DNA of 49,094 bases from the NCBI GenBank assembly GCA_945902735.1, contig CAMDNF010000005.1, positions 1-49,094 on the forward strand. Direction: 5' to 3'. This DNA comes from Rhizobium sp. Q54 (GTDB lineage: Bacteria; Pseudomonadota; Alphaproteobacteria; UBA828). Positions 1 to 49,094 of the stretch are shown here, in pieces. A program made the translations under genes and the position numbers. The stretch's first letter is position 1, and every line of letters starts with the position of its first letter. The notes beneath the pieces are model-generated. The model did no database searches. It saw only the letters and a program-made list of their open reading frames with translations, and was not told the DNA's origin.

Positions 1-348
1 GCCGCCCGGCACATCGAGCACCTGGGCAAATAATTGGCGCGCGCGGCGGCGCTCGTCTTGCCGCGCGGCGCGGCCAAGCAATGAGGCGAGCGCCTCATCG
101 AGCGTGATGTCATCGGTTGTGGCGTAGGTCGCGAGCGTTTGGTTGATCCGTTGCGCCATCTCGGCCGCGGCCGCGCGCGTGAAGGTGACGCAGAGAATGC
201 GCTCGGGTGCCGTGCCGCCAATCAACAAACGGATCACGCGCTCGGTCAAAAGCCGTGTCTTGCCGCTGCCCGCCGAGGCGGTGACCCAAACCGTGGCATC
301 GGGGTCAAGCGCGCGCAGCCGTGGCTCGATTTGTATAGTCGTGCTCAT
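1..348 (-). CDS. addA: DNA double-strand break repair helicase AddA, 5' part (runs off the left edge)
   Basis: Not in the ORF track. Manual translation from ATG at 348 (ATGA overlap with the addB stop): MSTTIQIEPRLRALDPDATVWVTASAGSGKTRLLTERVIRLLIGGTAPERILCVTFTRAAAAEM. UvrD-type Walker A (ASAGSGKT) and motif Ia (TFTRAAA). Confidence 0.95.
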   Translation of the reverse strand, partial: MSTTIQIEPRLRALDPDATVWVTASAGSGKTRLLTERVIRLLIGGTAPERILCVTFTRAAAAEMAQRINQTLATYATTDDITLDEALASLLGRAARQDERRRARQLFAQVLDVPGG

Positions 349-3300
349 GGCGCTGGTTCCACCGACCACTCGCCGATGCGCGCCAGATGGGCGTAATCCT
401 GATAGGGCCTGATGAGCGAGGGCCGCGGCTCGACGCGATAGGGCATAGTGGGGTCGTCGAAGCCCGCGACATAATCTTGCAGCCGTGCGAGCAGGCGGCG
501 CGCCAATGCCTCGGCGTCCTTGCCGACGCGTATGACCTTGCCGGGCTCCTCGCCGCCACTTAAGCGCCAATATTCAAGCGCGGTGACCGGTGCGTCCGGC
601 ACGGCGGCGCCGAAGCCGCGGGCCAACGCAATTGCGGCCTCAAGCGGCAATTGAGCGCGCTTGCCGTTTTCCACGTCGTTCTTCGAGGGTACCGTGCCGG
701 TCTTGTAGTCGATGATGACGAGGGCGCCGTCGGCCTTGCGGTCGATGCGGTCGGCCTTGGCGCTTAGGGTGAAGGTGCCGCCCGGCGCGTCGAAACTAAG
801 CGTGCCACTAATTTCGGTTGCGCAAGGATAGGTGCCTTCGGCGCGACGCTCGCGTTCAGCCTCGATGAACCAAGCTGCAATCCGTTCAAAACGCGGCCAC
901 CAAAACGCCATGATGGTCGGCCGATGCGCCCGCGCGGCAAAGCGTGCGCGGCCCGCCTCAATCAATTGCGCCAAGGCATGGTTGGGCAAATCTCTTGGAT
1001 GGTCGCGCACAAAGGCATCGAACACGTCGTGAATCAAACTGCCGCGCTCGGCCGCGCCTGGGTCGGCATCGAGCTCATCAAGCGGCTTAAGACGCAGAAT
1101 GTAGCGCGCATAGATCGAATAGGGGTCGGCGAGCCAGGTTTCGACCGCCGTGACCGAGAGCTGCCTCGGTCGCGTGTGCAGTGGCGGGCGGGGCGCGGGT
1201 GGGGCGCAGGGTTCAACGCGCGCTGGGGCATCAAGCGCGCTCTGCCAGGCGCGAAGATGATGCGCATCGATTTGCGCACGCGCGTTGGGTGCGACAAGGC
1301 CGATCAAGGCATCGAGCCGCGTCAGCCAACGCGAGGCGATGGTGGGCGAGGTGCCGGCCCGACGCGCGCGCGTCAGCAAGACCTCAGGCGCGCCGCAACA
1401 TTGCACGAAGTCGTGCGCCGCGAGGCCGATGCGTCGCTCCGGTGGCGACAGGCCGACCGCTGCTCGCATCGGCCGGCTGAGCCAGGGGTCGGGTTCCGGT
1501 TCAGGCGGCCAGCTGCCTTCGTTCAAGCCGCCGAGGATCATCAAATCCGCGCTTTGCAGGCGTGCTTCGAGCGGCCCCCAAATAGAGAGGCGTGAATGGC
1601 GCGGCCGTGACGGGCGAACCATGAACCCCGCCATGAGCGCTTCGATCAGAGCGGGGTAGGAGGCGGGCGCGATCTCCGGCGCGTCGGCGGCGGCCTCGGC
1701 GATGTCCGCGACAAAACTTGCGGCGCGTTCACCCGCTTCACCGGCCCATAGCCGGCTCGGGCCATGGTCCCGATCGGTCGCGGCAAGCCACTCGGCGAGG
1801 CCGATATGAGCGGCGAGCAAGGCCGCGATCGTCGCGCGTGGCGCCGCCATTGAATCGGCGAAGGGTTTATAGGCTTGAGTCACGCCATCGAGCCATGAGC
1901 TCAACGCGGCAAGTTCTTTGCGACGCGGCTCCGCTTTGGTTTCGGCGATGGCGTCGTCGAGCGCGGCGCCCACGCCGTCAAAGCCTGGCGATGGGCGCGG
2001 GCCGCGCAAACAGGCGAGTTCAAGCGCCCGCACATGGCGGCGAAATAGTTCAGGTGCCAGGCCGCCGGCGGCGAGCGGGTGTTTCAACAGCGCGAGGAGC
2101 GAGACCGGCGCCACTTGTTCGGTCGCGAGCGCGCCGATCAGACGGAGAAAGGCGCCGGGCGGCGTCAGCGCGAGTGGTCGCCCGGCCGAATCATCGACCT
2201 CGATGCCATAGCGTTCGAGCCGCGCCACGACGCGCCGCGCGAGGCCTCGATCGGCGGTAACCAACGCGGCGGTCTTGGTTGGGGTTTCGAGCGTCTCGCG
2301 TAATTTCAAGGCAATCACGCCGGCCTCGTCGTCCTCATTGGCGCATTCAACGCGCGCAAGACCGATGAGCGCGGAGGCGTCGAGTGCGGGCAAATTACGC
2401 CAGACTTCGGTGGTTATTGCTGGGCGCAACGCCTCGGCGATTAGCGCGAGTCGCGCGGCGCAAGAGGGTGGCGTCGCGCCGAGATCGGTAACCATGCTGC
2501 GCGGGACACCGAGCCGTTCGGTCAAATTCTTCAACCCGAATTGCGGGTGCGAGGGGTCGAGCGCGGCCCAAGCCTCGTCATCAAGCGTGCGGTCGAGCCC
2601 AGGCAACACGACCGCGCCTTTGGGGAGGCGGGCGATGGCGGCGATCAAATCGGCGGTCGCCGGCAGGCTACCGGTCGAGCCCGCGGCAATCACGGGGTGC
2701 GGTGGTGGATCTTTGGTCCAGCGCTGGGCCAAAGCTTCAAGCGCGGCATTGCGCCGCGCGACATGGTCCATCAAGCCAATGCGCTCGAGGAGAAGCGGCC
2801 ATTCATGCGTCACGATGGCGAGAAACGCGACGATCTCCTGCCAATGCGCGGCGAAGCGCTCCGGCGCCAGATCCTTGAGCGCCGCGGGATCGACGCGCTC
2901 GCTGTGTAATTCGTCAATAAAGCGTCCAAGTGCGCGAGCCAGCCGCGCCGCTTCATCGGCGCGCACGTTGGGCCTGCCGGTCTTTTTCATTTGCCACGCC
3001 ATGACGAGGCGCATCAGAAGAAAATCGCGCGATAGCGGATCGGCAACGGGCGGCAGAGCATCGAGCCCGCCAATGCCATCGCCATCGAGGCTCGGCTCGT
3101 CATCGTCGAGATCGCCAAAGGGGCGAATGCGCGGTAGAAGCGTCGCCCGCGTGCCGCTTCGGCGCACCAAAGCATCGCTCAGCGCGCGTGCGGCACGGCG
3201 TGTCGGGACGAAAATCACCGCGCGCGCAATCGCCAAAGGATCAGCGGAATTGAGGCTTAAGGGTCCGTCGCCGAGCAACGCTTCAGCCAGGGTGTCGGCA

Positions 3301-3365
3301 AAGGGCAAGCCAGCAGGGATCGCATAAACAACAGGGGCGCGCGCCTTCGCACGCGCCTCGTTCAT
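345..3365 (-). CDS. addB: Double-strand break repair protein AddB
   Basis: 1006 aa with VPTRRAAR, LLPRIRP, AAGSTGS and a C-terminal PD-(D/E)XK nuclease (ADRID..IIDYKTG..QLPLE); directly upstream of addA. Confidence 0.95.
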   Translation of the reverse strand: MNEARAKARAPVVYAIPAGLPFADTLAEALLGDGPLSLNSADPLAIARAVIFVPTRRAARALSDALVRRSGTRATLLPRIRPFGDLDDDEPSLDGDGIGGLDALPPVADPLSRDFLLMRLVMAWQMKKTGRPNVRADEAARLARALGRFIDELHSERVDPAALKDLAPERFAAHWQEIVAFLAIVTHEWPLLLERIGLMDHVARRNAALEALAQRWTKDPPPHPVIAAGSTGSLPATADLIAAIARLPKGAVVLPGLDRTLDDEAWAALDPSHPQFGLKNLTERLGVPRSMVTDLGATPPSCAARLALIAEALRPAITTEVWRNLPALDASALIGLARVECANEDDEAGVIALKLRETLETPTKTAALVTADRGLARRVVARLERYGIEVDDSAGRPLALTPPGAFLRLIGALATEQVAPVSLLALLKHPLAAGGLAPELFRRHVRALELACLRGPRPSPGFDGVGAALDDAIAETKAEPRRKELAALSSWLDGVTQAYKPFADSMAAPRATIAALLAAHIGLAEWLAATDRDHGPSRLWAGEAGERAASFVADIAEAAADAPEIAPASYPALIEALMAGFMVRPSRPRHSRLSIWGPLEARLQSADLMILGGLNEGSWPPEPEPDPWLSRPMRAAVGLSPPERRIGLAAHDFVQCCGAPEVLLTRARRAGTSPTIASRWLTRLDALIGLVAPNARAQIDAHHLRAWQSALDAPARVEPCAPPAPRPPLHTRPRQLSVTAVETWLADPYSIYARYILRLKPLDELDADPGAAERGSLIHDVFDAFVRDHPRDLPNHALAQLIEAGRARFAARAHRPTIMAFWWPRFERIAAWFIEAERERRAEGTYPCATEISGTLSFDAPGGTFTLSAKADRIDRKADGALVIIDYKTGTVPSKNDVENGKRAQLPLEAAIALARGFGAAVPDAPVTALEYWRLSGGEEPGKVIRVGKDAEALARRLLARLQDYVAGFDDPTMPYRVEPRPSLIRPYQDYAHLARIGEWSVEPAP

Positions 3366-4090
3366 GGCGCGGCCGCGATCGCCCGCTCGGCCAGCGCAAG
3401 CCCATCAGGGGTGCCGATATGGAGCCAGGCGCCATCGTGGATGAGGCCGAACAGGCGTTGCGCGGCCTCGGCGCGGTCATAGAGCAATTTCAACGAGAAC
3501 GCGCCATGGGGGGCCCCCTCGAGCAAACGCGGCGTTAGAATTTGCGCGCCGGTGAAAACGAAGGGCGCGCTCTGCGCGGTGCCGCGGCTGGTCAGGCGGC
3601 CCTCGGGCGAAAGCAAATAATCGCCCTTGCCGTCATAGCCGAGCGCGTGCGCGACGGGTTGTAAAAGGAGCAAGGCATCCATGCGTGTTGCGTCGAAGGC
3701 CTGGGCGAGCCTATGCAAAGCCGGTGTCGCGCCATCGCGCACAATGACGTCGGAATTCATGACATAGAACGGCTCATCGCCAAGCAGTTTGCGCGCCCGC
3801 ATCACGCCGCCGCCGGTTTCGAGCAACTCATGCTCGCGCGAGAGATGAAGGCGTAAGGCCGGGTGGGCCGTTTGATAATCGGCGACAAATGTCTCGATCG
3901 CCTCGGCCAGATAATGGGCGTTGACCACGGCCTCCCGCACGCCGGCCGCGCGCAGCGCATCGAGCGAATAGTCGATCAGCGCGCGGTGGCCGACCTTGAC
4001 CAAGGGCTTCGGCACATGATCGGTGATCGGGCGCAAGCGCAGCCCCTTGCCGGCCGCCAACACCATGGCGCGTTGCGGCGGTTTGATCAT
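3362..4090 (-). CDS. murU: Nucleotidyltransferase, MurU-like (MurNAc-alpha-1-P uridylyltransferase)
   Basis: LAAGKGLRLRPITDHVPKPL motif and LETGGG; adjacent to an amgK-like kinase. Confidence 0.8.
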   Translation of the reverse strand: MIKPPQRAMVLAAGKGLRLRPITDHVPKPLVKVGHRALIDYSLDALRAAGVREAVVNAHYLAEAIETFVADYQTAHPALRLHLSREHELLETGGGVMRARKLLGDEPFYVMNSDVIVRDGATPALHRLAQAFDATRMDALLLLQPVAHALGYDGKGDYLLSPEGRLTSRGTAQSAPFVFTGAQILTPRLLEGAPHGAFSLKLLYDRAEAAQRLFGLIHDGAWLHIGTPDGLALAERAIAAAP

Positions 4091-5100
4091 GTGTCGCGCT
4101 CACGCGTGTCGGGCGGGGCGGCGCGCGCGAACCACGCCGCGACTGGGGCCAGCGAAGGGTGCGCCAAATCGCGTTCAACCAAGCCCCACACGCGCGGCAA
4201 GAAGCCCAAATAGCGCTCTTTGCCATCGCGCACGGCGAGGCGCGAGAAGATGCCCAGAATGCGCACATTGCGTTGCGCGCCGAGCACGGCATAGGCGGTG
4301 CGGAAGATGGTCTCGTCGAGTTCGGGCCGCGCGGCAAGATAGCGCGTCATCATCGCCTCGACGATCGGCATCGGCACGTCGCGCCGTGCATCTTCAAGCA
4401 GCGACACGAGATCATAGGGGAAGGGCGCTACGATGGCGTCTTGAAAATCGAGCAAGCCAACGCGACGAAATCCGGTTGGGTCGCCGGCCTTTTGCCGAAC
4501 CGCCGAGAGCCAAATCAAATTGTCGGCATGATAGTCGCGGAGCGCGAGCGCTGCGGGCGCACGCCAAGCCAGCGGCAATGCCGCGCGCCATGTCGCGCGA
4601 TAGGCCTCGCGCTCGGCCGGCTCAACCGTTCGTCCGAAGCGGCGGGGGATATACCAATCGAGGAACAATTCGGTCTCGGCCAAGAGCCGCGCCTCGTCAT
4701 AGCGCGCGAGGCCGGGGGGCGCGGGTCGCGTATGAAGATCGGCCAGCAGGTCGATCGCCGCGGCATAAAGCGCCATCTCCCGTTCGTCATTGGCGTCCTT
4801 GAGAACGCGCGTATAGAGATCGTCGCCGAGGTCTTCGAGCAAAACGAGGCCGAGCGCCTCATCGGCCGCCATGATCGCGGGCGCGCTATAGCCGAGCCCG
4901 CTCAAATGGCGCGCGATACCAAGAAAAGGGCGAACATCCTCCTTGGGTGGCGGCGCGTCCATCAGCACGGCCGTGGTGCCATCGAGCGTCAGGCGATCAT
5001 AATGGCGAAACGAGGCGTCGCCGGCGAGCGGCCGGCGGATCGCGCGGCCCCAGCCGGCTTGGTCGAGAAAGCGCGCGATCAGCGCGTCGCGATCCCTCAT
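4087..5100 (-). CDS. amgK: APH-fold anomeric MurNAc/GlcNAc kinase, AmgK-like
   Basis: GDASFRHY, LLEDLGD, RDYHADNL, LLDFQDA and YDLVSLL motifs; tsaE-amgK-murU synteny. Confidence 0.8.
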   Translation of the reverse strand: MRDRDALIARFLDQAGWGRAIRRPLAGDASFRHYDRLTLDGTTAVLMDAPPPKEDVRPFLGIARHLSGLGYSAPAIMAADEALGLVLLEDLGDDLYTRVLKDANDEREMALYAAAIDLLADLHTRPAPPGLARYDEARLLAETELFLDWYIPRRFGRTVEPAEREAYRATWRAALPLAWRAPAALALRDYHADNLIWLSAVRQKAGDPTGFRRVGLLDFQDAIVAPFPYDLVSLLEDARRDVPMPIVEAMMTRYLAARPELDETIFRTAYAVLGAQRNVRILGIFSRLAVRDGKERYLGFLPRVWGLVERDLAHPSLAPVAAWFARAAPPDTRERDT

Positions 5101-5606
5101 GACATGGCCTCGCGCACCGCATCAAGCCATTGGCGCGCACGCGGACCATGCGCCATCAGGTGGGCCCGCCGCGCGCCCTCGTTTGGCCCAGGATCCAGCC
5201 TGAGGGTAAGCCGGTCGGGCGGCATGCGATCGCCCAGCCGCTCGGGCCATTCGATCAACGTGATCCCGGCGGCCAGCGCATCGTCGAGACCAAGCTCATC
5301 GGCTTCCATGGGCTTGGTCAGGCGATAGAGGTCGAAATGCCAAATCGGCGCCGCCGCCCCCTCATAAATCTGAACCAACGTGAAGGTCGGGCTCGGCACG
5401 TCGAGCGGACCCAGGAGCGCCCCGATGAAGCCGCGCGCGAAGGCTGTTTTGCCGGCGCCGAGCGGCCCTTCAAGGCCGATCACATCGCCCGGCCGCGCCT
5501 CTTCCGCGAGGCGCGCGGCGAGCCGCTCGGTGGCGGACAGATTGGCGAGCTCTACCATGAGGCTCGGGTCTTCCTGTGGCGTCATCCTGGCTTGGGCCTG
5601 TTTCAT
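5097..5606 (-). CDS. tsaE: tRNA t6A biosynthesis ATPase TsaE
   Basis: GPLGAGKT, SPTFTLVQ, HFDLYRL and IEWP motifs; the true start may be slightly downstream. Confidence 0.95.
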   Translation of the reverse strand: MKQAQARMTPQEDPSLMVELANLSATERLAARLAEEARPGDVIGLEGPLGAGKTAFARGFIGALLGPLDVPSPTFTLVQIYEGAAAPIWHFDLYRLTKPMEADELGLDDALAAGITLIEWPERLGDRMPPDRLTLRLDPGPNEGARRAHLMAHGPRARQWLDAVREAMS

Positions 5607-8068
5607 GGGACGAAGGGCGATACCGTGTCGGGGTTTGCCTTTGCCTCGATCGGGAAGCTACAGGTCACCGTGGTGCCGACATCGGCTTGGGAATCAAGGT
5701 GCAGCCTTCCGCCGTGAAGTTCAACGAAGTAGCGCACGAGCGAAAGGCCTAGGCCGGCGCCGGTTTGGCGCGCGAGCGGGGAGGTACCGCGATGGAATTT
5801 CCGAAACACATTGTTCTGTTCCTCGCGGTCGATGCCGACGCCGGTATCAGCCACCCAGATGATCACCGATGTTTCATCGCGCCGCCCGCCTAGCGTGATG
5901 CGCCCGCCCGCCGGGGTAAATTTAAGCGCGTTGCTCAACAGGTTGAACAGAACCTGCTTCACCCGACGTTCATCAGCGTCAAAACGGCCGATCGAGCGCG
6001 GGCAATCGAGCACGAGGTCGAGCCGCTGTTTGCGAGCGCTCTCTTGAACCAGATTGAGCATACTGACGAGCACGCCATGTGCATCGACCGATTCGATTTC
6101 GAGCTGGATCGGACCCGCTTCGATCGTGGCAAGATCGAGAATGTCGTTAATCAAGGCGAGCAATTGCTGTGAGGATTCAAGCACGCCGCGCGCATATTCA
6201 AGCTGACGTTCGTTGAGCGGGCCGAAATATTGGTTGACCAAGATTTCGGTGAACCCGATGACAGTATTGAGCGGCGTGCGGAGTTCGTATGACACATTGG
6301 CGACGAACTCCGATTTCAAACGGTCCGCGGTTTCGAGCGCCTCGGTGCGTTCTCTCAGCGCTTGCTCGACTTGGAAGCTGTCGCTGATATCGAGATAGGT
6401 GACGAGCGTCGCGCCATCGGGCAGCGGCACGAAGGCACAGTCGAATACTTTGCCGTCAAGCCGCGCGAAACGCTGTGTCGACCGCGTACGCTCAGACAAT
6501 AGGGCGACGAACTCGTTCCGTTGGCGCTCGAAATTGGTCGGTTCAAAATAGCCCTGAATGAGGTTGAGAATGTCGTTGATATGCGGCTCGGTCGCAAGGT
6601 GCGCCGAATCCAGATCCCACATCGCGGCGTACCCGGGGTTCGATAGTTTAAGCCGGCCATCCGCGCCAAACACCGCGACCGCCTCATACAAATTGTCGAG
6701 CGTGGCGCGTTGCACCGCGGTCAGCGTTGAATGAGAGCGCTCGAGTGCGAAGCGGTCCGTGACGTCCAGGGTAATGAACATGAGGCCGCCAAAGGGATGG
6801 GGCGTCACGATCTGTCGAAGCGCCGCGCCATCGGGCAAATGCAGGATTTCTTCCAATGGCTCGGTCACGGTCGTGAAGAGACGCTGGAGGCGAGATTTGT
6901 AAGATCGCCAATCGGCTTGTTCTGGCAGTCGCCACGCCTCGCGCATGGCGTCGATGACTTCGCTGATGGTCGGTTCGGTGCGCAAAAACAATTCGTCGAG
7001 CTGAAACAGCTTGGTGAATTCCGAATTGAAAAAACTAAGCCGCATGCCCGAGCCGTAGATTGCGATCGCGGTCGAGAGCGATTCAAGAACTTCGGCATGG
7101 GCTGAAACATGTTGTTTGAGCGTGCCCTGCGTCGCCTCGATGTCGGTGATGTCACGTGCCCAGCCGACGGAGCCACCACCCGCGCCGGGCGATTCGGATA
7201 GCTCGAGCAGGCGGCGTTCGCCATGAATCACGACATGGGAGTGCACTGAAACGGTCTTGTTTTCTGCGATTGCCTGGCGTGCCAGGGCAAGCGGATCGCC
7301 GCCATTTGGTTTCGGCACTAGCTCGATGCCGGGCCATTTGATGATATCGGCCGGCGCGGCCTCGACCGCCGCGGCAAAAGCGGGGTTGCACCAGACAAGC
7401 GCAAGCGAGGCATCGCGCCGCCACATCGGAACGGAGATCGCGTCGGCGACGGCCTTCAAGCCCATCGCGGTTAGACGCTGCTGGCCGACCTCCGCTTCGA
7501 GGCGGGAGAGGGTGTTTACCTCTGACGTCGAATCCCTGAGCGTCAGGCAGATGCTTTGATTGTCGGCCACCGCGGCTGCCTCGAAGCATTTTCCGCCATC
7601 GGCGCTATAGCAGGTTTGTCGCAGCGTATCGCCCGGCTCAAGGCGCGAGAGGCGCCCGCGCAATTCATCGAAGTCTTTGCTATCGAGGTGGCCGGCGAGG
7701 TCATCAAGGCGGCGCACGACGAGGTTGCCAAAGGGTGCTAGCGACGATTTCGGGCTGTTGATCAGCTCGGCCTCGGGCTGGCCGCGACGCCAATAGAGAA
7801 TCAAGGCGGGGGCATAAGCGAGCGCGGCGCGGGCGGTCTCATTGGCCTGGCTCAAACGCGCCAAGGCGGCCTCGTGCGCGGCACGCTCGCGCGCGGCGCG
7901 CTTTAGAATGGTCAGGAAAAGAATGATCGCGCCGGCGCCAAGCAGGGCTGTCGTGCCGAACCCGGCCGTCAACCAATGTTCGGCCTCCCAAGCCGCCTCA
8001 GCGCTGTGTCCGCCGAAACTCAGCCACACCACAAACGCCGCTGCTGCCGACTTGCCTAGTCTCGTCAT
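5603..8068 (-). CDS. divL: PAS-domain histidine-kinase-like protein DivL
   Basis: Start moved to ATG 8068 because the track's 8866 start overlaps ahcY. N-terminal hydrophobic segments, PAS-like repeats, H-box SYELRTPL with Tyr in place of His, N/G boxes NLLSNALKF, DTGVG, GAGLGL; ahcY-divL-tsaE synteny. Confidence 0.85.
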   Translation of the reverse strand: MTRLGKSAAAAFVVWLSFGGHSAEAAWEAEHWLTAGFGTTALLGAGAIILFLTILKRAARERAAHEAALARLSQANETARAALAYAPALILYWRRGQPEAELINSPKSSLAPFGNLVVRRLDDLAGHLDSKDFDELRGRLSRLEPGDTLRQTCYSADGGKCFEAAAVADNQSICLTLRDSTSEVNTLSRLEAEVGQQRLTAMGLKAVADAISVPMWRRDASLALVWCNPAFAAAVEAAPADIIKWPGIELVPKPNGGDPLALARQAIAENKTVSVHSHVVIHGERRLLELSESPGAGGGSVGWARDITDIEATQGTLKQHVSAHAEVLESLSTAIAIYGSGMRLSFFNSEFTKLFQLDELFLRTEPTISEVIDAMREAWRLPEQADWRSYKSRLQRLFTTVTEPLEEILHLPDGAALRQIVTPHPFGGLMFITLDVTDRFALERSHSTLTAVQRATLDNLYEAVAVFGADGRLKLSNPGYAAMWDLDSAHLATEPHINDILNLIQGYFEPTNFERQRNEFVALLSERTRSTQRFARLDGKVFDCAFVPLPDGATLVTYLDISDSFQVEQALRERTEALETADRLKSEFVANVSYELRTPLNTVIGFTEILVNQYFGPLNERQLEYARGVLESSQQLLALINDILDLATIEAGPIQLEIESVDAHGVLVSMLNLVQESARKQRLDLVLDCPRSIGRFDADERRVKQVLFNLLSNALKFTPAGGRITLGGRRDETSVIIWVADTGVGIDREEQNNVFRKFHRGTSPLARQTGAGLGLSLVRYFVELHGGRLHLDSQADVGTTVTCSFPIEAKANPDTVSPFVP

Positions 8069-8151
8069 CCGGGTGCGGACTCGGTTGGTGCGCGCGCGAT
8101 GGTAGCACCCCGCTTTATTCCGGCAAGCGCGAGCTTCAGAGGCGCGCCCCT

Positions 8152-9555
8152 TCAATACCGGTAGTGCTCCGGCTTGTAGGGGCCGGTCTGCTTGACGCCG
8201 ATATATTTGGCCTGGGCGTCGGTCAGCTTGGTGAGCTTGACACCAAGCTTCGCCAAATGCAGGGCCGCGACCTTCTCGTCCAAATGCTTGGGCAAAATGT
8301 AAACTTGGCCTTTTTCGTACTTGGTGGCATTGGCCCAAAGCTCGATCTGAGCCAGCGTTTGATTGCTGAAGGACGCGCTCATGACGAAGCTCGGATGGCC
8401 AGTCGCATTGCCGAGATTGACCAGACGCCCCTCGGACAAAAGGATCAATTTCTTGCCGTCCGGGAATTCGATCTCGTCGACCTGCGGCTTCACATTGTGC
8501 CACTTGTAGTTTTTGAGCGCCGCGACCTGGATCTCCGAATCGAAGTGGCCGATGTTGCACACGATGGCACGGTGTTTCATTTGGCGCATGTGATCGAGCG
8601 TGATGACGTCGACATTGCCGGTCGCGGTGACGAAGATATCGCCAAATGAAACGGCGTCTTCGATGGTGGTGACCTGATAACCTTCCATCGCGGCTTGAAG
8701 CGCGCAGATGGGATCGATCTCGGTGACCACGACCCGGCAACCGGCATTGCGGAGCGAGGCCGCGGAGCCCTTGCCGACGTCGCCAAAGCCGCACACCACG
8801 GCTACTTTGCCCGACATCATCACATCGGTGCCGCGTTTGATGCCGTCGACCAAGCTTTCGCGACAACCATAGATATTGTCGAACTTCGATTTGGTCACCG
8901 AGTCATTGACATTGATGGCCGGAAACAAGAGGCGGCCTTCCTTCTGCATTTGATAGAGCCGGTGAACGCCAGTGGTGGTCTCTTCGCTAACGCCACGAAT
9001 TGCCTTGGCGAGCGCCGTGTACCAGCCGGGTTTTGATTTAAGCCGCGCCTTGATCGCGGCGACCAAAACTTCCTCTTCCTCATTTTGCGGCTTGGGCAGC
9101 GCCGCCTGATTCTTCTCGGCCTCGGAGCCGAGATGGACAAGCAGGGTCGCATCGCCACCATCGTCGAGGATCATGTTCGGCGTGCCGCCATCGGCCCACT
9201 CGAAGATGCGGTGGGTATAGTCCCAATACTCGGTCAGGGTTTCGCCCTTATAGGCGAAGACCGGCGTGCCAACCGCCGCGATCGCCGCCGCGGCATGATC
9301 TTGCGTCGAATAGATGTTGCACGAGGCCCAGCGAATATCGGCGCCCAAGGCTTGCAGGGTTTCGATCAAGACGGCGGTTTGAATCGTCATATGCAGGGAG
9401 CCGGCGATGCGCGCGCCCTTGAGCGGCGCCTTGCCCTTGAACTCGTCGCGGAGCGACATCAGGCCCGGCATTTCGGTTTCCGCCATATCGATCTCGCTCC
9501 GGCCCCATTTGGCGAGGGCGATATCGGCAACCTTATAGTCCGTGGCGTCGGCCAT
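8152..9555 (-). CDS. ahcY: Adenosylhomocysteinase
   Basis: [31 protein letters not shown] and GHPSFVMS motifs. Confidence 0.98.
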
Positions 9556-9632
9556 TTAGTGACTCCGGGGTGTTGGGGCGCGCGGGCCGTTTTATCAGCC
9601 ACCCGTGGTTGTTACAACTGCGGGAGGGGGTT

Positions 9633-11417
9633 TCAGCCGAGGGCGTTAAAATCTTCGATCAGCGCGGCGATCACGCCCGAATCCGATTGCTGCATGATTT
9701 GTTCGGCGCGCCGGCCGGCTTCGGCCAGGTCGATCTCGAGGATGCGCTGCTTGACCCGCGGCAGGCTGGGCGCGGCCATTGACAGGTCGCGCAGGCCAAG
9801 CCCGAGGAGGAGCGCGGTAAAGCGTGGATTGCCGGCCATTTCACCGCATAGATTGACCGGTATGCCGGCGCGCTGGGCGGCTACCGTCGCAAATTGGATC
9901 AGCCGCAATACGGCGGGGTGGAGCGAATCGTAAAGGTGTGCGACTTGCTCGTCGCCCCGGTTGATCGCGAGCGTGTACATGGTCAGGTCGTTGGTGCCGA
10001 GCGAAAAAAAGTCCGACACCTGCGCGAGGGCATCAGCGGCTAGGGCGGCGCCTGGGGTTTCGATCATCACGCCAACGGGCGGCAGCTCCTTGCCAATGGC
10101 AATGCGGTTGCGCGCCAGGCGCCGGGCAACGCGGGGGATCAATTCCCTAACCGCCTTGACCTCGCCGACCGTGGTGATCATGGGCAGCAAGATCCTGACT
10201 GGACCATGGGCATTGGCCCGCAACATGGCGCCGATCTGTGCTTCGAGGAGTGGGCGTACTTTGAGCGAGAGGCGAATGGCGCGCAGCCCAAGCGCCGGAT
10301 TGACGCTCGGGCTCAAATGCTCGCCGAGCGAATAGGCGAGCTTGTCTGAGCCGACATCGAGGGTGCGGACCGTGACCGGGCGCCCCGCCATGCCTTCGAC
10401 GATCGTACGCAGGGCCTGATATTGCTCATCTTCATCGGGCGGCTGGTCGCGGTTCATGTACATGAATTCGCTGCGAAGTAAGCCGATGCCTTCGGCGCCA
10501 GCGGCGTTGGCAAGCCCGAGCTCGGTCGGTAGTTCGAGATTGCATTGCAGCCCGATGCGGTGGCCATCCCGTGTGATCGCCGCGACGCCGCGCAGCCGAT
10601 CGAGTTGACGTTGCCGGCGTAACAAAGCCTCGCGCCGGCGCTCATAGCGCCCGACCGTCTCCGGCGAGGGGTTGATCACCACTTGGCCGCGCGTGCCATC
10701 AACAATGATCAGATCCCCCGGCCGCGCCACGGTTACCAGGCTTGGGACGCCAAGCACCGCAGGCAGGCCGAGCGAGCGAGCCATGATGGCCGTGTGGCCT
10801 TCGGCGCCGCCCAAAGCCGAGGCAAAGCCCCCGACCTTGGTCGGGTCCATCAGCGCGGTATCGGCTGGGGTGATCTCCTCGGCGATGATGATGGCGCCCT
10901 GCGGCAAAGAAGAAAACGCTAGGTAGGGTACTTTTGATAAATTGCGCACGATGCGCGTGCCGACTTCGTGCACATCGTCGATCCGGCTCGCCAAATAGCG
11001 ATCGCTGACCTCGGCAAAGGCTTGGCCGATTTCACCCAGCTCCGCCTGCACGGCGGCCTCGGCATTGATATGTTGGCGCCGGATTCGCTCGATAACACCG
11101 CGCACCAGGCGCGAGCTCTTGAGCATTTGAAGGTGGGCGTCGAGCAAATAGCTCAGCTCCTCGGCCGCCGCGCCCGGCAGGCCGCTCGCTTTGCCGCGGA
11201 GCTTGCGAACTTGTTTCGCCGACGCCGCCACCGCTTCTTCGAAGCGAGCAACTTCACCGGCGATCTCATGCTCGGCCAAACCATATTCCGGCAAGTCGAT
11301 CAGGCCGCGTTCGACGACATGGGCGGGCCCGATCGCAATGCCTGCCGACACGCCAAGCCCATCGAACCGGTGTTCGAACGCTTCAGGCAGGCCGGCGATC
11401 TCTTCGTACACGTCCAA
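9633..11417 (-). CDS. ptsI: PTS enzyme I (PEP-protein phosphotransferase) without a GAF domain
   Basis: Phospho-His motif GHTAIMAR, GIGLLRSEF, RTLDVG, NPALGLRAIR, GTNDL and CGEMAG. Start probably TTG 11417 or GTG 11411, since the 11489 start overlaps HPr. Confidence 0.92.
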   Translation of the reverse strand: MDVYEEIAGLPEAFEHRFDGLGVSAGIAIGPAHVVERGLIDLPEYGLAEHEIAGEVARFEEAVAASAKQVRKLRGKASGLPGAAAEELSYLLDAHLQMLKSSRLVRGVIERIRRQHINAEAAVQAELGEIGQAFAEVSDRYLASRIDDVHEVGTRIVRNLSKVPYLAFSSLPQGAIIIAEEITPADTALMDPTKVGGFASALGGAEGHTAIMARSLGLPAVLGVPSLVTVARPGDLIIVDGTRGQVVINPSPETVGRYERRREALLRRQRQLDRLRGVAAITRDGHRIGLQCNLELPTELGLANAAGAEGIGLLRSEFMYMNRDQPPDEDEQYQALRTIVEGMAGRPVTVRTLDVGSDKLAYSLGEHLSPSVNPALGLRAIRLSLKVRPLLEAQIGAMLRANAHGPVRILLPMITTVGEVKAVRELIPRVARRLARNRIAIGKELPPVGVMIETPGAALAADALAQVSDFFSLGTNDLTMYTLAINRGDEQVAHLYDSLHPAVLRLIQFATVAAQRAGIPVNLCGEMAGNPRFTALLLGLGLRDLSMAAPSLPRVKQRILEIDLAEAGRRAEQIMQQSDSGVIAALIEDFNALG

Positions 11418-11427
11418 TATCCCCGGT

Positions 11428-11736
11428 CTAGTCTTCGCCGAAGCGGCGCTCGACCAATGTGGCGAGCGCGTCGAGCGCGGCCGCGCCATCGGGGCCGCTC
11501 GCTTCGATCAAAATTTCCTGTCCCGGCCCCGCCGCCAACATCATGAGCCCTAAAATTGACGAACCCGAGACAGCGGTGCCGTTGCGCGTGACCGTGATTT
11601 CGGCGTCATAAGCGGCCGCGACTTGGACGAAACGGGCCGCCGCGCGCGCGTGCAAGCCCAGGCGGTTCGATATCGTCACAATTTTGCGTGTTTGACCGGC
11701 GCTGTTTTTGGCGGACGGATCGGCTGGCGTACTCAC
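11428..11736 (-). CDS. ptsH: Phosphocarrier protein HPr/NPr
   Basis: GLHARAAA (His15 motif) and SILGLMML (Ser46 region). Confidence 0.93.
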   Translation of the reverse strand: MSTPADPSAKNSAGQTRKIVTISNRLGLHARAAARFVQVAAAYDAEITVTRNGTAVSGSSILGLMMLAAGPGQEILIEASGPDGAAALDALATLVERRFGED

Positions 11737-12143
11737 ACCGCCTCTCCGTTCAACAGGCTGCTCGCCACGTTGATATATTTTCGTCCCGCTTCCTGGGCAC
11801 TCAAGACCGCTCGTTCAAGCGTCTCTTCCTTGCGTACCGATGCGAGTTTGATCAGCATCGGCAGGTTCATGCCGGCAATGACCTCGATCTTCGCGCGGTC
11901 GTCCATCACCGAAATCGCAAGATTGGACGGTGTACCGCCAAACATGTCGGTCAGCAGAATCACCCCGTCGCCATCGTCCACCGCGTTGATCGCCTCGATG
12001 ATTTCCTTGCGTCGCCGTTCCATGTCGTCGTCCGCCCCGATGCAGATCGCGCGAATGCGTTCCTGCCGCCCGACCACATGCTCGGTCGCGGCGACAAATT
12101 CTTCGGCCAAGCGGCCATGCGTAACGAAGACCAAACCAATCAT
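11733..12143 (-). CDS. PTS EIIA component, mannose/fructose family (ManX-like)
   Basis: MIGLVFVTHG, LTDMFGGTPSN and GMNLPML motifs; start taken at ATG 12143. Confidence 0.9.
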   Translation of the reverse strand: MIGLVFVTHGRLAEEFVAATEHVVGRQERIRAICIGADDDMERRRKEIIEAINAVDDGDGVILLTDMFGGTPSNLAISVMDDRAKIEVIAGMNLPMLIKLASVRKEETLERAVLSAQEAGRKYINVASSLLNGEAV

Positions 12144-12182
12144 GAGGAAATCCGTTTCAAAGAACGTGCGACGAACGATCAA

Positions 12183-13094
12183 TCAATCGCCGATCGAGGC
12201 CGAGCGCTCAAGATCGCGATGACGCAGGCTGGCGGTCCATCCGGCGGCGCGTAGTGTTTCGACCAGCCGCCCGGCCACAAAGACCGAGCGATGACGCCCG
12301 CCCGTGCAGCCAATGGCAATGGTCAAATAGGATTTGCCCTCCCGTTCATAGGCGGGCAATAGCGGATTCAACATATCGGTCAACGTAGCAAAAAACGGCG
12401 CATAGGCGGAATCTCGCTCGATGAAGGCGGCGATCGGCGCATCGAGGCCGGTTCCGGCGCGCAAATTCGGATCGTAATGCGGATTGGCCAGGAAGCGAAC
12501 GTCGAACACGAGATCAGCCTCAGGCGGCAGGCCATGACGATAGCCAAATGAAACGATGTGAACGCCGAGGCCGGCCGCGCTTGAGATCGAAAAATGCCCC
12601 GTCAGCAGGCGGCGAAGATCGGGTAGACCAAGGCCCGAGGTGTCGACCACTAGATCGGCCCGATTGCGCGCCCAGATCAGACGCTCGCGTTCGAGCCGAA
12701 TGCCATCGCTGACCGGGCGATCATCGGCCAGGGGGTGGCGCCGCCGGGTCTCGGTGAAGCGTCGGCGCAAGATCTCGTCATCGCTTTCGAGAAACAGCAG
12801 CGTGGTGTCGAGGCTGTCGCGATCGAGCAGGGGTGCCAAATAGCGTTCGAAGTGCTCGACATCGAATTCACGCGTACGCACATCGGTGCAGATCGCCAAG
12901 GGCCGCCGCGTGTCGGTATCACCGGAGGTGGAGGCGCCCCGCACCAGGCCGCCGATCAAGGTGACGGGCAAATTGTCGACCACCTCATAACCCAGATCCT
13001 CGAGGACCTTGAGCGCCGTCGATTTGCCCGCTCCCGACATGCCGGTGACAATGACCAGACGCTGCCTTTGGGATCGATCGGGGTTTCGGGTCAT
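12183..13094 (-). CDS. rapZ: RNase adapter RapZ (P-loop NTPase, YvcJ/YhbJ family)
   Basis: GMSGAGKS, DNLP, TRRRHPL, SFGYRHG, DVRFLANP and GCTGGRHRSV motifs; ATG 13094 chosen because it follows the hprK stop. Confidence 0.93.
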   Translation of the reverse strand: MTRNPDRSQRQRLVIVTGMSGAGKSTALKVLEDLGYEVVDNLPVTLIGGLVRGASTSGDTDTRRPLAICTDVRTREFDVEHFERYLAPLLDRDSLDTTLLFLESDDEILRRRFTETRRRHPLADDRPVSDGIRLERERLIWARNRADLVVDTSGLGLPDLRRLLTGHFSISSAAGLGVHIVSFGYRHGLPPEADLVFDVRFLANPHYDPNLRAGTGLDAPIAAFIERDSAYAPFFATLTDMLNPLLPAYEREGKSYLTIAIGCTGGRHRSVFVAGRLVETLRAAGWTASLRHRDLERSASIGD

Positions 13095-13098
13095 CGGT

Positions 13099-13572
13099 TC
13101 AGGCCGATCGACGGTTGAGGCCGGGTCCAAGCGCGGTCTCGGCTGGCTGAAGGCGGCCGTTGACCAGCTGCGCCGCCATGCGGAGTTTCGCTACGGCGGA
13201 TGATTCGAATGGCGCGAGGGTCAAGGCGGCGATCCCGACCCCATCGATGACGGTTTCCACGAGATTTGGCAGGCGCGCGATGTTTGTGTTTGGTGCGAGA
13301 TCGACGAGCAGGCCGATGCTTGCCTCGGGCAGATTGGGGAGTGTGAGGATGCCAAGGCCCCGCACCTCCAGCAGGCCGGCCAGCGCCTCGGGGGCCTGCG
13401 CCATGAGACGATTGCCCTTGGGGGTTAGCGCCACCTGATCGTCCGCCACAAGGGTGGCGCCGGCCTCGATGAGGCGCAAGGCAAGATCGGATTTTCCGGC
13501 GCCAGAAGGGCCGCGCAGCAAAATGCCGACACCTTCGAAAACGACGCAACTCGCGTGATGGAGCCGGCTCAT
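13099..13572 (-). CDS. hprK: Short HPr kinase/phosphorylase (alphaproteobacterial type)
   Basis: HASCV, GPSGAGKSDLAL, LVADD and LEVRGLGI motifs. Confidence 0.9.
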   Translation of the reverse strand: MSRLHHASCVVFEGVGILLRGPSGAGKSDLALRLIEAGATLVADDQVALTPKGNRLMAQAPEALAGLLEVRGLGILTLPNLPEASIGLLVDLAPNTNIARLPNLVETVIDGVGIAALTLAPFESSAVAKLRMAAQLVNGRLQPAETALGPGLNRRSA

Positions 13573-13580
13573 TGGCGGGG

Positions 13581-13609
13581 AAGGTCGCGCCGTCGTCCAG
13601 CCATGTCAA
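13581..13609 (-). promoter_or_regulatory. Candidate sigma70 promoter for hprK
   Basis: TTGACA (13609-13604), 17-nt spacer, GACCTT (13586-13581), then 8 nt to the ATG. Confidence 0.4.
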
Positions 13610-13627
13610 CCAGCGGACTGTGGGCGC

Positions 13628-14092
13628 TCAAGCGGCCGAACGGGCGGGCGGCTCGATGAGGAGGGCGAAAATCGCTTCGGCGCGGTCCGACCCGCGCAGG
13701 CGTTCGACAACTTCGTCCTTGCGCAGGAGACGTGAAATGTTCGAGAGCGCCTTGAGGTGGTCAGCCCCGGCGCTCGCCGGCGCAAGCAGCATGAAAACGA
13801 GATCGACCGGGTGACCATCCACCGATTCGAAATCGACCGGCTGTTCGAGGCGGGCAAAAACCGTCACCAAATGGTCTAGACCGGGCAAGCGCGCATGCGG
13901 AATGGCGATACCCTTGCCGCTTCCGGTCGAGCCAAGTCGCTCGCGCTCAAGCAGCGCATCGAAAATCGTCCGCTCGTGCAGACCCGTCAGTTCGGCGGCA
14001 CGCGCCGCCAGCTCCTGTAGCAGGTGCTTCTTGCTGGTCGCACGCAAACGCGGCAAGACGCCGCGCTGCTGAAGAATTTCCCGAATTTCCAT
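13628..14092 (-). CDS. ptsN: PTS EIIA-Ntr nitrogen regulatory protein
   Basis: RERLGSTG, GIAIPHAR and HLKALS motifs; start ATG 14092 or GTG 14098. Confidence 0.93.
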   Translation of the reverse strand: MEIREILQQRGVLPRLRATSKKHLLQELAARAAELTGLHERTIFDALLERERLGSTGSGKGIAIPHARLPGLDHLVTVFARLEQPVDFESVDGHPVDLVFMLLAPASAGADHLKALSNISRLLRKDEVVERLRGSDRAEAIFALLIEPPARSAA

Positions 14093-14297
14093 CGGCACTC
14101 CGTCCTGGACAACTTGGCTCGCTGGGCTCAGCGCCCACTAAACCCCAGGGTCCTTATGATCGTTGCGCGACATCGGCTATTTTACGGTGCCGCCGCCTGG
14201 TCTGTCGATTGCTCGCGATGTTCTCGTTTGCACTCGCCGGGCCGGGGTCACATGGCGCTCTATGTGGGGTCGAGCACCCCGGGCGAAAAGGCGGCGC

Positions 14298-14340
14298 ACC
14301 ATAGGTCCCCCTAACCCAGTGAGTCAATCGGGACCCGATT
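14298..14340 (-). promoter_or_regulatory. Candidate sigma70 promoter for ptsN with an overlapping palindrome
   Basis: TTGACT (14327-14322), 18-nt spacer, TATGGT (14303-14298); palindrome AATCGGG-A-CCCGATT at 14326-14340. Confidence 0.5.
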
Positions 14341-14374
14341 TTGCCCCGCCAACTACTGATTTTTTCTAACTATT

Positions 14375-15886
14375 TTAATTGGTTAGGGAATTTTCGATCG
14401 GCTCTTTTCGCTTCAGGCGACGACGTTCGACCGAAGACGGGATGCGCATGGCTTCGCGGTATTTTGCTACCGTTCGCCGCGCAATCGCGACCCCGCCTTT
14501 GCTCAGTGCGGCAGCAATATGGTCGTCAGAGAGGATTCGGTTCGGGGGTTCGGAATCGATCATCGCCTTGATTCGGTGCCGAACCGCCTCGGCGGCGTGA
14601 GTTTCGCCCCCGGCGCTGCTTTGCAGGGCGGCCGAAAAGAAGAATTTGAGCTCGAACACGCCACGTGGGCAGGCAAGATATTTGTTGGCGACCACGCGGC
14701 TGACCGTGCTCTCGTGCACACCGATCAAAGTGGCGATATCGCGCAAGGTCATGGGGCGCATTTCACGCACGCCGTGCGAGAAAAAATTCGACTGTTGTTC
14801 AACTAATGCGCGACCCACGTTCATCACCGTTCGCGCGCGCTGGACCAGCGAACGAACCAACCAGTTCGCCGATTGAAGTTGCGTGGTCAGGAATTGATGC
14901 TCGGCCGGCGTGCGGACGCCCTTGGTCAGAAGAGAAAAATAGCCTGTATTCACGATCACCTTGGGCATGGTGTCGGGGTTGAGCTCGACCTGCCAGGAGC
15001 CGTCGCGCATGGGCCGTACAAAAATGTCGGGAATGACGGTCGGCGCTGGCTCGGCACCGAAGGCGCGTCCGGGCTTGGGTTCGAGCCGTTTGATTTCGGC
15101 GATCATGTCGGCGATATCCTCGTCCGACACTTGGCATTGGGCTTTCAAGCTGGCGAAGTTCCGCGCGGCGAGCAAATCGAGATGGTCGAGAAATGTGCTC
15201 ATGACCGGGTCGAGACGATTTTTCTCGGCGAGCTGAAGCGCCAGACACTCGCGTAAAGACCGGGCGAAGACACCCGTTGGCTCGAAGCGATGCAAAATGG
15301 TGATCGTCTGCTCAATGCGCGAAGGCTCACAGCCGAGTTGCGTCGCGACGGCCAAAAGGTCGGCCGGTAAATAGCCCGCCTCGTCAATCAGGTCGATCAG
15401 CCGGCTGCCGATCAACAAATCAATGGGGTCGCTGCAGCCCACCCGCAGCTGGGACAGCAAGTGCTCGCGCAGCGTAGGGCCATCCGAGGCGGCCTGATCA
15501 AGGCGATCGCCCTCATCACCGCTTGGCGCGCCACCCGCGCGCGCCCAACGCCCGGCATCGCCCGGTGCACTATCGGCATCCCACATGGCCTCCGGCGTAA
15601 CATCAAGCCCGGCGGCATCGGGGCCTTCGGCCTCGAGCCGGTTCATGGCCTGATCGGTGGCAACCGGCGTGCCTGCCTCAAGCGCGGTTGGCGCTGGTGA
15701 ATCGCTTTCGCTGGCGCCATCGGTCTCCTCGCGCTCAAGCAAGGGGTTACGTTCGAGCTCTTCTTGGATATAGGCCTGAAGTTCTTGCGCGCCGAGCTGA
15801 AGCAGTTTGATCGACTGCTGGAGCTGCGGCGTCATAACCAGCGCCTGCCCTTGTTTAAGGCTGAGCTGCTGCTTCACGGTGGCCAT
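14375..15886 (-). CDS. rpoN: RNA polymerase sigma-54 factor
   Basis: Region I MTPQLQQSIKLLQL, HESTVSR and the RpoN box ARRTVAKYRE. Confidence 0.98.
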   Translation of the reverse strand: MATVKQQLSLKQGQALVMTPQLQQSIKLLQLGAQELQAYIQEELERNPLLEREETDGASESDSPAPTALEAGTPVATDQAMNRLEAEGPDAAGLDVTPEAMWDADSAPGDAGRWARAGGAPSGDEGDRLDQAASDGPTLREHLLSQLRVGCSDPIDLLIGSRLIDLIDEAGYLPADLLAVATQLGCEPSRIEQTITILHRFEPTGVFARSLRECLALQLAEKNRLDPVMSTFLDHLDLLAARNFASLKAQCQVSDEDIADMIAEIKRLEPKPGRAFGAEPAPTVIPDIFVRPMRDGSWQVELNPDTMPKVIVNTGYFSLLTKGVRTPAEHQFLTTQLQSANWLVRSLVQRARTVMNVGRALVEQQSNFFSHGVREMRPMTLRDIATLIGVHESTVSRVVANKYLACPRGVFELKFFFSAALQSSAGGETHAAEAVRHRIKAMIDSEPPNRILSDDHIAAALSKGGVAIARRTVAKYREAMRIPSSVERRRLKRKEPIENSLTN

Positions 15887-15904
15887 GGCGCGTTGCTCAA
15901 CCGG

Positions 15905-16726
15905 CTACAGACGGAAACGCTCGCCGAGATAGACCCGCCGCACTTCCTCGTGGGCGACGATATCATCCGGCACACCTTCCATCAGCACCGCGCCCTCATG
16001 AAGAATATAGGCCCGGTCGACGATATCGAGTGTCTCGCGCACATTGTGGTCGGTGATTAAGACGCCGATGCCACGGTCTTTCAAATTGGCGACCAGTTCG
16101 CGAATTTCGCCAAGCGCGATCGGGTCAATGCCGGCCAGCGGCTCGTCGAGCAACATGAAGCTCGGGCGGCTCGCCAATGCCCGCGCAATTTCAACGCGCC
16201 GTCGCTCGCCGCCTGAAAGCGCAAGCGCGGGCGTGTGCCGCAAATGGCTGATCGAAAATTCCGCCAACAGCTCATCAAGCAGCGCTTCGCGCCGCTCGCG
16301 CGCCGGCTCGGAAACTTCGAGCACCGCCTTGATGTTGCCTTCGACCGTCATGCCGCGAAAAATCGACGCCTCCTGAGGCAGATATCCTATGCCAAGCCGT
16401 GCACGGCGATACATCGGAAGATCGGTGATGTCGTGGCTATCCAAGAAAACCTGACCATAATCCGGCGTAATCAATCCCGTGATCAGGTAGAAGCTGGTTG
16501 TCTTACCCGCGCCATTCGGCCCAAGCAAACCCACCGCCTCGCCGCGTTGCACCGTGAGACTGACGTCTCGTAGCACCGGGCGTTTGCGGAAGCGTTTGCC
16601 GAGATTGCGCGCAACCAACCCCGTATTCGAGGCGACGAGACGCGGCCCTAAGACCGCGCCATCGTCAGCGGTGTTCGCAGTGCTTTGACGGCCGCTTTGG
16701 CGTTCGTCGCTTCCACCTGATGACAT
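15905..16726 (-). CDS. lptB: LPS export ABC transporter ATPase LptB
   Basis: GPNGAGKTT, YLPQEASIF, LSGGERRR and ITDHNVRET motifs; upstream of rpoN. Confidence 0.96.
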   Translation of the reverse strand: MSSGGSDERQSGRQSTANTADDGAVLGPRLVASNTGLVARNLGKRFRKRPVLRDVSLTVQRGEAVGLLGPNGAGKTTSFYLITGLITPDYGQVFLDSHDITDLPMYRRARLGIGYLPQEASIFRGMTVEGNIKAVLEVSEPARERREALLDELLAEFSISHLRHTPALALSGGERRRVEIARALASRPSFMLLDEPLAGIDPIALGEIRELVANLKDRGIGVLITDHNVRETLDIVDRAYILHEGAVLMEGVPDDIVAHEEVRRVYLGERFRL

Positions 16727-16749
16727 CGTTAGAAATATACCCGATCCGG

Positions 16750-17370
16750 TTAATTTTTCTTCTGCGAAGGCGCGTCATTTTTCGCGGCGGCAGGCTTCTT
16801 TTCAGGCACGAAGAGACCCTTAACACGCCCGCCTTGGGTCGCCCCTTTGGCCACTTTGCTTTCGCCGGTCGTGAGGTTCATCTCGAGCGTATCGCCCTTG
16901 ACGATATTGTTGCCCTGGGTGAGCACAACATCGCCCATCAGGTCGATCCGCGCGCGATCGACGTCATAAATGCCGCGGGATCCTTTGCCGGTTTCCGTGG
17001 GCGATGAAACGAAGACGTTCCCTTCCGCTTCGATTTTCGAAATGCCCGGTTGATCGGGGCTCTCTTTGCTCTCGCGATAGTGCACGGTCAACTGATCGGC
17101 GCGCAGTCTCATGGTGCCCTGCACGGCGTCGACCTTGCCGCGAAAGACCGCGAGCTGCTGGTTTTGTTTGACCTCCAGCGTATCGGCGGTGATCTCGATC
17201 GGGAGCGTCGTATCGGTGCGTGTGCCGGTGGGGCGGGTTGGCGAGACATTTTCGGTTTGCGGCGCGGTGCTCTCAGCTTCGGCCGCCCATGTTGATTGCG
17301 TGATAATTTGGGCGCCCACCAAGCCAAGTGCCAGGGCCGCCAAATACCCTTTTGACCTATGCCAGATCAT
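16750..17370 (-). CDS. lptA: LPS transport periplasmic protein LptA
   Basis: Signal peptide plus OstA-like beta-jellyroll pattern (PIEITAD, GKVDAVQG, GDVVLTQG); synteny. Confidence 0.9.
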   Translation of the reverse strand: MIWHRSKGYLAALALGLVGAQIITQSTWAAEAESTAPQTENVSPTRPTGTRTDTTLPIEITADTLEVKQNQQLAVFRGKVDAVQGTMRLRADQLTVHYRESKESPDQPGISKIEAEGNVFVSSPTETGKGSRGIYDVDRARIDLMGDVVLTQGNNIVKGDTLEMNLTTGESKVAKGATQGGRVKGLFVPEKKPAAAKNDAPSQKKN

Positions 17371-18086
17371 GGGCGCGCCTCGGGTTGGTTGTCGGGCCGC
17401 TTGGAGAAAATCGTCGTCTTCACCGGACCGGACACAAAGACATTGGCGCCTCGGTCCGTGATCCGGAAGGCCGAGCCATTGATCAAACCGAGCGGGCCTT
17501 GGCCCGACACGGCCTCATGACCTTCCGCTTCGCCAGCCTGGATTTTGAGGTGCGCGCTTTCGGTGTGCAGTTCGTGCCCTTGGTCGGAATAGACGGTGAC
17601 ATCGCCGGCCAGATCGAGCGTGGCGAGCGTGCGATTATAAAGGCCTTCGCGGGCCGTGACCGCAGCCCATGAATCGCCCTCCATAAACATATCGGCGGTC
17701 AGGTTTTTCAGCGTGATCACCATCGCATCCGCCGCGCTCGGTATGGCTTCTTCCGCGGTGACGGTGAAGGGCTGGCTTTGGCTGTCCGTCCCGACATAGC
17801 GCGCATTCAACATTTTCAAGCTGCCATCCTGGCCCTCGGTCGCGCTGTAGGTCACACGAAATCCCTCTTCACGACCCGAGGCCAAAGGCCATATGACTAT
17901 CAGTCCGAGCAAAAGAACGGCACTCAGCGGCAGCGCATAGCGCATCACGCCGACAAAGGCGCTATAGCGACCGGCGCCCGCCGCTGATTTCGCAACATGG
18001 CCGGCGAATAGGCCGGTCAAGCGCTGTTCCGGCACAGGGGTGGTGCGCTCCGGCACGCCGCCGATTTTTTCGCTGTTGGCGCTCAC
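17367..18086 (-). CDS. lptC: LPS export periplasmic protein LptC
   Basis: One N-terminal TM helix then a beta-rich domain (PFTVTA, GQGPLG); between kdsD and lptA; GTG 18086 overlaps the kdsD stop. Confidence 0.85.
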   Translation of the reverse strand: MSANSEKIGGVPERTTPVPEQRLTGLFAGHVAKSAAGAGRYSAFVGVMRYALPLSAVLLLGLIVIWPLASGREEGFRVTYSATEGQDGSLKMLNARYVGTDSQSQPFTVTAEEAIPSAADAMVITLKNLTADMFMEGDSWAAVTAREGLYNRTLATLDLAGDVTVYSDQGHELHTESAHLKIQAGEAEGHEAVSGQGPLGLINGSAFRITDRGANVFVSGPVKTTIFSKRPDNQPEARP

Positions 18087-19081
18087 GCGATTCCCGCCCT
18101 CAGGCAATCATGGATGTGAATGATCCCGACCGGTCGTTCGTCCTCGATCACGAACAGGCTCGTGATCTTATGCTCATTCATGAGATTAAGCGCTTCCGCC
18201 GCGAAGGCGCCCGGTCGAATGGAGCGGGGTGAGGCGGTCATGACGGCGGCAACGGTCTGGCGCACCAGGCCTTCCCCCATATGACGACGCAAATCGCCAT
18301 CGGTGACGACGCCGATCAGTCGGCCGGACTCGTCAAGCGCGCCGATGCAGCCGAAGCCCTTGGCGGTCATGGTGATCAACGCTTCGGCCATGCGGGCCGA
18401 CGCGGGGATTGTGGGTAGCGCCGCGCCAGCGTGCATGATGTCGCGCACGCGAAGCAATCGTCCGCCCAACCGCCCGCCCGGATGAAACGCCTGGAAATCT
18501 TCGGCGGTGAAGCCTTTGCGCTCAAGCAGAGCGACCGCCAACGCGTCGCCGAGCGCCAACATCATGGTGGTCGATGAGGTTGGCGCGAGGCCAAGCGGGC
18601 AGGCCTCCGGCGCCTCGGGCAGCACGAGCGCCACATCGGCGGCTTCGGCCAACGTCGTTTTGGCGCGCCCGACAATGCCAACCATCGGGATACGATGGCG
18701 CTTGGCGTATTGAATCAAATTAGCGAGCTCGGCGGTCTCGCCAGAATTCGATAGCAGGATCAGGGCGTCCTGCGGCGTGATCATGCCGAGGTCGCCATGG
18801 CTCGCTTCGGCGGGGTGGACGAAAATCGCCGGCGCGCCGGTCGACGCCAAAGTGGCCGCGATCTTGGTCGCGATATGGCCACTTTTGCCCATGCCGGAGA
18901 CCACGATGCGTCCTTCGACCGCGGCCAAGAGCGTGATCGCTTCGACAAAACGTTGGTCGACCGAGCGCCCAAGCCGCTGCAAGGCGTCGGCCTCGATTTC
19001 GAGCACGCGCTGCGCCCGCGCCAGGTCCTTGCTCCCGACGGTGTCGCGGGTGAGAGCCACGCTCGATGTCTCGCTCGGCAT
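18083..19081 (-). CDS. kdsD: Arabinose-5-phosphate isomerase (KpsF/GutQ family)
   Basis: SIS domain GMGKSGHI, HPAEASHGDLG, FHPGG and a C-terminal CBS pair. Confidence 0.95.
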   Translation of the reverse strand: MPSETSSVALTRDTVGSKDLARAQRVLEIEADALQRLGRSVDQRFVEAITLLAAVEGRIVVSGMGKSGHIATKIAATLASTGAPAIFVHPAEASHGDLGMITPQDALILLSNSGETAELANLIQYAKRHRIPMVGIVGRAKTTLAEAADVALVLPEAPEACPLGLAPTSSTTMMLALGDALAVALLERKGFTAEDFQAFHPGGRLGGRLLRVRDIMHAGAALPTIPASARMAEALITMTAKGFGCIGALDESGRLIGVVTDGDLRRHMGEGLVRQTVAAVMTASPRSIRPGAFAAEALNLMNEHKITSLFVIEDERPVGIIHIHDCLRAGIA

Positions 19082-19087
19082 CAGGTC

Positions 19088-19702
19088 CTAATGATCAAAA
19101 ATATCGGGCTCGACAAAACCAAGCCGATCGAGCGCCGCCCGGGTCGGCACAAAGGCAAAGCAGGCCTCCGCGACCCCCGTGCGGCCCTCGCGTTTCAGCA
19201 TTTGATCTAGTTTTTCCTTGATCGCATGCAAGTGGAGCACATCCGACGCGGCATAGCTGAGTTGCTCCTCGCTAAGCTCGGCCGCACCCCAATCCGAGGT
19301 TTGTTGCTGTTTCGAAATCTCGACATTGACGAGATCCTTGCACAGGTCTTTCAGGCCGTGACGATCGGTGAAGGTGCGGGTCAGCTTTGAGGCGATCTTT
19401 GTGCAATAGATCGGCGCGCACATGACGCCCAAATAGCGCGCGATGACGGCCACATCGAAACGCGCGAAATGGAAAATCTTGAGCACTGCACGGTCACTCA
19501 ACAGCTTCGCCAAATTGGGCGCATTGATGCGGCCGGGGGGCGAGAATTGCACCAAATGGCAATCGCCGTCGCCGCTCGAGATTTGCACGAGGCAAAGCCG
19601 GTCTCGCGCGTGGTTGAGGCCCATCGTTTCGGTATCGATCGCAATCGACTTGCCGAAGCTTAAACCTGCTGGAAGGTCGCCTTTATGAAGGTGGAGGCTC
19701 AT
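19088..19702 (-). CDS. rnd: Ribonuclease D-family 3'-5' exonuclease (short form)
   Basis: DEDDy motifs IDTET, FHFARFD and YAASDV; QQTSDWG. Confidence 0.88.
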   Translation of the reverse strand: MSLHLHKGDLPAGLSFGKSIAIDTETMGLNHARDRLCLVQISSGDGDCHLVQFSPPGRINAPNLAKLLSDRAVLKIFHFARFDVAVIARYLGVMCAPIYCTKIASKLTRTFTDRHGLKDLCKDLVNVEISKQQQTSDWGAAELSEEQLSYAASDVLHLHAIKEKLDQMLKREGRTGVAEACFAFVPTRAALDRLGFVEPDIFDH

Positions 19703-19750
19703 GGCCCTCTCGCCATAGGGCGCGCCCGCGGCGCGACTCGTTGATGTCTC

Positions 19751-19779
19751 TAGCTAGACAGTGGCACGATTCCTGTCAA
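19751..19779 (-). promoter_or_regulatory. Candidate sigma70 promoter for the rnd-kdsD-lpt-rpoN run
   Basis: TTGACA (19779-19774), 17-nt spacer, TAGCTA (19756-19751). Confidence 0.5.
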
Positions 19780-19869
19780 TCCGAGCCGCCTTTTCAAGCG
19801 GGGCGGCAATGCGCTGGCCTCCTGGCAATGATCATGTTACATGGCGCGCACCCAAAGGCGGGGCGAGGA

Positions 19870-20862
19870 ATGTCCGATCCGGTCGTTACCGTGTTTGGCG
19901 GCACGGGCTTTGTTGGCCGCCATGTTGTTCAACGTCTTGCGCGCCTCGGCGCGACCATCAGGGTAGCAACCCGACGGCCGGATCGTGCGCTGTTTCTCAA
20001 GCCGCTCGGCGGTGTTGGACAGATCGTCCCGATTCCAGTGCATTACGGCAAAGACGAGTCGATCGCGCGCGCGCTGCAAGGCGCGGATTGGGTGATCAAT
20101 CTTGTTGGCATCTTGAACGAACAGCCGGGGCGCAAATTCGCCGCGATCCATGGCGAGTTGCCGGGTCGCATCGGGCGGGCGGCGACGGCGGCCGGGGTTG
20201 GTCGCTTTATTCAGATCTCGGCGATCGGCGCGGCGCCTGAGTCGGTTTCGGCCTATGGGCGGAGCAAGGCGGCGGGCGAGGCGGCGGCGCGGGCCGCTTT
20301 TCCCGGCGTCACCATCATGCGGCCGAGCGTCGTGTTTGGCCCCGAGGATGGCTTTTTCAACGCGCTCGGGGCGCTGAGCCGCCTCGTGCCGGTCATTCCG
20401 ATTTTTTTCAGCGGCCTGCCCAAAGTGGCGCTCGACGGCATGTTCCTGGTGCCGCGCTTTCCCAATGCGGGCGCCAGCCTCATGCAGCCGGTTTATGTCG
20501 GCGATGTGGCCGATGCGGTGATCGCGGCGCTGAAGGAGCCCAAAAGCACGGGGCGCGTCTATGAATTGGGCGGCCCGACGGTTTATCGCTTCCGCGAGGC
20601 GGTCGAGCTCGCGCTTGGCATCATCCGGCGCAAACGTTGCCTGGTGCCAGTGCCATTTTTTGCGCTCGAGGCGACTGCTTTTTTTGCGCAAGCGATCCCG
20701 TTCTCGCCGCTCAAGCCCGATCTGGTGCGCTTGATGAAGCTCGACAATGTGGTGTCGCGCGGCGCGGCGGGCTTGGCGGAGCTCGGGATCACGCCAACCG
20801 GGGCCGAGGTGATCCTGCCGACCTATTTGCATACCTATCGGGCCGGCCGGGCCGAGGACTGA
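19870..20862 (+). CDS. Complex I NDUFA9-family atypical SDR
   Basis: VFGGTGFVGR, INLVGIL, SAIGA, YGRSK, RPSVVFGPED and QPVYVGDVA motifs; ATG 19870. Confidence 0.9.
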   Translation: MSDPVVTVFGGTGFVGRHVVQRLARLGATIRVATRRPDRALFLKPLGGVGQIVPIPVHYGKDESIARALQGADWVINLVGILNEQPGRKFAAIHGELPGRIGRAATAAGVGRFIQISAIGAAPESVSAYGRSKAAGEAAARAAFPGVTIMRPSVVFGPEDGFFNALGALSRLVPVIPIFFSGLPKVALDGMFLVPRFPNAGASLMQPVYVGDVADAVIAALKEPKSTGRVYELGGPTVYRFREAVELALGIIRRKRCLVPVPFFALEATAFFAQAIPFSPLKPDLVRLMKLDNVVSRGAAGLAELGITPTGAEVILPTYLHTYRAGRAED

Positions 20863-20870
20863 GTTGTCTC

Positions 20871-21683
20871 TCAGCTAAAGCCGTAGAGCCAGACCACCAA
20901 GGCCAGACCAAGCAACACCCGGTAGATCACAAAGGGTGTGAAGGTGAACCGGCGCAACAGGTTCATCAAAAACCAGACCGCGAATAGAGCGACCACGAAG
21001 GTTAGGCCGATCGCAATACCGGTGTCGGCCATGCGCGCGGCGCCTTCCGGGCCTTCCGCGGTCACCACATCTTTGAGCGCCAGAGCGCCGGCCGCCGCCG
21101 TGGCCGGGATCGAGAGTAGCATGGCAAAGCGCGCGGCCTCGGTGCGCTCGAGCCCGAGAAACCGCCCGGCCGTCATGGTGATGCCCGAGCGGCTGGTGCC
21201 CGGCACCAAAGCCAACATTTGCGCCAAACCGATGAAGATCGCGCCCGACAGTTTGAGGTGCTCAATGCGCCGCAGGGTCGGGCTGAAGCGATCAGCCACG
21301 AAGAGTAGCGCGGCATAGCCGAGCGTGGTCCAGGCGACCACCTTGGCCGAGCGGAAAAAATCGGGGGCGAAGGTGTGGATGAGGCCGCCGGCGATCAGGG
21401 CCGGGATCGTCGCGATCATGAGGAACCAAAACAGGCGTCGGGCAAAGGTGCGCTCAGCGCCCTTCTTCGTGAAGGGGCTGGTCACCATGGCCAGCACATC
21501 GCGCCAAAAATAGACCAATACGGCGGCTAGGGTGCCCATATGGATCGCCGCGTCGAGGTCCAGCCCTTGATCGGGCCAGCCGGTTACCACCGGAACGAGG
21601 AGCAAATGGCCTGACGAACTGATCGGCAGGAATTCGGTGATCCCCTGCACGATGGTCAGCACGACGATTTGGAGTAGTGACAA
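20871..21683 (-). CDS. uppP: Undecaprenyl-diphosphate phosphatase UppP/BacA
   Basis: QGITEFLPISSSGH and PGTSRSG motifs; multiple TM helices. Confidence 0.96.
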   Translation of the reverse strand: MSLLQIVVLTIVQGITEFLPISSSGHLLLVPVVTGWPDQGLDLDAAIHMGTLAAVLVYFWRDVLAMVTSPFTKKGAERTFARRLFWFLMIATIPALIAGGLIHTFAPDFFRSAKVVAWTTLGYAALLFVADRFSPTLRRIEHLKLSGAIFIGLAQMLALVPGTSRSGITMTAGRFLGLERTEAARFAMLLSIPATAAAGALALKDVVTAEGPEGAARMADTGIAIGLTFVVALFAVWFLMNLLRRFTFTPFVIYRVLLGLALVVWLYGFS

Positions 21684-21992
21684 ATGGGCCCCCGGGTCCG
21701 GGCGACGCGGCGCCCCGGCGCCGGCCGCGCGCCTTATAGCACCCGGTCCTTAAGGAAAGGAATCCCACATATAGTCCTAAAACGGTACCATTGGCGCGGT
21801 ATTTTTCTCTGAGGCAACGGTGTTAATTTGTGATTAGGCGAATAGGTCGTACAAAATAGACAGGACTACTGACCTGTATTTGATTTTTGGCTCGCGCCAC
21901 GGTGAAATCACCGCTAGGTTTGGCGGAACAAGAGGCCCACACGCAGCTGATCGCACAGAGGTCGGCGCGGTAAGGGCAGAGGAGATCGTGTT

Positions 21993-23441
21993 TTGGCTGA
22001 ATCGCGGATGCTTCGCTTTGTCGCGTTGCCGCAAGCGAATCCGGATAAGCGCGCCGCCGAGTCGCGCCGTCAGGATTGGCAGGAAATCTACGCCGAGTTC
22101 TCGAAAGAGCGCGCGGCCGAGCAGGCTGGGCGCTGCTCACAATGCGGCGTGCCGTTTTGCCAAATCCATTGTCCGGTCGCCAACAACATTCCCGATTGGT
22201 TGATGTTGACCGCCGAAGGCCGGCTCGAAGAAGCCTATGAAGCGTCGAGTGCGACCAACAACCTGCCGGAGATTTGCGGACGCATTTGTCCGCAGGATCG
22301 TCTATGCGAAGGCAATTGCGTCATCGAGAAGGGGTTTCAATCCGTCACGATCGGCGCGGTCGAGCGTTACATTACCGAAACGGCGTTCGAACGCGGTTGG
22401 GTCAAACCGGTCAAGCCGCTGCGCGAACGGCGCGAATCGATCGGCATCGTGGGCGCGGGCCCAGCGGGCCTTGCGGCCGGTGAGCAGCTTCGCAAGAAGG
22501 GTTATCAAGTTCATATCTATGACCGCTATGACCGGGTCGGCGGTTTGCTCGTTTACGGCATTCCAAACTTCAAACTCGAAAAAAGCATTGTCGAACGCCG
22601 CGCGCGCCTGTTGCGCGAGGCCGGCATCGTGTTCCACCTCAATACCGAAATCGGTCGCGATGTTTCACTGGCCGATTTGCGGCTGCGTCACACTGCGGTG
22701 TTGATCGCAACGGGTGCGTACAAAGAACGCGAGCTGCAAATGCCGGGCGCCGGGCTCGACAATATTTTTCAGGCGATGACCTATTTGACCGCGAGCAACC
22801 GGAAAGACCTTGGCGATCACGTGCCGCTCTATGAAGACGGCACGCTGAATGCGCGCGACAAGGACGTCATCGTGCTCGGTGGTGGCGACACGGCGATGGA
22901 TTGCGTGCGCACCGCGGTGCGTCAGGGCGCGCGCTCGGTCAAATGCCTCTATCGGCGCGATCGCGCCAACATGCCGGGCTCGATGCGCGAAGTGAAACAC
23001 GCCGAGGAAGAAGGCGTCGACTTCGTTTGGCTGTCGGCGCCCGAGGCGTTTTTGGGTGACCGCGCGGTCGAGGCGGTGCGCGCGGTGCGGATTCATTTGG
23101 GTGTGGCGGACGCCAGCGGGCGGCAGGCGCCGCAATCGATTCCAGGATCTAGTCACAACCTGCCCGCCAATCTCGTGATCAAGGCGCTCGGCTTCGACCC
23201 TGAGGATTTGCCGACGAATTTCGCGGCCCCCGATCTCGCAGTGACCCGTTGGGGCACGCTTAAGCTCGATTGGAAATCAATGATGACCTCCATGGACGGC
23301 GTGTTTGCCGCCGGCGATATCGTGCGCGGCGCTTCGCTCGTGGTGTGGGCCATTCGCGATGGACGCGACGCCGCCGAGGCCATTGATCGCTACATCCATG
23401 CCCGTGCGGTGCGCGCCAGCGTCTCCGCCGCGGCAGAATAG
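21993..23441 (+). CDS. gltD: Glutamate synthase small (beta) subunit
   Basis: CSQCGVPFC..CP and CGRICPQDRLCEGNC Fe-S motifs, GAGPAG, GGGDTAMD; TTG start after AGGAG. Confidence 0.97.
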   Translation: MAESRMLRFVALPQANPDKRAAESRRQDWQEIYAEFSKERAAEQAGRCSQCGVPFCQIHCPVANNIPDWLMLTAEGRLEEAYEASSATNNLPEICGRICPQDRLCEGNCVIEKGFQSVTIGAVERYITETAFERGWVKPVKPLRERRESIGIVGAGPAGLAAGEQLRKKGYQVHIYDRYDRVGGLLVYGIPNFKLEKSIVERRARLLREAGIVFHLNTEIGRDVSLADLRLRHTAVLIATGAYKERELQMPGAGLDNIFQAMTYLTASNRKDLGDHVPLYEDGTLNARDKDVIVLGGGDTAMDCVRTAVRQGARSVKCLYRRDRANMPGSMREVKHAEEEGVDFVWLSAPEAFLGDRAVEAVRAVRIHLGVADASGRQAPQSIPGSSHNLPANLVIKALGFDPEDLPTNFAAPDLAVTRWGTLKLDWKSMMTSMDGVFAAGDIVRGASLVVWAIRDGRDAAEAIDRYIHARAVRASVSAAAE

Positions 23442-23452
23442 GGCTGCCTGCC

Positions 23453-26400
23453 ATGACCGACACGCCGATCTTTGACGCCGCGCAATATGTTGCCACTTGG
23501 CAGAGGGAAACCGCTCGCCTGTCGCGTGATGGTCTTTATGATCCCGCAACAGAGCACGATGCCTGTGGCGTTGGCTTTGTGGCGGCGATTGACGGCAAGC
23601 CACGGCGCGCGGTGGTTGAAGCCGGTGTGAATGCGCTGAAGGCGGTCTGGCATCGCGGCGCGGTTGATGCCGATGGCAAAACCGGCGATGGCGCGGGCCT
23701 CCATGTCGAAATCCCGCAGGATTTTTTCAAGGAGCACATCGGCAATACCGGGCACAAGCCGAAGGCCGGCCGGCTTGCGGTCGGACAGGTGTTTTTGCCC
23801 AAGACCGATCTCGGCGCGCAGGATGTTTGCCGCTCGATCGTGGAGTCGGAAATCTTGCGCTTCGGCCATGGCATTTATGGTTGGCGCCAGGTGCCGATCA
23901 ATTCGGCGGTGATCGGCGAGAAGGCGAATGCGACACGCCCCGAGATCGAGCAAATCATGATCTCGAATGATCGCGGCGTGACCGATGAGCAATTCGAGCT
24001 CGATCTTTACATCATGCGCCGGCGCATCGAGCGCAAAGTGCTCGATAGCCACATCAGCGATTTTTATATTTGCTCGCTCTCGTCGCGCTCGATCATCTAC
24101 AAGGGCATGTTCCTGGCCGAGCAGCTGTCCGAGTTCTATCCCGATCTGATGGATGATCGCTTCGTCTCGAGCTTCGCGATTTTTCATCAACGCTATTCCA
24201 CCAACACATTCCCAACTTGGCGCCTGGCCCAACCGTTCCGCGTGCTCGCCCATAATGGCGAGATCAATACGCTGAAGGGCAATGTCAATTGGATGAAAAG
24301 CCATGAGACCCGCGCGGTCTCCGATGTCTTCGGCCCGCACAATGCCGATCTATTTCCGCTGGTACCGGAAAGCGCTTCGGATTCGATGGCGCTCGATGCG
24401 GTGATGGAGGCGATCATTCGCGCCGGCCGCCCCGCCCCGGTGGTCAAGTGCATGTTGATCCCGGAAGCGTGGTCGCATCGGCCCGACATGCCGGAAAAAC
24501 TGCGCGCGTTCTACTCCTACTGCAATTGCGTGGTCGAGCCGTGGGACGGCCCGGCCGCGATCGCGGCGACCGACGGGCGGTGGGTGCTCGCCGGCATGGA
24601 CCGCAACGGACTCCGCCCGCTGCGTTACACCATCACGGTCGACGGCTTGCTGTTCGCCGGCTCGGAAACCGGCATGGTGACGATCCCTGAAGCCAATATC
24701 ATCGAGAAGGGGCGGCTCGGCCCCGGTCAAATGATCGCGGTCGATCTGCAGGAGGGGCGGCTCTATCACGATAGCGAGTTGAAGGATCAGCTCGCGGCAC
24801 GCAAGCCTTATATCGAGTGGGCGAAGAACGCGGTCGAGCTTGATAGTCTGATCGACTCCGCCAGCGAACCGGTTGTGTTTGCGCGCGATGAGCTGAAGCT
24901 TCGTCAGCGCCTGGTCGGCTACACGATGGAAGAGCTTGAGCTGATCTTGCATCCCATGGTCGAGGATGCCAAGGAGGCGATCGGCTCGATGGGGGACGAC
25001 ACGGCGCTTGCTGTGCTCTCCAACCAATATCGCGGGCTGCATCATTATTTCCGGCAGAATTTCAGTCAGGTGACCAACCCGCCGATCGATTCATTGCGCG
25101 AATATCGTGTGATGAGTTTGAAGACCCGGCTCGGCAATCTCGGCAATATGTTCGACGAGCGGCCGGAGCAGATGCGGCTCTTGCAGCTCAATTCACCCGT
25201 CCTGACCAACGCCGAATTCGCCGCCATGCGGCGCTACATGGGCGCCAAGGCGGCGGTGATCGATTGCAGCTTCGAGGCGGATAGCGGCGCGGGCGCACTG
25301 ACCGCGGCGATGGCGCGCATCCGCGCCGAGGCTGAGGACGCTGTGCGCGGCGGCGCGGTGCATCTGATCCTTACCGACGAGAATGTCGGGCCGGAACGCG
25401 CGCCGATCCCCATGATCCTCGCGGCCGGCGGCGTGCACAGCCATTTGGTGCACCAGAAACTCCGCACCTTTACTTCGCTCAATGTGCGCTCGGCCGAGTG
25501 CCTGGATGTGCATTATTTCGCGGTCTTGATCGGCGTCGGCGCCACAACGGTGAACGCCTATTTGGCGCAAGAGAGCATCGCCGACCGTCATGCGCGCGGC
25601 CTCTTTGGCAAGCGCAGCCTGAAAGAGTGCGTCGAGCGCTATAAGAACGCGGTCGATCAGGGTCTGCTCAAAGTGATCTCCAAAATGGGCATCTCGGTGA
25701 TCAGCTCCTATCGCGGCGGCTATAATTTCGAGGCCGTTGGGTTGTCGCGCACGCTGGTGGCCGATTTTTTTCCGGGCATGACGTCGCGCATCTCCGGCAT
25801 CGGCCTATCGGGCATCAAGCGGCGCGTGATGGAGTTGCATCGCAAGGCGCACCAAGAATTGCCCGTCGTGTTGCCGGTTGGCGGGCTCTACAAATACCGC
25901 CAATCGGGCGAGCGCCACGCGTTCGAAGGCCAGCTTATTCATATGCTGCAAGATGCGCTGGCGAACGAATCTTACGGCAAATACCGGAAATATGCCGAGG
26001 CGGTGTATCAGCAGCCGCGCATCCATATTCGCGATTTGCTGGACTTCAAGCGCGAGCGGCCGCCGGTGCCGCTCGAGGAGGTCGAATCGATCACCGAAAT
26101 TCGCAAGCGGTTCATGTCGGGCTCGATGTCGCACGGCGCGCTGTCGCGCGAGGCGCACGAGACGCTGGCGATCGCGATGAACCGGATCGGCGCGTTCTCG
26201 TGCTCGGGCGAAGGCGGCGAAGATGCCTCGCGCTACAACCCGCGTTCGAACGGCGACAACGCCAATTCGGCGGTCAAACAAATCGCCTCGGGGCGCTTTG
26301 GCGTGACGGCGGAATATCTCAACCGGTGCCGCGAAATCGAAATCAAGATCGCGCAAGGCGCCAAGCCTGGCGAGGGCGGTCAGCTGCCCGGCTTCAAGGT

Positions 26401-27994
26401 GACCGACGAGATCGCCAAATTGCGTTATGCGACCCCCGGCGTGACGTTGATTTCACCGCCGCCGCATCACGATATTTATTCGATCGAGGATCTGGCCCAG
26501 CTCATGTACGATTTGAAGCAGATCAACCCGCAGGCGCGCGTTTCGGTGAAGCTCGTGGCGGAATCGGGCATCGGCACGATCGCGGCCGGCGTCGCGAAAG
26601 CAAAAGCGGACGTAGTGTTGATCTCGGGCCATGATGGCGGCACGGGTGCCAGCCCGCAATCGAGCCTCAAATATGCCGGCGTGCCGTGGGAGCTTGGCCT
26701 CGCCGAGGTCAATCAAGTGCTCACGCTCAATCGCCTGCGCCACACCACGACGGTGCGTACCGATGGCGGCATCAAGACCGGGCGCGATGTGGTGATCGCG
26801 GCCATGTTGGGCGCCGAAGAATATGGCATCGGCACGGCCTCGTTGGTGGCCATGGGTTGTATTCTCGTGCGGCAATGCCATTCGAACACCTGCCCGGTTG
26901 GCGTCTGCACGCAAGATCCGAAGCTGCGCGAGAAGTTCACCGGCTCGCCCGAAAAGGTGGTCAACCTGTTCACCTTCATCGCGGAAGAAGTGCGCGAGAT
27001 TCTGGCCTCGCTCGGTGTGCGCACGTTGAACGAGATCATCGGGCACACCGATATGCTGAAACAAATCAGCCGGGGTGCGACCGACCTCGACGATCTCGAT
27101 CTCAATCCTCTGCTCGTGCAGCCGGATCCGGCGGGCTTCCCGCGCTTCTCGCCGCGCAAGGGGCGCAATGAGGTGCAGGAGACCTTGGACGAGCAGATGA
27201 TCCGCGATGTCGCGGACGCGCTCGAAAAGCCGGAAAAAATGCAGCTCGCCTATACCGTGCGCAACACCATGCGCACGATCGGCGCCAAGCTGTCGTCGAA
27301 AATCACACGGCGCTATGGCATGACCGGCCTGCCGCCGGATTACATCACCGTGCGTCTGCGCGGCACGGCCGGGCAATCGCTCGGCGCCTTCGCGGTGCAG
27401 GGCCTAAGGCTCGAATTGCTGGGCGATGCGAATGATTATGTCGGCAAGGGCCTGTCGGGCGGCACCATCGTGGTGCGGCCGTTGGTTTCGAGCCCGCTCA
27501 AATCCAACGCCAATACGATCATCGGCAATACCGTGCTCTATGGCGCGATCAGCGGGCGGCTATATGCCGCGGGCCAAGCGGGGGAACGCTTCTGCGTGCG
27601 CAATTCAGGCGCGCGCGCGGTGGTCGAGGGCTGCGGCTCGAATGGCTGCGAATATATGACTGGCGGTGTAGCGGTGATCCTCGGGCCGGTCGGCGATAAT
27701 TTCGGCGCCGGGATGACCGGCGGCATGGCGTTTGTTTATGATACCGATGACGCGTTCGAGCGGCGCGTCAATTCTGATACAGTGGTCTATCAGCGCATCG
27801 CGTCGCGCTATTGGGAAGGCGTTGTGCGCGAACTTGTCGCCGAGCATTTCCAGGCCACGCAATCGGCCTATGCCGAGCGCTTGTTGGCCGATTGGGAGCT
27901 TGAGCTTGGCCGCTTCTGGCAGATCTGCCCGAAGGAAATGCTGAACCGGCTCGCCCATCCCTTGAGCGACGAGGCGGTGAAGGCGAGCGCGTGA
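23453..27994 (+). CDS. gltB: Glutamate synthase large (alpha) subunit
   Basis: HDA-CGVGF Ntn amidotransferase start, HQRYSTNT, QGAKPGEGGQL and the 3Fe-4S motif CxxxxxCxxxxCP. Confidence 0.98.
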   Translation: MTDTPIFDAAQYVATWQRETARLSRDGLYDPATEHDACGVGFVAAIDGKPRRAVVEAGVNALKAVWHRGAVDADGKTGDGAGLHVEIPQDFFKEHIGNTGHKPKAGRLAVGQVFLPKTDLGAQDVCRSIVESEILRFGHGIYGWRQVPINSAVIGEKANATRPEIEQIMISNDRGVTDEQFELDLYIMRRRIERKVLDSHISDFYICSLSSRSIIYKGMFLAEQLSEFYPDLMDDRFVSSFAIFHQRYSTNTFPTWRLAQPFRVLAHNGEINTLKGNVNWMKSHETRAVSDVFGPHNADLFPLVPESASDSMALDAVMEAIIRAGRPAPVVKCMLIPEAWSHRPDMPEKLRAFYSYCNCVVEPWDGPAAIAATDGRWVLAGMDRNGLRPLRYTITVDGLLFAGSETGMVTIPEANIIEKGRLGPGQMIAVDLQEGRLYHDSELKDQLAARKPYIEWAKNAVELDSLIDSASEPVVFARDELKLRQRLVGYTMEELELILHPMVEDAKEAIGSMGDDTALAVLSNQYRGLHHYFRQNFSQVTNPPIDSLREYRVMSLKTRLGNLGNMFDERPEQMRLLQLNSPVLTNAEFAAMRRYMGAKAAVIDCSFEADSGAGALTAAMARIRAEAEDAVRGGAVHLILTDENVGPERAPIPMILAAGGVHSHLVHQKLRTFTSLNVRSAECLDVHYFAVLIGVGATTVNAYLAQESIADRHARGLFGKRSLKECVERYKNAVDQGLLKVISKMGISVISSYRGGYNFEAVGLSRTLVADFFPGMTSRISGIGLSGIKRRVMELHRKAHQELPVVLPVGGLYKYRQSGERHAFEGQLIHMLQDALANESYGKYRKYAEAVYQQPRIHIRDLLDFKRERPPVPLEEVESITEIRKRFMSGSMSHGALSREAHETLAIAMNRIGAFSCSGEGGEDASRYNPRSNGDNANSAVKQIASGRFGVTAEYLNRCREIEIKIAQGAKPGEGGQLPGFKVTDEIAKLRYATPGVTLISPPPHHDIYSIEDLAQLMYDLKQINPQARVSVKLVAESGIGTIAAGVAKAKADVVLISGHDGGTGASPQSSLKYAGVPWELGLAEVNQVLTLNRLRHTTTVRTDGGIKTGRDVVIAAMLGAEEYGIGTASLVAMGCILVRQCHSNTCPVGVCTQDPKLREKFTGSPEKVVNLFTFIAEEVREILASLGVRTLNEIIGHTDMLKQISRGATDLDDLDLNPLLVQPDPAGFPRFSPRKGRNEVQETLDEQMIRDVADALEKPEKMQLAYTVRNTMRTIGAKLSSKITRRYGMTGLPPDYITVRLRGTAGQSLGAFAVQGLRLELLGDANDYVGKGLSGGTIVVRPLVSSPLKSNANTIIGNTVLYGAISGRLYAAGQAGERFCVRNSGARAVVEGCGSNGCEYMTGGVAVILGPVGDNFGAGMTGGMAFVYDTDDAFERRVNSDTVVYQRIASRYWEGVVRELVAEHFQATQSAYAERLLADWELELGRFWQICPKEMLNRLAHPLSDEAVKASA

Positions 27995-28002
27995 GGCGAT
28001 TT

Positions 28003-28151
28003 ATACCAAGTCGCGATGATCTTGACCGATCATCGCGACGCCCTCAGGCGCCGGGCGCGCGCGTCCCACGCGCTTGGCTTCGCCGCTTGCGCGGCGCAGC
28101 GCGGTCGCGCCGGCCAAGTCGCGATGAATCAAGTTGATCGCGACTTGGTAT
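28003..28151. mobile_element. MITE-like or repetitive palindromic element, 149 bp
   Basis: Perfect 15-bp terminal inverted repeats ATACCAAGTCGCGAT (28003-28017) and ATCGCGACTTGGTAT (28137-28151), with a 12-bp hairpin at each end. Confidence 0.65.
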
Positions 28152-28205
28152 TGGGATGCTATCACTCTAACTCTGCGTGACTCGGAAAATTGAGGCATCC
28201 ACGAC

Positions 28206-29075
28206 ATGAAAAAAATTGGCCGACTGGGCGCTTGGGTTGCCGCCGACTCTTTTGGCAAAGACGAAATCGCCGCGCTCGCGCAGGGCGTGGAGCGGCTCAA
28301 CTACGACACGCTCTGGTATCCCGAGGCCGTGGGCTATGAAACGTTCTGTTATGGCGGGTTCGCGCTCGCGCAGACCGATCGGCTTCGCGTCGCGAGCGGC
28401 ATTGCTAATATTTACGCGCGCGACGCCGTGGCGGCGATCGCAGGCCACGATTCGCTCAACAATCTCTATGACGGCCGGTTCATTCTCGGCCTCGGCGTTT
28501 CCCATGTGCCGTTGGTTGAGGGCTTTCGCGGCCATGATTATGGCAAGCCGGTCGCGACCATGCGCGCCTATCTCGACGCCATGGAAAGCGCCGCGCTGAT
28601 CATCAAGAAACCCGAACGCAATATCGTCCTCGCCGCGCTTGGGCCCAAAATGACCGCGCTCGCGGCTGAGCGCACCAATGGCGCGCATTCCTACCTCGTC
28701 ACGCCCGAGCACACGGCGCGCGCCAGAAAAATTCTGGGACCGGACAAATGGCTTTGCGTCGAACAAAAGGTCTGCCTCACCTCGAACGCGGCGCAATCAC
28801 GTGAGGTCGCGGCCCAAGTGCTCGCGCTCTATTTGCCGTGGCCCAATTATTCCAACAATTGGCTGAGCCTCGGCTTCACCAAGGACGATGTCTCAGGCCG
28901 CGGCAGCGATCGCTTTCTGGACGCCATGGTGGCCTCGGGATCGGCGGCGGATATTCGCGCCCGCCTTCAAGCGCATTTTGATGCCGGCGCCGATCATGTG
29001 TGCGTCCAGCCGCTGAACCCGGATGGGAGCAAGAGTGTCGACTGGAAAGCCCTGGAAGCCGTCGCCGGGCTTTAG
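28206..29075 (+). CDS. Luciferase-like (LLM) oxidoreductase, probable F420-dependent TIGR03620-like family
   Basis: LWYPE, ASGIANIYARD, GRFILGLGVSH, LAALGPKM, YLVTPEHT and AGADHVCVQ motifs. Confidence 0.82.
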   Translation: MKKIGRLGAWVAADSFGKDEIAALAQGVERLNYDTLWYPEAVGYETFCYGGFALAQTDRLRVASGIANIYARDAVAAIAGHDSLNNLYDGRFILGLGVSHVPLVEGFRGHDYGKPVATMRAYLDAMESAALIIKKPERNIVLAALGPKMTALAAERTNGAHSYLVTPEHTARARKILGPDKWLCVEQKVCLTSNAAQSREVAAQVLALYLPWPNYSNNWLSLGFTKDDVSGRGSDRFLDAMVASGSAADIRARLQAHFDAGADHVCVQPLNPDGSKSVDWKALEAVAGL

Positions 29076-29093
29076 GCGGTGGATTTCGGTTGA

Positions 29094-29778
29094 TTTAATG
29101 CACTGTCACCGTACTCCGAGCTATGTCGTCTGCCCAGTCGAGCGCGCAGTCGGAGTGTAAAGCTGTTTGATTTGTTCTTCGGTTCGGGGCGTATTCGAGT
29201 GGATGATATGGCTCACTCGATCGCGCATCAGCATGATAAGACCAAGCTTGAGATTCACGAGGAACGTAGTTTTTTTGTCGATAAGCGGTTCGATCGGGTG
29301 AGGACCATCGCCTCCGTGGAGATGATGCGGATAGTGAGTTTTGTTCTCGTGCAAGACGAGGCGGCGCATTGACTTGAGAAACTTGTCATCTGACGAATCA
29401 AAGGACGCGTCGAGGTGGTGTGCGAAAAAATTGCGGACGGTCGCCAATCCTTTCAGTGTGCCGCGCACCTTTTCGTCGAAGGCTTCCATCAGATACAGGA
29501 TGTCAATTTTTGGCCCGAGATTGCCGAGAGGTTTGTCGACGTTCAGCAGGTTATTAAGGATATTACCGTCGTTGCGGAATCGCTCGCGTAGAGTTCGGGT
29601 GACGGCTTCATCAAGCAAGGCCACGCCGACCACCGCCACGACTCTGGGTGAACCTGTGGCAAGTATCTCCGCAACAGCTTGATAGTGCGCTTCACGCGGA
29701 AAAATAGCCCAAGTCATGGCGCGATACTCCGATGGCAAGAAACACTGATAATCACGATTACCGTGACCATGCATTCAA
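29094..29778. repeat. Imperfect 23-bp inverted repeat pair bracketing the MtlR/HEPN-like gene
   Basis: 29094-29116 TTTAATGCACTGTCACCGTACTC versus 29756-29778 GATTACCGTGACCATGCATTCAA; 18 of 23 match as reverse complements (counted by hand). Confidence 0.6.
29121..29717 (-). CDS. MtlR/YggD-like (HEPN-fold) protein with an Rx4H motif
   Basis: ATG 29717 with GGAG upstream; pattern AVVGVALLD..L....PLG.LG.KID..Y....L..VRNFFAH; visibly more AT-rich than its neighbours. Confidence 0.65.
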   Translation of the reverse strand: MTWAIFPREAHYQAVAEILATGSPRVVAVVGVALLDEAVTRTLRERFRNDGNILNNLLNVDKPLGNLGPKIDILYLMEAFDEKVRGTLKGLATVRNFFAHHLDASFDSSDDKFLKSMRRLVLHENKTHYPHHLHGGDGPHPIEPLIDKKTTFLVNLKLGLIMLMRDRVSHIIHSNTPRTEEQIKQLYTPTARSTGQTT

Positions 29779-29926
29779 TTGAAAGCGCCGCTTCGTGGTC
29801 GGGCGGGTGCACCATTGGGCCACGCTTGCGGGCGCGGTCGGCGCAACGCGCATCATCTCCACAATCACCGCGACCCCGTGGCGTCGAGGCCCAAAACGAA
29901 CGCTGACTGATGCTTGGCGGTTCCGC

Positions 29927-30298
29927 CTATTTGCGGCTGGCGTAGGTGGCGTCATCGATCACGAAACGCCAGAGGCCATCCGCGCCGCGACGCAGCACTT
30001 CGGCCGCGAGCCCTTGCATCACCACCGCGCCGGTCGGATCGGTCGAATGCCACTCGGTTCGCACCAAGGCAGTGTCGCCCGCCTGCCAGCACGATACGCA
30101 CCGACACACGGCCTTGTTCGGTTGCGTCATCATGGCCGATAGCGTGGCCTCGATCTCGGCCTTGCCCTTGACCTGCACCTTGCCGTCCATGGTCAGGACC
30201 GCCTGATCGTCATAGAGCGCCATGATCGCGGCCTTGTTGCGCTCGTTGAAATGCCGCTCCCAGGTCTTGGACATCTCGGTCGGCTGCTTTACACCCAT
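29927..30298 (-). CDS. NTF2-like protein (YybH/DUF4440/SnoaL-like)
   Basis: ALYDDQAVL, GDTALV and EVLRRGADGLWRFVIDD; RBS GGGGAG. Confidence 0.8.
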   Translation of the reverse strand: MGVKQPTEMSKTWERHFNERNKAAIMALYDDQAVLTMDGKVQVKGKAEIEATLSAMMTQPNKAVCRCVSCWQAGDTALVRTEWHSTDPTGAVVMQGLAAEVLRRGADGLWRFVIDDATYASRK

Positions 30299-30488
30299 GT
30301 CGGTCTCCCCTTATGGCTTATGTAAGTCTAGGCGTTCCTAGCACCATGCGACCCCGTCGTCATCGGTGAAATCGGGTTCCGCCAGGGCGGCCAATTGGTT
30401 GGCTTGGCAGGACGTGATTCGCTTGGTCGGCGCGGCCGGCTGTGCTTGAGTAGCGCCGCTATTTTGACCGCCCGCAAGGAACAGTTTC

Positions 30489-31604
30489 ATGTCCGCTTTG
30501 TTCAGCCCGTTCAAGCTCGCCGGAATCACGCTCGAAAACCGCATCGTGGTTTCGCCGATGTGCCAATATTCGGCCATCGATGGCTCGGCGACCGATTGGC
30601 ACATTATGCATCTCGGCCAAATGGCGCTCTCGGGCGCCGGGCTGTTGATTTTGGAGGCATCGGGCGTCGAGGCGCGCGGGCGTATTTCACCCGGTTGTCT
30701 TGGCCTCTATTCGGATGGCAATGAACAGGCGCTCGAGCGCGTGCTCAATGCGTTGCGGCCGCATAGCCGCACCAAGCTTGGCATTCAGCTTGCCCATGCC
30801 GGGCGCAAGGCGTCATGCGATTTGCCTTGGCGCGGCAACAAACCGTTGACCAATTCGGCCGCTGGCGGGTGGGAAACAGTCGCGCCATCCGCCGTGCCCT
30901 TCGCCGAGGGCTGGACGATGCCGAAGCCGCTCGACCGGGCCGAGATGGACAAGATCGTCGCGGCCTTCGTGCAATCGACCAAGCGCGCGCTAAGGCTCGG
31001 TTTCGATTTGATCGAGCTACATGGCGCGCATGGTTATTTGGTGAGCGAGTTTCTGTCGCCGATCGCGAACAAGCGCACCGATGATTATGGCGGCAGTCTC
31101 GAGAACCGCATGCGCTTTCCGCTCGAAATCGCGCGCGCGGTGCGGGGCGCCTGGCCGCGCGAGCGCGCGCTCGGCGTTAGGCTCAATGGCACGGATTTTA
31201 CGCCGGGCGGCATCGTGGTTGATGAAACCGCGATCGTCGCCGCCGCGCTCAAGTCACACGGCATCGACTATGTGTGCGTCTCGGGCGGCGGCAATAGCCC
31301 GAAGCAGGAAATACCGGTGAAGGCGCATTACCAAGTGCCGTTCGCGGCCGAGGTGAAGCGGCGCAGCGGCCTCACCACCATGGCGGTCGGCATGATCGCC
31401 GAGCCCAAGGCGGCCGATGGCATCATCACGAGCGGCGAGGCCGATCTGGTCGCGCTCGCGCGTGGCCTGCTCGACAATCCGCGTTGGGGTTGGCACGCGG
31501 CCGAAGTGCTGGGCGATGATCTCAAGGTCGTCGTGCAATATGAGCGGGCGCGGCCGAAGCTGTGGCCGGGCGCTAAATTGGTGCGGCCCGCTTTACACGC
31601 CTGA
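30489..31604 (+). CDS. NADH:flavin oxidoreductase (old yellow enzyme, NamA/YqjM-like)
   Basis: NRIVVSPMCQYS, QLAHAGRK, HGAHGYL and NKRTDDYGGSLENRMR motifs. Confidence 0.93.
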   Translation: MSALFSPFKLAGITLENRIVVSPMCQYSAIDGSATDWHIMHLGQMALSGAGLLILEASGVEARGRISPGCLGLYSDGNEQALERVLNALRPHSRTKLGIQLAHAGRKASCDLPWRGNKPLTNSAAGGWETVAPSAVPFAEGWTMPKPLDRAEMDKIVAAFVQSTKRALRLGFDLIELHGAHGYLVSEFLSPIANKRTDDYGGSLENRMRFPLEIARAVRGAWPRERALGVRLNGTDFTPGGIVVDETAIVAAALKSHGIDYVCVSGGGNSPKQEIPVKAHYQVPFAAEVKRRSGLTTMAVGMIAEPKAADGIITSGEADLVALARGLLDNPRWGWHAAEVLGDDLKVVVQYERARPKLWPGAKLVRPALHA

Positions 31605-31616
31605 TCGGCGGTCGCG

Positions 31617-32111
31617 TTATTGTTGCGTTGTTGGCGGCGTCTCCGCCTCGTCATGGCGTGGCCCGCGGCGATCATCGCGTTTGGCACCGGCAGTGAAATA
31701 GGCTTTCCGGTCGTCTGGCGGCAGCGCAAGCGCGAGTTCCTTCTGAAGCGTGGCGATCATGGCTTGGGCCGCCGCGCGGTGTGTGGTCAGGGCCATCTGC
31801 GCCGCCTCAAGCGCGGCGCCATCGATCTGATCAGCGGTCAATAAACGACGGATCTCCTGGCGCAATTCGCGCGTTGCCTTGAAGGCTTCGCGAAGCTTTG
31901 CGTCGTGGGCCACGCGAATGTCATCGACGATCTTCTGGGCTTCGGGCGAAATCGCGTCGCGCGCCGCCTCGCGGTCGAACCACCGCGAGCCCTGGCCGTG
32001 ATGCCCCGACCCGCCTGCCCAGCCACCGATGAACATGCCGCCCAACAGAACGTTAAGCCCGAGGGAGGCAAGCAGCACCAGCCCCACGATATGGCGTTTG
32101 CCGAGCGTCAT
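31617..32111 (-). CDS. Periplasmic heavy-metal sensor family protein (Metal_resist/CnrX/Spy-like helical protein)
   Basis: N-terminal anchor LLASLGLNVLLGG, helical domain, LPPDDRK motif; last gene of an ECF operon. Confidence 0.7.
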   Translation of the reverse strand: MTLGKRHIVGLVLLASLGLNVLLGGMFIGGWAGGSGHHGQGSRWFDREAARDAISPEAQKIVDDIRVAHDAKLREAFKATRELRQEIRRLLTADQIDGAALEAAQMALTTHRAAAQAMIATLQKELALALPPDDRKAYFTAGAKRDDRRGPRHDEAETPPTTQQ

Positions 32112-32545
32112 GACAAATCCCCGTCGTCGAATGTATCGCTCAGGCCCAAGACATCGACCTCATCCGAGGCCGAGGCGGCGATATCGGCCCGACCAAAGGT
32201 GACGCCAAGCGAAATACCGAGGGCCGCTATCAACGCGAATGCCGCGGCCGGTTGCCAGGCCGCGCCGAACGGCCATAGCGCACCAAAGCCCTGGCGCCAC
32301 AGCGCGGGCTTGGCGCGCGCGATCAAGCGCGCTTTCAGCGCGGGCGAGGGGGCGATTGCTGAGGCCTCATCAAGCAGAGCGTCGAGTGCGAGCGCCTGGT
32401 TGAACAAAAGGCGCGCGGCGCCATCGCGCGCGATCAGGGCCTCGGCGGTTGAACGCGCGGGCTCGGGCCAGCGGCGCAGATCGCCACCATAGGCATCGAG
32501 CAATGTGCCGAGGCGTTCTAAAGTCATCAGCGTATCGTTACTCAT
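32108..32545 (-). CDS. Putative single-pass anti-sigma factor
   Basis: LLDAYGGDLRRWP N-terminal motif and one TM helix; overlaps the stop of the ECF sigma gene. Confidence 0.7.
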   Translation of the reverse strand: MSNDTLMTLERLGTLLDAYGGDLRRWPEPARSTAEALIARDGAARLLFNQALALDALLDEASAIAPSPALKARLIARAKPALWRQGFGALWPFGAAWQPAAAFALIAALGISLGVTFGRADIAASASDEVDVLGLSDTFDDGDLS

Positions 32546-33177
32546 TCTACACTCCCCAGAAGATCGGGTTTGAGGCTCGCGAGGCGCGTTCGCAGCGTGC
32601 GGCGCGCGCGGGCCAATAAGGATTCGAGCGCTTCGATGCTGACGCCGAGAATCGCCGCAGCTTCGGCGGCGGCGACTTGCTCGTAATGCACCAAGGCCAA
32701 GGCGGCACGTTGGCGTTCGGGCAGGGCCTGCAATTCACGATCCACCAAGGCGGTCACCTGGCTGCGCTGGTGGGCGGTGTGCGGTGTTTCGCGTGAATCG
32801 GGCAATTCGGGATCCAATTCGCTGGTCTGTCGCATCGGCCGTCTTAACTCGTCGAGACAAAGATTGTGCACGACGGTGTAAAGCCAAGTGCTGATTCGCG
32901 CCTCGGGCCGCCAGCGCCCCGCCTGCTTCCACAGGCGTAAAAAAGCCTCTTGCGAGATGTCTTCGGCTTGGCTGCGATTGCCGAGCAGGCGGAAGGCGAG
33001 ACCGACCGCGCGGGAAAGGTGGCGCTCCACCAGAACACGCGCGGCGTCTTCATCGCCGGCCGCGGTACGGCGCATCAATTCGCCATCTGCCGCGGCGCCT
33101 TGCTCCATCGGCCTAGTCGAGCGCGGTTCGGACCCGCCGTCAATCCATGTCGCGGTTATCGTCGTGCTTACGCCCAT
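32542..33177 (-). CDS. ECF RNA polymerase sigma factor
   Basis: Sigma2 AEDISQEAFLRLW and STWLY; sigma4 LPERQRAAL...ESLLARARRTL. Alternative start ATG 33108. Confidence 0.92.
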   Translation of the reverse strand: MGVSTTITATWIDGGSEPRSTRPMEQGAAADGELMRRTAAGDEDAARVLVERHLSRAVGLAFRLLGNRSQAEDISQEAFLRLWKQAGRWRPEARISTWLYTVVHNLCLDELRRPMRQTSELDPELPDSRETPHTAHQRSQVTALVDRELQALPERQRAALALVHYEQVAAAEAAAILGVSIEALESLLARARRTLRTRLASLKPDLLGSVE

Positions 33178-33601
33178 GACCGCGTGCCGCTTTAAGTTCG
33201 TCCGCGCTTAGGACGCCATCCTTATCCGCATCAAGCTTGGCGAATCTCGGATCGGGGCGCGCTTTCAGCTCGGCCTCGGTGACCGCGCCATCTTTATCGG
33301 TATCGAGCAAATCGAAGAACGCCTTCGCGCGCGCCTCGCGGCGTTTCTCGCGTGCTTCCTGCATTTCCTCGAAGGTGACTTTGCCATCGCTGTTCAAGTC
33401 CGATTCCATCAATTTTGCGCTGTGGCGGGCCTTGAATTCATCGGTGCTGATTTTACCGTCGCCGTCGCTATCCATCGCCTTGAAGCGTTCTTCGGACGAA
33501 TGATGCTTCGAGCCTTCACCCGCCATGCCCGCGCCGACAAAGGCCCCGCCGACCAACAGGGCGCCAAGCGCGGCAGCCAGCGTCAATCTTGGCTTATTCA
33601 T
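33140..33601 (-). CDS. Exported EF-hand protein
   Basis: Signal peptide after ATG 33601 (RBS GAGGAG); four EF loops DSDGDGKISTDE, DLNSDGKVTFEE, DTDKDGAVTEAE and DADKDGVLSADE. Confidence 0.9.
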   Translation of the reverse strand: MNKPRLTLAAALGALLVGGAFVGAGMAGEGSKHHSSEERFKAMDSDGDGKISTDEFKARHSAKLMESDLNSDGKVTFEEMQEAREKRREARAKAFFDLLDTDKDGAVTEAELKARPDPRFAKLDADKDGVLSADELKAARGHGRKHDDNRDMD

Positions 33602-33649
33602 GCTCTGATCTCCTCGGGGACAACCGCGCTGATCGCGCAACTCTGAACG

Positions 33650-33679
33650 TATAACGATGGGGGGATGGGAATCCGTCGC
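33650..33679 (-). promoter_or_regulatory. Candidate ECF-type promoter for the EF-hand/sigma operon
   Basis: GCGACGG, 16-nt spacer, CGTTATA, about 50 nt upstream of the ATG; a CGT-containing -10 is typical of ECF promoters. Confidence 0.4.
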
Positions 33680-33708
33680 TCGGGCTGGAGGGGGACACCC
33701 GGCGATGG

Positions 33709-34932
33709 TTAATCGCGCTCTGCCCCGATGATGCGCCGAATATTGTCGGGCGCGAAAAAGGCCGTCGGCGAATGGGTTAATGCGACCGCGCCAAAGAGCG
33801 CACTCCGGTTGGTCGGGCTGGTCTTGAGAGCGCGGTAAAGCTGGTCCTGCTCGGGGTTTGGCGGATTGAACTCCGCGAGGCGCGCGGTGAAATCATAGAA
33901 CGGCATCATGAACGCATCTCGCTTGGCCTCATAATCCGCCAGTGCCCGGTCGAGCGATTGGGGGCCCGAAAGCCCGTGCGCAACGGCGTCGGCCATCCAT
34001 TCGGCGGTCAGGAACGCGCTTGGAATACCTTGGGCGGTCACGGGATCTTTTTTCATCCCGGCGTCGCCGATCAAGGCCCAGCCCGGCCCCCAGGCTTTGC
34101 GCACAAAGGCGCGCGTGCAACCGGCATAAAGTCGATCAACTTGCTTTGCATGCGCGATCATGTCGGCGAGCGAGGGGGCCACTTGGCGCAGGCGCGCGCG
34201 GAATGCGCTCATACGATCGGCCTTGGCCGCAATGAATTCGCCATACATCAGATTGGTCGCGACCACCGCGCTGCCATCGCTTGAGGGAAACGCAAAGGCG
34301 CCGGCTTTCGGGTGCACATAGAGTTGCACCTCGTCGAGCGGCGTGCCTTCGAAATAACTCCAGAGATTGCTTTGCCCGATCGGCACGGTATTCGTTTCTT
34401 GGGCCTTGATGCGGTGCGCGACGACCGAGCCCGGCCCATCCGCACCAATGACGATTTTCGCGCGCTCGACAAATTTCCGGCCATTCCGTTCGCGGGCTTC
34501 GACACCGACGACACGGTCAGCCTCGACCACGAGGTCGGTCACCGTGCAGGCTTCGCGCAATTCAGCGCCGGCCTTGATCGCCGCGCGGACCAGTACGTCA
34601 TCGAGCAAATGCCGGCGCGGCGCATAGGACAAGGTATTGCCATCAAAGGGCGGCGGCGGGCCGGCGAGCACATGGCCATAGAGATCGACGCGCCAATTGG
34701 TGAGCGGCGTCGTGCGGGCCGCGATCGGCTCGAGAAGGCCCCAAGCCTTAAGCTTGGCGATGGCGAGCGGGTGCATCAAATGCGTCGATTGCGGCATGTT
34801 GCTCGGGAAATGATCGCGGTCGAGCAACAACACGCGAAGGCCCTGGCGCGCGAGCAGCATGGCGCAGGGTGCGCCGGCGCATCGTGCGCCGACGATGATC
34901 GCGTCATAGGGTTTGGCGGTGTTCGAATTCAA
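33709..34932 (-). CDS. FAD-dependent oxidoreductase (geranylgeranyl reductase/monooxygenase-like)
   Basis: IIVGARCAG, IGADG and LIGDAG..KDPVTAQG FAD fingerprints; start uncertain (TTG 34932 or GTG 34956). Confidence 0.82.
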   Translation of the reverse strand: MNSNTAKPYDAIIVGARCAGAPCAMLLARQGLRVLLLDRDHFPSNMPQSTHLMHPLAIAKLKAWGLLEPIAARTTPLTNWRVDLYGHVLAGPPPPFDGNTLSYAPRRHLLDDVLVRAAIKAGAELREACTVTDLVVEADRVVGVEARERNGRKFVERAKIVIGADGPGSVVAHRIKAQETNTVPIGQSNLWSYFEGTPLDEVQLYVHPKAGAFAFPSSDGSAVVATNLMYGEFIAAKADRMSAFRARLRQVAPSLADMIAHAKQVDRLYAGCTRAFVRKAWGPGWALIGDAGMKKDPVTAQGIPSAFLTAEWMADAVAHGLSGPQSLDRALADYEAKRDAFMMPFYDFTARLAEFNPPNPEQDQLYRALKTSPTNRSALFGAVALTHSPTAFFAPDNIRRIIGAERD

Positions 34933-35005
34933 ATCATTGGCTCGAGCTTGTTTCACCCGCACTGTGCCGGAGCGTGGTTGGAGCGGCAATCCTTGATCGA
35001 TAACG

Positions 35006-35035
35006 AGAAAGGCGCGGGCCTTGCGGTCCGCGCCT
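35006..35035 (-). terminator. Probable intrinsic terminator after acnA
   Basis: AGGCGCGGACC-GCAA-GGCCCGCGCCT followed by TTCTC on the minus strand (one mismatch, short U tract). Confidence 0.6.
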
Positions 35036-35052
35036 CGGTTTCATCCCCATCC

Positions 35053-35084
35053 CGCACCCTTCCCCGAGATCGGGGAAGGGTGCG
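35053..35084. repeat. Perfect 15-bp inverted repeat just after the acnA stop
   Basis: CGCACCCTTCCCCGA-GA-TCGGGGAAGGGTGCG. Confidence 0.8.
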
Positions 35085-35091
35085 TGCCGGC

Positions 35092-37788
<2,697 letters not shown>

Positions 37789-37878
37789 AAAGACCTCCTT
37801 GGGAAATACGCATGGCTTGCGCGGCTCATTCGGCGCGCCTCGATTCGAATCCTAACACCGAAGCTAGGGGGCGATAAG

Positions 37879-38772
37879 TCACCCCTGGGGCGGCGTTGGC
37901 TGGTCCAGAGCCTTGACGAAGCGCTGGATCGCCTCAATCACCTGGGCGCGGGCGTCGCGCTGGGGCGTGTGGCCGGCGCCCTCGATCAGGAGCGTTTCGA
38001 CCGGCCCGCCAAGCGCCGCCGCGATCCGCCTGACATGGTCGGGTGTGGCGTATTCATCGGCCGTGCCCTGGATGATCAAGGCGGGGGCCCGCACGGCCTT
38101 GAGCTCGGCCTCGATGGACCAAGAGCGAAAGGCGTCTGACAGCCAAGTGCCTGCCCAGGCCCGCATCAGGGGTTCGGCTTTGTCGCCATGATATTTTTCG
38201 AGCCGTTCGCGAAAGCCGCGGTTCGTCTCATAGATGGCCAAGGTTTTACGAATGCCGGCAAGCGCCGCTTCCTCGACATAAGCGTGTGCTGCAATGGCGA
38301 TCACCCCTTCGGTCCGTTCGGGGAATCGCGCCGCGAACAGAAGCGCGATCGTGCCGCCATCCGAATGGCCGATCAGCGTGGCCTTTTCGATGCCGAAATG
38401 GCTCAGCACGTCGGGCAATATGGTGCGCGCCTCATGCGCCAAATAATCGGGGCGACGCGGCCCATTGAGCGGGTCGGCGCCACCATGGCCCAGGCGCTCA
38501 TAAAGGAGTGCGTTGCAGCCGGTGACGCGCACGATTTCGGCCGGAAAATCGCGCCACATGCCGAGCGAACCAAGCCCCTCATGCAGAAAAACAAGGGTTC
38601 GCGCCTGTTTCGGGCCGGGGCCCAGCACCATGGCGCGCAAACGTTTGCCGCCCGCGCGCAGGTCGAGCACCGCCGATTCGCGTACCTTTTCGGCCACGGT
38701 CTTGGGCCGAACCATCGGCTTCCGCTTTGGCAGCTCGATGGGCTTTGGTGAAAATCTTGGCCAGAATCGCAT
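37879..38772 (-). CDS. Alpha/beta fold hydrolase
   Basis: LHEGLGS, nucleophile motif GHSDGG, IQGTADEY and GAGHTP; start uncertain (38772 or 38715). Confidence 0.87.
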   Translation of the reverse strand: MRFWPRFSPKPIELPKRKPMVRPKTVAEKVRESAVLDLRAGGKRLRAMVLGPGPKQARTLVFLHEGLGSLGMWRDFPAEIVRVTGCNALLYERLGHGGADPLNGPRRPDYLAHEARTILPDVLSHFGIEKATLIGHSDGGTIALLFAARFPERTEGVIAIAAHAYVEEAALAGIRKTLAIYETNRGFRERLEKYHGDKAEPLMRAWAGTWLSDAFRSWSIEAELKAVRAPALIIQGTADEYATPDHVRRIAAALGGPVETLLIEGAGHTPQRDARAQVIEAIQRFVKALDQPTPPQG

Positions 38773-38881
38773 GGCCTTGGATGCCTTGCCGTCGCTTTGA
38801 CCGGCCACTATGGTCGGGCGCGCGCCGCGCCCATAAACTCGGCCGGCATTCATAAGCGCGTGGCGCGTAGGACGCAATGCC

Positions 38882-39592
38882 ATGGCGGCAAGCCCGCATC
38901 AATTTGATCATCCCGCGCGCCTTGAAGCGCGCGCGCTCGGCTGTGTGCGCGGTGGGCGCGCGGTGTTTCAAGCGCTCGATTTCGCGCTCGATGCGGGCGG
39001 GGCGCTCTTGCTGCATGGTCCCAATGGCACCGGCAAATCGAGCCTCCTTCGCATTCTCGCCGGCTTGTTGCGCCCGGCCGGCGGCCACGTGTTGTGGAAT
39101 GGCGCCGCGATCAGGGACGCGGTCGATGACTATTGTTCGCAGCTCCATTATGTCGGCCATCTCGATGCGCTGAAGCCATTGATGACACCGCGCGAGACAC
39201 TTCGCTTCTTTGCCGCGACACGGGGTGAGATCGCGCTGGCCGATGAAGCGCTCGAACGGCTCGGGGTCGCCGGTCTTGCTGATATGCCAGGGCGCTATTT
39301 ATCGGCTGGCCAAAAGCGCCGCGTCGCGCTGGCGCGGCTGATTGCCTCGCGCGCCAGGCTGTGGCTGTTGGACGAGCCTACCGTGATGCTCGATCTCGAT
39401 GCGACCGCGCGGCTTGAGGCCCTGATGGGTGAACACCGCGCATCGGGCGGCCTGGTGATTGTGGCGACCCACACCGCCCTCGCGCTTCCGGGCGCGGCGT
39501 GGCTCGATTTGGCGCAATTTCGGCCAACCACCGCGCGACGCGGTAATGATGGCGCGGGCGCGGCGCCGTCCTTCGAGGAAGAGACATGGTGA
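38882..39592 (+). CDS. ccmA: Cytochrome c biogenesis ABC ATPase CcmA
   Basis: GPNGTGKS, YVGHLDALK, LSAGQKRR and WLLDEP motifs. Confidence 0.94.
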   Translation: MAASPHQFDHPARLEARALGCVRGGRAVFQALDFALDAGGALLLHGPNGTGKSSLLRILAGLLRPAGGHVLWNGAAIRDAVDDYCSQLHYVGHLDALKPLMTPRETLRFFAATRGEIALADEALERLGVAGLADMPGRYLSAGQKRRVALARLIASRARLWLLDEPTVMLDLDATARLEALMGEHRASGGLVIVATHTALALPGAAWLDLAQFRPTTARRGNDGAGAAPSFEEETW

Positions 39593-40254
39593 GGCCGTTT
39601 CTCGCCCTGATCGGGCGCGATCTTCGGCTCGCGTTTCGCGGCGGTATTGGCAGTTTGGTCTCGGTGGTTTTTTTCATCATCGCGGTCACGCTATTTCCGC
39701 TCGGCGTCGGCCCATCGCTCGATCTATTGGAGCGCATCGCGCCGGGCGTGCTCTGGGTTTGCGCGCTGCTGGCCGCCATGCTTTCGCTCGACCGCATGTT
39801 TCACGACGATCATGAGGACGGCACGCTTGAACAGATCGCGCTTGGCGTGCTGCCGCTTCACTTGGTCGCCCTGGCAAAGGCGATCGCGCATTGGCTGACG
39901 ACCGGCCTGCCGCTGGTCTTGGCGGCGCCGGTTTTGGCGGTGCTGCTCAATCTATCGACCGAGGGATTTGTCGTTCTGATCGTTTCGCTTTTGCTCGGCA
40001 CGCCCATCCTTTCGCTGATCGGCTCGATCGGAGCGGCGTTGACGATCGGTCTCAGGCGCGGCGGCGTGTTGATCTCCTTGCTCGTTTTGCCGCTTTATGT
40101 GCCGGTCTTGATCTTTGGCGTCGGCGCGGTCGAAGGCGCGATCTATGGCTTTGGTGAGCGCGCGCATCTGCTAATCTTGGCGAGTGGCTTGATCGTCGCG
40201 CTCGTGCTCGCGCCCTTCGCGGCGGCGGCGGCGCTCAGGCTGTCGCAGGAATAG
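39586..40254 (+). CDS. ccmB: Heme exporter protein CcmB
   Basis: FPLGVGP, DHEDGTLE, HWLTTGLPL and LPLYVPVLIFG motifs. Confidence 0.95.
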   Translation: MVRPFLALIGRDLRLAFRGGIGSLVSVVFFIIAVTLFPLGVGPSLDLLERIAPGVLWVCALLAAMLSLDRMFHDDHEDGTLEQIALGVLPLHLVALAKAIAHWLTTGLPLVLAAPVLAVLLNLSTEGFVVLIVSLLLGTPILSLIGSIGAALTIGLRRGGVLISLLVLPLYVPVLIFGVGAVEGAIYGFGERAHLLILASGLIVALVLAPFAAAAALRLSQE

Positions 40255-40261
40255 AGGGTTC

Positions 40262-41038
40262 ATGACACCGACGCCCGATGAGGCAACAACAAAGGCCGCG
40301 CCGCGCCGCGCGCGCGGTCTGCATGCGTTTGCCAATCCGGCGCGTTTCATGCGGCTCGCGCGCGCGATCTTTCCGTTCGCGGCCGTCATCGCGGCCACCA
40401 CGCTGATCGCCGGCGTCGTGCTCGGCCTTGCGGTGGCGCCGCCCGATTATCAGCAGGGCGATGCCTATCGCATTATCTTCGTGCATGTGCCGGCGGCGTC
40501 GCTCGCCATGATCATCTACGTCATCCTGGCGCTGGCGGGGGCCGCCGCGTTGATTTGGAAGCATCCGCTCGCCGATTTGATCGGGCGCGCCAGCGCGCCG
40601 GTCGGCGCCTCGTTCACCTTCATCAATCTCCTGACCGGCTCACTCTGGGGTCAGCCGATGTGGGGCACGTGGTGGGTGTGGGATGCGCGCCTCACCTCGA
40701 TGCTGATTCTCTTTTTCGTCTATCTTGGCTATATCGCGCTCCACAGCGCGTTCGAGGACCCGACCAAGGGCGCGCGCGCCGCCGCGATTTTGGCCTTGGT
40801 TGGCGTCGTCAATTTACCGATCATCCATTTCTCGGTCGATTGGTGGAACACGCTGCATCAGCCGGCCACCATCATGAAGCTCGATCGACCGTCGATCGAT
40901 CCCTCGATGATGGCGCCGTTGTTTCTGATGTTTGTCGGTTTCATCGCTTATTATGTGCTGATGCTGACGATTCGCGTTCGAAGCGACATCATCGCGCGCC
41001 GCATTCGCAATCTGCGCCTCGCCCAATCGGCAAATTGA
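40262..41038 (+). CDS. ccmC: Heme exporter protein CcmC
   Basis: HVPAA, WWD motif WGQPMWGTWWVWDARLT and WWNTLHQ. Confidence 0.97.
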   Translation: MTPTPDEATTKAAPRRARGLHAFANPARFMRLARAIFPFAAVIAATTLIAGVVLGLAVAPPDYQQGDAYRIIFVHVPAASLAMIIYVILALAGAAALIWKHPLADLIGRASAPVGASFTFINLLTGSLWGQPMWGTWWVWDARLTSMLILFFVYLGYIALHSAFEDPTKGARAAAILALVGVVNLPIIHFSVDWWNTLHQPATIMKLDRPSIDPSMMAPLFLMFVGFIAYYVLMLTIRVRSDIIARRIRNLRLAQSAN

Positions 41039-41059
41039 AGCATTGGCAGGGAGGCTTTA

Positions 41060-41341
41060 ATGGCCCTTGCTCCCGAGCAACGACAAGAATTGGCGACCGC
41101 GCTCAAGAAAAAGCTCGAAAAGCGCTTTGGCAAGGCGATCCAGCATGGCGCGCCGGGGGCCTATGACCCAAAGGGCGCGATGTCGCGCCTGGTGCGCGAG
41201 GTTGCGGCCGAGCTTGAGGGTGAAGCGACCCATTATCAGAGCAAAGGCGATGAAGCCGCGGCCGCCATATTCCGCGCGGTGCGCGAGGAATTGCTCGACG
41301 AAGTCGCGGCCCAGGTATTTGCCAACCAGAAAAAAGCGTAG
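41060..41341 (+). CDS. Hypothetical soluble helical protein (93 aa)
   Basis: Strong RBS GGGAGG, host-like codon usage, fills the ccmC-ccmD gap; no family recognised. Confidence 0.75.
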   Translation: MALAPEQRQELATALKKKLEKRFGKAIQHGAPGAYDPKGAMSRLVREVAAELEGEATHYQSKGDEAAAAIFRAVREELLDEVAAQVFANQKKA

Positions 41342-41472
41342 ATTGCACCGTTTCGCCGCCTATCAAGGGCTCTCGCGGCGATTGGGATCACCTGTTACAT
41401 TGCGCTCGCCGGCTGAGCCGGCCGAGCCCTAGCCGGGGGCTCCTTATTCGTTCCTATGATTGAAGTTCTCCG

Positions 41473-41658
41473 ATGTCCTTTTGGGAAATGGGCGGCTACG
41501 CGGTTTATGTTTGGCCGGCCTTCGGCGCCACGGCGCTCATTTTGATTGGCCTCCTCGTGATCAGCATGAGGGTGCTTCGCGCGCGCGAACGCGCGCTTCG
41601 GGCGCTTGAAAGCGTTCATGGCGCGAAAGGCCCTGAGGGCGGAGGACACGGTTCATGA
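41473..41658 (+). CDS. ccmD: Heme exporter protein CcmD
   Basis: MGGYAVYVWPAFG, one TM helix and a basic tail; overlaps the ccmE start. Confidence 0.92.
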   Translation: MSFWEMGGYAVYVWPAFGATALILIGLLVISMRVLRARERALRALESVHGAKGPEGGGHGS

Positions 41659-42107
41659 AACGGAAGCATAAGCGGCTTCTCTTTGTCGTGGTCGGCATGG
41701 CGGCGCTCGGCATCGCGGCCGGGTTGATCGTTTCGGCGTTCGATGAAAATCTCGTGTTCTTCTTCAGCCCAACCGAATTGCAAGGAAAGGCGTTGAACCC
41801 CGATCAGCGCATTCGCGTTGGCGGCTTGGTCGAGGAAGGTAGCCTTGCGAAGGAGACCGATGGGGTGACATTTTGGTTTCGGGTGACCGATCTCACCACG
41901 GCGCAAACGGTCAATTACAAGGGCCTGCTGCCCGATTTGTTTCGTGAGGGGCAGGGCATCGTGGCAGAAGGCAAGATGCGCGCCGATGGCGTCTTCGAGG
42001 CCGAAGAGGTGTTGGCCAAGCACGATGAGAATTACATGCCGCGCGAAGTTGCCGACGCGCTCAAAAAATCGGGTCAGTGGAAGGGCCAGACCGAGGCGGG
42101 CCAGTGA
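41655..42107 (+). CDS. ccmE: Heme chaperone CcmE
   Basis: RVGGLV, LPDLFREGQG and LAKHDENY (HxxxY). Confidence 0.97.
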   Translation: MKRKHKRLLFVVVGMAALGIAAGLIVSAFDENLVFFFSPTELQGKALNPDQRIRVGGLVEEGSLAKETDGVTFWFRVTDLTTAQTVNYKGLLPDLFREGQGIVAEGKMRADGVFEAEEVLAKHDENYMPREVADALKKSGQWKGQTEAGQ

Positions 42108-44104
42108 GCGCTGAACTCGGCAATTATGCGCTGATCCTTGCGCTCGTGATGGCGATTGCCCAGGGTATTCTGCCTATGGTTGGCGCCACGCGGCGCAATG
42201 ACAATTTGATGGCGCTCGCGGCCCCGACCGTGATCGGGCAGTTCGTTTTCGTCTCCATGGCGTTCGCTTGTTTGATGTACGCCTATGTCGTGTCCGATTT
42301 CTCGGTCATGAACGTCGCGGCGAACAGCCATTCCGACAAGCCGCTGCTCTACAAATTCACCGCGGTCTGGGGCAATCACGAAGGCTCGATGGTGCTCTGG
42401 GTCTGGATTCTGAGCGTCTATGGCTTGGCGGTCGCGGCGTTTGGCGGAAATTTGCCGCCGGCGTTGAAAGCGCGCGCCTTGTCGATTCAGGGGTTGATTG
42501 GTGTCGGCTTCTTGCTGTTCTCGATCGGAACTTCGAACCCGTTCGAACGGCTCGACCCGGCACCGATCAACGGCAATGACCTCAATCCGCTTCTGCAAGA
42601 TCCCGGCCTCGCCTTCCATCCGCCGCTGCTCTATTTCGGCTATGTCGGGCTGTCGATGCCGTTCTCCTTCGCGATCGCCGCGTTGATCGAGGGCCGCGTC
42701 GATCCAGCCTGGGCGCGTTGGGTCAGGCCGTGGACGCTGGTGTCGTGGATGGCGTTGACCGCCGGCATCACGCTGGGTTCTTGGTGGGCCTATTACGAAC
42801 TCGGTTGGGGCGGCTTTTGGTTTTGGGACCCGGTCGAGAACGCGTCCTTCATGCCATGGTTGATGGCGACCGCGCTGCTGCACTCCGCGCTTGTGGCAGA
42901 AAAACGCGACGCTCTCAAAAGTTGGACCGTGCTGCTCGCGATCCTCGCCTTTTCGCTGTCATTGCTCGGCACGTTCCTGGTGCGCTCGGGCGTGCTGACC
43001 TCGGTGCACAGTTTTGCGAGCGACCCCGCGCGCGGCGCCTATATTCTCGGCTTCCTTATCTTCGTGGTCGGCGGCTCGCTCGCCCTCTATGCGTGGCGCG
43101 CGCCATCGCTGAAAGCCGGCGGCACCTTCAAGCCGATCTCGCGCGAGGGCGCCTTGTTGTTCAACAATCTCTTGCTGGTGGTCGGCTGCGCCACGGTGTT
43201 CGTGGGCGAGCTTTACCCCATCGTGCTCGATGCGATCAATGGCGCCAAGGTATCGGTCGGCCCGCCCTTCTACGAAAAAACCTTCGTGCCGCTGATGGCG
43301 CCTCTGCTGTTGGTCGCGGCGGCGGGGCCGATGCTCGCGTGGAAGCGCGCCGATTGGCCTGGTGTGGTACAGCGCTTAAGCCTTGCGTTCGTGGCGTTGG
43401 CCGCGGTGATCGCCTTGGTCTATGCGCTGCATGGTGGGCCGATCGGCCCGGCGATTGGGCTCGGGATCGCGGCCTGGCTGTTCACAGGGGCCGCGGTAGA
43501 GTTCGCCGATCGTTTAAAATTGTTTCGGGTGCCGGCGCGTGAATCTCTAACGCGTCTCTCCGGTCTGCCGCGCTCGGCGTTCGGCACGACGCTCGCCCAT
43601 ATGGGGATGGCGGTCTTGGTGGTTGGCAGTGTAGCCGGCACGGCGTGGCGTACCGAAACGATCGCGGTCATGCAGCCGGGCGATCAAGCGGAACTCGCCG
43701 GCTATACGGTGATTCTCAACACCCTCGGCGAATCGAAGGGGCCGAACTACACCGCGCAGATCGCCGAGATGCGGCTTGAGCGCGATGGCGAACTTCGCGA
43801 TCTCATGTATCCCGAGAAGCGCTTTTATCCGGTGCAGGGCACGCAGACCACCGAGGCCGCCATTCGTACCACTTGGTTTGCCGATTTTTATATCGCGCTG
43901 GGCGACCCCGATGAGTCGAGCGGCGGGATCGGCGTCAGGCTCTATCACAACCCGTTCGTGCCGTGGATTTGGATCGGTGCTTTGATGCTGGTTTTGGGCG
44001 GCGGCTTTTCGCTCTCCGATCGGCGCTTGCGTGTCGGTGCGCCCGCGCGGCGCCGGGCGCCGAAGACACAGGCCGTATCGGCAAGTGAGTCAAGCAACGC
44101 ATGA
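42104..44104 (+). CDS. ccmF: Heme lyase CcmF
   Basis: GTG 42104 overlaps the ccmE stop; WGNHEGS, HPPLLY, WAYYELGWGGFWFWDPVENAS and SVHSF motifs. Confidence 0.97.
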   Translation: MSAELGNYALILALVMAIAQGILPMVGATRRNDNLMALAAPTVIGQFVFVSMAFACLMYAYVVSDFSVMNVAANSHSDKPLLYKFTAVWGNHEGSMVLWVWILSVYGLAVAAFGGNLPPALKARALSIQGLIGVGFLLFSIGTSNPFERLDPAPINGNDLNPLLQDPGLAFHPPLLYFGYVGLSMPFSFAIAALIEGRVDPAWARWVRPWTLVSWMALTAGITLGSWWAYYELGWGGFWFWDPVENASFMPWLMATALLHSALVAEKRDALKSWTVLLAILAFSLSLLGTFLVRSGVLTSVHSFASDPARGAYILGFLIFVVGGSLALYAWRAPSLKAGGTFKPISREGALLFNNLLLVVGCATVFVGELYPIVLDAINGAKVSVGPPFYEKTFVPLMAPLLLVAAAGPMLAWKRADWPGVVQRLSLAFVALAAVIALVYALHGGPIGPAIGLGIAAWLFTGAAVEFADRLKLFRVPARESLTRLSGLPRSAFGTTLAHMGMAVLVVGSVAGTAWRTETIAVMQPGDQAELAGYTVILNTLGESKGPNYTAQIAEMRLERDGELRDLMYPEKRFYPVQGTQTTEAAIRTTWFADFYIALGDPDESSGGIGVRLYHNPFVPWIWIGALMLVLGGGFSLSDRRLRVGAPARRRAPKTQAVSASESSNA

Positions 44105-44703
44105 GCGATTTGCCGGAGCCAAGCGAAGCAGCGACGGATAAGCCGCGCTCGTTTATCAAGCGCCTTTGGTTCGTGCTGCCGGTGCTTGTGTTTGTCGTGA
44201 TCGCGGTTGTGCTGGCGGTCGGGCTCGGCCGGCAAAGCAATGAGCACGCGCGCGATTTGCCCTCGGCCTTGGTCGACAAGCCGCTCCCCACATTCAACCT
44301 GCCGCCGGTCGAGGGCTATGAGACCGGGCTGTCGGACGGCGATATCAAAGCGGCTGGGGTGTCGCTCCTCAATGTGTTCGCGTCCTGGTGCGGGCCATGC
44401 CGGGTCGAGCATCCGGTGTGGATGGACTATGCCAAACAACCAGATGCGGTGCCGATCTTCGGTCTCAATTACAAGGACCAGCCGGAAAACGCCTCGAGCT
44501 GGCTCAAGAAACTCGGCGATCCTTATAGAAAAATAGGCGCCGATCTCAATGGTCGCGTGGGCATTGATTTCGGCGTCTATGGCGTGCCGGAAACTTTTGT
44601 GTTCGATAAATCGGGGCGTATCGTCTTCAAGCATGTCGGCGTGATGACGCGAAAGGATCTCGATGAGACGATCCTGCCGCTGATCGCGCGCCTCAAGGGC
44701 TGA
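44101..44703 (+). CDS. ccmG: Thiol:disulfide interchange protein CcmG/DsbE
   Basis: FASWCGPCRVEHP and GVYGVPET motifs. Confidence 0.95.
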   Translation: MSDLPEPSEAATDKPRSFIKRLWFVLPVLVFVVIAVVLAVGLGRQSNEHARDLPSALVDKPLPTFNLPPVEGYETGLSDGDIKAAGVSLLNVFASWCGPCRVEHPVWMDYAKQPDAVPIFGLNYKDQPENASSWLKKLGDPYRKIGADLNGRVGIDFGVYGVPETFVFDKSGRIVFKHVGVMTRKDLDETILPLIARLKG

Positions 44704-44706
44704 ACG

Positions 44707-45177
44707 ATGAATTGGCGTGCAGCGCTCGTCGCGGCTTTCTTGATCGCGCTCCCGGTCACGTCGTGGGCCGCGGTCGATCGGCCGCTTGAGGACGCCACGC
44801 TCGAAGCGCGCGCCTTGAAACTGAATCAAGAGATTCGCTGTTTGGTCTGTCAGGGCCAATCGGTTGCCGATTCGAATGCCGGCCTCGCTTATGATTTGCG
44901 CCAATTGGTTCGTGAGCGCGTGGCGGCGGGCGATAGCGACGCGGCGGTGTTGGATTATTTGCACGCGCGCTATGGCGATTTCGTTTTGCTCGAGCCGCCG
45001 GTCAAGCCGGCGACCTATGCGCTTTGGTTCGGCCCGCCGGTATTGCTCGTGATTGGCGGCGTTGCGGTGCTCTTGTTCCATCGGCGCAATCGCAAGCGCA
45101 ATGCGGCGACGCCCACGCCGTTGAATGAGGCCGAACGCCGGGCGTTCGATAGATTGTTGAAAGATGACGGTCCATGA
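44707..45177 (+). CDS. ccmH: Cytochrome c biogenesis protein CcmH
   Basis: IRCLVCQGQSVADS and RYGDFVLLEPP motifs. Confidence 0.95.
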   Translation: MNWRAALVAAFLIALPVTSWAAVDRPLEDATLEARALKLNQEIRCLVCQGQSVADSNAGLAYDLRQLVRERVAAGDSDAAVLDYLHARYGDFVLLEPPVKPATYALWFGPPVLLVIGGVAVLLFHRRNRKRNAATPTPLNEAERRAFDRLLKDDGP

Positions 45178-45224
45178 CCATGGACCGCGTCGATCACCGG
45201 AAATTGGGTTGAGGGCAGAGACCG

Positions 45225-46619
45225 ATGCTTTGGCTCGTCATCGCCCTCATGACGCTCATCGCGCTTGCGCTTCTCGCTTGGCCGTTCGTGCGTCGGCGGC
45301 ACATATCGGCGCCGCGCGATGCCTATGACCTGAACGTTTATCGCGATCAATTGCGCGAACTCGACAACGACCTTGCGCGCGGCCTCATCAACGCGACCGA
45401 GGCCGATGGCGCGCGGCTCGAAATCCAACGCCGGATGTTGAGATTGACGCCTGCGCCGGCAGCACCGGCGTCTACGCCCGAGCTCGCGCCGCGCCGATGG
45501 ACGTTCCGCCAAATCGCGCCGCTCGGCACGCTCGGGCTTCTGGTGCCCGCCGCGGCGCTTGCGCTTTATGCCTCGATCGGTTCGCCCAATCTGCCGTCGC
45601 GCCCATTCGCCGAAGCCAATCAAGCGGGCGATCGGCAAGGCCAACGCATCGATGCCGCCATTACAAAATTAAAGGAGCGACTCGAAGCCGAGCCCAACAA
45701 TCTCGATGGCTGGGTCATGCTCGGCCGCTCGTTGATCGCGCTTGATCGTCATGGTGAGGCGGTCGTCGCGCTGAAGCGCGCCGCGGCGCTCTCGGGCGAC
45801 GATCCAGAGATCGTCGCCGCCTTGGCCGAATCGATGATTTTCGAAGCGCAGGGCACGGTGACGCCCGAAGCGCGTCAATTGTTCGAGGCGGTGCGCGAGA
45901 AGAATCCGATGGATACGGCGGCGCTCTATTATGTCGGTCTCGCCGAGGCGCAAGCGGGGAACGCGAAAGGTGCGCTTGAGCTGTGGGAAACCTTAGCCGC
46001 CGCGACGCCGGGCGATGCGCCCTGGCGTAATGATTTGGTCGCGCTCATGAAGCAGGCTGCCGCGGAGCTCGGTGTCGAACCCAAGGTTTTGCCGCCAGCG
46101 CCGCCTGAACCAAAAGCGGCAAACACGCCAGGCCCAAGCGCGGATGAGATGGCCGAGGCGGCCCAGATGGCGCCGGAAGAGCAACAGGCCATGATCCGTT
46201 CCATGGTTGATGGGCTCGCCGCGCGCCTCGAGCGAAAGCCGAATGATTTGGACGGTTGGAAGCGGCTTTCGGTTTCCTATCGCGTGTTGGGCGAGATCGA
46301 CAAGGCCTTGCCCGCCTATAAGCGCGTCGCCGAACTTGCGCCCGACAATGCCGGCGCGCTGACCGATTATGCCCGGGCCATTCTCGACGCGGCGCCCGCC
46401 AGCGAACGCTTGCCCGAGGAATCGATCGCGCTCTATCGACGCGCGCTCGCGCTCGACCCCAAGCATCTCGACGCGCTCTGGTTTGTCGGCTATGCCGAGG
46501 CAACCGCCATGCCGCCCAACAAGGACGCCGCGCGCGGCTATTGGCAGACCCTGCTGCCCCTATTGCCGCCCGGTTCGGCGGCGCACAAATCGGTCGAGGC
46601 GGCGCTCAAGGCGCTCTGA
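45225..46619 (+). CDS. ccmI: Cytochrome c biogenesis protein CcmI/CycH (TPR)
   Basis: Two TM helices around VYRDQLREL..D..RGLI, then TPR repeats and MIRSMVDGLAARL. Confidence 0.92.
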   Translation: MLWLVIALMTLIALALLAWPFVRRRHISAPRDAYDLNVYRDQLRELDNDLARGLINATEADGARLEIQRRMLRLTPAPAAPASTPELAPRRWTFRQIAPLGTLGLLVPAAALALYASIGSPNLPSRPFAEANQAGDRQGQRIDAAITKLKERLEAEPNNLDGWVMLGRSLIALDRHGEAVVALKRAAALSGDDPEIVAALAESMIFEAQGTVTPEARQLFEAVREKNPMDTAALYYVGLAEAQAGNAKGALELWETLAAATPGDAPWRNDLVALMKQAAAELGVEPKVLPPAPPEPKAANTPGPSADEMAEAAQMAPEEQQAMIRSMVDGLAARLERKPNDLDGWKRLSVSYRVLGEIDKALPAYKRVAELAPDNAGALTDYARAILDAAPASERLPEESIALYRRALALDPKHLDALWFVGYAEATAMPPNKDAARGYWQTLLPLLPPGSAAHKSVEAALKAL

Positions 46620-46661
46620 CCCCACTGGGCAAGCGTCGAGACGGATGGTTTTGGCGAGAAG

Positions 46662-46737
<76 letters not shown>

Positions 46738-46782
46738 ACGCGAAACCTCTGGAATGCCCCGGCCACCGGCCGGCGCGCCGGG

Positions 46783-46812
46783 ATAATGTGGGCCGCCCCC
46801 GCGCACTGTCAA
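46783..46812 (-). promoter_or_regulatory. Candidate sigma70 promoter of tRNA-Ala
   Basis: TTGACA (46812-46807), 18-nt spacer, CATTAT (46788-46783), followed by a GC-rich discriminator. Confidence 0.6.
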
Positions 46813-46981
46813 GGGAACCGCCCGGCCGGCGCGAAAGACGCAGGCTAAGGCCGCAGGGTAAACAAATCCTATCGGCAGCGGCGCGGGCGTCGATGCGTTT
46901 TGTCGGTTCTAGATGGTTGCTGAGCCGCAATTCGCTATACTCCCGCGCGATTCGCGCCGTTTCCGGCGATTCGGAGAAGCC

Positions 46982-47266
46982 ATGAACGCGCTTGCTACGC
47001 TCATCGACACGGTGGTTCAGATTTACATCTATCTGCTGATCGCCTCGGCGTTGATCAGCTGGTTGACCGCCTTGAACATCATCAATGTTCGCCATCGGGC
47101 GGTCTATCTGGTTTTGAATTTCCTCTATCGGGTCACCGAGCCCGTGCTGCGCCCGATCCGACGGATTATTCCCTCGATCGGCGGCATCGATATCTCGCCG
47201 ATCATTTTGATCATCGCGCTGCATTTCGTCTGTCAATTGATCGTGGACAATCTCCGCGGGCTTTGA
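46982..47266 (+). CDS. yggT: YggT family membrane protein
   Basis: ATG 46982 after GGAGA; [19 protein letters not shown] and GGIDISP motifs. Confidence 0.92.
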
Positions 47267-47343
47267 GGGCCGTGGTCAGGATCGAAGGCGATCCTGCTAT
47301 GCTCGAACTCAGGCTCAAATCGTGGCTCGAGGGGAGCGAATGA
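47263..47343 (+). pseudogene. Probable internally deleted DUF167/YggU remnant (26-codon mini-ORF)
   Basis: TTG overlaps the yggT stop and TGA overlaps the folD ATG; (M)[25 protein letters not shown] resembles the alphaproteobacterial DUF167 C-terminus at its usual locus. Confidence 0.6.
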
Positions 47344-48221
47344 CGGCAAACAACATCATCGACGGCAAGGCCTTCGCCGAAGGCCTGCGCAAGGACATCG
47401 CCGGCCATGTCGCCCGGCTCAAGGCGGCCCATGGTCTGATCCCCGGCCTTTCGGTCGTGCTGGTGGGCGATGACCCGGCTAGCCATGTCTATGTTCGCAA
47501 CAAGGGCAAGGCGACGCTTGAGGCCGGCATGAAGTCGGAAGAATTTCGTCTGCCGGCAAGCGCCACGCAGGCCGAGGTGCTGGCCCGCGTCGAGGCGCTC
47601 AACAACGATCCCACCGTGCACGGCATTCTCGTGCAATTGCCGCTGCCCAAGCAGGTCAATTCCGCCGCCATCATCAACGCGATCGACCCGAATAAGGACG
47701 TCGATGGATTTCATGTCGTCAATGTCGGCCGTCTGAACACCGGCCAACCCAGCATGGTGCCGTGCACGCCCTTGGGGTGCCTCCTGATGTTGAAACACCA
47801 TCTCGGCAATCTCGCGGGCAAGCGCGCGGTCGTGGTTGGGCGCTCCAACATTGTCGGCAAACCGATGGCGGCGTTGCTGTTGGGCGAAAGTTGCACGGTT
47901 ACCATCGCGCATTCGTGCACCGCCGATTTGCCGGGCGAGGTGCGACGTGCCGATATCGTCATCGCCGCGGTCGGCAAGGCCGAGATGGTGCGCGGCGATT
48001 GGATCAAGCCGGGCGCCACCGTGATCGATGTCGGCATCAATCGCATCGAGCGCGATGGCAAAGCGAAATTGGTCGGCGATGTGGCGTTCGATGAGGCGGT
48101 CAAGGTCGCTGGCCTGATCACGCCGGTGCCGGGCGGCGTCGGCCCGATGACAATCGCGTGCCTCTTGCGCAACACGGTGACGGCGGCGTGCCGCATCAAA
48201 GGGATACCGGACCCGCAATGA
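47340..48221 (+). CDS. folD: Methylene-THF dehydrogenase/cyclohydrolase FolD
   Basis: [32 protein letters not shown] and PGGVGPMT motifs; ATG 47340. Confidence 0.98.
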
Positions 48222-48859
48222 TCGACACCCTATGGGGCTTGGCGCTCGCAACCGCGGCATTTTACGGGCTTCATCTGGTGCCCTCGATCCCGGGCTTGCG
48301 GCCACGCTTGGTTGGGTGGCTGACGCTCCGCGGCTATCGCTCGCTGTTCTCGCTTGTGGCGGCGGCGACGTTTGCTTGGTTGATCGTCGCCCACCCGGCG
48401 CCCTATACCGAAATTTGGCAGATCGGGTCATGGGCGCGGCTGATCCCGCTCGTGGTCATGCCCTTTGCGTTGTGCCTGCTCATTCTCGTCTATACCGCGC
48501 CGGTCGAGGCCAAGAAGATTGCGCGTCATCCGATGCTGATTTCGGTGCTGCTCTGGGCGCTCGCGCATATTTTGCCGAATGGCGATGCCGGTTCGCTCAT
48601 TCTGTTTGGCGGCACGGCCCTCTTCGCGCTAGTCGACATGCCGCTGGCCGATGCGCGGTTGCGGCGCACCGATCCCGCGGCGTGTGCTGAGCTCGCGCGT
48701 CGCACCTCGTTCGATCCGTTCGTCGCTCTCGCGCAGGGGCGTGCCGGCGGACTCGATCTGCGCAAGGTGATGGTGCGGGGTGTTTTGCCCGCGATCATCC
48801 TCTATCTCGTCATTCTGTTCGCGCACGAATTCGTTTTCGGGTTCTCGGCGCTGCCTTGA
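48218..48859 (+). CDS. NnrU family membrane protein
   Basis: ATG 48218 overlaps the folD stop; H..PS.PGLR..L, Y..LFSL and RHPML...[12 protein letters not shown] motifs. Confidence 0.85.
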
Positions 48860-48869
48860 ATTTCAGGTT

Positions 48870-49094
48870 TCAGCCGCCAATCAACTTGTGGCCAATCCGC
48901 CAAAGGCCATACGTCCGCACCACTTCTCCGGCCGCTTTCATTCGAGAAAGTGCGGGTGAAAGAGACGATGGGGCGAGGCTCGAGAGACCCATTTCACGAA
49001 GCTCGTGCAAGATTTGTTGTGATGTCAGACCTGCCGGATGACATCTAAGAAGGCCAAGAACGCGTGTCCTAAGCGAACCTTCCGATGGAACGAT
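48870..49094 (-). CDS. 3' end of a hypothetical winged helix-turn-helix protein (starts beyond the right edge)
   Basis: Not in the ORF track. Open frame [74 protein letters not shown]; lower GC than the core genes. Confidence 0.55.
   Translation of the reverse strand: MVPSEGSLRTRVLGLLRCHPAGLTSQQILHELREMGLSSLAPSSLSPALSRMKAAGEVVRTYGLWRIGHKLIGG

Follow-up and report, generated by a model that had tools for sequence, protein, structure and literature searches.

A single HEPN gene between two metabolic neighbours

The DNA analyzed here, referred to as the window, is a 49,094-nt stretch (positions 1 to 49,094) of contig CAMDNF010000005.1 (GCA_945902735.1) from Rhizobium sp. Q54. On its minus strand, an open reading frame (ORF) at 29121–29717 encodes a 198-aa protein, predicted to be all-alpha and assigned to the MtlR/DUF4145 branch of the HEPN superfamily from the ORF, its relatives, an AF2 model and Foldseek comparisons. 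The Rx4H HEPN motif, R95-N-F-F-A-H100 (RNFFAH, residues 95–100), is specified by the codons CGC AAT TTT TTC GCA CAC at 29418–29435 (minus strand). A GGAG ribosome-binding site, read from the sequence, lies at 29727–29730 on the same strand, 9 nt ahead of the start codon (ATG, 29717). A longer, 217-aa reading of the ORF is possible from 29774, and the relatives begin at MTWAIF. In homologues with over-called N-termini, a comparable stretch is translated just ahead of the conserved MTW start, and when a conserved upstream repeat was sought in these N-terminal extensions only the ribosome-binding stretch recurred. A promoter scan around the gene returned no candidate, and terminator-like sites were weak.

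The HEPN gene has a GC content of 0.524 and a GC3 of 0.598, compared with GC3 values of 0.67–0.84 in 12 neighbouring genes. The original prediction had described a lower-GC 198-aa ORF with RNFFAH that stands alone, and the sequence bears out both points: the ORF is present as described, and none of the 49 ORFs scanned encodes an MNT, antitoxin, transposase or integrase domain. The nearby genes are metabolic, and there is no defence island among them.

The left neighbour (28206–29075, plus strand) is a native F420-dependent LLM-class oxidoreductase (Pfam Bac_luciferase), with relatives at 91, 89, 87 and 86% identity. The right neighbour (29927–30298, minus strand), a SnoaL/DUF4440-like protein by Pfam, has a patchy distribution, with no more than 21 homologues recovered; their closest cluster stands at 94% identity and the following one at 61%. 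In a relative metagenome-assembled genome (MAG), MSO69243.1 matches the SnoaL-like protein at 120 of 122 residues and MSO69244.1 matches the LLM oxidoreductase at 89% identity; both are encoded on a single contig of 59,732 nt. Since their accessions are consecutive, no protein-coding gene is annotated between the SnoaL and LLM homologues, which implies an empty site in this MAG, although an inference from accession order would let a pseudogene escape notice. By this measure the HEPN gene is absent between the same two neighbours in one relative, in keeping with the original prediction of a candidate mobile cassette. The relative with the LLM oxidoreductase at 91% identity has no close SnoaL protein, and the gap between the LLM and SnoaL genes may be a variable region that is filled by other routes.

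Flanking repeats and the boundaries of the putative insert

Inverted repeats of 23 nt flank the gene at 29094–29116 (left arm, 4 nt past the stop codon) and 29756–29778 (right arm, 38 nt before the start codon). The arms agree at 18 of 23 positions, and both this figure and the two distances are exactly those originally predicted. A feature that the original prediction does not mention is the tetranucleotide TTGA, a direct repeat and putative target-site duplication, which abuts the left arm at 29090–29093 and the right arm at 29779–29782. The TTGA pair and the arms delimit a 685-bp segment (29094–29778), of which the HEPN gene occupies 597 nt, with a non-coding remainder of 27 nt and 61 nt. 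The inverted-repeat search itself returned arms of 24 nt, at 29093–29116 and 29756–29779, with 79% complementarity (19/24). The core, TGCACTGTCACCGTA, is located at 29099–29113 and its partner, with 3 mismatches, at 29759–29773. The right arm also overlaps a local 5-bp palindrome (TCACG at 29752–29756 and CGTGA at 29762–29766).

With a GC content of 0.518, the segment 29094–29778 is the lowest among all 685-nt stretches of the 49-kb window, and GC rises to 0.67 immediately outside the right arm. The observations support a 685-bp insert that is accessory and compositionally foreign.

The inverted repeats and the TTGA repeat were noticed post hoc, and we judge it somewhat unlikely that they are coincidental and that the gene was gained, or lost in the relatives, in some other way, for instance through recombination in a variable region. 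With 18/23 matches the repeats are imperfect, the window holds no further copy and no transposase lies nearby; a cognate transposase is not known. In 1500 random placements, a direct repeat of at least 4 nt lay against the best inverted repeat 31 times, so that such a repeat is expected in about 2% of random cases, and the 15-mer core carries little weight by itself, with at least two matches in 5 of 100 shuffled sequences. The patchy SnoaL gene, 98% identical to the relative's copy as against 89% for the LLM gene, hints at recombination as well. Coincidence is countered by the full arms: of 1500 placements drawn at random from the window (70-nt flanks), only 2 reached at least 19/24, and when gene-flanking inverted repeats were compared over 44 proxy genes in the window, the HEPN gene ranked first (19 matches; runner-up, 17). 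It is also countered by position, in that the GC step falls at the same two points as the arm ends and the direct repeat.

Y1/RAYT elements are not known to produce either terminal inverted repeats or a flanking direct repeat. Terminal inverted repeats with a short direct repeat are the signature of a cut-and-paste or copy-and-paste transposase that acts in trans on a mobile insertion cassette (MIC). The original prediction had read the arms as REP-like sites at which a RAYT/Y1 tyrosine transposase captures and moves cargo. The one point in favour of that model is that two related inverted sequences flank a gene, and we consider it highly improbable: neither arm folds as a hairpin on either strand (z-scores −0.84 to +0.03), the flanking TTGA direct repeat is present, and no Y1_Tnp domain, and hence no RAYT gene, was detected among the 49 ORFs of the window. 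REP tags are GTAG or CGTC (PMC3733652, in extract), and these tags are absent from both strands of both arms. REPs usually exceed 100 copies per genome (PMC2817692, in extract); the core motif scanned over the 49 kb with up to 3 mismatches occurs just twice, with no third copy, and a whole-window repeat search found no REP-like family. Within the window, the REP/RAYT model is largely refuted, and from their sequence the flanking repeats look like transposon ends rather than REPs.

Two further readings of the boundaries were rejected. An integron gene cassette is contradicted by the lack of an attC fold, of GTTRRRY at either boundary and of an integrase; an operator-site reading of the repeats conflicts with the position of one arm past the stop codon.

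An outlying sister family of MtlR with an invariant motif

The AF2 model of the 198-aa protein had a mean pLDDT of 89.7 and a pTM of 0.86. In a Foldseek search of the PDB, ranks 1–10 were all MtlR (3brj, 6kcr) or YggD (3c8g), with TM scores of 0.43–0.62 and probabilities of 0.99–1.00, followed by HepS (9oij, 9oik) at ranks 11 and 14 (TM 0.43–0.46, probability 0.77–0.91); E-values were modest (1e-3) and RMSD was 7–10 Å. A profile search of PDB sequences gave 3brj (E = 6.4e-4) as the sole sequence match to a solved structure, and HepS was not matched in that search. Neighbours in the protein atlas were MtlR and DUF4145 clusters. The MtlR/HEPN-like assignment of the original prediction therefore finds backing in profile matches as well as in the predicted fold, and by both the protein falls within the HEPN superfamily, in an uncharacterised family of its MtlR/DUF4145 branch.

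Against Pfam PF05068 (MtlR; 15 vs. 25.2 bits) and NCBIfam NF008234 (20.8 vs. 149), the window protein stays under the cut-off, yet among 65 family members 13 match Pfam MtlR with E-values of 0.01 or lower, the best being 7.8e-8. Judged from these profile scores, the family is therefore an outlying sister group and not MtlR proper. One search yielded 111 clusters at 90% identity and another 77 representatives at E ≤ 1e-30; beyond its own 90% cluster, the closest relative of the HEPN gene is 65% identical. The C-terminal part (about residues 120–198, with HYPHH and RDRxSH) is conserved in the narrow family and falls short of 80% conservation in the wider one. Searches by tblastn of 72,556 records of plasmids and 50,697 of phages found no homologue.

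R95, N96, F98 and H100 are invariant in all 65 aligned relatives (R-N-x-F-A-H), and of 147 wider representatives 128 have R[NDHQST]xxxH. Active HEPN sites are marked by a polar residue that follows R, and some MtlR-family members were predicted in 2013 to be active RNases (PMC3710099, in extract). R95-N-F-F-A-H100 has the Rx4-6H form with a polar residue after R. The motif alone leaves catalysis unproven, since E. coli MtlR, a protein-binding regulator, keeps R…H (REELNH) when aligned.

The protein could be a non-catalytic MtlR-like regulator that binds proteins or RNA, an accessory gene product that is neither toxin nor defence factor, and we judge this unlikely. Among solved structures, MtlR and YggD come closest to it, and E. 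coli MtlR, with its aligned R…H, works through protein contacts, binding CRP, HPr and EII-Mtl (PMC13421365, in extract); non-catalytic roles have been proposed for part of the MtlR family (PMC3710099, in extract). PTS-Ntr genes lie 15–20 kb away in the host, and PADLOC has no model that matches the window protein or any of the 65 relatives. Relatives are annotated as 'hypothetical' or, by some sources, as 'DNA-binding MltR family transcriptional regulator', a label that points to regulation and that we believe is probably wrong. Against a regulator, none of the 49 ORFs scanned places mannitol genes (mtlA, mtlD) or another sugar operon next to the gene. R-N-x-F-A-H is found in 65 of 65 relatives vs. 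about 60% of MtlR proper (PMC3710099, in extract), and Vibrio MtlR bears K where R aligns. A regulator that depends on host partners would, in addition, not usually be a foreign, sporadic insert. In our reading, the protein is more probably a latent RNase, serving in abortive infection or as a toxin, than a regulator of the mannitol type.

A candidate mobile insertion cassette and its relation to known systems

HEPN proteins usually dimerise. The explanation that we favour, with a probability of about 0.5, is that the segment is a non-autonomous MIC-like insertion cassette whose sole cargo is a solo HEPN protein, a latent RNase. The segment 29094–29778 would be a 685-bp MIC or a cargo-carrying MITE with 23-nt imperfect ends and without its own transposase, which would have inserted recently between the convergent native LLM oxidoreductase and SnoaL-like genes and duplicated a 4-bp target, TTGA; a transposase encoded elsewhere would mobilise it in trans. 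The HEPN protein would dimerise, with R95, N96 and H100 building a composite metal-independent RNase site, and would stay inactive until it is triggered, for example by infecting phage. Once activated, it would cut tRNA, rRNA or mRNA and lead to cell arrest, as in HepS and RAZR. A broader proposal, of a class of ~0.7-kb trans-mobilised alphaproteobacterial cassettes with terminal inverted repeats and a 4-bp target duplication, each carrying a solo-HEPN, trigger-activated RNase from the MtlR sister family, is speculative and we hold it to be rather doubtful.

With MtlR/YggD, its best structural match, the window protein shares an all-alpha fold, a similar size and an aligned Rx4H position. The window protein differs in falling below the curated cut-offs, in its alphaproteobacterial host, in the lack of a mannitol operon, in a family-wide invariant RNxFAH and in a family-specific C-terminal part with HYPHH and RDRxSH.

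HepS ('HEPN solo') is an abortive-infection protein of the Gifsy-1 prophage (PMC13043305, in extract; PDB 9oij/9oik). Like the window protein, it is a lone HEPN protein of ~200 aa whose motif falls near residue 100 and whose gene is not accompanied by one for a partner or inhibitor, and both are accessory cargo of a mobile element, putative in the case of the window. The structural similarity is weak (TM 0.43–0.46) and there is no sequence match; HepS resides on a prophage, whereas the window gene occupies a 685-bp repeat-bounded insert among metabolic genes. For HepS, the trigger (a tail-tip protein) and the tRNA target are established (PMC13043305, in extract). RAZR (PD-T7-4), a zinc finger joined to a DUF4145 HEPN RNase, likewise is a single-protein defence and belongs to the same DUF4145-like HEPN branch, and its R and H are required for defence (PMC13017515, in extract). 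It differs in having an N-terminal zinc-finger domain and Rx7H spacing (R146, H154), according to the same source. The term 'undescribed system' in the original prediction is too strong, because RNases were predicted in the MtlR family in 2013 and the solo HEPN defence proteins HepS and RAZR have now been described (PMC13043305, PMC13017515, both in extract).

The segment resembles MIC231, the qnrS2 cassette and cargo MITEs in its terminal inverted repeats, short direct repeat, single passenger and lack of a transposase. MICs have been grouped with transposase-dependent elements (PMC6542083), and the qnrS2 MIC has been described (PMC5444012). The window element differs in that no cognate insertion sequence is known for it and a second copy is absent from the 49 kb. 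In literature searches directed at other points, we met no MIC with HEPN cargo.

The family is sizeable, has an invariant catalytic-type motif and is annotated only as 'hypothetical' or as an MltR regulator. If its members are latent RNases, solo HEPN effectors would gain a second branch next to HepS and RAZR, and the MtlR branch would comprise both enzymes and regulators, in line with the 2013 prediction, for which we found no test in the literature. If the 685-bp element is transposable, it would be a compact case of a defence or toxin gene as the lone passenger of a non-autonomous element, and discovery based on defence islands and prophages would overlook such cassettes. If the broader class of cassettes exists, immune or toxin modules of one gene each would travel on insertion-sequence machinery and not via phages, plasmids or defence islands.

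In the wider family, PADLOC applied to 20 relatives gave weak matches only, to RTasHEPN in two and to DruB in one.

The gene might instead encode the toxin of a toxin–antitoxin pair whose antitoxin has gone unseen, being encoded elsewhere or, as a peptide or small RNA, within the element itself; we deem this improbable. HEPN proteins are common as toxins of such pairs (PMC3710099, in extract), and the motif stretch retrieved an MNT-HEPN pair, locus L001, by similarity. Neither an MNT gene nor any other small gene is adjacent, the element has just 27 nt and 61 nt of non-coding sequence and so no room for a partner gene, the antisense ORFs of the element belong to no Pfam family, and Rfam has no match within 28900–30100. 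MNT-HEPN systems (HepT/DUF86) share the HEPN fold and the RNxxxH motif with the window gene, which differs in the lack of an adjacent MNT gene, in its HEPN family and in its larger protein. L001 itself, which came from a profile search of genome contigs with a 15-sequence alignment, was set aside as an unrelated DUF86-type MNT-HEPN pair that matches in the motif only, where it reads …SVRNFIAH….

Boundaries of the HEPN gene segment

The HEPN gene occupies a minus-strand ORF (29121–29774) of 217 aa in its longest reading. The preferred start is the ATG at 29717, giving a 198-aa protein, because MTWAIF is the N-terminus of the database copy and of almost every relative, and a GGAG is located 9 nt upstream of this codon. 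The GC3 of the gene is 0.598, compared with 0.67–0.84 across 12 neighbours. As the original prediction had described, the gene is flanked by an imperfect 23-bp inverted repeat, whose arms match at 18 of 23 positions and lie 4 nt past the stop codon and 38 nt ahead of the start codon. A repeat search delimited 24-nt arms at 29093–29116 and 29756–29779, with 79% complementarity.

The 15-nt core was found once exactly and once inverted with three mismatches, and the proposed scan for more copies yielded none elsewhere in the 49-kb window. By itself, the core is weak evidence for a real repeat; two matches were obtained in 5 of 100 shuffles. A 1.1-kb repeat search listed 33 inverted pairs. What is unusual about the repeat is its geometry, flanking the gene. 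With 70-nt flanks set as around the HEPN gene, 19/24 was reached in 2 of 1500 trials placed at random in the window, and the HEPN gene ranked first among 44 proxy genes (19 vs. 17 for the next best). Once one base per arm was trimmed, the segment (29094–29778) was abutted by TTGA at each end; among 1500 random placements, 31 had a direct repeat of at least 4 nt abutting the best inverted repeat. The GC content of the segment (0.518) is the minimum over all 685-nt windows (mean 0.624, sd 0.027), and it climbs to 0.67 directly outside the right arm. The composition step, the repeat ends and the direct repeat therefore coincide. The right arm also holds a local 5-bp palindrome (TCACG...CGTGA, 29752–29766) upstream of the HEPN gene. 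In the terminator scan it registered as weak and terminator-like (minus strand), and it might serve as an operator or be bound by a transposase.

The repeats had been proposed to be REP-like capture sites served by a RAYT. The arms form no hairpin and lack GTAG/CGTC, the end tags of REPs (PMC3733652). Neither a Y1 nor any other transposase, nor an integrase, was detected among the 49 ORFs scanned in the window; the lack of an adjacent transposase noted originally held, and the proposed search for a Y1_Tnp/RAYT gene was negative in these ORFs. With a single pair of copies in the window, the REP/RAYT reading is unsupported. Y1 elements are not known to make a target duplication. An integron cassette was also rejected (no attC fold, core site or integrase). 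The segment resembles mobile insertion cassettes (MICs), which rely on a transposase supplied in trans, in its terminal inverted repeats, short flanking direct repeat, single passenger gene and lack of an internal transposase (PMC6542083, PMC5444012). We give about even odds that the repeats mark a transposable cassette.

An outlying relative of MtlR

Single-sequence family scans of the HEPN protein were weak: Pfam MtlR gave E = 0.024 (15 bits; cut-off 25.2), NCBIfam MltR 20.8 bits (cut-off 149) and a PDB sequence search 6kcr at E = 0.18. More convincing evidence comes from the family as a whole. Among 5.8 billion proteins searched, 111 relatives of ∼200 aa were found, mostly metagenomic (the few named are a Rhodospirillales MAG and Methyloceanibacter), the closest outside the gene's own cluster at 65% identity. 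Sixty-five of them, picked by eye as full length, were aligned (A1); the invariant residues include W3, E17, R25, R46, R95, N96, F98, H100 and R167. The A1 profile matched Vibrio MtlR (3brj) at E = 6.4e-4 among PDB sequences, and 13 of the 65 relatives matched Pfam MtlR at E ≤ 0.01. phrog_22031, with no function assigned, was matched by 15 of the 65. An exhaustive profile search returned 77 representatives at E ≤ 1e-30, 1340 at E ≤ 1e-10 and 8375 at E ≤ 1e-3; R[NDHQST]xxxH was present in 128 of the best 147 newly listed, the other 19 being mostly short sequences.

The AF2 model is of high confidence (pLDDT 89.7, pTM 0.86) and mainly helical with one small beta-hairpin. In Foldseek against the PDB, ranks 1–10 were MtlR (3brj, 6kcr) and YggD (3c8g) at TM 0.43–0.62, followed by HepS (0.43–0.46); the Atlas structural neighbours were MtlR and DUF4145 clusters. 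The best viral-model match was an uncharacterised protein of Agrobacterium phage Atu_ph08 (TM 0.57/0.70). Family comparison and structure agree, and the HEPN protein thus represents a sister family of MtlR, an outlying one, within the DUF4145-like section of the HEPN superfamily. The original prediction was right in its observation and in its MtlR/HEPN assignment; its REP/RAYT interpretation was not supported.

The conserved C-terminal part (residues ∼120–198; 29121–29360, minus strand) lies outside the MtlR model coverage. In the narrow family it carries a His-rich LHExRTHYPHH placed on the beta-hairpin and a second Rx4H-like motif, R165-D-R-V-S-H170 (R167 invariant, H170 in at least 90%); in the wider family neither exceeds 80% conservation. 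Sensing or metal binding is a possible role for this part. Among wider relatives, P0322 (367 aa) has DUF4145 and MtlR in tandem, a double HEPN, and in P0371 (272 aa) a weak match to DUF4428 precedes the MtlR domain. DUF4428 is presumably zinc-ribbon-like, and this layout would then echo RAZR. In a third wider relative, P0071, the RNFFAHH stretch is present three times, spaced 13 residues.

Latent RNase or regulator

MtlR has been placed within the HEPN superfamily; the HEPN motif is kept in ∼60% of MtlR proteins, some members being predicted active RNases and others non-catalytic, and in active sites the arginine is usually followed by a polar residue, N, D or H (PMC3710099). The RNFFAH motif (residues 95–100; 29418–29435, minus strand) belongs to an R-N-x-F-A-H that is invariant in A1. 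In contrast, Vibrio MtlR has K in place of the motif arginine, and E. coli MtlR has REELNH at the aligned position. The main rival reading is an MtlR-like regulator, as E. coli MtlR acts by contacting the proteins CRP, EII-Mtl and HPr (PMC13421365); no mannitol genes were found in the 49-kb window. Two single HEPN proteins, neither with a partner gene, each make up a complete abortive-infection system that stays inactive until a phage protein binds: HepS, a "HEPN solo" protein of the Gifsy-1 prophage (PMC13043305), and RAZR, with a zinc finger and DUF4145 (PMC13017515). A latent RNase is favoured because of the invariant motif, the lack of mannitol genes and these precedents. A role as a trigger-activated RNase, whether in defence or as a toxin, is predicted tentatively, at somewhat under even odds. 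Three results count against a defence role: PADLOC matched neither the HEPN protein nor its 65 relatives, tblastn of plasmid and phage records found no homologue, and the neighbourhood is metabolic core chromosome (gltDB, aconitase, ccm genes, rpoN-ptsN).

The profile search of genome contigs yielded one locus, L001, rejected as an unrelated MNT-HEPN pair with only the RNxxxH motif in common. L001 comes from a Campylobacterota MAG. Its pair (L001 148–814 and 814–3294 cover this locus), of the classic DUF86 type, is immediately followed by an 826-aa ORF for a DnaB-like helicase, which seems to contain an intein-like insert.

Probable insertion site and neighbouring genes

Relatives share 91, 89, 87, 86 and 85% identity with the left neighbour, an LLM oxidoreductase, whereas those of the HEPN gene outside its own cluster share 65% at most. 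Homologues of the right neighbour (SnoaL/DUF4440) are themselves rare, numbering 21 (one cluster at 94%, the next at 61%). By cluster look-up, one relative MAG carries SnoaL (MSO69243.1; 120/122 identical to the window copy) and LLM (MSO69244.1) homologues on a shared 59,732-nt contig. That these accessions are consecutive implies that no annotated protein-coding gene lies between them, where the window has the HEPN gene, though a pseudogene could be present there; accession order, rather than DNA, thus indirectly indicates an empty site. In this relative SnoaL is 98% identical and the adjacent LLM 89%, and the relative with LLM at 91% has no close SnoaL, which together suggest a variable region. 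Within 28206–30298, the stretch downstream of LLM resembles a hot spot of recombination or variation.

It is very probable that this HEPN gene of the MtlR clade was acquired. On the reading judged most likely, the segment is a MIC-like cassette of 685 bp, gained horizontally, whose solo HEPN protein belongs to an uncharacterised sister family of MtlR and is probably a latent RNase.

A nitrogen-PTS/rpoN cluster (9633–15886; EI-like PEP-utilising enzyme, RapZ, EIIA-Ntr (PtsN) and sigma-54), then lptB/lptA/lptC/kdsD-like genes, identifies the window as part of the core alphaproteobacterial chromosome; an MtlR-like protein could find a partner of the HPr/NPr type in this host. Another run of genes, on the minus strand at 31617–33640, is probably a module for envelope or metal stress. 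It comprises an ECF-type sigma factor, an unassigned 145-aa ORF that may be an anti-sigma factor, a Spy/CpxP-like protein (Metal_resist) and a calcium-binding EF-hand protein.
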